Below are positions 1 to 64,000 of a stretch of DNA of 64,000 bases, in pieces. Position 1 is the stretch's first letter. Each line of letters opens with the position of its first letter. Where the stretch lies: the NCBI GenBank assembly GCA_963921275.4, contig OZ001293.3, positions 2,304,001 through 2,368,000 of the forward strand, given 5' to 3'. Source of the stretch: an uncultured Hormoscilla sp. Lineage in GTDB: Bacteria > Cyanobacteriota > Cyanobacteriia > Cyanobacteriales > Desertifilaceae. The notes beneath the pieces are model-generated. The model did not search any database. It was given only the letters and a program-made list of their open reading frames with translations, and was not told the DNA's origin. The position numbers were made by a program, and so were the translations under genes.

Positions 1-98
1 TGCTGTCCTGACTCTGATTCTATTGTACGATACATGTGGTGTCATATACCCTAGGGGTCATACACCTCAATATTTATAGGATCTCAGCAGTTCGGTAG

Positions 99-681
99 CT
101 AAAGCTTATGGGGAACGGGACCCCACCAGCCGGCAGGCTGCACATTGTTAGGGCGGGGCGCATTTAACTTATAAGTAGTATGAGCCCTTAAAGTCAGCGG
201 CTGCCAGTCCGATCCAGATCCAGGATTTCGATGCTGTTGGGGTCGAACGGTGCCCATCGTCCGGGGCAGAACCCCAATCAGCAGTGCTAGGGCCTCGTCC
301 GGTAATTGCCAGACAATGGATGGGCCAAAAAATTCTTTCAAGCTGAAAAGCAGTTTTTCCGATCGCTTGATGGGGTTTTTTTCCGATTCTGTAATTTTCT
401 GTAGCTAGCGCATCCATTGAATCCTTATATTATAAGCCTTTTGGCGTGCTTGAGAGGTTTTGACTCGCAGAGAGCACTGGTTCCCCGATCGCTATTACCC
501 CATTGTAGTCTGTTTCTACTGGAGAGAAAACCGCCGCACCAGGACCAACAAATTCTGCGTAGTGGGTCTTACAAACAATCAGACCACTTTTTTTTTCTGT
601 TCGCCCAGAACTAAAATCTCATCTGATGGTTGTATATAGCTGCCATTTTCCCGATCGAACTTTAGAACTTGTCTGTACATG
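99..681 (-). pseudogene. Frameshifted conserved-looking cyanobacterial hypothetical protein
   Basis: ATG at 681 behind GGAGG (MYRQVLKFDRENG...). The frame continues via shifts through ...HYAEFVGPGAAV...RIQWMRWLQKI... into ORF 99..341. Confidence 0.5.
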
Positions 682-1075
682 GTTTACCTCCCTATGCTGC
701 TATGTGCGTCGTGATTGTTAATTTTCTACTTAATTAAGCCTACATCACGGTCAGTAGCCGGCGTATTTTCAGCAGAACAACTTTACATAATCTTCTAATT
801 CACTTACTTAATTTCATACATTTTTTAACTTTAAGCGCATATCATTCCTCTGGAATTGGGAATTTTTGCAGGTAAATACGGAGAATGCTTAAAATTATAT
901 CAATATCTTTACTGATATAATCTCAGTTCTTCCACAGTTGGAGGTAATACCAGTTTGGCGATAGTTGCGGATATATACGGATGTCAAACAGCGCCTGCTA
1001 GATCGCATTTTGTCACATGCTCGTGGGGGCATTGGGGCGATCGCGCTAATCTCAATTGACAATATAGTGGAAAAA

Positions 1076-1447
1076 GGGAAGAGTAAGTCGTAAGCCGGGT
1101 TCTGTTGTCAAGGGCTGCGGTGCAACCCTCGATGGCGGTTATCTATCTGGGACGCCTGTTACCAGACGCCTCAAGCGGTTCTTTGCTGCGGAACTGGTAA
1201 AAGACCAACCGTGGTTCCTTCGACCTTGCACCCAACCGGGGTTTACCGAGCCAGCACCTCTCGATGCTGCTGGTGCGCTTTTACCGCACCTTTGCACCCT
1301 TACCATAAATGGCGGTATGTTTCTGTGGCACTATCCTCACGATCGCTCGCACTGGGCGTTACCCAGCAAGTTTGGTCTTTCGGGAGCCCGGACTTTCCTC
1401 AGACAGACTGCAACAGTCCATCTGCAACCGCCTCCCCTACTCTTCCC
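1076..1447 (-). ncRNA. rnpB: RNase P RNA (type A)
   Basis: Minus strand has GAGGAAAGTCCGGGCT near the 5' end and AACAGAACCCGGCTTA near the 3' end; the termini pair (GGGAAGAGTA / TACTCTTCCC). Confidence 0.97.
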
Positions 1448-1460
1448 TAGATCTAGTGTA

Positions 1461-2294
<834 letters not shown>

Positions 2295-2314
2295 TATCCT
2301 GGCTGAATGAATTT

Positions 2315-2368
2315 GTCAGTTGTGGGTGGTCAGTTGTGGGTGGTCAGTTGTGGGTGGTCAGTTGTCAG
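2315..2368. repeat. Heptamer-based short tandem repeat (STRR-like)
   Basis: GTCAGTTGTGGGTG repeated; similar tracts at about 15873-15922 and 28223-28248. Confidence 0.75.
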
Positions 2369-2529
2369 CACCGTCCCCTATAGCAGGTAATTCTGTCGAA
2401 GAAGCAAAAATACTTATACCATTTGAGAAAAGGCTGCTACTATAGAGCATGGAAATACGTCCCAGATCTGGTTTACTGTCGCAGGGATTTTTCATGTATG
2501 GTATTAGCCATAAAATATAAACTTAAACA

Positions 2530-3544
2530 GGGTGCATCTCAGTTAGGCGATGAGTATATTTACTCAGCACAAGTGGATTTACTGAGTCTGATTAGGCAAC
2601 TAATGCGCCATTCAGGTAGGCACAGCGATGCTTCAACACCTACGGTCCGCGGACGGCCCGAAAAATCGGCACATTCTCGGCTCGCCATTGTGCCCCCGGT
2701 AATTTCACCCTTAACCCAATTTGTTTCACCAGGGACTCAACCCGACCAGAGCCAATTGAGTGCCGAGCTGCCTGCCCGTTCGCGCAGCGGCCCGACGCCA
2801 GGAGGGCTAGCCTGGTAGCAGCCCTTGATTATCCTTGAAGAAAGCCACACTGCCTTGCTCATGGACATTTAAGGCTTTGTATTCTCGCCACTCACCAGGT
2901 TGACCCTCCACGGTCCGCGGACGGCCCGAAAAATCGGTACGAAGGCGAATCATGCCGCCATCCAAGCTGAGCTCCTGAATCGGTTCAGCTATCTCTACCT
3001 CAGACCAGTCCTCTCGTTGAACAAAGCGTTGGAGCGTACTGTGGGAGATGCTCACCCCAGTCAGCATCGCGAGATCTTGTACGGTCCGCGGACGGCCCGA
3101 AAAATCGGCTCTCTGGTAAGAGGCATTGGCACTGACGACCCAACAACATTTTTCCACATACGGACTCCAACGAGTTCCCGGTTTAACTTGCAGTTGTTGG
3201 GCTTGAGCAGTGGTGAGGGTTAGTTTGCCCAGGATACTGGTCAGGGTGCGCTGTTTTCCGGTGCGGCGGGAAGTCGCCGTGTTGATAAAAAAATTCCTAG
3301 TTGAGGCCAGACGTGTTCTTGGGCAAGCGCACGAACGTTTTTCTCAATGCCTTCAAGGGTGGTGAGTTCAGTGGGGTCGGCTTCCTGGTAGAGAATCGCG
3401 GCAATCGCGTCAAGATGTTGCTGGAGTTCAGCCTGCTTTTGGGAGTTCATGGGTCAAGGGTGGTCAACAGTGCCTAAATTATGTACCGTTTTGAGGGAGA
3501 CAAGCACTATGTATAATTACTCATCGCCTAACTGAGATGTACCC
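2530..3544 (-). mobile_element. ISKra4-like insertion sequence, internally deleted, transposase pseudogene
   Basis: About 27-bp terminal inverted repeats (GGGTGCATCTCAGTTAGGCGATGAGTA / TACTCATCGCCTAACTGAGATGTACCC) and 8-bp target duplication CTTAAACA. Transposase fragments: MNSQKQAELQQHLDAIAAILY..., SLDGGMIRLRT and VLKHRCAYLNG. Confidence 0.85.
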
Positions 3545-3808
3545 CTTAAACAATCCTGAGTTACTCGAACATCTAGCAAAACAAAGTCAGCCAATTCAGC
3601 AGATCTTTAACCGTGCCATAGAACTTGCGGGTAATGACGCTATCTTGAGACAGGAAACCATCGAGAATCTGCGGCTGCACAAGCAGGGAAGTTTGAGTAC
3701 GAGGGCGCTAGAAGCATCTCTCTGGGACTTAGTTAATTTTCTGGAGCGGTATAGTCAAAGAGTTTCCGGTGACTTTGCTTCTCGCTTTCGGCGTCTGCAC
3801 AGACAAAA
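3545..3808 (+). pseudogene. Truncated paralog of the toxin-like gene at 45041
   Basis: LNNPELLEHLAKQSQ...FASRFRRLHRQN is nearly identical to 45041..; its start region lies left of the IS (about 2450-2529) and it breaks off at about 3808. Confidence 0.8.
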
Positions 3809-4844
3809 CTTCGATGTCCCCCAGAGGGGACGCGCTACATGCGCTGCGCGCACGCTTGGGAGTATACTACTGCCAAGGCTAAAATTGCGACCTCTGGCTT
3901 GGGAGCAGAAATTGAAAGCTGGTCCAGACTGTGGAAGTTAGGGCGATCGCACTCAGCAGCATCGGGATTATCCCATCATCTGACTCTGATTGGTAATAGG
4001 AGTGATCGCTTCTCTGACTCTCTGATAATTTCGGCATCACAGCAGTTGCGATCGTCATTATTCCCAGCAGCAATAGCAGGGGGACGGTAATGTCATAACC
4101 TGTTAATCCTAACACGCCTCCGACTGCTAGTCCTATTACTCCAGGTGCGGCAAAGATGCCAGGACCAATGGTGCGATCGTAGCATTAAATGCCAAAGTAC
4201 CCCCGCCTACATGGAAAAATGCAGAGCCAATTCCTGCTAAGATAACGGCTATAGTGCTTGGTCCCCCCTGTCCCAATACCTCTCGATTAAGCATCTTATC
4301 TGTCATTGCGAAGGGGGGGTACGCAGCGATTAACTTATGCGTTCATGTTCGTTAACCCCCCCCGAAGCAATCCCCCCGCCCCGTATGAGAGGAAAAGCGC
4401 TTCGGCGTCGTCGATGAGATTGCTAGCCCTCCTGCGCTTGTTGCGAGGCACGAAGCAATCTGCCGCTGCGCTAACCTATGCCTTACTCACATATTTCTTA
4501 ACAATTGTAGCAACAATCACGATTGGCAAATATGAGTCTATTGTTTTTTCAATAAAACCTATATATTATCAATAAGCCCGCCATTGAATTGGATATCTGG
4601 TGAAGAGTCAGCTCCTTTTTTGTTTGAGCACAAGTCTTTTGAGTAATTGTACCAGTTCACCACAAGAAATTCTTCTATAAAGTTGTGAACTGGCACGGTT
4701 CATTCAGTTCTACTTCCGGCGCTCAATTGTCAGATAAGGGCCGGACTATTGACGACCGTCCGGGCGAGAGAGTGAATTTACACTTATGGAGTTAAACATA
4801 CTTTTTCATATTTTGGGACAGAGACGAATCTAGAGAATCGCTTG

Positions 4845-5926
4845 AGCTAGAATTCAAGTATCAGCTATGTCATGCAAGCGTCGTAACCCTTGCCAAATAG
4901 TTTTCACCCCTGGTTCATTATCCCGTTTTCGTCCTAAAAAACCACCTAATTTAGCAATCCAATGAATACAAGTCTTTATTGTTGGCGTCGCCTCTAGTGG
5001 TGTCGAAGTTTTATTTATCGTGCAGTAAAGAGCTTGCTACTCATGGGTTTCTAAAATACTATCTGCTGGGGCCTCCGGGTTGTAACGAGCTTCATAAGTA
5101 AGCCACAATAATCGCCATGCCACGATTGTATAAGTGGCTAAAGCCCTTTCAATGCGATCTGCTGTTTCTAGTTGTAGTTGTTCTTTTCGACAACCACTTT
5201 TTAGGACATAATGATAACGTTCAATTAACCAACGATAGCTATACCAACGCAGGCACCACGTCATCAAAGCCAGTAATCGTCAGCGTCGTTAACAACAACC
5301 AGCTAACCCGGTCAACTCCAGAAGGTGGATGCTCTTCTTCTGCCAGAATTACTTGTATTTTAATTGGCTTTAATGATTTGTAGTGAATATGTGTTTTGGG
5401 TGGTTGAATCTCTACCGAAGTGCTACCCAGGGTTAAGGTTGCTTCGCGAGCCTTTCTCTCGGGATTTTTTGATAATTCTATCGTCACAACTCCTACGGGA
5501 GAAACTTTGTAGATAGCTGATTCTAATTTCTCTACTTCCTCTGAATCAACTGATTTTACAGAACGGTTCTAATAAGCGCGAATTAGAAGCATGCTCTGAA
5601 TTCTCAGAGCGAGGCAAGGCCAAAAAATCATAAATATCTGCCTCCCGATCCGCCACTGTCACCACTGTAACATCTGATGGTATCACTGCTTCCGTTGCCG
5701 ATAGCGAGTCCAGCCACCGCTGGCTTTCTTTATCTTTTGTTTCTATGAATCTGTCGAGAATGCTTCTTGCCAATATCAGAAATATCCCGTGCCCTGCTGA
5801 TTTAACACTCAAGGGCGGTACTCCTGTCCCACTGGTACAAAAAACCGAGTGAACTTTTAGTCCTCGACTGGTTCTACAATTCCATTTGCCCCATTCCTTT
5901 TTTACTGGGATGGTGCGTAAAATTTA
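4845..5926 (-). mobile_element. IS4-family (IS50/Tn5-like) transposase pseudogene, 3' part
   Basis: Fragments KESQRWL, VTVADREADIYD, WLLLTTL, YRWLIERYHYVLKSGC and PGVKTIWQGLRRL; left boundary approximate. Confidence 0.85.
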
Positions 5927-6795
5927 GGGCGTGTCATCAATTAAGCCATATTACAGCTGCCGCGAGGTAGATGGCACCCAAGAAATTGCGAGCCGTTTTA
6001 TCGTAGCGTGTCGCCAGAGCCCTGTATTGCTTGAGTTTTTGGAATAGATTTTCAATTAGATGCCGCCACTTGTACATTTCTTCATCGTATTCTCTGTGTT
6101 CTGTGCGGTTACTTTTTGGAGGAATGACAGCCATCCAATCCGCCTCTTTCAGGCGCTCGAGCACACGTTGTTCCGCATCATAGGCTTTATCTGCAAGCAG
6201 CGCGCCAATCTCACCGATTTTATCCAATAGCACGTCAGCGCCTTGTAAGTCGTGGGCTTGGCCAGGGGTAAGATGAAATCCTGTGGGATTGCCTTGGGCA
6301 ATCGCAAGTGGCATGAATCTTTGTCGATAGTCCCCCTTTACTACGGCCTATGGCTTGGGTTTCGCACGTAAGGGTGTTTTTTTTTGCACCCGCACGCTCG
6401 TTGATGGGCACGCAGGATGGTGGCATCAATCGCGGCGTATTCGTTATCGGCGTCTGAGGCCAAGACATCGAATACCTGCTTCCAAACTCCCTTTTCAGAC
6501 CAACGGGTATGGCGGGTATGAACAACCCGAAAATCCCCAAAACACTCCGGTAAATCCCGCCAGGGAATGCCAGCACGATATCGATATAACACGGCAGAAC
6601 ACGAATAATCTATTGTTCTTGGCTGTAGCGCCTGGGTCACCCTCTTTACCAGGTAAAAGGTGTTCGATCCGTTCCCACTGGTCGTCTCGCAAGCCATAGC
6701 GTCTCATATCATGCCCTCTTGATTGTTATTGCTGGATAAGGACTCCATACCGTATCCATCTACTTCTGTCAAGCAATTTGATTGATGACACACCC
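5927..6795 (-). mobile_element. IS5-family element copy 1 (frameshifted transposase)
   Basis: TIRs GGGTGTGTCATCAA / TTGATGACACGCCC with TA flanks; motifs PWRDLP, LADKAYD, RHLIENLFQKLKQYRALATRYDK. Confidence 0.92.
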
Positions 6796-6798
6796 TAA

Positions 6799-7068
6799 TT
6801 ATTTTGATTCAGTCGGCAGATATTTCTCTAGCATTCGTTCCACTTGCTGCACCTTAGCACGAGGGGAAGGACGAGGCAGCTGCTGTTCCGTACCAGTATC
6901 TACAGTCAGCACAGGTACTTCATACTGATAAGCAGCAAACCAATCTTCGCGACTGGTAATGTCTCGTACTTCCAGCTGGAAGTTTATGTTTTCAATCTGT
7001 TCTAATTTTTCTTGCAGTCCAGCGCACAAATGGCAGCCCTGCTTGCTGTACAATATTAAGCGATGCAT
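6799..7068 (-). CDS. Glutaredoxin-like (thioredoxin fold, DUF836-type) protein
   Basis: LYSKQGCHLC CxxC motif and YEVPVL. Confidence 0.85.
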   Translation of the reverse strand: MHRLILYSKQGCHLCAGLQEKLEQIENINFQLEVRDITSREDWFAAYQYEVPVLTVDTGTEQQLPRPSPRAKVQQVERMLEKYLPTESK

Positions 7069-7218
7069 AGTTCGAGCATATCACTTTCGGGGGCATCTTG
7101 ATTATATAACTTGACATGGACAATAAACAGATCTTGCCATAATTAAGAAACCCAGTGTTAGCTTCACACCGGGTTTCTCTATCACTCCTGTGCTATTCCT
7201 TGTCAAGTGGGCATCACC

Positions 7219-7896
7219 CTATTTGCCGATTTTTCGCGCAGCGATCGCCGACTTGGCCATCTTCACCAGAGTTTCTTTCTTGCCAGCCTTGATGCCCAGA
7301 GTATAGCGACTCCCCTTGTGGTCCCAACTTATGGTAGCATCAGAGCAATTAGCGCCACAAGTAGCCTCGACAAAATAGCCAGTAATCCCCGATGCCAGGT
7401 CTACTTTCTCACCAGTCAATTCTTTAACTGCCGGTGTTAATGTTTCTGCCGAAATCATACCCAAACGACAGACCGTTCCTCCATTGCAGTCTTCTGTATA
7501 ACCCAGCATAATCTCATACTTGTTGTCCGATGTTGCTGGTGAGACGATCGGATAGATGGGGACGTAATCCGCTTCGGGAACGAAGCCCGGTAATAATAGA
7601 GATAGCTGTGTTTGCTGCTGTAGTTGTGGTACAACAGACTCAAAAATCTGGTGCGGTTCGGGCTTGGTGCTGTTGTCAACATTGTCCGGGGGCTGCACAA
7701 CCCCTGATTGGTTTACCTCTGAAATCTGGTGCGGTTCGGGCTTGGTGCTGTTGTCAACATTGTCCGGAGGCTGCACAACCCCTGATTGGTTTACCTCTGA
7801 TTTGTTTTTTGACGTTATTGTCTTGAACAATATTAGAGATGTTGACAGCAGGACAGCCGTCACCAACAGAATTGTTTTCACATGTTTGACAGACAT
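7219..7896 (-). CDS. Secreted Cys-containing hypothetical protein with internal 66-bp duplication
   Basis: Hydrophobic N-terminus; 22-aa repeat SEVNQSGVVQPPDNVDNSTKPEPHQI twice; motifs CNGGTVCRLG and CGANCSDATISW. Confidence 0.75.
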   Translation of the reverse strand: MSVKHVKTILLVTAVLLSTSLILFKTITSKNKSEVNQSGVVQPPDNVDNSTKPEPHQISEVNQSGVVQPPDNVDNSTKPEPHQIFESVVPQLQQQTQLSLLLPGFVPEADYVPIYPIVSPATSDNKYEIMLGYTEDCNGGTVCRLGMISAETLTPAVKELTGEKVDLASGITGYFVEATCGANCSDATISWDHKGSRYTLGIKAGKKETLVKMAKSAIAARKIGK

Positions 7897-7911
7897 GATA
7901 TCTCTCCTGGA

Positions 7912-9250
7912 TTAAAGTACTTTATAATATGCTTTGGCGATCGCCTCAATCCAAGCTGCGCGATCAAGACCATTGACAATGCGTCGGGCATAGTAAAAAT
8001 ATCGCCAGTAACCCCAGATATATTGACCCAACCTATGACCGGTAAAGGTTCCATCCCGCATCCCTCTGACCAGGATCTTGGCGGCGATCTTTGGTTCCGC
8101 TGCTCGTTCGGGAAAATTCACCAGATCGATTCCCAGGCGATCGGACCAATAGGTATAATTTCGCCGTCCCGTGATTTGTACAAAGCCTCGTCCCTTATAG
8201 CGCGGTCCATCTCCTGGCTGATTATTCCCCAAGTCCTCTCGCCCCTCATAGGCCCAACCGCTGGCCAATTCTTCCATCCACTTTCCTAGACCAGATTCAT
8301 GTTCCGCTGTTGCTAAAATGTAGGCGATTTGTCCCAGATCGCTCACCCCACTCCGATCGCACTCCCGCAGGATTAAAGGAATTGACTCCCAAGCATAGGG
8401 ACGCAGACCCAGATACTGAGGAATTGATTTGATTATCCTGTTCAAATTCCGATAACCTATCTGCTTATTATAGCCCAAATACTCTTTTACAGGGGAGTTC
8501 CATAATTCTGACTCGATTTCCTGACCCACAAGGCCATTCGCCACCGTCTCGCCGATCCCCATGAACTGGTCATACATGCCCATCTCTTCCCTCAGAAATC
8601 CCTGTCTTATCGGTATTTCTCGCATCGGCTCCACTAACTCTCTCAACCCATTCTCTCCCAACTCATTGGCCATCTCGACCAGAGTTTCTTTCTTGCTGGC
8701 CTTGAGGCCCAGAGTATAGCGACTCCCATTCTGGTCCCAACTTATGGTAGCATCAGAGCAATTAGCTCCACAACTGGCATCGACAAAATAGCCGGTAATC
8801 CCTGTCCCTAGAGATGTTTCCGAACCAGTCAGTTTCTCTTGTACCTGGGTTAATTTTTCTGCTGTTATTATACCCAAACGGCAAGCGGTTCCCCCATAGC
8901 AGCGTCTTGCGTAATTCAGCCTAATCTTGTTCTTGTCCGAAGTTGGTGATGTCAGGTTCAGATGGATAGTAGACTCGCGAGTCAACTCGCAGTTTAATGA
9001 GTTACGAATGATTTCACGAATCTTGCGACTATTCCTTTCAGAAATTGCTCGTCTGACCGGTCTTCTCAGCCTTTGAGCAATTGCTGGTCTGACCGGTACT
9101 TAATTTGGTTGTGGGTCAACCGTCTCCGGCGGCTTTACCGCTGATGCTGATTGCGTTTTTGACGTTATTGTATCGAACAATATTATTGAGGTTGACACGA
9201 TGACAACCGTCAGCAACAGCAGAATTCTTTTCATATGTTTGACAGACATG
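7912..9250 (-). pseudogene. Chimeric/disrupted locus: secreted Cys-domain fused to a GH19-like (lysozyme/chitinase) domain
   Basis: Signal-peptide start near 9250 is paralogous to 7896. ORF 7912..8985 has CGANCSDATISW, then IAYILATAEHES, DGPRYKGRGFVQITGRRNY and ARRIVNG. Confidence 0.7.
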
Positions 9251-9279
9251 ATATCTTGTAGAAGTTAAAGGACTCGATA

Positions 9280-9477
9280 ATTCTGCCGCGCTCGCCTCAA
9301 GCTGGGCGGCGCGATCGAGACTATTGACAATGGGTCATTGTCAATAGTCTCGGCGGGCACCCCGAATACAATCATCCAACCTGTGACCGGTAAAGGTTTC
9401 ATACTGCATCCCGATTACTAGAATCTTGGCGGCTATCTCTGGTTCCCCTGCTTTTTGAGATTCACCAGATCGATTCC
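9280..9477 (-). pseudogene. Remnant of another GH19-like C-terminus
   Basis: DNA similarity to 7950-8135; truncated at a GGGTGTGGTCAAAA element end at about 9478. Confidence 0.6.
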
Positions 9478-9787
9478 GGGTGTGGTCAAAACCCGTTGAT
9501 ACGCTACAAGGCATGGGATCCCCCCCCAGCCCCCCCTTCCAAAAGCTATGCTTTACTCACATATTTCTTAACAATCTGAAATCCTTACACCGTCTTGATT
9601 TGAGTACAATTGCTTCAAAAAAGTTAACAATATACTTCCACTAAGTTAATATATAGTCCGATACGAAATGCGCTACGCGCTGTCGGAACCCTCGCCAGTG
9701 CTAAAAAGTAAAATAATGATTAAATAAAACGACTCTTGCTTCTGGCGTTGCTAATATTGTAGAGAGCACGAAGAGCAAAAATTATCC

Positions 9788-10077
9788 ATGGACAGAAAAA
9801 TATGAAGTCTTGAGCCGCAGAAGAACTAAAATCTGCTGATTTGGGCGATCGCCGTCGCCACATTCATACTGGTAAAAATTGTATCAGATTTAGCAGAACA
9901 ACCCAATGCTACGGTACCACAAGCTTGTGGAGATTGGGCAGGGACCCAAGCACAAATGACTTTTGGGCAAATCCACAGATTCAAGCGGAAGCGATTCGCG
10001 ATTGCCACCAACAAAGTACGCTCTCCCGAGTCAAACAACATGAAACGATTTTAGCAATTCAGGACACCACCGAACTA
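9788..10077 (+). mobile_element. IS4-family transposase pseudogene, 5' part
   Basis: ADLGDRRR, PNATVPQACGDWA and ILAIQDTTEL end at IS5 copy 2; the continuation NFTHHP lies on the minus strand below 5926. Confidence 0.85.
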
Positions 10078-10950
10078 GGGTGTGTCATCAATCAAATTGC
10101 TTGACAGAAATAGATGGATACGGTATGGAGTCCTTATCCAGCAATAACAATCAAGAGGGCATGATATGAGACGCTATGGCTTGCGAGACGACCAGTGGGA
10201 ACGGATCGAACACCTTTTACCTGGTAAAGAGGGTGACCCAGGCGCTACAGCCAAGAACAATAGATTATTCGTGTTCTGCCGTGTTATATCGATATCGTGC
10301 TGGCATTCCCTGGCGGGATTTACCGGAGTGTTTTGGGGATTTTCGGGTTGTTCATACCCGCCATACCCGTTGGTCTGAAAAGGGAGTTTGGAAGCAGGTA
10401 TTCGATGTCTTGGCCTCAGACGCCGATAACGAATACGCCGCGATTGATGCCACCATCCTGCGTGCCCATCAACGAGCGTGCGGGTGCAAAAAAAAACACC
10501 CTCAGATACGTGCGAAACCCAAGCCATAGGCCGTAGTAAAGGGGGACTATCGACAAAGATTCATGCCACTTGCGATTGCCCAAGGCAATCCCACAGGATT
10601 TCATCTTACCCCTGGCCAAGCCCACGACGGGAAAGGCGCTGACGTGCTATTGGATAAAATCGGTGAGATTGGCGCGCTGCTTGCAGATAAAGCCTATGAT
10701 GCGGAACAACGTGTGCTCGAGCGCCTGAAAGAGGCGAATTGGATGGCTGTCATTCCTCCAAAAAGTAACCGCACAGAACACAGAGAATACGATGAAGAAA
10801 TGTACAAGTGGCGGCATCTAATTGAAAATCTATTCCAAAAACTCAAGCAATACAGGGCTCTGGCGACACGCTACGATAAAACGGCTCGCAATTTCTTGGG
10901 TGCCATCTACCTCGCGGCAGCTGTAATATGGCTTAATTGATGACACGCCC
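10078..10950 (+). mobile_element. IS5-family element copy 2 (frameshifted transposase)
   Basis: Near-identical inverted copy of 5927..6795 with the same TIRs. Confidence 0.92.
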
Positions 10951-11365
10951 TAGTTACTCTGTAGGGAGAAAACCCCCTGGTTTTAGCTAAATATTATCAG
11001 TTTAGCTAGAAGTTATACTGGAATGACGATTGAGAACTAAGGAAGAAGTCCTCTCGTTTTTAGGCTCAGCCTAGAAATGCTTGTTTGAGGCTCCGCCTCC
11101 AGTGAGGGAAAAAGGATGCCCTCACTCTCCTTTAAGTACATAGGCAAAATTATTTGTCTATGAGCTCCTCACAGAGCAAGCGTTTTAGGCGGATTCGATA
11201 TAAAAATAATTTTGCACAACCACTTAGCTGCCGTCGGAAGCATTCGCCTCGAAGGGGGTGCGTTCCCTGCCTTCGACAGGGAAAGAGTGGGAGCATCAGG
11301 GGCGGCGCGTTCCCTGCTAGAACTAGGGAAGGAGTGGTCGAAAATATTTAAGGAGTTGGAAAAAA

Positions 11366-12877
11366 ATGAAGTTGCGAGAGTTATTGGCAAGCATTCCTAA
11401 TTTAGAAATACCAGACCATGAGGAGATCGACTCTGAGGTGAAGGGGTTAAGTACGAATTCCCAGACATGCAAACCGGGAGATTTATTTATCGGAATGCCG
11501 GGTACGCGAGTGGATGGGGGAGAGTTCTGGGAAAGCGCGATCGCCTCAGGGGCATGCGCGGCCCTAATTTCTCCAGAAGCCGCCCAAGGTTCCCAGGTAG
11601 AACCAGGGAACGAGAAAGCCAAAGATAATTGTATTATTCCCGTAACAGATATGAGGGAAGCCTGTGCCCAGGTAGCAGCTGCTTTCTACAAATATCCAGC
11701 ATCGCAGCTGCAACTGATAGGCGTCACGGGCACGAATGGCAAAACTACTACTACCCATCTGATTGAATTTCTGCTTGCCCAAGCCCAAAAGCAACCAGCA
11801 CTTTTTGGTACATTATATGCCCGTTGGGCAGGTTTCCAACAAACTGCCGTGCATACGACGCCTTTTGCCCTGGAGTTGCAGCAACAACTGGCCCAGGCAG
11901 TAGCTGCTGGTTGTAGGCAGGGCATAATGGAAGTGAGTTCCCATGCTTTGTCACAAGGACGGGTGTTGGGTTGCGGCTTTGAGGTGGCCGTATTTACCAA
12001 TCTTACCCAGGATCATCTGGACTTCCATAAAGATATGGAAGATTATTTTGCAGCTAAGGCCCTACTGTTTAGCCCGACCTATCTGCAAGGACGGGCGATA
12101 ATTAATGTCGATGACGAGTACGGACGGCGGTTATGTGACCGGTTGCAGCCCGCACAGCTGTGGCGATACAGTACCCATAATGCTGAGGCCGATCTTTGGA
12201 CGAGTGACATTACCTATGAACCATCGGGAGTGAAAGGCATCCTACATACACCGGTGGGTACAGCGCCTTTCCGATCGCCTTTGGTGGGCGAGTTCAATGT
12301 TGGAAATTTGCTGGGGGCTGTGGGGGCGGCTTTACATCTGGGCATAGACTTAAACTCGATCGTGGAGAAATTGCCGCAATTTCCCGGGGTGCCCGGACGA
12401 ATGGAACGGGTGCAAATAACTCCCGAACAAGAGATTATCGTGATTGTCGATTATGCTCACACTCCCGATAGTTTGGAGAATTTGCTCCGGGCATCGAGAC
12501 CGTTTATTCCCGGAAAGATGATTTGCGTGTTTGGTTGCGGGGGCGATCGCGATCGGACGAAGCGCCCGGTTATGGGTAAAATTGCCGCAGAGCTTTCAAA
12601 CCTGCCGGTGGTAACCTCGGACAATCCCCGGACGGAAGACCCGAAAAAAATTTTACAAGATATCCTGGCCGGAATCCCGTCGGGCATAGAGCCGGTGGTG
12701 CTCGGCGATCGGGCGACTGCCATTAGAACTGCGATCCTGAAAGCGCAACCGGGAGACGGAGTCTTGATCGCCGGTAAAGGTCACGAAGATTATCAGATTC
12801 TCGGCACGGAAAAGATCCATTTTGACGATCGGGAACAGGCGCGATTGGCTTTACAAATGCGAATTGACCGGGGCTAA
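11366..12877 (+). CDS. murE: UDP-N-acetylmuramoyl-tripeptide synthetase MurE
   Basis: GVTGTNGKTT, MEVSSH, FTNLTQDHLDFH, DYAHTPD, DNPR, AGKGHE. Confidence 0.97.
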   Translation: MKLRELLASIPNLEIPDHEEIDSEVKGLSTNSQTCKPGDLFIGMPGTRVDGGEFWESAIASGACAALISPEAAQGSQVEPGNEKAKDNCIIPVTDMREACAQVAAAFYKYPASQLQLIGVTGTNGKTTTTHLIEFLLAQAQKQPALFGTLYARWAGFQQTAVHTTPFALELQQQLAQAVAAGCRQGIMEVSSHALSQGRVLGCGFEVAVFTNLTQDHLDFHKDMEDYFAAKALLFSPTYLQGRAIINVDDEYGRRLCDRLQPAQLWRYSTHNAEADLWTSDITYEPSGVKGILHTPVGTAPFRSPLVGEFNVGNLLGAVGAALHLGIDLNSIVEKLPQFPGVPGRMERVQITPEQEIIVIVDYAHTPDSLENLLRASRPFIPGKMICVFGCGGDRDRTKRPVMGKIAAELSNLPVVTSDNPRTEDPKKILQDILAGIPSGIEPVVLGDRATAIRTAILKAQPGDGVLIAGKGHEDYQILGTEKIHFDDREQARLALQMRIDRG

Positions 12878-13044
12878 ATCACCTACAGTTGCGGCGTCTG
12901 TCTTTCACCGGTGCTAACCAATTCCGATCTAATTTGCCAATTTTGCGTAGATATTATTTTTTTGACCGATATAAATAAAATATAGGAGATCGACTTGCGC
13001 TTGGACGATGCGAAAGTGTCATTGCGATTTTTCGCGCAGCGTGA

Positions 13045-13709
13045 GGGTGCGGTCACAAGTAGTTGATAGTCAAAAGACTCATAACCGGTTTGGTGCGACC
13101 TGCTGCAGGTGCTGAGCGACCAAAATTGATAAGGAAACCCGGTTTCACCGCCCCCACGCGAGGCTTCTCCGACGAGCGCAAATATGCTTTGTTTTTCAGC
13201 AAATATGCTTTGTTTTTCAGCAAATATGCTTTGTTTTTCAGCAAATATGCTTTGTTTTTCAGCAAATATGCTTTGTTTTTCAGCAAATATGCTTTGGCTA
13301 TTTTAAATATGATTTGCCGCCGAGCAAATATTATCTGCCGCCGAGCAAATACTATCTGGGCCTGCCGCGTAATGATGCGGAGTTTACCCGGGATCCCCTG
13401 ACTAGATACTAGACCTGGCGGACGCCAGTCAGATGACGACGGGTGTGGTCAAAACCAGTTGGGAAAAAAATACCACACTCACTTCTGGTGGGCGGTGCCT
13501 AGGCTGTTTATTCTGGGTCTTTTTAGGACCAGATCGATCACTACGGGATCCTGCGATGGCGCTCACGTTTATAATTCATATATAGCAAGCGATCCTGGGT
13601 CTCATCACCTTACACAAAAAGTGCATGAAGTTTTTTTCACCGGCCTATAACAAAGTAAACAGCCTAGGCGGTGCCCATTCTACGAATGCAACGACTTTTG
13701 ACCGCACCC
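13045..13709. mobile_element. Composite of two GGGTGYGGTC-ended miniature elements around a 21-bp tandem array
   Basis: GGGTGCGGTCACAAGTAGTTG at 13045; GGGTGTGGTCAAAACCAGTTG at 13441; CAACGACTTTTGACCGCACCC ending at 13709. Confidence 0.6.
13178..13357. repeat. 21-bp tandem array (GCAAATATGCTTTGTTTTTCA)n plus variant units
   Basis: Five perfect units plus a partial one, then GCCGCCGAGCAAATATTATCT-type variants. Confidence 0.95.
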
Positions 13710-14116
13710 ATTGCGAGGGGGGATCCCAAAGCCTTAACTGTAGTCAGCAGATTTCGTCCCCTGGCCTTCGCAGCAGCTCCATCGTGGGTAAGCAGTCGCG
13801 CTCTTCATCTCAAGGTGCTGTGGGCGGGGAGATTGCTAGCTGCTGCTTCGCCACGGCTACGCTTGCGCGAACGGGGAGGAGTATCTCATTGAGCGCAAAG
13901 ATCTCTCAATTGGACCCCCCCTCGCTCCGGACATATTAGCTGCATGAAAAGTTAATCGCTACGTATCCCCCCTCGCAATGACAAATAAAATCCTTAACCG
14001 AGAAGTATTGAGGCACCGCCCAGCACCAGGGTTTGAAATATAGGGTGGGCACCGCCCACCACCACAGTTTAAGATAGACAATGTTATAGAAACTAATTGT
14101 ATTTGAGGAGGCGATC

Positions 14117-14680
14117 GTGAATAAGTTACTCAGGAAGTTGTGGCAGAAAAGATGCGATCGAGGGATGACGCTAGTATAATTGCTAGTAGTCATCGTCATC
14201 ATCGGGATTTTATCAAAAATTGCCTTGCCAACTTTTCTAAGCATAGTGGGAAAAGCTAAAAAAGTTGAAGCGAGAATCAACATGGGTAATTTAAGCAAGT
14301 CCCAGAAAATATACTACAATGAGAAAGGAGAGTTTACCAAAGATATTTTTAAATTAAACTTTGCCCCTGACCCAGAATATAGTGAATATGAGAGTATAGT
14401 GAGTTTAGTGACTGCTGTTGTTTCCTCTATAGATGGGGTGGTAATCTATTCAAAAGAAGTAGATAATTACGTTTATTTTATCATAGCGATAGATGATGAT
14501 GACGATCCAATGGCAATTCACGTAGCTGTGTCTAAGATTTTATTTGCGAGAACTTATGCAGGAGTAGTGTATCTGAAAGAAGGTGATATCCAGAGCTGTA
14601 TACCAGAACCGATAGACATAAGCTTGCAGGATCTTGGCATATATGGCAGTATTAAGCAATGTAATATCAAATCCGGGTGA
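14117..14680 (+). pseudogene. Type IV pilin-like protein with a nonsense codon in the N-terminal methylation motif
   Basis: GTG start after GAGGAGG; G-MTLV*LLVVIVIIGIL..IALP with TAA at the conserved Glu5 position (14177-14179). Confidence 0.8.
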
Positions 14681-14786
14681 GTATTGTCCTGGGATTTTAA
14701 AATAAATTTTTCGATCGCATCTCTCCAAACTGCTCCAGATGTAGGATAATAGGATAGTGGTCAAGATGTAGTGATTTTACTATTGT

Positions 14787-15152
14787 CTGAGTTTTATAAG
14801 GCTGTATCTCGATGAAGATGCAATGGATGGCGACTTGGCACGAGCATTACGCCTAAGGGGCGCAGATGTTACTACCGCGAATCTAGAAGGAATGGCCAAT
14901 TGTGCCGATGACGAGCATCTCGAATATGCAACTGCACAAGGGCGAGTCTTGTACTCGTTTAACGTTAGCGATTACCTGCGCCTTCATGGCGAATACATGA
15001 GGGAGGGAAAAAATCACGCAGGCATAATTCTGGGACAGCAGCAACAAGACAGCCTGGACGAACAAATGCGTCGTCTGTTGAGAATTATAGCGGTAAAGTC
15101 TGCTGAAGAAATGCAAAACCATTTCAAGTTTTTGAGTGCATGGGATGAATAG
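14787..15152 (+). CDS. DUF5615-type PIN-like protein (start codon possibly mutated)
   Basis: IRLYLDED, DDEHLEYA, GRVLYSFNVSDY, HAGIIL. Confidence 0.7.
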   Translation: MSFIRLYLDEDAMDGDLARALRLRGADVTTANLEGMANCADDEHLEYATAQGRVLYSFNVSDYLRLHGEYMREGKNHAGIILGQQQQDSLDEQMRRLLRIIAVKSAEEMQNHFKFLSAWDE

Positions 15153-15260
15153 CTGCTGACGCCAGTTACTCTCGTTCCCAGGCATTGCCTGGGAACTTGA
15201 CGGCGGGGTAACTTCCTGAGATTATGTCCATCCGCGTAAGGTTTGGTGTACCTTGGCTAA

Positions 15261-15846
15261 TTACCACATGTAATCATAGATCGCGTATTCGGTAACTGCC
15301 TTCAGGATATAATGGCGCGATCGCTCCTCATCTCCTGCCGCTTCCCAATACAATCCTACATAAAGATGACTGTAAAAATTGCCAGTTTTGCCTGACGATT
15401 CCCCAGCAGCGAGAACATCATCGATGGTACAATCTCCTGCATACAGATCGTAGACGCGCCGCATCAACCTGGGGTCGTCGCGCACGCTACGCTACTAGCA
15501 GAGAATTCTGCGCTGCCGTCACTCCCTGCGATCGCGCTATACAGAGATAGCGCCAAACTGTTTCTTCCACATCTTGTGAGTTGAGGTTTAAGTCAACTTC
15601 AAACTGCTTGGCACCTTCAGCATATCTCTCGGCATAATAATAGGATAAGCCCCTTTGCCACAAGTATGGCGTGATGCTAGCATCGAGTGCTTCTGCCCGA
15701 TCGAAGTCTTGAATGGATGGAGCAATAATAGCTAGCAAAAAGTTTACCATGCCGCGCTGAATGTATGCCCTGAGGTCTTCCGGGCGTGAGGCGATCGCAT
15801 CGTTCCACCTCAATAGTTCATTTTCCAGAGATATTTGACTATTCAT
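15261..15846 (-). pseudogene. TPR-repeat protein, frameshifted
   Basis: Consecutive ORFs 15487..15846 and 15261..15485 (YLWQRGLSYYY, DVEETVW, FYSHLYVGLYWEA). Confidence 0.75.
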
Positions 15847-16049
15847 GATAATTTTTAGTCAGGTAATCATTCGACTGACAACCGACCACTGACAACTAAC
15901 CACTGACAACTAACCACTAACAACCTCATTTAAGTATAGTTATATTAAGGTATGTTTCATTTCCGTTACATTAAGAGAGTATCGGCAGCAACAAGTGTAA
16001 AGTAAGTGATACCATTCATTCGGTATTATCAGAAATAGGGAGAAAACCT

Positions 16050-17285
16050 TTGACATTAAGGGTTGCTGTAGTAGGATCGGGACCGGCAGGCTCCTCAGCC
16101 GCCGAAACTCTAGCGAAAGCGGGAATTGAAACTTACCTGTTCGAGCGCAAGCTGGATAATGCGAAGCCCTGTGGCGGTGCCATTCCTCTCTGTATGGTCA
16201 GCGAGTTCGACCTGCCACCAGAAATTGTCGATCGGCAGGTGCGAAACATGAAGATGATCTCGCCCTCCAACATCGAAGTGGATATTAATCTGGAAAAACC
16301 AGGGGAATATATTGGCATGTGCCGCCGGGAAGTGCTGGATGGCTTTATGCGCGATCGGGCGGCGAAGCTAGGTGCCAACCTGATTAACGGTACGGTGCAT
16401 AAACTGGAGATTCCCACCGTTCCGGAAAAATCGGGCAATACGGCCCCCTATACCCTGCATTACGCGGACCACTCCAATGGCAATAAGGTGGGTACGCAGA
16501 AAACTCTGCAAGTAGACATGGTAATTGGGGCAGATGGGGCTAACTCCCGCGTCGCGAAGGCTATTAAAGCTGGAGACTATAATTACGCGATCGCCTTCCA
16601 AGAGCGCATTCGCCTGCCAGAGGACAAGATGGAGTATTATCAAAACCTGGCAGAAATGTACGTAGGCAACGACGTGTCCCCGGACTTCTACGCCTGGGTG
16701 TTCCCCAAATACGACCATGTGGCCGTGGGCACTGGCACCATGCGGGTCAATCAAGCCAAGATCAAACAGCTACAAGCGGGTATCCGGGCCCGTGCGGCCA
16801 AACGGTTGGAAGGGGGCGAAATCATCAAAATAGAAGCGCACCCCATTCCCGAACATCCCCGTCCCCGTCGGGTAGTGGGTCGGGTGGCCCTGGTGGGAGA
16901 CTCCGCCGGCACCGTCACCAAGTCATCTGGAGAAGGGATTTACTTTGCGGCCAAGTCAGCGCGGATGTGTGCCGAAACCATTGTGGAATATTCCCATAAT
17001 GGGAGTCGCATTCCCACAGAAGAAGACCTGAAGGTATATCTGAAGCGCTGGGATAAAAAGTACGGCATTACCTACAAAGTGCTGGACATCCTGCAAACGG
17101 TATTTTATCGTTCCGATGCGACACGGGAAGCCTTTGTAGAAATGTGCGCCGACAAAGACGTGCAGCGCCTGACCTTTGATAGCTATTTGTATAAAACAGT
17201 CGTACCGGCAAATCCGTTCGTGCAGATGAAGATTACGGCCAAAACTATTGGCAGTCTGTTGCGGGGCAATGCCCTAGCTCCGTAA
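16050..17285 (+). CDS. chlP: Geranylgeranyl reductase
   Basis: VAVVGSGPAG, AKPCGGAIPLCM, GADGANS, SGEGIYFAAKS. Confidence 0.97.
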   Translation: MTLRVAVVGSGPAGSSAAETLAKAGIETYLFERKLDNAKPCGGAIPLCMVSEFDLPPEIVDRQVRNMKMISPSNIEVDINLEKPGEYIGMCRREVLDGFMRDRAAKLGANLINGTVHKLEIPTVPEKSGNTAPYTLHYADHSNGNKVGTQKTLQVDMVIGADGANSRVAKAIKAGDYNYAIAFQERIRLPEDKMEYYQNLAEMYVGNDVSPDFYAWVFPKYDHVAVGTGTMRVNQAKIKQLQAGIRARAAKRLEGGEIIKIEAHPIPEHPRPRRVVGRVALVGDSAGTVTKSSGEGIYFAAKSARMCAETIVEYSHNGSRIPTEEDLKVYLKRWDKKYGITYKVLDILQTVFYRSDATREAFVEMCADKDVQRLTFDSYLYKTVVPANPFVQMKITAKTIGSLLRGNALAP

Positions 17286-17398
17286 TAAAGTAGGTGGGCA
17301 CCGCCCACCCCGTGCTATAATTTTTGTATGCTAAGTCGTGGGCACTGCCCACCGAACCCGTGCTATAATTTTCTCATACCAAGTACAACAAAGTCGCG

Positions 17399-17900
17399 AT
17401 GGTATCCCAAAATCCATTCACTGTTGGTCAACCGGTGCCCCCAGAACGTTTTGTGGGGCGATCGCGCCTGCTAGCCACAGCCTTCCATCAAATCTTTCAA
17501 CCGGGTCACGGTAACCTGGCGATTTGGGGCGGTTCGGGGATCGGCAAGACTTCTTTTCTAGAAAAACTGACTGCACCTGAAACTTGGCAGGATCGAGGGC
17601 ACGATAGATCGACAGCAGTAATTGTTAAGATCGATTGCCTGAAGTATATATCCCTTTACTGGGTCTGGCTTCTGGCGAAAAATATTGAGATCGATGAAAA
17701 ACGAGCTGGAGGGCGAACGGAAATTGCAGGGGGAGATCGATGTCTTATTGCAAAAAGCGCACAACTCGAACGACGACCTGGCAGAGATATTACATCAACT
17801 GGGAGAGCAAGAGAGATTCTTAGTGCTGCTAGTTGATGATTACGATGCAGCATTGCGGATCGACGAACAATACAGTAAAATCAAATTAAATTTACCGTAA
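17399..17900 (+). pseudogene. P-loop (STAND/AAA-like) ATPase N-terminal fragment
   Basis: NPFTVGQPV..FVGR, Walker A GGSGIGKT; Walker B LVLLVDDYD is in another frame; truncated by a duplicated block at about 17886. Confidence 0.75.
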
Positions 17901-18268
17901 AAATACGGTAAAATACATCCGTAGCAGTGGGAAGTAAAATGTATTTTATCAGAGAAAAATACCAGACTGCGGGGCTGGTTAATTGAAAGAATTGGCTATA
18001 GTAGGATTTATCAAGAATTTCCAGCAACTGAAGTGGAAACTTGGGAGGAATATACTCTGTTAAGAATCAAGTATAATGCTGCTAGCGAGCCAATTTGTTT
18101 ATTAAAATTTACCTGGAAGAGTATAGCAGGATTGATTTATGCCGTGGGAGTACCACCTGATGTAGGATCAGCAAGAGAGGCGATCGGTTTGGTAAATTGG
18201 AGAGTCGAACCCACAGATAGTGCCAAGGTGAATGGGAACTATTGATTGGTGAATGGCGACTATTGATC
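17886..18268. repeat. About 385-bp inverted duplicate of 20517..20910
   Basis: The METWEEYTLL... frame occurs on + at 18033 and on - at 20763 and 21567. Confidence 0.9.
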
Positions 18269-18282
18269 CAGAGTTCCTAGTT

Positions 18283-18598
18283 ATTAAACTAAGCCAGGGA
18301 GTCACCCCTCCGACTCGTCTTCAAAACCGGACGTGAGATTTCACCTCATCCGGCTCCTCAGTCATGCCACCCTTGTCATGGGTACCGATTGATGCCATCG
18401 CTACCGTGGGGTAAGTGCTGTCACTCCTGCACCTAGAGGGGTGGGCTTTCACCACCATCATCTAAAAGTTGTCAGGGCTAATGATACCCTGCTAGTGGTC
18501 CCCTTCCTTGACCTGTGTCAAGTTAGTTTACACTAAACGAATCGCACTCCTAGGCTAGCGTTCCGTGTTTGACCAAGTTAGGCTAGAACGAATCGCAC
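18283..18598 (-). mobile_element. Deleted group II twintron relic
   Basis: Two nested GTGCGATTCGTT starts (18598 and 18547), then partial DI joined to DV GAGCCGGATGAGGTGAAATCTCACGTCCGGTTT and DVI ending TTAGTTTAAT. Confidence 0.85.
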
Positions 18599-18663
18599 TT
18601 AACTCAACTCGAGCAAAAGCACAAGTCGATCCCTTCCCAAGTATACCATCTTGACCAAGATAT

Positions 18664-18741
18664 TATTTATAAGCTATTTATAAGCTATTTATAAGCTATT
18701 TATATAAGCTATTTATAAGCTATTTATAAGCTATTTATAAG
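18664..18741. repeat. 11-bp tandem repeat (TATTTATAAGC)n
   Basis: About 7 units read directly. Confidence 0.9.
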
Positions 18742-18959
18742 TGAGGAGAGCAACAATGAGAATGAAGATAAAGAGGACTGGAACGTCGATTTAGTAGAAC
18801 AGCATAGGAGAGCTGAGCAGGGATCCAGAGGTCCGGCCTCACTATCCCAGAGGTGCCGGACGAGAATATGTCGATTGTGTATCCTACCCTACCTCAATTT
18901 ACTAGCTCAGTTTCGCCAATATGCCTATCTAAGAAACGCTATAAAAGGAGAAAAAGACA

Positions 18960-20094
18960 ATGGTCAAAATTTTGACTGGGACTCACGGAACAATTGTGAT
19001 TGGTGGTGACAATCTCTTCGATCTAATCCGTGATGCAGGCCTTATCATCGATCACGGAGGAGATGACACCTTCAAAATCTCTGGTCCCACCGATGTGGCT
19101 CGGTTTAAGGTCTTAAATGGTGGGAGAGGCAATGACACCGTCAACTATGCATTCTATCAAAGCAGGATTCAGGCTAATCTTATGACAGGAATTGTTCACT
19201 TCCTCGATGATGACCCTTCCCAAACTCAAACAGTTGTGGATATTGAGAAATATAGTTGGGGGTGACAGAGATGATCATTTGACCGGAAACAGGTTCGATA
19301 ACGTTCTTGATGGTCGAAGGGGACATGACAGCATCTACGGTGGATGGGGAAATGATAGCATCTACGGTGGATGGGGAAATGATGCCATCTATGGCGGAAA
19401 GGGCAATGACTACGTGGATGGTGGATATGGATATGACTTATTAGATGGTGGCGAAGGCGATGACACCGCCAGCTATGCGTTCTATGGAGGTAGTACTAAT
19501 GCCAATCTTGAAACCGGAATTGTTTACTTCCCTGGTAACTACTACCGCGGTAGAACTGAAACAATTGTGAATATTGAGAATATAGTTGGGGGTAGCGGAA
19601 ATGATTCTTTCACCGGAAACGATCTCAATAACGTTCTTGATGGTGGAAGGGGACGTGACACCATGTATGGTGGTTTAGGTAGCGACAGTCTTCATGGTGG
19701 TGAGCATCATGACATCTTGATTGGTACCAATGCTCAAGGAACAAGTCTTAACCAGACGGATACCTTGACTGGTGGTGGTGGTAGAGATACATTTGCTTTG
19801 GCAGTATCGACCGGTCAAGAAGATATCTTACTTTACGATGAGGGGAACGATAAGGCCATCATTACCGACTTTACTATTGGCGAAGACATCGTGCGTCTGG
19901 CAGGAGATGCTAGTCAATATAGTTTCGACACCGCTAAGGTCGAATCTGTATACTTTGTAACTCTTGTATTCCATTCAACTTCCAATTCCGTCAATTCCGT
20001 CCCTGAAGAAATTGCGACGTTCGTCTTTGATGCTGCCAATGAAAATAATCGCAATTTAAATCTGAGTGATTCTACTCAATTCCGGTTTATTTAG
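18960..20094 (+). pseudogene. RTX/hemolysin-type Ca-binding repeat protein, frameshifted near 19250
   Basis: GGxGxDxxx nonapeptides in overlapping ORFs 18960..19265 and 19192..20094; ITDF motif. Confidence 0.85.
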
Positions 20095-20652
20095 GGCTGG
20101 CTGGATAAAGTTAAAAGTCAAGTCAGACAAGGGTTTACAGCTTTTTATCGCCTCCAAAAGTGCAAGGAAATAGCGCGATCGCGTCCCAAAATCCTTGCAC
20201 CTTCGGGGGAAATTACGGGGCCATCGCTCTCGGCGGTAAAGCTACCATTTTCAAGCCTATTGGCCCTCTTATCTGGCTCGATCCGGCTTATTCAGCAAGC
20301 CCTATTTAGAATTTAAGGACTCTGGTGGGAAAGGGTGGGAAGTCACCTCCGAGTTGCAACTTTCCAGACAAGGGATGTCTAGCATGTAATGTAGGGGAAT
20401 GACATATCCCAAACGAACCAGGATAACGTATGCCGATCGCCCTGACGGCGATCGGGAATAGATTCCTTTTCATCTTGCTTTTCATTTCCAGTTTCTGCTC
20501 AAATCATCAAGTCCTAATCAATAGTCGCCATTCACCAATCAATAGTTCCCATTCACCTTGGCACTATCTGTGGGTTCGACTCTCCAATTTACCAAACAGA
20601 TCGCCTCTCTTGCTGATTCTACATCAGATGGTACTCCAGGTGGTACTCCCAC

Positions 20653-22260
20653 AGCATAAATCAATCCTGCTATACTCTTCCAGGTAAATTTTAATAAACA
20701 AATTGGCTCGCTAGCAGCATTATACTTGATTCTTAACAGAGTATATTCCTCCCAAGTTTCCACTTCAGTTGCTGGGAATTCTTGATAAATCCTACTATAG
20801 CCAATTCTTTCAATTAACTAGCCCCGCAGTCTGGTATTTTTCTCTGATAAAATACATTTTACTTCCCACTGCTGCGGATGTATTTTACCGTATTTTTACG
20901 GTAGATTTAAGCCGTGATGAGAATAAACGCTGAAGCCGTCTGTAAACTGAATGGCGGGTTTTCCTTCTGCGTGCAGGCGTTGTTCCTTGTCGAAGCAGAG
21001 GAACATGGGGCGATCACAAACGATACAGGTTTTTTCAAAAGGAAAAATCCAGCCAGTATTTTTCATCAGTTGCTGGTAGATATTCCAGATTTTTATGTCA
21101 TGGTTACAATCTAACACTGAAATACAATAATCTATAAAACTGCTACGCCAAACCAACTCTGATCTTCCTAATTTTGTTGGACTTACAGACATGAAAATAT
21201 TCCTCAACGCTGCGCTATGAAAATATTCTTCAAAATCTGACTTGTAAAAATATTATTCCCAAATTTCCTCATCAAACATATCTATAATTTGCTCCGCTAC
21301 TCTACCATATTCCAACCGCCAATAGAAAAGAGAAGATAGTTTCTTAAATATCGTCTCTATCTTACCAGCTATTTTTATTAAAGGTCTACTGGTCATCTCT
21401 ACATTTAATTGTCTAACTATTTCTTTATACTCTAGCAGAGGCATTGAGTGTTTGACAGCATAAATCAATCCTGCTATACTCTTCCAGGTAAATTTTAATA
21501 AACAAATTGGCTCGCTAGCAGCATTATACTTGATTCTTAACAGAGTATATTCCTCCCAAGTTTCCACTTCAGTTGCTGGGAATTCTTGATAAATCCTACT
21601 ATAGCCAATTCTTTCAATTAACTAGCCCCGCAGTCTGGTATTTTTCTCTGATAAAATACATTTTACTTCCCACTGCTGCGGATGTATTTTACCGTATTTT
21701 TACGGTAGATTTAAGCCGTGATGAGAATAAACGCTGAAGCCGTCTGTAAACTGAATGGCGGGTTTTCCTTCTGCGTGCAGGCGTTGTTCCTTGTCGAAGC
21801 AGAGGAACATGGGGCGATCGCAAACGATACAGGTTTTTTCAAAAGGAAAAATCCAGCCAGTATTTTTCATCAGTTGCTGGTAGATATTCCAGATTTTTAT
21901 GTCATGGTTACAATCTAACACTGAAATACAATAATCTATAAAACTGCTACGCCAAACCAACTCTGATCTTCCTAATTTTGTTGGACTTACAGACATGAAA
22001 ATATTCCTCAACGCTGCGCTATGAAAATATTCTTCAAAATCTGACTTGTAAAAATATTATTTCCAAATTTCCTCATCAAACATATCTATAATTTGCTCCG
22101 CTACTCTACCATATTCCAACCGCCAATAGAAAAGAGAAGATAGTTTCTTAAATATCGTCTCTATCTTACCAGCTATTTTTATTAAAGGTCTACTGGTCAT
22201 CTCTACATTTAATTGTCTAACTATTTCTTTATACTCTAGCAGAGGCATTGAGTGTTTGAC
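20653..22260. repeat. 804-bp direct tandem duplication
   Basis: Identical ORFs at 20896 and 21700 (offset 804). Confidence 0.92.
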
Positions 22261-22464
22261 AATATATTTCCAAATCTAAGCTGGACTCTTTACAAAAATT
22301 ATTGTCGGTTCTTTTCTACCAATTATTTTATAGGTAGCTTTCACCGCTTTTCTGGCTTTTCGGTAGTCAAGCGGTTCAGTTGATGTCGCAATTTTCAGCC
22401 ACTTTTCCCGGTAAACTGGAATCAGTGCCTCTTGTTCAGGTGTCAGTTGCTCGATCTTCATCAC
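20896..22464 (-). pseudogene. DUF6745-type protein, fragmented and partly duplicated
   Basis: IEQLTPEQEALIPVYREKW N-terminus; GWIFPFEKTCIVCDRP...RLHAEGKPAIQFTDG C-terminal motif. Confidence 0.8.
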
Positions 22465-22631
22465 AGTGTTCGGGAATTAAATATTAAAGTGACCAGTGAC
22501 CACGTACAATGCCTCCTGACCAGGCTAGTGTTTCTGGTGATAAACATCTATATCGAGTAAGATATATCATAAGGCGCTACGCGCACTTCTCCGTGCAACG
22601 CCGAAATGTTTTCGTGCTTCATGAAACTCGC

Positions 22632-24354
22632 TCATCTCTGAGAAGAAGTTACTTCCTGGGGTGCTGTTAATTTTTTCAGTTGGGGACCGATGAGGATATA
22701 GGTGAGCATTTCTCCCTTTCCTTTTACTTCGATCGCCCCTCGGGGCTTAAATCGAAAATTTTCCTTTAGGTGTTGGTAGGTGGCTTCAGAAACCTGAATG
22801 TAACCGGCAATCCCGTGGGATTCCATGCGACTAGCGATATTTACAGTGTCCCCCCACAGGTCGTAGATAAACTTTTTCACCCCAATTACTCCGGCCACCA
22901 CTGGGCCCGTGTTGATGCCGATGCGGATCTTTAAAAGATGGGTGCTATGACTATTGTACTGCGCTTGCTCTGCATTAAATTGGGCAATCAATTTTTGCAT
23001 GTCCAGGGCCATGCGGGCGATCGCCTCAGGGTGGGAGGACCGTGGCACTGGCAGTCCTCCCACTACCATATAAGCATCTCCAATGGTTTTAATTTTCTCC
23101 AACCCATGGGTCTCAGTGAGCTCGTCAAATTCTGAGAATATCCGGTTGATCAACTTGACCAGTTCTGTGGGAGTAACCCGGGATGAGAGCTTGGTAAAGC
23201 CAACAATATCAGCAAATAGTACAGTCGCTTCAGCAAAATCATCGGCAATAGTCTGCTCTTTTTGCTTGAGCCGCTCCGTGATTTGGTAAGCTATTTAATA
23301 GCAACCGATCTGACTTTTTCTGTTCTACTTCCAATTGCTTTAAGGCCGATCGCAAAATAATCCCAATGATCACAGCTAGCGCCATGGCCACTAGCATCGC
23401 CCCCAGGAGCACTTTTCTGGCTAACTCGCTGGTAAGTGCGATTCTCTGTTGCGCCCGGAGAATTTCCTCGTTCGTCAGGTCGAGCAATTTGTTAGAAACC
23501 GTTTCTGCTCGTTCGTCTGAGCTAGTGATTCTGCTGCGGATCTTGGCATCCAGTTTGCTAATCTGTTGGGCCACTCCCTGATGAGCTTCTAAATAGGCTA
23601 GCATTGATTTTTGTCGTTCAATGTCTAGGTTTTCCCTAGAGATAATCCCAGAGCGCAATTGGACAATTATCTCAAACAGTTTCTCTTTTTCAGACTGCTG
23701 GCGTGTCAGCAGATATTCTTCTTCCGCAAATTGTAGCTGCTCGTACAGGTTGAGCAACATTCTATCGTTCACCAGTTGCAGCTTAAGGTACAGCAATGAG
23801 GAATTTTGCTGTAGCCTGTTCATCAGGCCGATATCCTCCATGCTTAAATCACCCACTAGCCGCACCGCATCATTGAAGCTGCCAGAATACTGCTTGACCA
23901 GTTCTACATAACTAACCACCTCTGGGTTGCTACGGCGCAAGGCATCGCTCACATTCGCACCTGCTAGTAATTTTTGTAAGCCAGCACTAATGTCGATCGC
24001 TTTGTTAATTTGTTCTTGATGGGTTCTCAGATAAGATTGAGTTTTATTCCCTAAATTATTCGTTTACCAGCGCAGAAAAAAGTCTCTTTCTATCTGGCGG
24101 GCTTTTTGTAAAGCTTTATCCATGGCAATCACCTGGCGTTGTATTTGCACGCTGGTGACGATCGCAGCATCTGTTTCAGTACGTACAGTTTTTAATGCTA
24201 GCAAGCCTGTCATTGATACCAGTACGATTAGTAGCAGTAATGCCACAAACGCCGGTGTAAACTTGTCCGTAGTACTCAGATGCACCCAAGCTATAGCGAC
24301 TTTGTGCCACAACGCCTTTATTAATATCCAGGCACGATGTCGCCACCTCTTCAT
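22632..24354 (-). pseudogene. Membrane-bound class III adenylate/guanylate cyclase, fragmented
   Basis: LFADIVGFT, KIKTIGDAYM, RIGINTGPV and YDLWGDTVNIASRMES; TM segments lie in upstream fragments separated by a stop and a frameshift. Confidence 0.85.
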
Positions 24355-24527
24355 ACCTATATCACTTTTGGGAAGTAAAAATTTAAACGCTATACCATTT
24401 ACTTTCAGCTTGCCCCACTGCTGGGTGGGGGGTTGGGGGTGGGGGTTGGTTGCTATCTACCATGAACGAGGGACTCCCAGGTCATCGATTGCAGGCTCAA
24501 GTCAAATGTCTACGCCAAATATAACAA

Positions 24528-26099
24528 TCATCCAGCCTGTATAGATTTTGGCTGGCAGTAGTCTACCCCAGAACCGTACTGCCACGCATCTATCAAGCGA
24601 CGGTAGTAGTATTGTTGCACTCCAGGTAAGGCTTTTGTCCAGGGGGCGATCGACCGTCCCAAAGGATACAATGCCGTGTAAGCCACTAGGTTGGTATAGT
24701 GAACCATCCAGTAAGCCAAGGTTTTCAGTCCGACTTGCCCAATTACTTTGACAATTAAGTCCGGCTGACGGACGGTTGCTTGCAGCAGGGTTTGGGATAA
24801 ACCGTGCAACTGTACGACATCTTGGAGAAACGGACGGAGTACCTCATCTCCAAGCTCAGACATAATCGTAAATACTTCCGACAGTAGGCGGTTGATTCGA
24901 TCTGGGGGAATTGTTTGTTCCAGGCCGACGCTCATTGACCGTTGAAACAGCCAGGTAAGGTCGAGATTGGGTTGATAAGGTTGTAAGATTGCTAGATCCT
25001 GGCGGGAAAGGGCGCTATGAGTCAGGGCATCCTGAATCCCTGCTGTCAGACGCTTCAGGTGGCGAATCATGGCACCAAATCCGCCGAAACTCAGAGGAGA
25101 TTGATTACCGCTACTGTCTCCTACAGGTAAAATGCGGTTGAAGGGGGTTTTTAAGGGGCTTTGCTGGTAGCAGGGGAAGAAGCCAAATAAGGCTCGTTGC
25201 CATTGCAATCGATCGAGGCCGATCTGCTGGTATTCTGGCAGGTAGCGCAGGTACTCGTCAAAGAGAAATTCTAGGCTAAAACGGTCTGGGTGAGCATCTA
25301 TATAGGTAAATAGGTATGTGGTTCTGCCATCCCTGGCCGGGAAGGCTTCCCAGAAATACTGGCATTGATAAAGTAGGGGAGTGAAGGAAACTAATATGTC
25401 GCCGGTGTCGTTGCGAGGAAACCCGCGAGCGCAGGTGCCGACTACTAGGCAGATGGCGTCTGGTTTTTTCCCCTGTCTTGCCTGCCGTCCTATAGGGGAA
25501 AAATGCCCCATTGCATCTAGTAATACGCGGCTATTGCAGGCCCGATCGCCCGCTAAAACCCTGAGACCATTTGGATGAATGACTGCCCCTGTAAAGGCTG
25601 TATTTTCCCACAGTTGACCGCCGGCGGCTATAAATTTATTTTTCAGGGTTTCTAGCAGATAGACTGGATCTACGCCGATATTGAGTACGTCGCGCACCCA
25701 GATATCGGGGCCACCATGGAAGCTGATGCGTGCTGGGTTATACTCGGTGACGATCGCCGTTTCCAGTTCCGCTGGCGTCAGTAACTCCAATTCTAAGAGC
25801 ACTTCTAGTTCCCGGCGGCAGATATTCCACTCTTGCTCTCGGCCCCGCAGGATTCCCCGTTCCATTACGGCCACGCGCAGCCCTTGTAATTGCAAGGCAC
25901 AGGCAATCATAATGCCTAATGTGCCACCGCAGACCACAACATCCCAATCTACCTCTGATAATGGGAGCGGGCTCTCTTGCACCGTCTGAGGTACGGGGTG
26001 GGTATTTTTTTTGATAGCTTGCCAGAGTCTATCGGCCTTACGCAGTCCGGATAGAACATCTCCTGGCAGTTGCGAGAGTATTTGTGCTGTTTGTGTCAT
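24528..26099 (-). CDS. cruP: FAD-dependent lycopene cyclase family protein (CruP-like)
   Basis: DVVVCGGTLG, GREQEWNI, QYFWEAFP, QSPLSFGGFG; length fits CruP rather than CruA. Confidence 0.75.
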   Translation of the reverse strand: MTQTAQILSQLPGDVLSGLRKADRLWQAIKKNTHPVPQTVQESPLPLSEVDWDVVVCGGTLGIMIACALQLQGLRVAVMERGILRGREQEWNICRRELEVLLELELLTPAELETAIVTEYNPARISFHGGPDIWVRDVLNIGVDPVYLLETLKNKFIAAGGQLWENTAFTGAVIHPNGLRVLAGDRACNSRVLLDAMGHFSPIGRQARQGKKPDAICLVVGTCARGFPRNDTGDILVSFTPLLYQCQYFWEAFPARDGRTTYLFTYIDAHPDRFSLEFLFDEYLRYLPEYQQIGLDRLQWQRALFGFFPCYQQSPLKTPFNRILPVGDSSGNQSPLSFGGFGAMIRHLKRLTAGIQDALTHSALSRQDLAILQPYQPNLDLTWLFQRSMSVGLEQTIPPDRINRLLSEVFTIMSELGDEVLRPFLQDVVQLHGLSQTLLQATVRQPDLIVKVIGQVGLKTLAYWMVHYTNLVAYTALYPLGRSIAPWTKALPGVQQYYYRRLIDAWQYGSGVDYCQPKSIQAG

Positions 26100-26253
26100 G
26101 AGACAAGATAACTGCATCACGGATGCACTCAGTACCACCATCTTAACCTGTCTGGAGAGCTTTCCGTGCAGTTATCGGTGCCGATGTCTCTAGGGGACTC
26201 GATTTTAGATTTTCTGACAAGATATAATTATCCGATTCCAGACCCAAGTTGCA

Positions 26254-26640
26254 CTAATCTCCCAGTTCTATTTTCAGAAGCACTCTTTTCGAGTCCTTCA
26301 CGTCCCCTGGTACTCGGAACAAGTTGAGGCTGTCCCCTGAATCCCTGAGATCGTCAACCACCACTTCTGTTCGTTCGTCTATTCTCAATTTATTCTCTTC
26401 GCGGCTTCTTGAGAGATCCGTCGATGCCTCAACACCCGGTTGGGACGCTCTTTCAAATGACCTCTGGTAATCTGAAGAGGTCGTGCGACTCTCGATGGTA
26501 CGCAGAGATTCACCCGAGAGGGTTACATCTGCTTCCCTTGATGGTCTGCCTGACTGCGCCTGTGCCACTGATGTCCACCAGACTGCTACAAATGCTATCG
26601 CTAAGACTGCTTGTGCTTGAGTGCGAATTATTTTTTTCAT
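26254..26640 (-). CDS. Secreted hypothetical protein
   Basis: Signal peptide ending AQAQ; 128 aa. Confidence 0.65.
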   Translation of the reverse strand: MKKIIRTQAQAVLAIAFVAVWWTSVAQAQSGRPSREADVTLSGESLRTIESRTTSSDYQRSFERASQPGVEASTDLSRSREENKLRIDERTEVVVDDLRDSGDSLNLFRVPGDVKDSKRVLLKIELGD

Positions 26641-26978
26641 GGCTTATTTATTATATCTACTATGTTTTTTGCCTCTCCCGATCTTTGGTCTTTTGGTGGA
26701 CTTACGCAACTTGTCCCGTTCAACACTACCGGTACCGTCTGATGGGCTATCTCTGGTGCCCTATCTAGTGCCTGTGCGTAAGTCCTGCTTTCTTTACTCT
26801 AACTAGATTCTTTCAGGCTGTCAAGCCATTCGATCGCCCGATCTACCCACCGCCAGCACTTTCCCTGTCAGTTGTCAGTAGCGTAGCCTGTAGGGCGGAT
26901 CGCCTGCCCGTCAGTTGTTCGTTGTCAATTCTCCTCGTTCCCTGGCTCCCGCCTGAGAACGCAATTCTCCATTTTCAC

Positions 26979-28223
26979 TTAGACAAATCTGTGAATAAAT
27001 TCATAAGTCCAATCTACTCTTCCTTTGCGTAACATCGCTGGATCGAGTCTTTCTGTGGTATTACAAGTCATCAACACGACTAATTTTTGTTGCATCTGCA
27101 CCCCGGATTCTTCTATCACACTATTGTACAATGTTCCATCCAGTAAACTCAGGATATGCTCGGTTTTATTATTTCCTTGAGCTACTGCCATTGAGCGATC
27201 TTGGGCCAAGTTATCTGCTTCATTGATGATGATACAAATCCGTTCCAGGTAACTGGGGGGGATAAAGTTTTCTACCGCATCATGGTCGAGGATAAAAATT
27301 ACATATCCTAGGGGCATTAATATTTCTTTGGCCACTGCTTGCGTCCAGGCTGTTTTCCCCGTGCCTGGTTCTCCTTGTACGAGAACTGCTAGCTGGTTTT
27401 GGTCGATTATTGCCTGCTGAACTTTGTCAGTGAAGCTTTGGATATCTGCTGGAAATGTTCTAATTTGAAACTGAGAATGTACCTGTCCAATCCGATTTTG
27501 ATAACCGCTTAGCATCACTGCTAGATTGTAAGTGGCTTTATTCACCAGTGGGGCAATGTCTTGGGCTATCAGCCTGTAGCGTCGCCTGCTTCGGCCCAGG
27601 TTGTCTATTTGCAGCCAAACTTGAAACTTTGACCAGTAAGCGGAAACGCTGCCCAGGGTTTCCACCCTTTCCCAACTGGTAAATTTATCTACAGGATAAT
27701 AAAAATGTCGGTCTAGGTAATACTGTGTTATTAATTCTGGCTTGGACAATAATTCCAGAATCTTGAAAACGGTAATCTCCTGGAGCCGGTTCAGGACATA
27801 ATCGATGGGAATGCGATCGCGGCTGACTGACTGGACTATTGGTGCTTCTGTACTGATAACATCTTTGTATCGATAATCTGGGGCTAGTGGCTGGGGAGTT
27901 ATGTAATCCCAAAATTCATCCAATTCATATCGGGTGTTTTCTGAGAAGAGATTAAATATATTGGCCCACCAGCTATATTGAGTCCGACCTAATGCATCTG
28001 CTATATCGCTGACTAAATCCAAGGTTTTCTGTGTCAATTTCCACGGATCGTTAGACACCAGATGCCGGAAATATTCCCAATCAAATTCTCTATTTAAATG
28101 TCGCCAACCTGCTGTTAGTAACCCTCGGCTTTGATGGTTGTTATATCCTGATTCTGGGTAGCCAAAGTCTCTTGAGTCCATTGCTTCAATTTCTCGTATT
28201 ATGTTCTCTAATTCTGGATCCAT
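26979..28223 (-). CDS. AAA+ ATPase with an uncharacterised N-terminal region
   Basis: GEPGTGKT, IIINEAD, second region of homology LDPAMLRKGRVD. Confidence 0.85.
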   Translation of the reverse strand: MDPELENIIREIEAMDSRDFGYPESGYNNHQSRGLLTAGWRHLNREFDWEYFRHLVSNDPWKLTQKTLDLVSDIADALGRTQYSWWANIFNLFSENTRYELDEFWDYITPQPLAPDYRYKDVISTEAPIVQSVSRDRIPIDYVLNRLQEITVFKILELLSKPELITQYYLDRHFYYPVDKFTSWERVETLGSVSAYWSKFQVWLQIDNLGRSRRRYRLIAQDIAPLVNKATYNLAVMLSGYQNRIGQVHSQFQIRTFPADIQSFTDKVQQAIIDQNQLAVLVQGEPGTGKTAWTQAVAKEILMPLGYVIFILDHDAVENFIPPSYLERICIIINEADNLAQDRSMAVAQGNNKTEHILSLLDGTLYNSVIEESGVQMQQKLVVLMTCNTTERLDPAMLRKGRVDWTYEFIHRFV

Positions 28224-28574
28224 GTCAGTTGTCAGTTGTCAGTTGTCAGTAGCGTAGCCTGTAGGACGGGCGGGACGCCTGTCCGTCAGATGCGTAGGAC
28301 GGGCGGGACGCCTGTCCGTCAGTTGTCGGCACCATCTCAATTAACGGGTAATTACGTCTAAGAATAAAATACTTAGAAACGGCTCTGGACATGCTCTCTC
28401 TAAACTGGTGGTAAGGAGGAGACTTGCTGCTGCCCGTCTCTATTATACCTCTTTTAGTTGTTAAGGGCCAACCCTCCTCATTATTATAACAGGGACAATA
28501 GCCGATCGCCCGTAGTTTTCTGGCTGTTTTGGCGATCGCCAACAAACCGGTTGAGAGGCGAAGGGGGTCTCTTA

Positions 28575-29407
<833 letters not shown>

Positions 29408-29408
<1 letters not shown>

Positions 29409-29940
29409 TACACCTCTACTAGATACTCCGGGGGAACGCGATCGACTAACCAAACTCGGTTTTCGGTACAGTAGAAATTATAACCTGCGGCGTGCATGGC
29501 GGCGGCATCTACGGCAAAATTACTGGACGACCTTTGCCTACATTTCGTGCTGTGGCAATATCTGTCGATAAATGCACGTGGTGTCGCGACATTTTACAAA
29601 TACCCATCTGCATAATTGACTCAACGGCATGGTGGAAAGTGCCGTGGTAAAGTACATCTGGAGGAATTTGGGATTTCAACTGCAAGTCTACTTCTACAGT
29701 ATGCCCTTGGTTGGCACGAATGCGCGTGGGGTCGAAGGAGAACCTTTTTTTGTCGTTATTTCTGACCACCTCTTTTAATTCATTCTCGAAAATGTGAAAT
29801 TTATCTTTTTGACAAGCTGCTAAGAGTTCTGCGACCGAAACCCAGCCTCCCGGTTGCAGTTCTAAACCTATTCTGTCGGGACTATGCCGCAGATGTTTAC
29901 TCAGGTATTTGCTGATTTTTACTAATCGATTATTTTTCAT
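29408..29940 (-). pseudogene. kptA: RNA 2'-phosphotransferase (Tpt1/KptA), frameshifted near 29512
   Basis: SKYLSKHLRH, IRANQGH, LYHGT, RHHVHLS; the C-terminal VWLVDRVPPEYL is in a shifted frame. Confidence 0.88.
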
Positions 29941-30143
29941 TTCTTTCAGATATTTAAGTATTTATCCGTTCAGCCCCCTTTCCCACCCTCACCAAAATTA
30001 TAGACCTGCGGTTGTCACTTTCACAATGTACCCTTGTAACATTGATGGGCTTAATTTGTAAGTCGGATTTGAACCCACGGGCTTCCCTAATGCCTACCAA
30101 GATGATAACATCATTTTCCAACTTACCCAGTTGGTGATCGCTT

Positions 30144-30622
30144 CTATTGGCTACCAACTATATCGATTAGTTCTTTAGTCCAATTTGCTGCTTGTATTTT
30201 CCTGTCTAACTCCCGATATTCTCTAAACATTTTATCCATTTGCCCTTGCCGTTCGACAAGGTCGATCTTACTGAAGGTTTTGATTTGCGATCGCCCGTAC
30301 CTATTTGGGGCCACAGCAGCTGCATTTACCATATTATCATATAGGCGGGGTTTTAGCAAGAGGGGAGCTTTCTGGGCTAAAGCATCTGATCTCGTCATCG
30401 GAGTCTTCTCGAGTTCCCCGTGAATTGGTAGAGTCGATTTTCACAAATCTATTGTACCAGTTCATTCACCGTTGCGTCCAATGAGCGATCTGGGCTTGCG
30501 GATCTTTTGGGGGTGCTTCTCCTTACTGCACTTGGGCACTTCTGGTTAATCTTTATCGCAACTGTTAGATTTTCTTCTGACTATATGCTCTCGGAATCAG
30601 CGCTTCGGCTAATTTTATCTGT
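30144..30622 (-). pseudogene. DIP1984-family protein, degraded
   Basis: N-terminal KLAEALI behind GAGGT with a mutated start; C-terminal YRELDRKIQAANW. Confidence 0.7.
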
Positions 30623-30794
30623 TTTTACCTCTTGTTGCCAATTGTCCTCTCATCTATATATGGCTATTATTGACTAGGCAAATTAACTGTAAACTGTTAT
30701 CCGTTCCTACAATAGCATAATTATGAGCAATTGACCAACTAAATATGCTATATTAGTAAACAGGAGCGTCAAACTGCGATCGCAACCATTCTCA

Positions 30795-31552
30795 ATGAAA
30801 ACGGATTCCATATTTTATAAGTTATTCCAAAGGTTCCCCAGGATATTTTTTGAGCTCATCGGTCAATCGCCAAGTTCATGCTGAAGCATACAGATTTACT
30901 TCGGTAGAACTCAAACAGCCGACATTCCGCATGGATGGGCTGCTGAAGCTGCCTGATGATACCATAGATGAACCAGTATACATCACAGAGGTGCAGTTCC
31001 TGCCGAAACCAGACTTCTACTGGCGTCTTTTTGCTGAAATCGCTCTCTACCTGGAACAAAAGAAACCAGATCGAGATTGGCACGCAGTAGCAATATTTGC
31101 GAGGCGCAGTCTGGATCCGGGCGTGCCGAGGCAGTATCGGGAATACCTGATGTCCGAGCAAGTGACGCGCATCTATCTGGATGAGTTGGTCCGGCAGCAG
31201 ATCGATCAGTGGGTTTGGGGATGATACAATTAATTGTGGAACTTCCAACAACCGCTGCTGCCCGATCGCGGCGATTAATTTAACAAGCACAACAGTCCTT
31301 TGAGGAAGAAGCGATCCGGCTGTTCTAGAATTGATTGAGACGATCGTCTTCTACAAGTTTACCACCCTAAGTAGTCAGGAAATTGAAAAAATGTTCGGAT
31401 GGAGCGAGTTTAAACAGACGAGAGTCTACCAAGAAGCCAAAGAAGAAGGTAAGTTAGAAACAATTCCTTTGTTTTTGCAACTGGGCTTGACTGTTGAACA
31501 GTACGAACCCGGAAGCATTAAAGTGCTTACTACGAACCCGGAAGCACTTTAG
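30795..31552 (+). pseudogene. Rpn/DUF2887-family protein copy 1, frameshifted
   Basis: MKTDSIFYKLFQ, FTSVELKQPTFRMDG, EVQF, TRVYQEA. Confidence 0.85.
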
Positions 31553-31595
31553 TGCTTACTACGAACCCGAAAGCACTAAAGTGCTTACTACGAAC
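31502..31595. repeat. 29-bp palindrome-containing tandem repeat, about 3 units
   Basis: TACGAACCCGGAAGCACTTTAGTGCTTAC-like units head to tail. Confidence 0.85.
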
Positions 31596-32169
31596 GGGCC
31601 GATCGCCCATTATTTCCTGCTCTTGCTTGACAAAGTAACCTTGACAATATCCGACCGATATTCCAGGCATCATCACCGCCTCGATGGTGAGTCCCTTCTA
31701 GAGGCAGATTGAGTATTTCTAAGGCCCGAGCCATGCCTACTTCTCGATCCATGGCATTAATAATTGCAAACAAGTTTTTGACATTGATATGCTTCGGACC
31801 AAAAGGATATTTGATCGATCGGGCTTGGCATTGTCTCTCGAATTGTCTTTTATCGTACTCTCCATAGCTGGCCCAAACTCGCTGATGCGTGCTATAATTT
31901 TTACGGAGAAGCGAACAAGCTTCCGCAAAATAAATTCCTGCGTCTACTTGTGACTGGGTTATGGTGGTCAGTTGGGTACAGAATTCACTCACTTGAGAAC
32001 GTTCTGGCTTGACTAAGATACTATCTTTTTCTATTGCTTGACCGGAAATGATATCAACTACGCAAATTCCGACCTCGATGACTTCATTTTCTTGACCTGC
32101 TGGCGGTTTACCTTGCCAGCAAGTCGCTTCTACGTCTACTACGATGATTCGATCTAGTTTATCTCCCAT
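31588..32169 (-). CDS. DEDDh 3'-5' exonuclease (KapD/ERI1-like)
   Basis: VVDVEATCW, EVIEVG, FCTQLTTI, GTHHRGGDDAWN. Confidence 0.88.
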   Translation of the reverse strand: MGDKLDRIIVVDVEATCWQGKPPAGQENEVIEVGICVVDIISGQAIEKDSILVKPERSQVSEFCTQLTTITQSQVDAGIYFAEACSLLRKNYSTHQRVWASYGEYDKRQFERQCQARSIKYPFGPKHINVKNLFAIINAMDREVGMARALEILNLPLEGTHHRGGDDAWNIGRILSRLLCQARAGNNGRSARS

Positions 32170-32208
32170 TTTTACACAAACGAGCGGGCTGCGGCCCACC
32201 CAATAAGA

Positions 32209-32601
32209 TTAACTATCTCGCGCGATCGCCTCTGGTTTCAGTAAGTTTGCCAATTTTTCTTTCGACCAAGTTTGCGTGGGATAGGCGATCGCGAATATCG
32301 ATTCCAGCCGAATCAACCACGTGATACATTTATATTCATCATCGTCTTCGTCATATTCATCGGGAGGTACTAACAGGATAATTTCCACAAACTCCTGGTC
32401 CAAATTTATCGGGATACCAGAGAAACTGTCCTCGGCTTCAATCTGAATTTTGCTCCCGCGATCGAGGGCTTCTTTTAACCGCTGGTACAGCAGATTATAC
32501 TTTTTCACCTGGGATTTTTTTGCCAAAATTTTTCTCCCTAAATTGCAAATAATGCTCGATTGAACTGGTCCGGATTCTCTCACAGAAGGGGCGATCGCCA
32601 C
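32209..32601 (-). CDS. Hypothetical protein (start uncertain)
   Basis: Open frame between the HNH relic and the exonuclease, same strand. Confidence 0.55.
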   Translation of the reverse strand: MAIAPSVRESGPVQSSIICNLGRKILAKKSQVKKYNLLYQRLKEALDRGSKIQIEAEDSFSGIPINLDQEFVEIILLVPPDEYDEDDDEYKCITWLIRLESIFAIAYPTQTWSKEKLANLLKPEAIARDS

Positions 32602-32604
32602 CTA

Positions 32605-32860
32605 TTTAACTTCTTTGGCGACGCACTTGTATGCGCCGGTCAGCCTTCTGCTTCCTCACCCATGACAAGAATTTTTCCATCTGAGGCTCGTTTTTCAGTT
32701 TTTCTATGGTATTGAATTCCTCCGCCAAGCGCTTGTTGTCAAACTTAGCATGGATCTGTCCGTGACAAGCAGCACAGATCTCAACGGTTGGACCGGGAGA
32801 CTGCTTTTTCCGTTTTGTCCTCTGTCGGGGTACTAGATGATGAACGGTCAGCTACCTCAT
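32605..32860 (-). pseudogene. Small HNH-like nuclease, 5' disrupted
   Basis: Manual translation: TVHHLVPRQ...ICAACHGQIH.KFDNKRLAEEFNTIEKL. Confidence 0.7.
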
Positions 32861-33140
32861 CTTGACGAATGCGATCGAGAATTGTCAAGTAGTCGGGATG
32901 CTGTTCGGCAAACCGTTGTCTCACCGCTGCGGCTGCCACTTGGTAAGCTATTTCCATTTTTACCTCTCGTTATCAATTTTCAATAATCGACTAATAGAAT
33001 TGAGCCATTAATATAATTGTTGGCTAATTTGAGCATGCAACTGTTATTATAGCCGACAATGATAGCATAATTATGAGCAATTGAAAAAAAATATGCTATT
33101 AGTAAACAGGACCGTCAAACTCCGAACCTAACCATCATTA

Positions 33141-34061
33141 ATGAAAACTGATTCCATATTTTATAAGTTATTCCAAAGGTTCCCGAGGATATTCTTTGAA
33201 CTCATCAGTCAATTGCCAGAACATCCGGAAGCATACAGATTCACTTCGGTAGAAATCAAACAGCCAACATTCCGGATGGATGGGCTGCTGAAGCTGCCTG
33301 ATGATACCATAGATGAACCAGTATACATCATCGAGGTGCAGTTTCAGCCCTTACCAGACTTCTACTGGCGTCTTTTTGCTGAAATCTCTCTCTACTTGGA
33401 ACAAGAGAAATCAGAGCGAGATTGGCAAGCAGTCGCGATATTTGCAAAGCGCAGTCTAGATCCGGTGTGCCGAGGCAATATCGGGGGTTTCTGATGTCTG
33501 AGCAAGTGACCCGCATCTATCTGGATGAGTTGGGTCCGGCAGCAGACCAGTCAGTGGGTTTGGGGATGATACAATTAATTGTAGAACCGGAATCAACCGC
33601 TGTTGAGCGATCGCGGCGCTTAATCCAGCAAGCACAGCAGGCGCTCAGGGAAGAAGCGATCGCTCATGATGTTCTAGAATTGATTAAGACGATCGTCTTC
33701 TACAAGTTTAAAAACCTAAGTAGTAAGGAGATTGAAGAAATGTTCAAATTGAGCGATTTAAAATAGACGAGGGTCTACCAAGAAGGCAAGGAATAAGTTA
33801 GAAACAATCCCTTTGTTTTTGCAACTGGGCTTGACAGTTGAACAGGTTGAGGAAATGTTATCCTTGAACGAATTTAAAATTACCAGGTTTTATCAAGAAG
33901 TTCAGGAAGAAAGCTTGTTAGAAAAAGTTCCTCGGCTATTGGCATTGGGTTTGACTGTCGAACAGTTGGCCCAAACATTAGATTTGGATATTGAAGTGGT
34001 GCGCCAAGCAGCATCACTGTCTGGATATGATACCGATCGGGGGGAAAATACAGTCAATTGA
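33141..34061 (+). pseudogene. Rpn/DUF2887-family protein copy 2, frameshifted with stops
   Basis: Paralog of 30795..; three ORF fragments. Confidence 0.85.
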
Positions 34062-34692
34062 CCTCTGGGGGGACATCTCAATTATGAGATACTCCCGACC
34101 TCTGGTTCCCAGGTTCTACCTGGGAACAGTATTCGGAGGCTCCCGCCTCTAAAAATTCCATCTCGGGTTAAGTCTCTCGCATCTTTAAAAAAATGGTATA
34201 AGCTAATTGTAGCTACCCTTGACAAAATGGTATTAGAGTCTATCCGTACCCAACTGTTGGTTGATTGACTCGCGTCTGGGGTGCATCTCATATTCGCAAA
34301 TCTATCTGTAGGGGCAAAGCATTCGGACGACAAATCATGACATAAAAAGTTATGCACTAGAGACGCAACACTGCGCATCTCTAGTATAGCTACTTATCAT
34401 CCCGAATCGGTAGCTGGGTCTCTATAATCTCCGCGCGCGCCGAAGGCGATCGATATCGACTCGTTTACCCTCCGGTGAATGGTAGTAGCCGGCATCGATA
34501 ATTTTCAGCGTCTCTTGCGGGATCGCCATCCGCTTCACTATCTTTTCTCCAAATGACTCTTACTAAAATATTACACCATTATCGATTTGTCTCATAGCCC
34601 GCCCGGGGTTCAAACCCCGGGCTAATAGCTAAAGTCGGTTGAAAACCGACTTGTAGAACATTTAGAGACATTAAAATTGGCGTTAAGCCAAG

Positions 34693-34740
34693 TACCCCTG
34701 GCAGGATTTGAACCTGCAAAGACGCCGCTCCTGAATAAGC
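34693..34740 (-). pseudogene. 3' half of a tRNA with a long variable region (possibly Leu-CAG)
   Basis: ...TTCAGGAGCGGCGTCTTTGCAGGTTCAAATCCTGCCAGGGGT: T-arm and acceptor 3' strand without a 5' half. Confidence 0.55.
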
Positions 34741-34809
34741 GATCGTCGGGTGCAACGATAATACATGTAATCTAGCCCGCGCAGGCGGGCTTTGTTTGTG
34801 TAGCCCCAC

Positions 34810-35105
34810 CCAGCGTATTAGCCTTATTCCGCTGGTTCTCAATGACGACGTTTAATGAACTTTCGCTTTCGCTAGTCATGGTCACTTACTCGACGTTGAC
34901 CGGTTTTAGGCTACCAGTTTTTCGCCTTTTAACCCCGCTTTACGGATTGATGCCATCGCTACCGTAGGGGTTATGTTTTTACTCCTGCACCTGGAGAGGT
35001 GGGCTTTCACCACCATCATCTATAAGTTCTCGGGGCTAATGTAACCCCGGTAGCGGTCCCACTCCTTGACTTGTGCCAAGTCAGTTTACGTTAAACGAAT
35101 CGCAC
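34810..35105 (-). mobile_element. Group II intron 5' fragment (domain I) inserted in a tRNA gene
   Basis: GTGCGATTCGTTT start; similar to the inner intron at 18547; shares the GAACCAGCG.AATAAGGCT...CGCTGG block with the full introns; cut off at a REP-like repeat near 34810. Confidence 0.88.
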
Positions 35106-35128
35106 CCCTACCATTGAGCTATGAGGCA
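35106..35128 (-). tRNA. 5' exon (23 nt) of an intron-interrupted tRNA; identity uncertain (Asn suspected from U1)
   Basis: TGCCTCA TA GCTC AATGGTA GGG directly followed by intron GTGCG; no 3' exon found. Confidence 0.7.
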
Positions 35129-35135
35129 ATAGCAA

Positions 35136-35209
35136 CCCCCCAGGTCAGAATTGAACTGACGACCTCCTGTTCTTCACACAGGCGCTCTGACCAACTGAGC
35201 TACCGAGGG
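35136..35209 (-). tRNA. trnF: tRNA-Phe(GAA)
   Basis: Anticodon arm CCTGT GT GAA GA ACAGG; T-arm GTCAG TTCAATT CTGAC. Confidence 0.85.
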
Positions 35210-35213
35210 AAAA

Positions 35214-35288
35214 CGAGAGCGGAGGGATTTGAACCCCCAAGTCTTCAGTTTCGTAGACTGACGTGTTCTCCAGTTACACTACGCTCTC
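35214..35288 (-). tRNA. trnR: tRNA-Arg(ACG)
   Basis: Anticodon arm TCAGT CT ACG AA ACTGA; acceptor GAGAGCG/CGCTCTC. Confidence 0.9.
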
Positions 35289-35292
35289 AAAG

Positions 35293-35381
35293 CGGAGAGG
35301 GAGGGATTTGAACCCTCGACGGTTTTTTAAACCGCTCTTTCTTAGCAGGAAAGTGCCTTATGACCACTCGGCCACCTATCC
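35293..35381 (-). tRNA. trnS: tRNA-Ser(GCT)
   Basis: CTTTC CT GCT AA GAAAG, long variable arm, G73; one acceptor mismatch. Confidence 0.88.
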
Positions 35382-35385
35382 AACA

Positions 35386-35467
35386 TGGGCCAGGTAGGAT
35401 TTGCACCTACAACGCATCAAGCGGGGGTTTTACAGACCCTTGCCCACGCTAATAGGCGGGCTGACCC
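35386..35467 (-). tRNA. trnY: tRNA-Tyr(GTA), atypical
   Basis: AGGGT CT GTA AA ACCCC; T-loop TGCAAAT instead of TTCRANY; position 8 is C. Confidence 0.7.
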
Positions 35468-35498
35468 AAAATTTTTGCCCTCAAAAAATGAAGGCTAA

Positions 35499-35571
35499 TA
35501 GCCCCAACGGGAATCGAACCCGTGTCTTCTGATCGAAAGTCAGAAATCCTTGACCGCTAGACGATGGGGCC
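35499..35571 (-). tRNA. trnE: tRNA-Glu(TTC)
   Basis: TCTGA CT TTC GA TCAGA; canonical T-arm. Confidence 0.9.
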
Positions 35572-35574
35572 ATT

Positions 35575-35649
35575 TGGCGCGGGGATTAGGATTTGAACCT
35601 AAAATTCCAGTTTTGGAGACCGGAGTGTTGCCAGTTACACCATCCCCAC
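35575..35649 (-). tRNA. trnW: tRNA-Trp(CCA), CCA end encoded
   Basis: CCGGT CT CCA AA ACTGG; G73 followed by CCA. Confidence 0.88.
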
Positions 35650-35651
35650 AT

Positions 35652-35727
35652 TGGTGGCAGCGGCGGGACTCGAACCCGCATCGACCAAGTTATGAGCTTA
35701 GCGCTTTGACCATTAAGCTATGCTGCT
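35652..35727 (-). tRNA. tRNA with CAT anticodon (Met/Ile2), CCA encoded
   Basis: CTAAG CT CAT AA CTTGG; A1:C72 and A7:C66 mismatches. Confidence 0.8.
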
Positions 35728-35737
35728 CGATCGCCAG

Positions 35738-35810
35738 AGGGGAGAGCGGGAGTCGAACCCGCGATTTTCCGCTTTGCAGGCGGACGCCTTACCAACTTAG
35801 CTATCTCCCC
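35738..35810 (-). tRNA. trnC: tRNA-Cys(GCA)
   Basis: TCCGC CT GCA AA GCGGA; U73. Confidence 0.9.
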
Positions 35811-35887
35811 TGGGAGTCCCGACGAGATTTGAACTCGCATCTTCACCTTGAGGGGGTGACGGCTTCAACCAATTTGCCTACGGGACT
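35811..35887 (-). tRNA. tRNA with CTC anticodon (Glu), atypical, CCA encoded
   Basis: TCACC CC CTC AA GGTGA with C33; discriminator C. Confidence 0.7.
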
Positions 35888-35893
35888 TCGCGA

Positions 35894-35968
35894 CGAGGCT
35901 GACGGGATTTGAACCCGCGACTTCCTGTTCGACAGACAGGCGCTCTGGACCAACTGAGCTACAGCCTC
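35894..35968 (-). tRNA. trnD: tRNA-Asp(GTC), first gene of the array
   Basis: CCTGT CT GTC GA ACAGG; G73. Confidence 0.92.
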
Positions 35969-35976
35969 AAAAAAGA

Positions 35977-36330
35977 CTATTCAGTTTTCAAGGTACAGTT
36001 AACTTGGGGTGGAGCTTTGAAGCTCTTTTTCCCTCGCTCTATTTTAGACTACAAATATAATACATTGATTCCCGAAAGTCTGAAAAAATTTTTTTTGGGA
36101 TTTGTTGTTGGAGATGCGATCGCCGGTCCCTGGGCAAGGATATCGCCGGTCCCTGGGCAGGCTAGACGCCCACCCTATGGGATTTTCTGAACTACAACTT
36201 CAGGGAAAAACTTATTCATTTTTCAAGGTACAGTTGGCTTTGGGTAGAGCTTTGAGGCTTTTCACTCTCGCCATATTATATCCTACTTTATATACTACAT
36301 AAGTGTCAAGGGTTTGCCGAAAATTTTTTG
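35977..36330 (-). promoter_or_regulatory. Duplicated promoter/leader of the tRNA array with boxA-like and operator-like motifs
   Basis: GTACCTTGAAAA at 35985-35996 and 36220-36231; TTGACA (36304-36309) with TAGGAT/TATAAT (36275-36285); TATACTACA-like repeats. Confidence 0.65.
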
Positions 36331-36378
36331 GGGCTCGCCGTCGGCGGATGCGATCGCCTGGGCCACGGGAGTTAGGCA

Positions 36379-36553
36379 CGAGGCTGACCGGATTTGAACT
36401 GGCGACTTACTGTTCTACTTCCAGGCGCTCTAGAGCCGGTCAAGTAGAAGCTAGATACCGGGTTTCTTGTCCAGCTATCAAGGAGAGATCGATGCTCTCA
36501 CCGGAGAAACCCGGTATCAGCACTGGCGATATAGGCCAACTGAGCTACAGCCA
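36379..36553 (-). pseudogene. Degenerate tRNA-Asp copy interrupted by an insertion of about 100 bp
   Basis: Both halves align to 35894..35968; the insert carries the ATACCGGGTTTCT...AGAAACCCGGTAT inverted repeat. Confidence 0.8.
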
Positions 36554-36671
36554 AAAGTACAGTTGGCTCGGGTACGATGATTGTTGTTAATGGGAATTGA
36601 CAAGGTAGCGAGGTTGTGAGTATGATAGATTAAGCTAGGGCAAATAAACCGTGCTCAACACGGTGAATTTC

Positions 36672-36902
36672 CGGCGTTGGGTAGCGAACAGTCGGCGTTG
36701 GGTAGCGAACAGTCGGCGTTGGGTAGCGAACAGTCGGCGTTGGGTAGCGAACAGTCGGCGTTGGGTAGCGAACAGTCGGCGTTGGGTAGCGAACAGTCGG
36801 CGTGGGTAGTGAACCGTGGGCGTTGGGTAGTGACTCATGGGCGTTGGGTAGTGAACCGTGGGTGTTGGATCTTCACCCGTGGGCGTTGGATTTTCACCCG
36901 TA
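36672..36902. repeat. 21-bp tandem array (CGGCGTTGGGTAGCGAACAGT)n plus variant units
   Basis: Six perfect units and about five diverged units. Confidence 0.95.
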
Positions 36903-37146
36903 CCTGTTAAGCACAACGAGACCGCATTAAGCACGACTAGACCCCGTTCCCCTAAACAAAACCAAGGCATTATGGAACAACCAATCCTGTTAAGAGTAGT
37001 AAGTCAAGGCCCGGCCCCAGTCCGGAATTAAATTGACTCCTTTGAAATCACTCCAAATCAGTTGTAGAATAATATAGAGGCAACTCACTCGTCTACAACT
37101 AACTCAGACCGGCAGACGGCAACCCGACCAACCCGCCTTTACTTTG

Positions 37147-37402
37147 GGGTGTGGTCAAATGTAGTTGATTAGTCAGATAGCCTCTGAAACCGGGTTAGAG
37201 CGATCGCTACAGGCGCACAAAGCAAGAAATGTTCAAGAAACCGGGTCTAGAGGGCCCCCCGTTCGCGTAGCGTGCAGCCATACTTTTCTTTCGCCAACCG
37301 GTTTTAACCGCACCCCATGGTCCCTAAAAGCTCCCAGTACGTGGTCACAAATCATCATTTAGCTCCCCCCTCGCATTCGCCAACTGGTGCAAGACCACAC
37401 CC
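37147..37402. mobile_element. Two adjacent GGGTGTGGTC-ended miniature elements
   Basis: GGGTGTGGTCAAATGTAGTTG...TTTTAACCGCACCC (37147-37315) and GTGGTCACAA...CAAGACCACACCC (37341-37402). Confidence 0.6.
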
Positions 37403-37429
37403 TGTATTATCTTTGTTAAACTCTGTCAA

Positions 37430-37768
37430 ATGTCCCCTGAAGACCAAAATTATGTTTGCATCGATACTAACCAGGCAGCTTGGGAACCAGGCCCGATCGC
37501 AGGTCTGCAAATAATGCCCCTGCATCGCTTTGGTACGGAACGAGTGTTTCTGATCGAGTGGGAAGCGGGAATACATTTCCCCGACTATACCTATGAGGAT
37601 GGATCGGAAGTCTTAGTTTTGGAAGGAGTTTTGGAAGATGAGCATGGTAGCTATCCCAAAGGCACTTGGTTGAGGCATCCTGTTGGCAGCAGTCACGCAG
37701 CTTTCAGTCCTTCGGGCTGTTTACTTTACGCTAAAGGCGGTCACTTGCTTCCCGACCTTAAGCAATAA
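37430..37768 (+). CDS. ChrR-like cupin domain protein
   Basis: EVLVLEGVLEDEHGSYPKGTWLRHPVGSSH...GCLLYAK. Confidence 0.85.
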   Translation: MSPEDQNYVCIDTNQAAWEPGPIAGLQIMPLHRFGTERVFLIEWEAGIHFPDYTYEDGSEVLVLEGVLEDEHGSYPKGTWLRHPVGSSHAAFSPSGCLLYAKGGHLLPDLKQ

Positions 37769-37892
37769 CCCGATGCGGATCTCTCCAGTGCCTGCTGTGA
37801 CAGTTTGTGACGCTGGAAACATCCCGCCGGAGGTTTGACCCCCGCGTTCCTAAATGGTATTAGAGGATTAAATTAATCTCAGGAAATCTCCG

Positions 37893-40379
37893 ATGGCAGT
37901 AAAAAAAACTGAAATTTATAGCTCCCTATGGGCAGGATGCGATGAATTGCGAGGTGGCATGGACGCTTCCCAGTATAAGGATTACGTCCTCACCTTGTTG
38001 TTTATGAAATATGTCTCTGATAAATATGCCGGCGATCGGGACAGTATTATTTTCGTCCCAGATGGCGCAGCTTTTGAGAACTTAGTGGCCCTTAAAGGGA
38101 ATCCCGAAATCGGAGACAAAATTAATAAAATTATTGGTCAGTTAGCAGAAGAAAATGGACTTAAAGGTGTCATTGATGTTGCCGACTTTAACGATGAGGA
38201 CAAGCTGGGCAAAGGTAAGGAGATGGTCGATCGCCTGTCTCGGTTGGTGGCGATTTTCGACGGGTTGGACTTAAGCGCGAACCGCGCTGAAGGGGATGAT
38301 TTACTGGGGGATGCCTACGAGTATCTCATGCGCCACTTTGCCACGGAGTCGGGGAAAAGTAAGGGGCAGTTTTATACCCCGGCGGAGGTGTCGCGGGTTG
38401 TCGCGAAAGTGGTGGGCGTTACGCCAGAAACCAGGCAGGATGCAACGGTGTATGACCCCACTTGCGGCTCCGGTTCCATATTGCTGAAAGTGGCAGATGA
38501 ATCTCCTAATGGCTTAACTATTTACGGGCAGGAAATGGATAACGCTACGGTAGCATTGGCGCGGATGAATATGTTTATGCACGACTGTCCGACGGCGTTA
38601 ATTGGGCAGGGCAATACTCTCTCCTCTCCTTACTGGAAAGAGACCGAGGGCAGTTTGAAAACTTTTGATTTTGCTGTTGCCAACCCGCCTTTTTCCTATA
38701 AAGCTTGGAGTAATGGGGTAGATACTACCAAGGATGAATTTAATCGGTTTGAGTATGGCGTTCCCCCGGCGAAAAACGGCGATTATGCTTTTCTGCTCCA
38801 CATTCTCAAATCATTGAAAAGTACGGGCAAGGGGGCGGTAATTTTGCCTCACGGGGTACTATTTCGGGGAAATGCTGAGGCTCGCATTCGGCAGAATTTG
38901 GTCAGCCAGGGATACATTAAGGGTATCATCGGTTTACCCCCAAACCTGTTTTATGGCACGGGCATTCCTGCTTGTATTATCGTTATTGATAAAGGGGATG
39001 CCAGCTCCCCGGGTAACGACCCTCCGCTACCCGGTCAGGGTTTGTTTATGGTGGATGCTAGCAAGGGGTTTATCAAGGATGGCAATAAGAACCGGCTGCG
39101 CAGTCAGGATATCCATAAGATTGTGGATGTATTCAATCATCAGATAGAATTGCCTCGCTACAGTCGGATGGTGAGTTTGTCCGAAATCGCAGGGAACGAT
39201 TATAATCTCAATATTCCCCGTTATATTGATTCTAGCGAACCTGAAGACATTCACGACCTCAGCGCTCACTTCAAGGGTGGCATTCCTAACAGGGATATTG
39301 ATGCCTTAAATGACTACTGGCGGGTGTTTCCCCAGGTGCGAGATGCTTTGTTTGCGCCTGGAAATCGCCCGGGATATAGCCGGAGTTTGGTAGCATCTTC
39401 TCAGGTAAAGGCGACTATTCTCAATCATCCCGAGTTCGCCGAGTTTGCCGATCGCACTCTCGCATTGTATCGCGATTGGCGCCAGCACCACGATCGGGAA
39501 CTGAAGGCGATCGCCCTTGGGGAGAAGCCGAAAGAAGCGATCGCCAAGCTATCGGAGGATTTGCTGGCGCGGTTTGCCGACTCTGACTTGCTGGATAAGT
39601 ACGACATTTACCAGCTATTGATGGACTACTGGACGGAAACGATGCAGGATGATGTTTATATACTGGTGCAAGATGGTTGGCAGGCGGGGAAGGTGCTGCG
39701 GGAGTTGGTGGCGAAAAAGGGCGAGAAGTTGAAGGAAACTCCAGATTTGATCGTCGATAAGAAAAAGTATAAAGCTGACTTGATACCGCCCAGTGCGCTC
39801 GTGGCGCGGTATTTTGCCGATAAGCAGCAGCAGATCGACGAACTACAGGCAGAATTGGATGCGGTCAGTCAGGAGTTAGAGGCGCTGATAGAGGAACATA
39901 GCGGCGAAGATGGGGCCTTAAGTGATGCCCAGACAGATGCGGGGAAGGTGACGAAAGCTAAAATAAAACAAGTCATCAAGGATAATCGACAATTATCAAT
40001 TTTTGACAATTCAGGATCCTCCCTTGATGACGAACAATTCTCAATTCTGGAACAATGCCTGAAATTGTTCGATCGAGAGGCTGCGAAGAAGAAAGCAGTG
40101 AATAATGCCCAGACAGAACTGGATAAAGCAGTGTTTTCCCAGTATGCTAAATTAACAGAGGATGAAATTAAAACTTTGGTAGTGGATGATAAATGGCACG
40201 GGACGCTAAAGGCGGCAATTGCGGCGGAGATCGAGCGGGTGACGCAGCAGTTGGCGAACCGGGTGAAGCTGTTAGAGGAACGTTATGCGGAACCTTTGCC
40301 CCAGTTGGAAGAGGAGGTTGAGGAGTTGGCCCGCCGGGTAGAAGACCATTTGCAGCAGATGGGCTTGACTGTATCTTAG
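37893..40379 (+). CDS. hsdM: Type I R-M methyltransferase subunit
   Basis: LGDAYEYL, GQFYTP, YDPTCGSG, NPPF, YNLNIPRY. Confidence 0.96.
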   Translation: MAVKKTEIYSSLWAGCDELRGGMDASQYKDYVLTLLFMKYVSDKYAGDRDSIIFVPDGAAFENLVALKGNPEIGDKINKIIGQLAEENGLKGVIDVADFNDEDKLGKGKEMVDRLSRLVAIFDGLDLSANRAEGDDLLGDAYEYLMRHFATESGKSKGQFYTPAEVSRVVAKVVGVTPETRQDATVYDPTCGSGSILLKVADESPNGLTIYGQEMDNATVALARMNMFMHDCPTALIGQGNTLSSPYWKETEGSLKTFDFAVANPPFSYKAWSNGVDTTKDEFNRFEYGVPPAKNGDYAFLLHILKSLKSTGKGAVILPHGVLFRGNAEARIRQNLVSQGYIKGIIGLPPNLFYGTGIPACIIVIDKGDASSPGNDPPLPGQGLFMVDASKGFIKDGNKNRLRSQDIHKIVDVFNHQIELPRYSRMVSLSEIAGNDYNLNIPRYIDSSEPEDIHDLSAHFKGGIPNRDIDALNDYWRVFPQVRDALFAPGNRPGYSRSLVASSQVKATILNHPEFAEFADRTLALYRDWRQHHDRELKAIALGEKPKEAIAKLSEDLLARFADSDLLDKYDIYQLLMDYWTETMQDDVYILVQDGWQAGKVLRELVAKKGEKLKETPDLIVDKKKYKADLIPPSALVARYFADKQQQIDELQAELDAVSQELEALIEEHSGEDGALSDAQTDAGKVTKAKIKQVIKDNRQLSIFDNSGSSLDDEQFSILEQCLKLFDREAAKKKAVNNAQTELDKAVFSQYAKLTEDEIKTLVVDDKWHGTLKAAIAAEIERVTQQLANRVKLLEERYAEPLPQLEEEVEELARRVEDHLQQMGLTVS

Positions 40380-40601
40380 CCCCTACCACGCCCGCCGAAC
40401 CCTAAAGGGTCCGGCTACACGAACGAAGCCCGCCTACGCGGGCTTAATTTTCTGGGTATTCGTGATTCTCTCGTTCCCAGTGGTCATGCATTTGTCCGGC
40501 GACACCGGAGAGATCGTGAGGATCAACAGGTTTTGACCACACCCCCAAGAAACCGGGTTTCTGGGTACTCGTGATTAATTAATTGTTTGGAGAATAAAGA
40601 G

Positions 40602-41681
40602 ATGAATAGAATCAATGGCTTGTCATTATTACCAGGAGATATTGGGGATATCGAGACCAAGGCGGTACTCAAAAAGTTAATTACTGCTCACCAGGCGTTA
40701 GCAGAACTGAAAGGGGTGGCTAATAGTATTCCCAATCGGGAAATTTTAATTAACACATTATCCTTGCAGGAAGCTAAAGATAGTTCGGCGATCGAAAATA
40801 TTATTACTACCCAAGATGATTTATATCGTAGTGACAGTCAGGTGCAGCAGTTCGTGACCGCCGCAGCCAAAGAAGTACATAACTATGCTACGGCCCTACG
40901 TGAGGGGTTTAACCAGCTTCAAAAAACGGGATTATTAACGGAACGTCAGATATTAGAAATTCACGCCACGATCGAGGGAAATAACGCGGGTTTCCGCAAG
41001 CTTCCGGGTACTACCCTAAAAAACGATGCAACGGGGGAGGTGGTTTATACACCGCCACAAAATTATGAAGAGATTAAAACTTTGATGGCTAATTTGGAAA
41101 AATTCATTAATGATGACAGGCTTTGTGATTGGGACTCATTGACGAAAATGGCGGTAATTCACCATCAGTTTGAGAGTATCCATCCATTTTACGACGGAAA
41201 TGGTAGAACAGGGCGAATTGTTAATGTTTTGTACTTAGTAAAACAAAATTTACTGAAAACTACTGTACTTTATTTAAGTCGTTATATTAATCAAACCCAA
41301 ACACAATATTATGAATTGCTGCAATTTACTCGGAAAACGACAGATTGGGAACCTTGGGTAATCTATATCTTAGAAGGGGTCAAAAAAACTTCGCTACAAA
41401 CAGTTGAGTTGATTGAAGGAATTAAAGGGCTGATGCTGTCACACAAGCATTTCATTCGTAATGAACTACCTAAGGTATACAGTCAAGATTTACTCAATAA
41501 TTTGTTTAGGCATCCTTACATTAAGATTGACTTCGTCCAGAATGAGTTGAGAGTGAGTCGGGTGACAGCAACGAAATATTTGGAGGAGTTGGTGAGAATA
41601 GGTTTACTAAAAAAGCTAAAGATGGGACGTGAAAATTACTATATTAATGTTGCTTTATACAACCTGTTAGCGGGACTTTAA
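40602..41681 (+). CDS. Fic-domain protein
   Basis: HPFYDGNGRTGR motif; N-terminal LQEAKDSSAIENI. Confidence 0.93.
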   Translation: MNRINGLSLLPGDIGDIETKAVLKKLITAHQALAELKGVANSIPNREILINTLSLQEAKDSSAIENIITTQDDLYRSDSQVQQFVTAAAKEVHNYATALREGFNQLQKTGLLTERQILEIHATIEGNNAGFRKLPGTTLKNDATGEVVYTPPQNYEEIKTLMANLEKFINDDRLCDWDSLTKMAVIHHQFESIHPFYDGNGRTGRIVNVLYLVKQNLLKTTVLYLSRYINQTQTQYYELLQFTRKTTDWEPWVIYILEGVKKTSLQTVELIEGIKGLMLSHKHFIRNELPKVYSQDLLNNLFRHPYIKIDFVQNELRVSRVTATKYLEELVRIGLLKKLKMGRENYYINVALYNLLAGL

Positions 41682-42399
41682 GCTGTCGGGTGGGCACCTC
41701 CCACCAGCAGCAGGCTGTAACCATACTGAGTTAGAGGACTACCGGTCCGGTTTTCTGGACTACCGGTGAAATACCCGGCGCAAAAGTGAGATTACCCAGT
41801 CCCGTTAGGGAATATGTATAGAAAATAGATAAAATCTATGCATATCGGAAAAACATGTATAGAAAATGGCTTTTTCTATACATGTTGCAGCACTGAATCA
41901 ATAATAACAATCGGAAAACATAATTAAAAATTAAATATACCATATTAAGTCACTGATGTATCGCACTTATCAAGATTTCCGATGGGTTATCGCCGCGCAA
42001 TTTGTGGTGATTTTAAGCAGTTTTATGAGGTATAGAGTGAAGCACCGGAATTTCTGAAACAGCAAGTTGGCAGTTTTTCTCGCCATGCTACACTAGAGTA
42101 GATAACGGGACAAGTTATTATGGGTAAAATCTCACATTCAGGCGATCGCACTTATCGGAAGTTCCTACAAGATATGAAAACCCAGGTCGTTAAAATGCCA
42201 AATCTCCAACAGTTGGAGAAATTACTTGGGGCCACAATATTCTGAGACAAACCCGATCGGGGTAGCAACTTATCAGCAGGATTCGCAGGTGCCGTCAGAA
42301 TATCAGGGATTATTGCCAACGGATTCTGATTGGCAGCGATTTAAGAAGTCAGCGTTGCCGTCCGATTTTTCCGGGACGGTGGATGATAATTGATAAATT

Positions 42400-42593
42400 A
42401 TGACACCACTAGAGTTAAGAGAAAAAGGCTATAATAATTTAGTTAGCAATTTAGGACAGGTGGATGCAATTCGCTTTTTACAACAGATGGGATGGGGGCA
42501 TGGTGACTATACCTAAGAAAGAGGCGAGATTTTGGATTATGTAACGCGGGAGTAATTTTGGCAGGATTTGCAGAGGATTAGAGATAGAAAATA
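42400..42593 (+). pseudogene. Small antitoxin-like hypothetical with nonsense codons (second copy 47761..47954)
   Basis: MTPLELREKGY..LG.VDAIRFLQQ.GWGHGDYT* with the same stops in both copies. Confidence 0.55.
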
Positions 42594-42632
42594 ATTGTTA
42601 AAAGACGTGAAATGTTTTTCTAGCAGTCGGGT

Positions 42633-43961
42633 ATGATAATGAGTAAGCATCAATTAGCGCTCAACAATAGTCAAGTGCCAGAAGGTTATAAAAAAACTGA
42701 GGTTGGGGTGATTCCTGAAAAGTGGAAAACAATGGTATTTTCAGAAATTGCTTCGTGCCGAAAAGAGCGTATAGACCCCAGAAAATCAGGGACTCAAGAG
42801 TTTTGTATTGAGCTAGAACATATTGAATCAGGGACGGGAAGATTGCTAGGGAATACGCAAACGGGATATCAGTCGTCTCTGAAAGCTGTTTTTCAACCCG
42901 GTGATGTTTTATTTGGTAAGTTGAGATCTTATTTACGGAAGTATTGGCTTGCAGATCGTGAAGGAGTTTGTTCAACTGAGATCTGGGTATTAGTTGCAAA
43001 TTCATCACGAGCGCTATCTGAATTTTTATATCAAATTGTCACAACTGAACAGTTTATCGATATTGCTAGCATTGCCTACGGTACACATATGCCGCGCTCT
43101 GATTGGAACTTAGTCAAAAACTATAATGTTGCAGTTCCACCAGTAAAAGAACAATGCGCGATCGCCCAAACCCTATCGGACGTGGATGGGCTGATAGCAG
43201 CACTGGATCAGGTGATCGCCAAAAAGCGCAACATCAAAACCGCCACCATGCAGGAACTCCTCACCGGCAAGAAACGCCTGCCGGGGTTTGGCGAGGGGAA
43301 AGGTTATAAAAACACTGAGGTTGGGGTGATTCCTAAAGATTGGGATGTGGCATCTCTTGTTGATGTCAGTATTAATGGCGGTCTTGTACGAGGGCCTTTT
43401 GGTGGGGCATTAAAAAAAGAATTTTTCGTTAAAAGTGGTTATAAGGTTTATGAGCAGCGCAATGCAATATATCGAAGTATAGAGATTGGTAATTATTTTA
43501 TAGACTCGAAAAAGTTTAATGATTTAAGGAGATTTAAAATTAGCGAAGGAGATCTAATTGTGAGTTGTTCTGGAACCATAGGCTGTATTTACAAAATTCC
43601 TGAAGGAGCGCCACAAGGTGTAATTAATCAAGCATTGCTGAAAATAACCCTTAACAATAATTTAATAGATAGTAATTTATTTTTAGCTGTTTTCTGTTGT
43701 GACAAGTTTCAAGAAAAAATTACTGAAAATTCTCACGGCGGAGCTATGCAAAATTTAGTGGAAATGGATACATTTAAGAATACTTTATTGCAGTTGCCAT
43801 CGTTTCTAGAACAAAAAGCGATCGCATCTATACTCTCGGACATGGATGCCGAAATAGCGGCCTTAGAAAAGCGCCGCGCCAAAACCAAAGCCATGAAGCA
43901 AGGCATAATGCAGGAACTCTTAACCGGAAAAACCCGACTCATCGTTCCCAACAATCCTTAA
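42633..43961 (+). CDS. hsdS: Type I R-M specificity subunit, allele 1
   Basis: GYKKTEVGVIP, two TRDs, PP..EQ.AIA and MQELLTGK conserved regions. Confidence 0.95.
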   Translation: MIMSKHQLALNNSQVPEGYKKTEVGVIPEKWKTMVFSEIASCRKERIDPRKSGTQEFCIELEHIESGTGRLLGNTQTGYQSSLKAVFQPGDVLFGKLRSYLRKYWLADREGVCSTEIWVLVANSSRALSEFLYQIVTTEQFIDIASIAYGTHMPRSDWNLVKNYNVAVPPVKEQCAIAQTLSDVDGLIAALDQVIAKKRNIKTATMQELLTGKKRLPGFGEGKGYKNTEVGVIPKDWDVASLVDVSINGGLVRGPFGGALKKEFFVKSGYKVYEQRNAIYRSIEIGNYFIDSKKFNDLRRFKISEGDLIVSCSGTIGCIYKIPEGAPQGVINQALLKITLNNNLIDSNLFLAVFCCDKFQEKITENSHGGAMQNLVEMDTFKNTLLQLPSFLEQKAIASILSDMDAEIAALEKRRAKTKAMKQGIMQELLTGKTRLIVPNNP

Positions 43962-44001
43962 ACCGCAAACCGCCATCTAAAAACAACCAGGAGAAAATAT
44001 C

Positions 44002-44541
44002 ATGAGCAACGTCGGACAAAGGAAATTCGCTACTCAAAAACGAGTTATCCAACTCTTTGAACAGCAACTCGGTTACTCAGATCTGGGATACTGGCACAAC
44101 CGCCAGCACAACCGCAACATTGAAACAGAATTCCTGAGCCAATGGTTGAGTAAGCGATGTACGACGGGCAGTACGAGTAGTGCGCCCGGAGTACATCGAA
44201 GAGGCGTTAGCGATACCCTGATTAACAAAACCCTGCGGGAACTCGATCGCGCCGCCGCCCTGGCAGACACCCAAAACCTTTACGACGCTAACAAAGCAGT
44301 CTATCGTCTCCTCCGCTACAGTGTTAAGGTCAAAGAAGGGGCCCGACAACAAACCCAAACTGTCTGGCTCATCGACTGGAAACATCCCGAAAATAATCAT
44401 TTCGCGATCGCCAAAGAAGTCACCATTAAAGGCCAACAAGACAAAGGCCCAGATCTCGTTATTTATGTCAACCCGAGAGAGTCAAATAAACCCGGTTTCA
44501 AGGGCTACCACCCGAATTTCCTATGGGTTCTGACCGCGTAA
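44002..44541 (+). pseudogene. hsdR: Truncated hsdR 5' duplicate
   Basis: Matches 49389.. up to PDLVIYVN, then diverges; contains an in-frame palindromic insert. Confidence 0.9.
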
Positions 44542-44595
44542 TTTGTGGTTCATCAGATGCAACATGGTGCTGTTTGGTGGGATGGCTATAGGCTC

Positions 44596-44960
44596 TTACC
44601 AAATGGGTGCGAGATTCAGGACAAAACCCGGGAAAACTGTTTCCCCTGATAGAGTCACGGGATTCTCAATCACTTCCACCTCTTGATTTGGACGATAAAT
44701 TTCTACTTGCCTGGTTCTGCGATTAATTAACCAACCCAAGCGCATCCCCCGGTATTCTCTCATCTTCGACTGCGTTGAAGGCAAGCTGTCACTGGGAGAA
44801 AGTAATTCCACGATAAAATCAGGACAAAGATGAGGAAATCTCTGTTGTTCGGAAATCGTCAAGCTATTCCAGCGTTCCAGTCTCACCCATGCAGCATCAG
44901 GCGATCGGTCGGCCCCCGACGGCAGCTTAAAACCTCCTGATGAATCGAAGGCAACCCCCT
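44596..44960 (-). pseudogene. Uma2/DUF820 endonuclease, 5' truncated
   Basis: SSGGFKLPSGADRSPDAAW, CPDFIVELLSPSD, LGWLIN, LSGETVFPGF. Confidence 0.85.
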
Positions 44961-45040
44961 ATATAATATAGGATGTAAGTACATCCCAGATATAGTTTAC
45001 TGTCCCGGGGATTTGTCATGCATGGTATTAGCCATCAAAT

Positions 45041-45817
45041 ATGAATTTAAACAATCCTGAATTACAGGAACATCTGGTAAAACAAAGTCAGCAAATTCAG
45101 CAGAAATTTAACCGCGCCATAGAACTTGCTGGTAATGATGCTATACTCAGACAAGAAACTATTGAGAATCTGCGGCTAAACAAGCAGGGAAGTTTGAGTA
45201 CGAGGGCGCTAGAAGCATCTCTCGGAGACTTAGTTGATTTTCTGGAGCGATATAGCCAAAGAGTTTCCGGTGACTTTGCTTCTCGGTTTCGGCGTATGCA
45301 CAGACAAAACGCAGATCCATTTCAAGCAGAATCAGAGTTACGCACCGCTGAAGACATTTTGGAAGAGAGGACAATACTTGGAGAGAACTGCTCAATTGAA
45401 GGATTACCTGAAAATTAGAGTCGCAGTACTCCCGAGTACAAAGTAACAGATAAAGATGGTGAAAACCGCCTGGTAGAAGTCAAAAGGATTGGCGAACCAG
45501 GTCAACCGCTTTCCAAAACGGGTATCGATCGAAACCTCAGAGCAGCCTTCAGCCAGATTAAGAGTCAAGCTGAGCAAACTTTTGAAAGAGAAGGCTTTGT
45601 CCGTATTGATGCGTCTCATACAGGGAGTAGCAATGTTACTCCCGAAAACATTCGGAGATTAATCAAGGGGAGACTGGTTTTTCAAAGAGTCAACAAAAAA
45701 GTAATTAACTTTGTTAAGTGGGTTGAGGTTCTCTATAACGACAATACAGGTACAGCTCGCAGACTACTGTTTAAATTTGAGAATGGGGAACTGACTATCT
45801 ACGCAAATGAGGATTGA
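45041..45817 (+). pseudogene. Putative restriction-fold nuclease toxin with one in-frame TAG at 45416
   Basis: Manual translation: the frame stays open after the TAG to TGA 45815-45817 (TPEYKV..LVEVKR..IDRNLRAAFSQI..GFVRIDA). Confidence 0.6.
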
Positions 45818-45819
45818 CC

Positions 45820-46470
45820 ATGAAAACAATTGAAACACCAACACAAACTATACTGGAACCGCTTTGGGACACTTGGAGTCGAAAGAAGTATGCTGGAGCA
45901 TGGGACATCGCTCCGGCTTGCGATTTTACCTCTGCTTCTCCCCAAGAGGTAAATGAGTGGATCGCCACCAGTCTGGTTGATACCCTCGATGCCTTTTCTC
46001 ATCTAGTACGCCCTTGGAAAATGGAATTCGGCGCTATTTACAGAGATGATGTAGATAATGTTGTTCTGGAATGGCATCGAGAGCTAACCTATGACTCGTA
46101 TATAAAACAAGCGATCGCCGAAATCAGAGAGTTCCCAGCACCTATCTATTCCCTCGATATGGAAGTAAATTTATTTGCCTATTGCCGCACCTATGATTCT
46201 CCTGATAAGCCAGTTAGAAGTTGGGTCCGTGTTCCTACTTCTTTCTCGATCTCAGGGGGAATGGCAGAAGACTTGGAACTTTACTTATCTTTTGGTATTG
46301 AACATACCTTGTTTTGCCGGTGGTCTGCTAAAGGCTTCGATAATAATGTGCTTCATTCTCTCAATCAACCACTGCTGGAGAAAGCCCTCCGCCGCTGGGA
46401 AAAAAGAGTTGGTTCTATTGTTGAATTCGAGGGATTTTCGGGAATTTATAAGTACGGTTTCCAGGACTAA
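45820..46470 (+). CDS. Hypothetical protein, candidate immunity protein
   Basis: Intact acidic/aromatic-rich ORF starting 2 nt after the upstream stop. Confidence 0.65.
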   Translation: MKTIETPTQTILEPLWDTWSRKKYAGAWDIAPACDFTSASPQEVNEWIATSLVDTLDAFSHLVRPWKMEFGAIYRDDVDNVVLEWHRELTYDSYIKQAIAEIREFPAPIYSLDMEVNLFAYCRTYDSPDKPVRSWVRVPTSFSISGGMAEDLELYLSFGIEHTLFCRWSAKGFDNNVLHSLNQPLLEKALRRWEKRVGSIVEFEGFSGIYKYGFQD

Positions 46471-46643
46471 TACCATACCGGGTTTCTGAGCTAACGGTCT
46501 GGGTTGGAGGACTACCGGTGAAATACCCGGCGCAAAAGTGAGATGTCCCCACCCGACCGACCGAAAAGTCCCTCTGAGAAAGGGCTAGTTCCCTGAAGCA
46601 TTAACGCTTACTCGATTCTATGATAACCTAGTAGGGTGGGCAC

Positions 46644-47091
46644 GGGTGTGGTCAAAAGTAGTTGTATTAGTAGAAAAATATTCACGAAAAACGGTGAACG
46701 GTTGCCAACAATGGCAAGACCACACCCGACCGAGAGGTTTAAAACCAAAACCGAGAGGTTTAAAAACAAAACCGAGAGGTTTAAAAACAAAACCGAGAGG
46801 TTTAAAACCAAAACCGAGAGGTTTAAAACCAAAACCGAGAGGTTTAAAACCAAAACCGAGAGGTTTAAAACCAAAACCGAGAGGTTTAAAACCAAAACCG
46901 TGGGGCACAGGTTAAATTGGGTGCGGTCACAAGTAGTTGATATCCAGGTGCATCGCCCGATGCATGTAATAGAGCCCGCGCGGCGTTAGCTGATTTTTCC
47001 GGAACGGTAGGGCGGGCAATGTTGCGGAGTAGCCGGACCATGCACGGGTTCGGGCAGCGAGGCCTCCTACCAACGGGTTTTGACCATATCC
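46644..47091. mobile_element. Composite miniature transposon (MITE - 21-bp array - MITE) with 9-bp TSD
   Basis: Ends GGGTGTGGTCAAAA and TTTTGACCATATCC; GGTGGGCAC duplicated at 46635-46643 and 47092-47100. Confidence 0.8.
46730..46900. repeat. 21-bp tandem array (CCGAGAGGTTTAAAACCAAAA)x8
   Basis: Eight units, two with a C>A change. Confidence 0.95.
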
Positions 47092-47993
47092 GGTGGGCAC
47101 CGCCCATCAGCAGCAGGCTGTTACTATACTAGGTTCCTGGCCTACCGGTCTGGGTTGGAGGACTACCGGTGAAATACCCGGCGCAAAAGTGAGATATCCC
47201 CACCCGATCGCCCCTAGATATCGCACTTATACTCCGAACGGTATCGCGCCCCGATCGCGAAAAGACCCCCTACCGGGTTTGGAGCGAGGATTTTCGCATA
47301 CCCACCGAGATAGTCAAAGAAACCCGGTTTCAAGGCAAGGGCTCGGAATTTCCTATGGGTTATCGCCGCGCTGTGGTTCATTAAGCAGTTTTATGAGGTC
47401 TAGAGTGAAGCACCGGAATTTCTGAAACAGCAAGTTGGCAGTTTTTCTCGCCATACTACACTAGAGTGGACGGGTTATTATGAGTAAAATATCACCTTCA
47501 GGCGATCGCACTTATCGGAAGTTCCTACAAGATATGAAAACCCAGGTCGTTAAAATGCCAAATCTCCAACAGTTGGAGAAATTACTTGGGGCCACAATAT
47601 TCTGAGACAAACCCAGATCGGGGTAGCAACTTATCAGCAGGACCCGCAGGTGCAGTCAGAATATCAAAGATTATTGCCAACGGATTCTGATTGGCAGCGA
47701 TTTAAGAAGTCAGCGTTGCCGTCCGATTTTTCCGGAACGGTGGAGGATAATTGATAAATTATGACACCACTAGAGTTAAGAGAAAAAGGCTATAATAATT
47801 TAGTTAGCAATTTAGGACAGGTGGATGCAATTCGCTTTTTACAACAGATGGGATGGGGGCATGGTGACTATACCTAAGAAAGAGGCGAGATTTTGGATTA
47901 TGTAACGCGGGAGTAATTTTGGCAAGATTTGCAGAGGATTAGAGATAGAAAATAATTGTTAAAAGACGTGAAATGTTTTTCTAGCAGTCGGGT

Positions 47994-49271
47994 ATGATAA
48001 TGAGTAAGCATAAATTAGAGATCGACAATAGTCAAGTGCCAGAAGGTTATAAAAAAACTGAGGTTGGGGTGATTCCTGAAGAGTGGAAAACAATGGTATT
48101 TTCAGAAATTGCTTCGTGCCGAAAAGAGCGTATAGACCCCAGAAAATCAGGGACTCAAGAGTTTTGTATTGAGCTAGAACATATTGAATCAGGGACGGGA
48201 AGATTGCTAGGGAATACGCAAACGGGATATCAGTCGTCTCTGAAAGCTGTTTTTCAACCCGGTGATGTTTTATTTGGTAAGTTGAGATCTTATTTACGGA
48301 AGTATTGGCTTGCAGATCGTGAAGGAGTTTGTTCAACTGAGATCTGGGTATTAGTTGCAAATTCATCACGAGCGCTATCTGAATTTTTATATCAAATTGT
48401 CACAACTGAACAGTTTATCGATATTGCTAGCATTGCCTACGGTACACATATGCCGCGCTCTGATTGGAACTTAGTCAAAAACTATAATGTTGCAGTTCCA
48501 CCAGTAAAAGAACAATGCGCGATCGCCCAAACCCTATCGAACGTGGATGGCCTGATAGCAGCACTGGATCAGGCGATCGCCAAAAAGCGCAACATCAAAA
48601 CCGCCACCATGCAGGAACTCCTCACGGGCAAGAAACGCCTGCCGGGGTTTGGTGATGAGTGGCATGAGGTATTACTAGGAGAGTTAGGAGTTTTTTCTAA
48701 AGTATCTGGAATTAAAAAAGATGATGTATTGGATTACGGATTTGCTTGTATTAGATATGGGGAAATATACACAAAACATTATGATTTTATAAAAGATTTT
48801 TATTCATTCATATCAGAAGAAATAGCGAACAATAGTCAAGTTATAAAATCAGGCGATCTGCTTTTTGCTGGTTCTGGTGAAACCGCAGAAGAAATAGGAA
48901 AATGTGTGGCGTTCTTGAAGGAAAAAATAGCTTATGCAGGAGGCGATATAATTATATTTTCACCCAAAGAACAAGACTCAATGTTTTTGGGGTATCTTAT
49001 GAACTATGAGTCAATCGTCAGGCAGAAAGCAAGAATGGGGCAAGGAGATGCTGTTGTTCATATTCAGGCTAAGAATTTAGCGCAATTGCAATTTAATTTG
49101 CCGTCATTAGAAGAACAACGCGCGATCGCCTCTATCCTGTCGGACATGGATGCGGAAATAGCCGCCTTAGAAAAGCGCCGCGCCAAAACCAAAGCCATGA
49201 AGCAAGGCATGATGCAGAAACTATTAACCGGAAAAACTCGACTCATCGATCCAAACAATCCTTGTAATTAA
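47994..49271 (+). CDS. hsdS: Type I R-M specificity subunit, allele 2
   Basis: TRD1 identical to allele 1; different TRD2. Confidence 0.95.
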   Translation: MIMSKHKLEIDNSQVPEGYKKTEVGVIPEEWKTMVFSEIASCRKERIDPRKSGTQEFCIELEHIESGTGRLLGNTQTGYQSSLKAVFQPGDVLFGKLRSYLRKYWLADREGVCSTEIWVLVANSSRALSEFLYQIVTTEQFIDIASIAYGTHMPRSDWNLVKNYNVAVPPVKEQCAIAQTLSNVDGLIAALDQAIAKKRNIKTATMQELLTGKKRLPGFGDEWHEVLLGELGVFSKVSGIKKDDVLDYGFACIRYGEIYTKHYDFIKDFYSFISEEIANNSQVIKSGDLLFAGSGETAEEIGKCVAFLKEKIAYAGGDIIIFSPKEQDSMFLGYLMNYESIVRQKARMGQGDAVVHIQAKNLAQLQFNLPSLEEQRAIASILSDMDAEIAALEKRRAKTKAMKQGMMQKLLTGKTRLIDPNNPCN

Positions 49272-49388
49272 GCCCGCGCAGGCGGGCTTTGTAAGTCTAG
49301 CCCCACCCTTTAGGGTGAGGGCGACGGGTAGCTAAACTTGTATTGAAATGCACCCAATAATCATCTAAAACAACCAGGATAAAATACC

Positions 49389-52300
49389 ATGAGCAACGTC
49401 GGACAAAGTGAATTCACTACTCAAAAACGAGTTATCCAACTCTTTGAACAGCAACTCGGTTACTCAGATCTGGGATCCTGGCACAACCGCCAGCACAACC
49501 GCAACATTGAAACAGAATTCCTGAGCCAATGGTTGAGCAAGCGAGGCGTTAGCGATACCCTGATTAACAAAACCCTGCGGGAACTCGATCTAGCCGCCGC
49601 CCTGGGAGACAAAAACCTTTGCGATGCTAACAAAGCAGTCTATTGTCTCCTCCGCTACGGTGTCAAGGTCAAAGAAGGGGCCCGACAACACCAAACTGTC
49701 TGGCTCATCGACTGGAAACATCCCGAAAATAATCACTTCGCGATCGCCAAAGAAGTCACCATTAAAGGCAAACAGGACAAACGCCCGGATCTCGTTATTT
49801 ATGTCAACGGCATCGCCCTGGGCATCCTCGAACTCAAACGGGCTAGCGTTTTCATCAGCGAAGGCATCCGCCAAAACCTGGACAACCAGAAAGCCGAATT
49901 TATCCGCCCCTTCTTCACCACCATGCAACTGGTAATGGCCGGGAACGATAGCCAAGGACTCCGCTACGGCACCATCGAAACCTCAGAAAAATATTACCTG
50001 GAATGGAAGGAACCTGGCAAGAACCCCAAGGACTTCCTCCTGGACTGGCATCTCCGACTTCTGTGCAACAAAACCAGATTTTTAGAACTTCTCCACGACT
50101 TCATCATCTTTGACAAGGAGGAAAAAAAGATCTGTCGCCATAACCAATACTTCGGCATCAAGGATGCCCAGGAATGCATCCGCCGCCGCCAGGGTGGCAT
50201 CATCTGGCACACCCAAGGTTCCGGTAAAAGCCTGACTATGGTTTGGCTGGCAAAATGGATCCGGGAAAATGCTACCGATGCCCGAGTTCTCATTGTCACC
50301 GATCGCACGGAACTGGACGATCAGATCGAAAGCATATTCAAAGGCGTAGATGAAGATATCTACCGCACCCAAAGCAGTGCCGATCTGATTGCAACCCTCG
50401 ATCGCACGACCCCCTGGCTGATTTGTTCCCTAATTCAGAAATTCGGCAGCCGGGAAAACGAAGCTAGCGATGAATTTATCCGAGACTTGCAAAGCCAACT
50501 CCCCAGCAATTTTACTCCCAAAGGCAACCTGTTCGTCTTCGTAGATGAATGTCACCGCACTCAGTCAGGAAAACTCCACGCAGCCATGAAGCAGATCCTT
50601 CCCAATGCTTTGTTTATCGGCTTTACGGGCACCCCGCTGCTGAAAAAAGACAAGCAGAAAAGCATCGAAATCTTCGGTGACTACATCCACAGCTACAAAT
50701 TTCATGAAGCCGTCGCCGATGGCGTCATTCTCAATCTGCACTACGAAGCCCGGGATATCGATCAAAATATTACCTCCCAAGAGAAAATAGACCAGTGGTT
50801 TGAAGCCAAAACCCGGGGACTCACCGACTCCGCCAAAAGTCAACTGAAACGGAAATGGGCAACCATGCAAAAAGTACTCTCCAGCAAGTCCCGCCTGGAA
50901 CAAATTGTTAGAGACATTCTCTTAGACATGGAAACCAAACCCCGCCTCGCGGACGGACGCGGCAATGCCATGTTAGTCTGTTCCAGTATATATCAAGCCT
51001 GCAAAGCTTGGAAACTTTTTAGCCAAATCCACCTGGCAGGTAAATGCGCCATTATCACTAGCTACAAACCCTCCCCCACGGATATTAAAGGAGAAGAAAC
51101 AGGTGCGGGTTCCACGGAGAAGCAGCATCAATACGACATTTACCGCCAAATGCTGGCTGACTACTTTCAGGAACCAGCAGATCAAGCCATGTATCGGGTG
51201 GAGGAGTTTGAAAGTAAAGTCAAGGAATGCTTTATCAACAACCCCGAACAGATGCGCCTGTTGATCGTAGTGGATAAATTATTGACAGGTTTCGATGCGC
51301 CCCCCGCTACCTACCTTTACATCGACAAGAAAATGCGCGATCATGGTTTATTCCAAGCTATCTGCCGCGTCAACCGCCTGGATGGCGAGGATAAGGAATA
51401 CGGTTATATTGTTGATTATAAAGACCTGTTCCAACAACTGCAAGAGGCGATGACTGACTACACTAGCGGTGCCTTCGATGGTTACGATGCTAGGGATATT
51501 GCCGGACTTTTGAGCGATCGCCTCACCAAAGGGCGCGATCGCCTCTCAGAGACCCTCGAAACTGTGAGGGCCCTGTGCGAACCCGTTCCCCGTCCCTCGG
51601 ATCTCCAAGACTACCTACATTATTTCTGTGGTCCAGACACTAGCGATAAAAATGCCCTTGCCAACAACGAACCCAAACGGGTTGTCCTCTACAAGTGCGT
51701 CAACCGATTAATTCGCGCCTATGCCAACATCGCCAATGAAATGCCCGAAGCAGGTTACAGTAAAGTCAAAGCCGCAAAAATAAAAGCCGAGGTCAAGCAT
51801 TACAGTGAAATGTGCCAAGCAATCAAAATTGCTAGCGGCGACTACCTGGACATGAAACTATACGAACCCGCCATGCGTGACCTCCTGAATAGCTATATCC
51901 AGGCAGAAAATCCTGTTAGCGTCTCGGACTTTGAAGAACTGAATTTAATTCAATTAATCCTCCAAAATGGGGCGATAGCCTTAGAACAGCTACCCGATAA
52001 GTTAAAGCAAGACTGGGAAACCGTGGCCTATACAATTGAGAACAATCTCCGTAAAATTATCACCTCCGAGAGTCCTGTCAACCCCAAATATTACGATCAA
52101 ATGTCAGAACTGCTGGATGCCTTAATCGCACAGCGCCGGCAACAGGCGATCGACTATCACGAGTATCTGGAGAAAGTCAAGCAACTGGCCCAACAGATCC
52201 TGCAACCTGAAGATTCCTCCGCCTATCCCGAATCACTGGATACCCCTGCCAAGCGATCGCTCTATGATAACTTAGGAAAAGATGAAGATTTGGCACTTGC

Positions 52301-52460
52301 GATCGATAATGCTGTACGCTATACTAAAAAAGAAAGTTGGATCGGCAATCGTTTCAAAGAACGGGAAGTGGAAATAGAAATCAAGAAGGTAATGGGCGAT
52401 CGCTCACTTAATGTCAAAGATATCCTAGACATAGTCAAAAACCAAGATGAATATAAATAA
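49389..52460 (+). CDS. hsdR: Type I R-M restriction subunit
   Basis: RPD..ILELK nuclease, HTQGSGKS, DECHR, FTGTP, LLTGFDAP, QAICRVNR. Confidence 0.96.
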   Translation: MSNVGQSEFTTQKRVIQLFEQQLGYSDLGSWHNRQHNRNIETEFLSQWLSKRGVSDTLINKTLRELDLAAALGDKNLCDANKAVYCLLRYGVKVKEGARQHQTVWLIDWKHPENNHFAIAKEVTIKGKQDKRPDLVIYVNGIALGILELKRASVFISEGIRQNLDNQKAEFIRPFFTTMQLVMAGNDSQGLRYGTIETSEKYYLEWKEPGKNPKDFLLDWHLRLLCNKTRFLELLHDFIIFDKEEKKICRHNQYFGIKDAQECIRRRQGGIIWHTQGSGKSLTMVWLAKWIRENATDARVLIVTDRTELDDQIESIFKGVDEDIYRTQSSADLIATLDRTTPWLICSLIQKFGSRENEASDEFIRDLQSQLPSNFTPKGNLFVFVDECHRTQSGKLHAAMKQILPNALFIGFTGTPLLKKDKQKSIEIFGDYIHSYKFHEAVADGVILNLHYEARDIDQNITSQEKIDQWFEAKTRGLTDSAKSQLKRKWATMQKVLSSKSRLEQIVRDILLDMETKPRLADGRGNAMLVCSSIYQACKAWKLFSQIHLAGKCAIITSYKPSPTDIKGEETGAGSTEKQHQYDIYRQMLADYFQEPADQAMYRVEEFESKVKECFINNPEQMRLLIVVDKLLTGFDAPPATYLYIDKKMRDHGLFQAICRVNRLDGEDKEYGYIVDYKDLFQQLQEAMTDYTSGAFDGYDARDIAGLLSDRLTKGRDRLSETLETVRALCEPVPRPSDLQDYLHYFCGPDTSDKNALANNEPKRVVLYKCVNRLIRAYANIANEMPEAGYSKVKAAKIKAEVKHYSEMCQAIKIASGDYLDMKLYEPAMRDLLNSYIQAENPVSVSDFEELNLIQLILQNGAIALEQLPDKLKQDWETVAYTIENNLRKIITSESPVNPKYYDQMSELLDALIAQRRQQAIDYHEYLEKVKQLAQQILQPEDSSAYPESLDTPAKRSLYDNLGKDEDLALAIDNAVRYTKKESWIGNRFKEREVEIEIKKVMGDRSLNVKDILDIVKNQDEYK

Positions 52461-53166
52461 ATTCACAACGGAAACCCAGATATTAGTAAGTGGCATCTCC
52501 ATACAATTACTGCGCAAATCAATCAAAAACTTACGCATTGTAGTATATCCCCCCGACGGTCGCGTTCGCGTTTCCGCCCCTTGGCACTTAACCGATGAAG
52601 ACATCCGTATGGCGATCGTTTCCCGGCTTTCTTGGATTAAACAGAAACGATCAAAATTTCAAGCGCAACCCCGCCAACCCAAGCAAGAAATGCTAACGGG
52701 TGAAAGCCATTATGTTTTCGGTTATAAGTATAAATTAGAAGTTATCGAACGTCGCGGTCGTCACGAAATACTGCTCTCAGATCGCGATCGCTTACAGCTT
52801 TTCGTAAAGCCCGGCACAGACACAGAAAAACGTTCAAAAGTTTTAAATGAATGGTATCGGGAGCAACTCAAAGGGAAAATTACAGATTTACTCAACCAAT
52901 GGCAACCAATTATTGGCAAGCAAGTTAATGATTGGGGTATCAAGAAGATGAAAACTAAATGGGGAAGCTGCAATATAACCCAGGGTCGCATCTGGTTAAA
53001 CTTGGAACTTGCTAAGAAACCCATCGAATGCCTTGAGTATGTCTTAGTACATGAGTTAGTACATCTTTGGGAGAGATATCATAACGAAAAGTTCAAAGCA
53101 TACATGGATAAATATTTACCACAGTGGCAGCAATATAGAGATATTTTGGATCGCGAATTATTGTAA
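52447..53166 (+). CDS. YgjP/DUF45 (M48-like) metallohydrolase
   Basis: MKTKWGSC, YVLVHELVH; overlaps the hsdR stop. Confidence 0.92.
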   Translation: MNINKFTTETQILVSGISIQLLRKSIKNLRIVVYPPDGRVRVSAPWHLTDEDIRMAIVSRLSWIKQKRSKFQAQPRQPKQEMLTGESHYVFGYKYKLEVIERRGRHEILLSDRDRLQLFVKPGTDTEKRSKVLNEWYREQLKGKITDLLNQWQPIIGKQVNDWGIKKMKTKWGSCNITQGRIWLNLELAKKPIECLEYVLVHELVHLWERYHNEKFKAYMDKYLPQWQQYRDILDRELL

Positions 53167-53524
53167 TGTAGGGTGGGCACCGCCCACCAGGCTCCCTCGT
53201 TAACAGCCTGAGACTGGGAACGAGGGTAAGAAAACAATGCTAAAATTAATTTATAGCGTTTCTCAGATAGATGCGATCCCTCGTTCCCAGGGAGACCCTG
53301 GGAACGAACAGTCTGAGGCTCTGCTAAGAGTGATTCCTTATACTCACGTGAGTAAGGTAAGTAGTCCAGGCCAGGAGGCAGAGCCTCCATAAATCCTTCC
53401 CAGCCTGAGACTGGGAAGGAGGAGAAACTAGAGGCAGAGCCTCCATAAATCCTTCCCAGCCTGAGACTGGGAAGGAGGGTAAAATGCTACAATTAATGAC
53501 AGCGAAGTGAGGAATTAAAAACGA

Positions 53525-54184
53525 ATGTTAAAGTTGTATCACCACCCGATTTCTGGCAATTATCGTCGCGTGTGGATCGCCCTGCTGGAAAAGCAAATTC
53601 TTTTTGAGCTGGTAAGCTTAAGCTTGGATGGCGACCAGTTCCAACCAGAGTTTCTCGCCCTCAATCCTTTTCACCACATTCCAGTCTTGGAAGATGAAGA
53701 CTTTAGCGTGGTAGAGTCCTTGGCAATTCTGGACTATTTGGAAGCTAAGTATCCAACGCTGTTACCTACTGATGCCAAGACCTTAGCAACGGTGCGCATG
53801 GTGGAAATGGTCACGGTTAATGAACTGCAACCGGCAATGAATCCTTTAGTTCGTAAGATGATGGGGGCAGATGTTGAAGATGCGGAAAAAATGGAGCGAT
53901 CGCGCAAACAGATAGCCACTGTCCTAAGTTTCTTGGAAAGCAAGCTGAACAATTCCCCTTATTTTGCTGGCGAACAGTTAACTATAGCAGAGGTGGTAGC
54001 CGGTACTCTAGTCTGTTGGTTACCCAATATGGGGGTATCTCTGGAGGACTATCCCAAACTGAAAAACTGGCTATCCGGGTTGATGCAGCGCCCTAGTTGG
54101 CAACAAACTCAACCCACTCCAGAATATATTGAAGCATTCAAGCCGCAAGCACGAAAGCTCATGGAAAAGCAGTCCCAGGGCTGA
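53525..54184 (+). CDS. Glutathione S-transferase family protein
   Basis: LNPFHHIPVL, ESLAILDYL, YFAGEQLTIAE. Confidence 0.92.
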   Translation: MLKLYHHPISGNYRRVWIALLEKQILFELVSLSLDGDQFQPEFLALNPFHHIPVLEDEDFSVVESLAILDYLEAKYPTLLPTDAKTLATVRMVEMVTVNELQPAMNPLVRKMMGADVEDAEKMERSRKQIATVLSFLESKLNNSPYFAGEQLTIAEVVAGTLVCWLPNMGVSLEDYPKLKNWLSGLMQRPSWQQTQPTPEYIEAFKPQARKLMEKQSQG

Positions 54185-54489
54185 AGTAGAGGCAGCTTTG
54201 AATTAAGAAACTGAATTAAGAAACCAGGTTTTTTGTCAAAACCTGGTTTCTGTGCATCTCAATGCAAGATATTCGTAGGTTTGGTTGTCGAAAGTTATTC
54301 AAGGAGTGCAACGCAAACAACATCTATTGGTTGGGTTGAGGCACGAAACCCAACCTACAGCATTACTATTTTATATTCGCAAATACAAAAGTGAGATGCT
54401 CCCCTTTCTCGACAAGGTTTGTAGTCGGTTTTAACCGACTTTAGCTATTAGCCGGGGGTTTGAACCCCCGGCGGGCCATGAGACTCAGC

Positions 54490-54867
54490 TTAGTCCTTCA
54501 TCGCCGAAACATAAGCAAGAGATTCCTGCCAGAGATTGAACAGTAAAAACTCCGCTCGATCGCCCATTTCGACGACAAAGACACCTTCTTCGCCCTCGGC
54601 CTCGGAGGCGATCCAAGTTCCTTTCAGGCTAACTTCAATGTAGTCAGCATCGCACACGGAAAGGGCGATCTCCTCGGCACGCTCGACTTGCAACTTAGAC
54701 AGGTAGGGCAAATCAGCTGGCAGCAAGAAGGAAGCGGTGCTGAGTTCGATATTAAAGGTTAAACCCACTTGCCGCGCCAGAATTACTCGTGTCTCGACCC
54801 AATCTTCCAGAGGTTGAGCCAGACGCTCCATCTTAAAATCGTTTTCAATATAAGTCAGTTTCAACAT
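54490..54867 (-). CDS. alr0857-family hypothetical protein
   Basis: MLKLTYIEN..MERLAQPLEDWV..RVILA, STASFLLP, EVSLKGTW; family recognised from memory. Confidence 0.7.
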   Translation of the reverse strand: MLKLTYIENDFKMERLAQPLEDWVETRVILARQVGLTFNIELSTASFLLPADLPYLSKLQVERAEEIALSVCDADYIEVSLKGTWIASEAEGEEGVFVVEMGDRAEFLLFNLWQESLAYVSAMKD

Positions 54868-54880
54868 TGCCGGTAGCCTC

Positions 54881-55459
54881 CTACTCCAGGTTTTTGGTCT
54901 GTTCGCGCCAGAACTGTTCTGCAAAAGCAACAGCTGGATGAAGAGGCGCTTTTGGTTGAGTGCTACGATATCCCTGGGGAGCGCTATTCGCACTACCCCA
55001 GGGATATCGTAGTGGCATTTTTGCCTCTGCTGGAGTGCGATCGCCCTTCCGAGAATTGCACCCTTGGCAAGCAGTTACTACATTATCCCAACTGTGTTTT
55101 CCACCTCGCGATCTGGGCAGGATGTGGTCGAGGGTCAACTGTTTGGTGCTGCCGCAGTACTGGCAGCTTTGCTTGTCACGCCGCAATACTTATCGCCGGC
55201 TCACTGGCGGCACTTTCCAGAGCCGTTCCGAACTGGCGAAGGTCAAACGGATATGTTCTGGTACTAGGAGTACCAAGCTGGGCGAACGTACATGCCATCC
55301 GGCGTTACTGGCGATATCCAGGGGTTCCGCTTTTCCGGTCACCAAGAGGGCGATCGCCCGCTTGATATTCACCCGACTCACCGGCAGATAATTCTGGGAA
55401 AACACCACTACCGATCGGCTCAAAACATTGGTTGCGCTAGTCACGGCTTGACTCCTCAT
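54881..55459 (-). pseudogene. HNH endonuclease with a nonsense codon and an in-frame palindromic insertion
   Basis: VVVFSQNYLP..., [39 protein letters not shown]. Confidence 0.88.
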
Positions 55460-55842
55460 AAAACAGCCCCCGCTTCAGTTGGTAGGAAGCGGGGGCGTGG
55501 AAAACTTTTAGGGTTCTGTGGTTCTATTACGGTACAGTTTTCAGCCCGTACCTCCCGCTTCCTGTATATCTCCGCGAATCTGCCGATGGCAGATTTTTGC
55601 CAATTTGGCCAAAATTTCCTGTTTCTGTGACCTGTTCTAGCCATAGATAACCGCCCTTACATAAATACTCCCAGCCCATAGCCACCGATTGCCCACCGCA
55701 GGGGCGACCGGCATCAGAGGGGGTATTGGATAAGGTGGATATATGGCTCACAGGAATAATTTTTGAAAGCGACTACTTGAACTAGACTTTTCTATACTAC
55801 ACTAAGATTACAGATTAGTCCACTTATTTGGGAAAAAAAATC

Positions 55843-56178
55843 ATGCCTACATTACCACGCACTTCAACCACCGAAATGGAAGTCACCAGCATCCGCTTGG
55901 AAAGGGAACTGAAGAATCAACTGAAGCGACTGGCTGGAGGTCAGGGCTATCAAGCGATGGTGCGCAATATCCTCTGGAACTACGTCCAGCAGAAATCCTG
56001 TCAATACAGGTCTCCGTTGCAGCTTCATGATATCCGCAGCAGTGTTGATGCGATCGCCCGCAAGGAGGAGCGCTGCGCGATCACCGGTGATGTCATTCGA
56101 CCGAATGAGCCGATGTTATTAGGCCTCACGGCTCATGGAGACTTGGTGCCCCTCAGTATGGAGTGTTTTGCCAGATAG
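55843..56178 (+). CDS. trcR: Ribbon-helix-helix repressor, TrcR-like
   Basis: MEVTSIRLERELK..LK.LAG.QGYQ...R.ILWNYVQQKS resembles, as recalled, the Anabaena trn-operon repressor; divergent from the HNH gene. Confidence 0.72.
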   Translation: MPTLPRTSTTEMEVTSIRLERELKNQLKRLAGGQGYQAMVRNILWNYVQQKSCQYRSPLQLHDIRSSVDAIARKEERCAITGDVIRPNEPMLLGLTAHGDLVPLSMECFAR

Positions 56179-56400
56179 TCCCCTCATTGGCATTATACAG
56201 CAGGTAAGATTGTCGGGGCGATCCGTTGGCCCGATCGCGATCGCCCCTATAAACTTTTGTCTTAATTTTGCTGCTCTCCCACCGGCAGCAGCCAGTTCCG
56301 CTGGATATATACACCCATCTCCATCAACCAGGTTTTTTGCTCGTACCGGGTTTTTTCTCGATCTCTGATACTTTAAATACTGCAACTGTAGGTTGGGTTT

Positions 56401-57271
56401 GTGCGATTCGTTCTAGCCTAACGTGGTCAAACACGGAACGCTAGCCCGGTTTCATTAGCCGGGAACTCTGACCGCATGGGGGTTAAATTCCCCTCCCCCC
56501 AGGTACGGGGGTGACACCGGTCCTCGGTGCTACGAAGCGACATCATCGTGGTGCTAAGCGAGGACTCAAATGTAGGATAACTGGCAGCCTAAGCCGGTGA
56601 CGCCGCTAGGAAAGATATCCAAGGTTAGAGCAGGCAAACATGTGCAAGCCTCGTTATAAGGAACCAGCGAAATAAGGCTATATGCGCTGGCCTAAAAAGG
56701 AAATGGTAGCTAGTATTAGTTTTAGACTCTGGCTAATATAGTACTCAAATAGCTCCCGGGGTATAGTGTGGACCTAAAGGTATCGCGAAATGTTGTTAGG
56801 GAACGAAGTAACCTCTCGTGTGCTGTCCATCAGGACAAGTTAGATGTTAAGCGCAAGCCACGGGGGGAGGGATGGCCCAAGAAGCGAATGCCCGGGGTAA
56901 TTCCTGGGATAACATCTACAGTAATGTAGATGATGCTGGGTAGCCAGCGCTGACGTGGGTCGGTGATACTAGGAAGCTGCTGGAATGAGTAATCCTAAAA
57001 AGCCACGGAACTAATCCGAAACGCAAGTGGAGGATAAGGTATGGATAACTGGTAAAACTGACTTGAAAATGGTGATACTAACGGTTATCAGAACAACCAC
57101 TCGCTAAACCAGGAAAGGGAAGAAAAGACAGGCGGCAAGGGCTAACGGAAGTAATTCCTATTAAGTCTACCTATGAAAAGGGCCTAGTACCCAGTAGCCG
57201 GATGCGGTGAAAATCGCAAGTCCGGTTCCTCAAGGGAGGGTCGGGAAGCGATTCCCGGCTCGACCCCATCC
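56401..57271 (+). mobile_element. ORF-less group II intron type 2
   Basis: GTGCG start; DI homologous to type 1; DV GCCGGATGCGGTGAAAATCGCAAGTCCGGTTC; 3' end at 57269-57271. Confidence 0.9.
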
Positions 57272-57529
57272 CGTGCCTCAACCCAACATTAGCGCGGTTG
57301 CAATACTTCTCGGTTAATAATCTGTCATTGCGAGGGGGAAACAAAAACCGACATTTTCGGGCTCATCGCTTGGATCCCCCCGAAGCAATCTCATGCCTCG
57401 TCGGGGAGATTGCTTCGGGGGGGTCAACTCAATTGAGCATAAGTTAATCGCGGAGTACCCCCCCTCGCAATGACAAATAAAATCATTAACCGAGAGGTAT
57501 TGAGCGCGGTTGGGTTTCATCAGTCCGTC

Positions 57530-57749
57530 TCTCGTTAAAGATCTAGAGAATGCCTTGGGTCAGTATATTATATATGCTAATATCCTGGCACGAGTGGAAC
57601 CAGATCGCATTCTGTATCTAGCAGTTCGAGTGGAAATTTATAATGAATTCTTCTCAGAAGAACTCGTGCAAGTTGTTCTCGCCAACAACCCCATTAAACT
57701 GATTGTATTCGACTCAAAACAGGAGGCAATAGTAGAATGGATACACTAG
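57530..57749 (+). pseudogene. xisH: XisH-family 3' fragment
   Basis: DLENALGQYI.Y, EPDRILYLAV, IVEWI; N-terminus replaced by repeats. Confidence 0.8.
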
Positions 57750-58071
57750 AGGCATATCGCTGGCTCATCTACCAAACATTGTCAGACTATGCTAGTATAC
57801 CTTACAGTCACGGTCAGATCAACAGTATTGTCATTGAAAGTATTGATCGCAACCATTTTATGATCGTCAAGGAAGGGTGGAATTCCGAACAGCACATTCA
57901 TCACTGTCTCGTTCACGTTCAGATAAAAAATGATAAGATCTGGATTCATTTTGACGGCACGGAAGACAGCATTACCGAGACATTGGTGGCCGCTGGAGTA
58001 CCAAAAGATAAAATCGTTCTCGCCTTCCATCTGCCCACGTCAGAAAACATACAGAATACGCGATCGCTTAA
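57737..58071 (+). pseudogene. xisI: XisI-family protein, frameshift near the C-terminus
   Basis: HVQIKNDKIWI..DGTE, LV.AGVPKDKIVLAFH; the native tail VRKHTEYAIA is in another frame. Confidence 0.8.
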
Positions 58072-58116
58072 ATTATACGGCCATACGGCAGAAAAAAATA
58101 TCTTGCTGAGAGGAGG

Positions 58117-60249
58117 TTGGAAGTGACAGCCCTGCCACAGATTACCATGGAAGTGATTGACGCTCGCTCCCCCTATTTGCCCGCAGTCATAGCTTTAGGT
58201 GATGCCCATAAAAAAACTCTGAGCTTTTTTCCCGAAGGTGCTTTTATCCAAAAAGCTGAGAGAGGCCATATAATTGTCGCTCTCGATCGGAAACAATTTA
58301 TTGGCTATTTATTATATTCCCCTTCTGATTCTTTCGATCGCGTCACTCTCGTCCATCTGTGCATCGATCCATCATATCGCGGTCATGGCATAGCCAAAAA
58401 GCTTGTGGACCATCTCGTCGGCATTACCAAAGAATATCGTGGCATTGGGTTAACCTGTCGCCGGGATTATCACTTGGAAAATTTTTGGCCTAAGTTGGGG
58501 TTTGTCGCTCAATTTGATAAAGATGCGAAAACTCCTAAAAAATTAAACACCTATTGGTGGCTAGACTACGGTCATCCTGACCTCTTTAATTCTGCTGCCC
58601 TTCGTCAAGGGGAAGAGAAGTTATCTGCGGTCATAGATGCTAACATTTTTTTCGAGCTTTATGATGACGAACATACTGCCGAATCTCAATTGCTATTAGC
58701 TGATTGGTTAGAAGATGAATTAAAATTATGTTTAACTGATAAAATTTTTAAAAAAATTAATGAAATTAGCAATCTAGAGGAGAGAAAATTCAAACACGAT
58801 TTTGCCGAAAAATTTACCGGCTTGCCCTGCGATCGCTCAAAGTTCGATAATGTTTATGATTCCCTAAAATCTTTTTTTACTGCAAAAGGAATATTCTCAG
58901 AATCATATCTGCGCAACATAGCTAGAACTATGGCATCAGATGTGCAGATTTTCCTGACCCCAAATCGGAGAATATTGGATCTGGCGGACGAAGTATACGA
59001 ACAATTTAAGCTATCCATTCTCTCTCCTACAGATCTAGTTATTAAATTAGATGAGGTTCGCAAAAATACGGAATATCAACCCGTGCTTTTGGCCGAGACT
59101 TTTTTAAGGCATGTCCGGATTAACAGTGGCAAAGAAACTATTTTATATGACTGCTTTCAAGCTGTCAACCAGGGTGAAACTAAAGTCGAATTTCAGCAGA
59201 AGTTACGTCGGTTTGTGGCAGAATCAGATAAGTTTGAATGCTTGGTGGCCACGGAAGGAGAAAATCAACCAATTACTTTAGTAGTGTACGATCGACATAA
59301 GCAGCAGGAGCTGGAAATTCCCATGCTGCGGGTTGCTGATCGCCCGTTCGCTTCGCGGCTGCGCAGCAGCATCGCCCCTACTATTGCCCGTCACTTAATT
59401 TTTCTGGCGACATTAATTTCCGCTCGCGAACAGCGTCAATTTACCAGAATTACCGATCGCCGCTTGTCGGAAATAGTTACTACCGCTATTCACAAGGATC
59501 ATTTTGTGAATGTAAAAGATGGCTTTTTGAGGGTCAATATAGCTGTTGCGGAAACCAAATTGCAGCTTTCACAGCGACTCACTGATTTAGCTAATAGTTT
59601 GGGCCGGGAATATGATTTTTGCCTTAATTTTGCTAACCTGCTTATAGATCGAAAAAAGCCAACAGAAATAATGAGTATGTGGGAGCTGGAAGGTTATCTA
59701 TTTCCTGGGAAGATTATTGATGCTGACATACCCAGTTTTATCGTTCCCATTAAGCCTTTTTGGGCTCATAATTTATTCGATGTGAGATTGGCTAATCAAA
59801 CCTTGTTTGGAGCGAGGAAACCGGATCTGGCTATCAACAGGGAAGCGGTTTATTATAAATCTAATAAGGGACCGAAAGAATTAAAGCCGGGGGTGAGTGG
59901 GAGAATTATTTGGTATGTGAGCGATGATAAAGACCGGGGATATACGGGGGTAAGTGCCGTGCGCGCTTGCTCCCGGTTGTCCGATGTGGCGATCGGCAAA
60001 CCCAAGGAGTTATATCGGCGCTTCCGCAACTTGGGCATCTATGAATGGCAAAATGTATATAATGTAGCTCGCTGCAATCCGAAGCAGGATATCATGGCGA
60101 TCGCATTCAGCGATACGGAATTGTTTAGCCAACCGATCGAATTGAAAAAAATTAGGGAAATTATCGGCAAAAAAGTGACAATGCAGTTGCCATATTATAT
60201 ATCTCCAGAAATTTTTGCTATCATTTATCAGATGGGCACTGAAAGTTAG
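58117..60249 (+). CDS. GNAT acetyltransferase - PIN-like - C-terminal PUA/EVE-like multidomain protein
   Basis: HLCIDPSYRGHGIAKKL (GNAT motif A), AVIDANIF (PIN start), IVPIKPFWAHNLF..NREAVYY..RIIWYVS. Confidence 0.75.
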   Translation: MEVTALPQITMEVIDARSPYLPAVIALGDAHKKTLSFFPEGAFIQKAERGHIIVALDRKQFIGYLLYSPSDSFDRVTLVHLCIDPSYRGHGIAKKLVDHLVGITKEYRGIGLTCRRDYHLENFWPKLGFVAQFDKDAKTPKKLNTYWWLDYGHPDLFNSAALRQGEEKLSAVIDANIFFELYDDEHTAESQLLLADWLEDELKLCLTDKIFKKINEISNLEERKFKHDFAEKFTGLPCDRSKFDNVYDSLKSFFTAKGIFSESYLRNIARTMASDVQIFLTPNRRILDLADEVYEQFKLSILSPTDLVIKLDEVRKNTEYQPVLLAETFLRHVRINSGKETILYDCFQAVNQGETKVEFQQKLRRFVAESDKFECLVATEGENQPITLVVYDRHKQQELEIPMLRVADRPFASRLRSSIAPTIARHLIFLATLISAREQRQFTRITDRRLSEIVTTAIHKDHFVNVKDGFLRVNIAVAETKLQLSQRLTDLANSLGREYDFCLNFANLLIDRKKPTEIMSMWELEGYLFPGKIIDADIPSFIVPIKPFWAHNLFDVRLANQTLFGARKPDLAINREAVYYKSNKGPKELKPGVSGRIIWYVSDDKDRGYTGVSAVRACSRLSDVAIGKPKELYRRFRNLGIYEWQNVYNVARCNPKQDIMAIAFSDTELFSQPIELKKIREIIGKKVTMQLPYYISPEIFAIIYQMGTES

Positions 60250-60259
60250 GTTGAAGTTC

Positions 60260-60700
60260 ATGGAAAATACGGTCCTCTTATTGTCGATGCAACCGGAGTA
60301 TGCTAAGAAAATATTTAATGGCGAAAAGACGGTAGAGCTGCGTCGGGTCCGTCCCAAATTAATTGCTGGCGATCTCGTTTTAGTCTGTGCTTCTTGTCCT
60401 CAAAAGGCTTTATTGGGTTTATTTGTAGTAGAATAAATTCTTGAAGAGTCTCTAGAGGATCTTTGGCAGATGGTAAAAAATAAAGCGGGGATAGGCAAAA
60501 ATAAGTTTTATAGCTATTATCAAGGTAAGTTGGTCGGATTTGGAATTTGCTTGCGCAAACCACAGCGCTTTAGCAAACCTGTAAAGTTAGAAATTATTAG
60601 ACAGCATTGGGCTAAATTTTATCCTCCCCAAGGTTATCGTTATCTGAAAGCTGGTGAAGTGAGTATTGTTGAAAGTTTGGCTGAATGCCAAATTGGGTAA
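60260..60700 (+). pseudogene. ASCH-domain protein with an in-frame TAA at 60434
   Basis: LLSMQPEYAKKIFNGEKTVELRR...PPQGYRYL in one frame across the stop. Confidence 0.82.
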
Positions 60701-60726
60701 ACTTATAATTTTAGTGAGGAAATTAT

Positions 60727-62319
60727 ATGGCGATCCATAAAAGCAAGTTAATCCGGCTATTTCAGGAATTTATTAGCTCCTATCTATACACGGCTGATGG
60801 TCTCAGCCAAAAAGCAGCCTATGAAAAGCAGCGTCAGCAAAGAGAACATCAGTTGCATGCGATCGCATCAGAATCAGCGGAAACCGAACCCATATTATTA
60901 CAACTGTTCCCGGATACGGATTTGCAATTGACTGATGTTAACCAGGTAATCTCCCTGCATATTCCGGCATCTCGCGATCGCCGACGAGAGTTGCTGGTCC
61001 AGCGGACAAATTTTGATGTTTGCGCTCTCAAAATTATCCAGACAGTAGGAAAAAACCTAGTTAATTTTCTCCATCGCTGCCAAAACCATCCCCATCAACT
61101 ATCAGCAGCTTGCATTAAATTTTACCACAAACCATACTCTCAGAGCTTTTCCATTCCCGCGATCGCGCCCATCCTAAATGGCCTGCAACCCGATCGCTTT
61201 CTGGCGATCGATCGTCAATCCCTACAGGTAATTAACTATTTTGGCCAGAAGAATTATACTGAGAAGTTAACAGATTATCCTGCTGTCAATCAGTTGGGAC
61301 AGGATATGATTGCTCAATTGGCTCAGGAGATGCATCAACCTGGGGTGCCCGCACTCAAAGATGGGGATTTGTTCGATCTGTTCTGTCACTGGCTTGTGGA
61401 TGAAAAAAAGGATGAATTGAACGCCAGAATGGTTGGGGAAAAACCAGTTTTTTTGGAGCAGGTTAAGGAGGTAGAATGGCAACCGGAATATCCTTTAGCT
61501 GCATGCGCTGAGGAGACGGGCTTGACGGTATCGGAATTGGAGCGATGGGTACGGGCGATCGAGCGTAAAAAGCAAGCCATTTTATCGGGAACCCCGGGAA
61601 CGGGAAAAACTTTCATTGCTCAAAAGCTAGCGCAACATTTAATTGGCTCTGGTGATGGGTTCTCGGAACTGGTACAATTTCACCCCGCCTACTCCTATGA
61701 AGACTTTATTCAGGGTATTCGTCCCCAAACTCAAGCCGGACAACTCACCTATCCTCTGGTTCCCGGTCGCTTTCTGGAATTCTGCGATCGGGCGAAATCT
61801 CGCTCGGGTCGGTGCGTGATGATTATTGATGAAATTAATCGCGCTCATCTGGCTCAGGTGTTTGGTGAATTGATGTACTTGCTGGAGTACCGCGATCGCA
61901 CCATTCCTTTAGCTGGTAGCAAAGAACCTTTTGCCATTCCCGCAAATGTCCGCCTGATTGGTACAATGAATACTGCCGATCGCTCGATCGCCCTAGTGGA
62001 TTATGCTCTGCGCCGCCGGTTTGCCTTCATCGAACTGCGCCCCAACTATCAGGTGCTGCGGCGATATCACCAAAATACCGGTTTTCCGGTGAATGGCTTG
62101 ATTGCTATACTGGAACAGTTGAATCAGGCGATCGCCGACAAGCATTACGAACTGGGCATCTCTTTCTTTTTAACAGATAACCTAGCCCAAGAGCTTCCCG
62201 ATATCTGGCTTCTGGAAATCGAACCCTATCTGGAAGAATATTTCTTCGATCGCATGGAGCAAGTTAACGAGTTTCGCTGGGACAATATTCAGCAGAAAAT
62301 ATTTTCCCGAAACCGGTAG
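60727..62319 (+). CDS. mcrB: McrB-family AAA+ GTPase
   Basis: GTPGTGKT, QFHPAYSYEDF, IIDEINR, GTMNTADRS, ALRRRF. Confidence 0.92.
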   Translation: MAIHKSKLIRLFQEFISSYLYTADGLSQKAAYEKQRQQREHQLHAIASESAETEPILLQLFPDTDLQLTDVNQVISLHIPASRDRRRELLVQRTNFDVCALKIIQTVGKNLVNFLHRCQNHPHQLSAACIKFYHKPYSQSFSIPAIAPILNGLQPDRFLAIDRQSLQVINYFGQKNYTEKLTDYPAVNQLGQDMIAQLAQEMHQPGVPALKDGDLFDLFCHWLVDEKKDELNARMVGEKPVFLEQVKEVEWQPEYPLAACAEETGLTVSELERWVRAIERKKQAILSGTPGTGKTFIAQKLAQHLIGSGDGFSELVQFHPAYSYEDFIQGIRPQTQAGQLTYPLVPGRFLEFCDRAKSRSGRCVMIIDEINRAHLAQVFGELMYLLEYRDRTIPLAGSKEPFAIPANVRLIGTMNTADRSIALVDYALRRRFAFIELRPNYQVLRRYHQNTGFPVNGLIAILEQLNQAIADKHYELGISFFLTDNLAQELPDIWLLEIEPYLEEYFFDRMEQVNEFRWDNIQQKIFSRNR

Positions 62320-62470
62320 TTCGGGCGATCGCGAGAATGGGCGAATTTCCCTGGCAATCTTAATAATGAAGGGTCTCCTCTACAAATGAGCGATAAGTTT
62401 TACTTATATGTAGGCCAAATCAAGGGTTTCAGCCTTTTTGGTCAGAAATTTATATAATGCGATACATTAA

Positions 62471-62723
62471 GGGTGTGGTCTTGCGCCCGTTGGTACTCGG
62501 CCTCCCCTTCTGTGCCGGGAGATCAATGTCTCGCGAAGGCCGCGCTAGTAACCGCACAAAAGCACAGTCCGAACCCGTGCATGGTCCAGCTACGAGAACC
62601 TTCGCCCGCCGGTAGGCTCCCTTCGACTTCGCTCACCCGACCACGCTCACCCGACCGCCGGCGCGGGCTTTTTACATGCATCTCGTCTCGGCACCCGGCT
62701 ATCAACTACAAGTGAGCGCACCC
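62471..62723. mobile_element. GGGTGTGGTC-ended miniature element, inverted relative of 46919..47091
   Basis: Ends GGGTGTGGTC / GAGCGCACCC; internal GAACCCGTGCATGGTCC matches the reverse complement of the 47035-47051 region. Confidence 0.7.
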
Positions 62724-62803
62724 TCCCAATGCCTAGACCGCCCGGGTGGGTAATTGGCACGGCACTAAGCAATTCAAAATTCTCTCATTCAAAATTAAAA
62801 ATT

Positions 62804-62985
62804 ACGACTCTTCCGTATGTAAATACGACTCTGTCGTATTCTGGTACGACTCTTCCGTATTTACATACGACTCTTCCGTACCCTGGTACGACTCTGTCGT
62901 ATTTACATACGACTCTTCCGTACCCTGGTACGACTCTGTCGTATTTACATACGACTCTTCCGTACCCGGGTACGACTCTTCCGTT
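62804..62985. repeat. 21-bp tandem array with alternating unit variants (TACGACTCTTCCGTA/TACGACTCTGTCGTA cores)
   Basis: About 9 units; followed by another GGGTGTGGTCA at 63009. Confidence 0.92.
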
Positions 62986-63329
62986 CCCAATACTTCAAGG
63001 GATACAACGGGTGTGGTCATGCAGACCGTTGCATCACCCGATATCTGGAGAATGGAATCCGCTCTAAGTTATCTCATATCTTGCACCATTTTCAACTAGA
63101 GGCGGAGCTTCGATAACTGGTTCCCACTCTGAGACTGGGAACCAGGGTGAAACGAGGGTAAAATACCTTTTTCATAAGGCTTTCAGTCGGTTTTCAACCG
63201 ACTTAAGCCTCGTTACCTGGCTCCCGCCTGGTAACGCGGGGTAAGCATACCCCGGCGGGCCATGAGACTAATCGAGAATGGTGCAAGATATCAGTTATAA
63301 TAAAATATTTACCCGATCGAGGGATGCCC

Positions 63330-64000
63330 ATGAAAACGATCTTCCTGACAGAACATAAATTCCTATGCTTGCCCCGGGAGGATCTTCCTCAGTCCGTAGT
63401 TGACCAGTTGCGGCAAAAGTACAGCAGTCAACTAGATGTGAAACTGCAAGATACCCCAACAGGCGATCGCTGGCAACTTACCTCTAAAGGATGGGTTGGT
63501 TATATCCCCTTGACGCCAGAATTCAGCATCGTCCTGCATCCGAAAGTACCATTGCACGACTTATTTGGGATGCTGGCCTATGCTTACAAGTTAAAGAGCT
63601 TTCGGGTGCTCGAAGGTCTGATTGACTGTCAAACGATCGAGGAATTATACGAGCAATTAGCCTATCTGCTCGCCCAGCGCATCCTAGACAGATGTCGTCA
63701 GGGATTATATCAGGCTTACTTGCCGAAAACTCAGCCATTGGCTTACCTGCGGGGGCGCGTGCTACAATCTATCTACTCCCCTGGTAATGTCAAGCTCAAC
63801 TGCCACTATCAAGAACCTACTAGGGATATCAAGGAAAATCAGATTCTCGCTTGGACAATGTTGCTCCTTTGTCGCAGTGGTTTGTGTTCGGAACGAGTCT
63901 GGCCAACCGTCAGAAAAGCTTATCATACTTTATCAGGTTTGGTGACTATGCTACCCTGTAGTCCATCGGATTGTCTGGGACGACAGTACAACCGTTTGAA
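63330..64000 (+). CDS. mcrC: McrC-family protein, 5' part (runs off the window)
   Basis: Manual translation MKTIFLTEH...GWVGYIPL...HPKVPLHDLFGMLAYAY...LRGR...ENQIL, open to the window end. Confidence 0.85.
   Translation, partial: MKTIFLTEHKFLCLPREDLPQSVVDQLRQKYSSQLDVKLQDTPTGDRWQLTSKGWVGYIPLTPEFSIVLHPKVPLHDLFGMLAYAYKLKSFRVLEGLIDCQTIEELYEQLAYLLAQRILDRCRQGLYQAYLPKTQPLAYLRGRVLQSIYSPGNVKLNCHYQEPTRDIKENQILAWTMLLLCRSGLCSERVWPTVRKAYHTLSGLVTMLPCSPSDCLGRQYNRL

Follow-up and report, generated by a model that had tools for sequence, protein, structure and literature searches.

A truncated group II intron in the D-arm of an array tRNA-Asn gene and related insertions into tRNA genes of Hormoscilla

In the genome of an uncultured Hormoscilla sp., one gene of a tRNA array breaks off within its D-arm and continues directly into the 5' end of a group II intron. 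How did an intron of this class enter a tRNA gene, and does it belong to a lineage that homes to such sites? The original prediction, made from this locus, envisaged a bacterial group II lineage that homes to tRNA D-arms, uses dispensable array tRNAs and is possibly a model for the origin of plastid tRNA introns. These points were examined in the 64,000-nt stretch that contains the locus (the window), in the window's genome (G000), in its four congeners (G001 to G004) and in wider genome and metagenome samples. The features of the window are collected in Table 1.

Table 1. Coordinates of the array remnants, the intron fragment and other features of the window
Feature	Position	Strand	Content or basis
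Surviving upstream part of the tRNA array	35135..35969	-	Asp, Glu(CTC), Cys, Met, Trp, Glu(TTC), Tyr-like, Ser, Arg(ACG), Phe
tRNA-Asn(GUU) 5' exon, nt 1-23	35106..35128	-	TGCCTCA-TA-GCTC-AATGGTA-GGG
Group II intron 5' 296 nt (GUGCG and part of domain I)	34810..35105	-	Homology; common end at query position 296
EBS2 CATTGAG, intron nt 262-268	34838..34844	-	Hypervariable 7-mer between conserved flanks
First dispersed repeat copy (~65 nt)	34745..34811	.	Abuts the truncated end of the intron, 1-2 nt overlap
tRNA-Leu(CAG) 3' 57 nt, next surviving array piece	34687..34743	-	87.7% identity to G003 and G001 arrays
Second dispersed repeat copy	34595..34664	.	~85 BLAST hits in G000
Conserved flank downstream of the array	34447..34568	-	94% identity to G003, 91% to G001
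Further group II domain V/VI match	2217-2294	+	Rfam
Further group II domain V/VI match	18283-18358	-	Rfam
Further group II domain V/VI match	28575-28652	-	Rfam
Further group II domain V/VI match	57193-57269	+	Rfam
RNase P RNA gene	1076-1443	-	Rfam

ARAGORN and Rfam located nine tRNA genes on the minus strand of the array, and neither gave a match within 34810-35128. A marginal Tyr-like gene (35386-35467, 30.2 bits) lies among the nine, so that the description of the split gene as the eleventh of the array fits nine intact tRNAs, the Tyr-like gene and the Asn fragment. As seen, tRNA-Phe (35210-35135, minus strand) is followed by a 6-nt spacer and then by the 23-nt exon, which comprises the 5' strand of the acceptor, U8 and A9, the 5' strand of the D-stem, the D-loop and 3 nt of the 3' strand of the D-stem. 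The exon joins the intron without a gap (GTGCGATTCG), and the intron start directly downstream of it reads GTGCGATTCGTTTAACG, confirming that a 23-nt D-arm exon (35128..35106) abuts the start of a group II intron (GTGCG at 35105-35101). Of a complete tRNA-Asn cloverleaf with its GUU anticodon, nt 1-23 alone are left in the window.

The homologous array of G003, with 95% identity to that of the window, carries an intact, intron-less tRNA-Asn(GTT) gene after tRNA-Phe, beginning TGCCTCATAGCTCAATGGTAGAGC. The window exon matched the start of this gene at 22/22 nt and, because of this match and the position after tRNA-Phe in G003, corresponds to the 5' end of the array tRNA-Asn. One exon difference was observed, GGTAGGG in G000 versus GGTAGAG in G003. 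The homologous arrays examined read GAG or similar where the window exon has GGG, and therefore one substitution must be assumed. The intact gene of G003 represents the empty site of the window insertion. When the Ser-Arg-Phe-exon stretch was used as query against 60 relatives, the array match covered 21/23 exon nt in 13 genomes, and no intron (no GTGCG 3' of the D-arm) was found in any array tRNA-Asn examined among those 13 arrays. The gene is intact, or has an uninterrupted D-arm, in the arrays of G044, G021, G005, G018, G031, G025 and G060. Long tRNA arrays (L-arrays) are defined, in the available text of PMC4758250, by a minimum of 20 tRNA genes and no fewer than 2 such genes per kb. With nine intact genes the window array falls below this threshold, and homologous arrays hold 16 genes (G003, partial locus) and 20 genes (G048); judged from this likeness, the window array is a decayed member of the long tRNA arrays.

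Other irregularities were noticed in the homologous arrays. In that of G048 (L033 977-1527, minus strand), a 25-nt tRNA 5' fragment follows tRNA-Phe and is succeeded by a Cys-rich ORF of 159 aa, which ends ...CNRCHVEIH and runs into an intact tRNA-Asn. Pfam assigned no significant family to this ORF, which is possibly a free-standing homing endonuclease, a kind of gene that has been discussed for L-arrays (PMC8421152). Moreover, the arrays of G037 (L037) and G009 (L040) contain a tRNA-Phe whose anticodon loop bears a hairpin insert of ~24 nt, identically placed in the two genomes.

Next, the intron fragment was compared with its relatives in G000. It shows 73-84% identity to many other group II 5' ends of the genome, the best identity to any other copy being 83-84%. 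A genome search with the fragment gave 40 matches (40 of 198 candidates scored), and blastn gave 131 hits, among which 68 had an intact 5' end (alignment starting no further than 5 nt from the first query base); 43 of these 68 extended to query position 290 or beyond. The 68 copies start with GTGCGA (67/68) or GTGTGA (1/68), each preceded by a different sequence. Full-length relatives measure ~2.36-2.4 kb and have a domain V/VI (Rfam RF00029) and a protein with RVT_N, RVT_1, GIIM and HNH domains. The fragment, about 1/8 of a full-length element of ~2.37 kb, lacks domains II-VI as well as the protein ORF. All alignments that reach the fragment's end stop at query position 296, window position 34810, and this shared end of homology bears out the truncation point originally proposed. 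Rfam, whose group II models cover domains V/VI only, found no domain V/VI or other group II match in 34300-35128. Lacking the catalytic domain V/VI, the fragment is not a functional intron and the copy is dead; EBS1, domain V and the 3' exon are all lost, as had been claimed. The family is present in all four congeners, with hardly any members elsewhere in the taxonomic family, and its class is probably chloroplast-like (IIB).

To be matched to its tRNA site, the intron should carry exon-binding sequences complementary to the D-arm, as the original prediction held for EBS2. In a MAFFT alignment of the 68 copies, the hypervariable segment is flanked by the conserved CGTCGT and AACCAGCG (AACCAG). 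In the window copy it is the exact reverse complement, 7/7, of exon positions -13 to -7 (CTCAATG, 35112-35118; IBS2). A simple anchor found the 7-mer in 47/68 copies, in which Watson-Crick pairing between the 7-mer and the exon of the same copy averaged 4.17/7 at positions -13 to -7 and 1.57-2.15 at ten other registers. Since the family-wide pairing peaks at exon positions -13 to -7, the hypervariable segment was assigned as EBS2, and the predicted complementarity to the D-arm stands with the register backed by these 47 copies. An arithmetic estimate places the chance of a 7/7 match at a fixed place at ~6e-5. As for EBS1, it forms the loop of a conserved hairpin (GGTCATTGGCGG...CCGACCAAT) ~56 nt past AACCAG in full-length copies. 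An ungapped scan gave a weak maximum (2.41/6 at offset 56, the next being 2.09), the position of the loop being variable, and by eye the hairpin loop pairs 6/6 in several copies. This site lies beyond intron nt 296, and EBS1 is therefore lost from the window copy, where its partner IBS1 would be GTAGGG (35106-35111). No copy in G000 carries an EBS1 complementary to GTAG(A/G)G or a matching EBS2, and thus no donor was found in that genome.

The exon-intron junction might alternatively be an assembly artefact or a chance recombination joint rather than an insertion, given that the genome is full of family repeats and that a dispersed repeat lies at the 3' break. Reads bear on this in two ways. 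Three runs of one study (X1-X3) yielded a contig identical to 35011-35420, which crosses the junction with 95 nt of intron; it supports the 5' junction, although the runs may be the assembly's own source and hence not independent. The same runs also contain a contig identical to 34560-34624 but leave the middle of the fragment uncovered, with no match of 90% identity or more to 34850-34907 or to 34676-34733. Read support is thus confined to the 5' junction, and at the truncated 3' side their strain may differ in structure. A further run, X5, contains the repeats and the Leu(CAG) piece only, and its repeat-repeat joints could stem from other loci. Nevertheless, an artefact would have to reproduce the EBS2 match at exactly the family-wide register, and the contigs of the three runs cross 35105/35106 without differences. 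Mis-joining through repeats is ruled out because the fragment is unique (at most 84% identity to any copy). We therefore regard an artefactual junction as highly improbable and retain the insertion as the explanation of this junction.

On the truncated side of the insertion, the first dispersed repeat, of which 34811-34770 is covered by ~160 BLAST hits in G000, marks a deletion or rearrangement junction; a below-par Rfam "CRISPR-DR28" match (34773-34796) falls inside it. The G003 array continues after tRNA-Asn with Gln, Gln, Lys, Leu, Leu, Pro, Leu(CAG), Leu(AAG) and Met, and the second dispersed repeat of the window occupies the place of the last two. Altogether, ~2.07 kb of intron, the tRNA-Asn 3' exon and ~9 downstream tRNA genes are lost. 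The same array in G001 has a different deletion, indicating that the arrays decay independently, and the window copy also documents the decay of a supernumerary tRNA array. On the plus strand, the second dispersed repeat contains a hairpin that resembles a tRNA T-arm (CCCGGGGTTCAAACCCCGGG).

A full-length member of the family was found in a second D-arm, that of the trnL(UAA) gene of G003 (contig C58; L180 2099-4710, minus strand). It is inserted after a 23-nt exon, GGGGGCATGGCGGAATGGTAGAC, i.e., after AATGGTAGNN, at the same place as the window copy, and provides the complete copy at a tRNA D-arm that the original prediction had sought. This copy measures 2,363 nt, with domains V/VI scoring 58.6 bits and an ORF of 571 aa (RVT_N, RVT_1, GIIM, HNH); its EBS2, CATTACG, pairs 6/7 and its EBS1 loop, TTCTAC, pairs 5/6. 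The 3' exon restarts with GCTACGGACTT and leads to the classical group I intron (RF00028, 70.7 bits), which lies in the anticodon loop, so that one gene harbors a group II intron upstream of a group I intron. The flanking sequences share 90-96% identity with the trnL locus of G000, where the gene has the group I intron only, and the trnL(UAA) D-arm is uninterrupted in G000, G001, G002 and G004. Both D-arm targets share AATGGTAG and are split five nt past G18G19, and both EBS2s start with CATT.

An intron-less tRNA-Leu(UAA) copy was also observed in G003 alone among the five genomes (C149:9430-9516; L215 131-217). It equals the spliced trnL exons except at two D-loop positions within IBS2/IBS1, and a templated CCA follows its 3' end, which the intron-containing trnL is without. 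It resembles a retro-copy of the mature tRNA or, alternatively, an allele immune to homing. No synteny with G000 is seen in its flanks, and a second strain in the G003 assembly may be its source.

To search for further tRNA hosts in G000, we took 495 GTGYGA sites, loosely defined, and matched the sequence 5' of each against 322 tRNA sequences. Three hits emerged: the window copy, a 13-nt chance match and C1:4994687. The last belongs to the only detectable tRNA-Arg(UCU) gene of the genome, located outside the window (C1:4993833-4994725; L228) and split between nt 38 and 39. An ORF-less family member of 835 nt (RF00029, 46.8 bits) interrupts the anticodon loop after a 38-nt exon (GCCCTCG...ATTTCTAA), and the 3' exon TCCCTTGGCCGTAGGTTCGAACCCTACCGGGGGCG comes next; exons joined in silico were called tRNA-Arg(TCT). 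EBS1 pairs 6/6 at the canonical hairpin, and EBS2 makes 5 Watson-Crick pairs and 1 G-U pair of 7. The anticodon arm of tRNA-Arg(UCU) is uninterrupted in G001-G004, no uninterrupted one occurs in G000, and the exon-intron junction is absent from the 60 relatives searched. By a rough, post hoc calculation (~131 sites, ~4.3 kb of tRNA genes in 7.03 Mb), ~0.08 tRNA hits were expected in G000 versus 2 seen. Another group II 5' end begins 2 nt 3' of the tRNA-Arg(UCU) gene.

Among the 54 tRNAs that ARAGORN called in G000, Asn(GTT), Arg(TCT) and Leu(TAA) are missing. In this genome, the housekeeping gene for tRNA-Asn(GUU) (C1:2857980-2858318; L227) is interrupted in its anticodon loop by a group I intron (RF00028, 84.9 bits); tRNA-Asn is not known to have been described as a group I intron host. 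Elsewhere on the same contig, at C1:2121560-2121960, tandem partial tRNA-Gln-like duplicates, in units of the 3' two-thirds, follow an intact copy.

Overall, we consider it very likely that the window fragment is the relic of one retromobility event in the array tRNA-Asn(GUU) gene, later truncated. It would descend from a hyper-proliferated, target-diversifying family, the full-length members of which encode a reverse transcriptase, a maturase and an HNH endonuclease. The target of the intron ribonucleoprotein would have been the sense strand of tRNA-Asn(GUU) in a horizontally mobile long tRNA array, recognised through the EBS2-IBS2 pairing observed here at 7/7 positions and, as we infer, an EBS1-IBS1 pairing of the EBS1 now lost. 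Retrohoming or retrotransposition would have followed, that is, EBS-IBS-guided reverse splicing between tRNA nt 23 and 24, within the 3' strand of the D-stem, and copying into DNA by target-primed reverse transcription; the intact intron would have been spliced from the array transcript. A later deletion or rearrangement, with the small dispersed repeat at its edge, would have removed intron nt 297 onward. The same or later events, in a presumed order, would have taken the Asn 3' exon, Gln, Gln, Lys, Leu, Leu, Pro and the 5' part of Leu(CAG), and also Leu(AAG) and Met. The array tRNA-Asn would thereby be dead and the fragment unable to splice, with Asn decoded via the separate gene that has the group I intron. 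The insertion would be species-specific, and within the genus the family would have recently entered tRNA genes at least three times, this case included.

In the window copy, the insertion lies at nt 23/24, EBS2 matches the exon and the truncation came later. Ordinary retrohoming or retrotransposition fits this locus because of the pairing rules, the domains of the intron-encoded protein and the clean filled and empty pairs, namely, trnL(UAA) in G003 versus G000, G001, G002 and G004 and tRNA-Arg(UCU) in G000 versus G001-G004. Points against this account are the loss of EBS1, domain V and the 3' exon, the GGG substitution that has to be assumed and the lack of a donor copy in G000.

As described above, the same D-arm position is occupied in two tRNA genes of two congeners, each split after exactly 23 nt. 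The fragment might accordingly come from a dedicated sub-lineage that homes to tRNA D-loops, reads the near-universal AATGGTAG and hops between tRNA genes at one position; the common target and the shared CATT of the two EBS2s speak for it. We evaluated the sequence contexts of related insertions by pattern searches. The search of 401 genomes of the order gave 7 places in 5 genomes, with 2/7 in a tRNA context; that of the five genomes of the genus gave 14 places (2/14); and a further search of 401 genomes gave 11 places in 9 genomes (2/11). In each search the places with a tRNA context were the window Asn copy and the G003 trnL copy and no others, which again favors such a sub-lineage. On the other hand, no D-arm case outside the genus was found in the genome, phylum-sample or metagenome pattern searches. 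The pattern of EBS2 plus its flanks, applied to 401 genomes of the phylum, about half of them small ones belonging to distant families, returned G000 and one non-intron place. Two metagenome scans gave 0 and 13 loci, none with a tRNA context. A 16-nt junction motif, run over genome contigs, matched at least 116 loci and a tRNA-like 5' flank was present at 0 of 116, the motif being too permissive. One candidate in G000, C1:1189685 (exon ...tgcctcacagcttaacggagtggtagtt), appeared tRNA-like by eye and was rejected; no cloverleaf was seen and its intron is a short degenerate piece.

The relationship of the two D-arm copies was assessed with a maximum-likelihood tree of 48 distinct 5' segments, excluding copies short of nt 286, duplicates and five long-branch sequences from other genomes. 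The two copies fell in different halves of the tree (split support, 94/96), and their nearest relatives, with 84% and 89% identity, occupy non-tRNA sites, both of which oppose the dedicated sub-lineage. Nevertheless, an AU test did not reject monophyly of the two (p=0.337), and the comparison is limited to 296 nt, with a long end branch of the Asn copy (0.27). There is also an organellar precedent, a founder spread in Chlorokybus mtDNA proposed in the available text of PMC1894977. On balance, a dedicated D-loop-homing sub-lineage is a plausible reading that we nonetheless hold to be doubtful. The idea of a lineage homing to tRNA D-arms, as first put forward, thus survives in part. The trnL D-arm copy and the tRNA-Arg case are in its favor; the ~130 copies of G000 sit almost all in non-tRNA sites, contrary to such a lineage. 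The proposed use of dispensable array tRNAs found no support, as every D-arm examined in the 13 arrays is uninterrupted and the other two hosts are chromosomal housekeeping genes.

Returning to the preferred reading, a single retromobility event of a proliferating family, group II introns have entered tRNA genes of one genus in three recent events, each confined to one species, and two of these share the same D-arm position. One insertion shares its gene with an ancient group I intron and one lies in the apparently sole tRNA-Arg(UCU) gene. A bolder proposal, which we put forward tentatively and think rather unlikely, is that the family is actively colonising tRNA genes. In that case AATGGTAG would serve as a portable homing site (nt 23/24, two hosts), the anticodon arm of a third gene would have been entered as well, and the single-copy tRNA-Arg-UCU of G000 and trnL-UAA of G003 would depend on group II splicing. 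If true, this would be a living re-enactment of organellar tRNA intron gain, including that of plastid trnG-UCC at the same D-arm position. These loci offer a tractable bacterial system for group II splicing from tRNA precursors, for retargeting among conserved tRNA motifs and for the origins of organellar tRNA introns.

The plastid trnG-UCC gene of land plants reportedly contains a group II intron in the D-stem after a 23-nt 5' exon, as Deno and Sugiura are said to have described in 1984. This intron is ORF-less and vertically inherited. The likeness concerns a group II intron in a D-arm after 23 nt, and it could suggest that the D-arm introns are ancestral or sister to the plastid intron. 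The family's domain V, in addition, scored best against Rfam plastid D5 models (RF04357, 56-65 bits). However, the best of these matches was the ndhA/ndhB model and not that of trnG, the hosts here are Asn and Leu rather than Gly, and congeners have empty sites for all three tRNA insertions, which are recent, mobile and limited to single species. A specific kinship with the plastid trnG-UCC intron is, in our judgment, very unlikely, and we regard the resemblance as a parallel by position alone.

The retromobile element itself is of a known proliferating cyanobacterial kind, and it is the tRNA host that is unusual. According to the available portions of the respective articles, Arthrospira platensis NIES-39 has at least 150 group II intron copies (PMC2853384), Thermosynechococcus contains another proliferating set (PMC2882425), and cyanobacterial group II introns are mostly of the CL type (PMC8919778). 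Like these, the present family comprises many diverged copies with or without an ORF, an intron-encoded protein with RT, X and HNH domains, copy-specific EBS1 and EBS2 that fit the local exons, and common truncated copies. Unlike them, it has tRNA genes as hosts, which go unmentioned in those portions of PMC2853384 and PMC8919778. Bacterial group II introns are described as lying mostly outside housekeeping genes (PMC4424553, available text), and the accessible parts of PMC4424553, PMC13578239 and PMC1894977 mention tRNA hosts of group II introns for organelles only. Our search of the main texts of freely accessible articles turned up no report of a group II intron in a bacterial tRNA gene.

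Bacterial tRNA introns, in what is available of PMC4033280, are described as group I, with trnL-UAA and tRNA-fMet as cyanobacterial hosts and no bacterial group II row in its Table 1. Both kinds are self-splicing introns in tRNA genes, and the trnL-UAA genes of G000 and G003 carry a group I intron; they differ in that group I introns, a different ribozyme class, sit in the anticodon loop. With the long tRNA arrays, the window array shares a tandem, same-strand run of supernumerary tRNA genes and a patchy distribution, its relatives holding 16-20 genes. It differs in having decayed to nine or ten genes and in its intron, which is unreported in the accessible accounts of such arrays. The closest counterpart of a recurring tRNA position is organellar. 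In the mtDNA of Chlorokybus atmophyticus, group II introns reside in ten tRNA genes, 8/10 of them at one site, and the authors propose a spread from a founder intron (PMC1894977, available text). One intron position recurs in different tRNA genes in both systems, an organellar anticodon-loop site in Chlorokybus and a D-arm in the free-living bacterium studied here.
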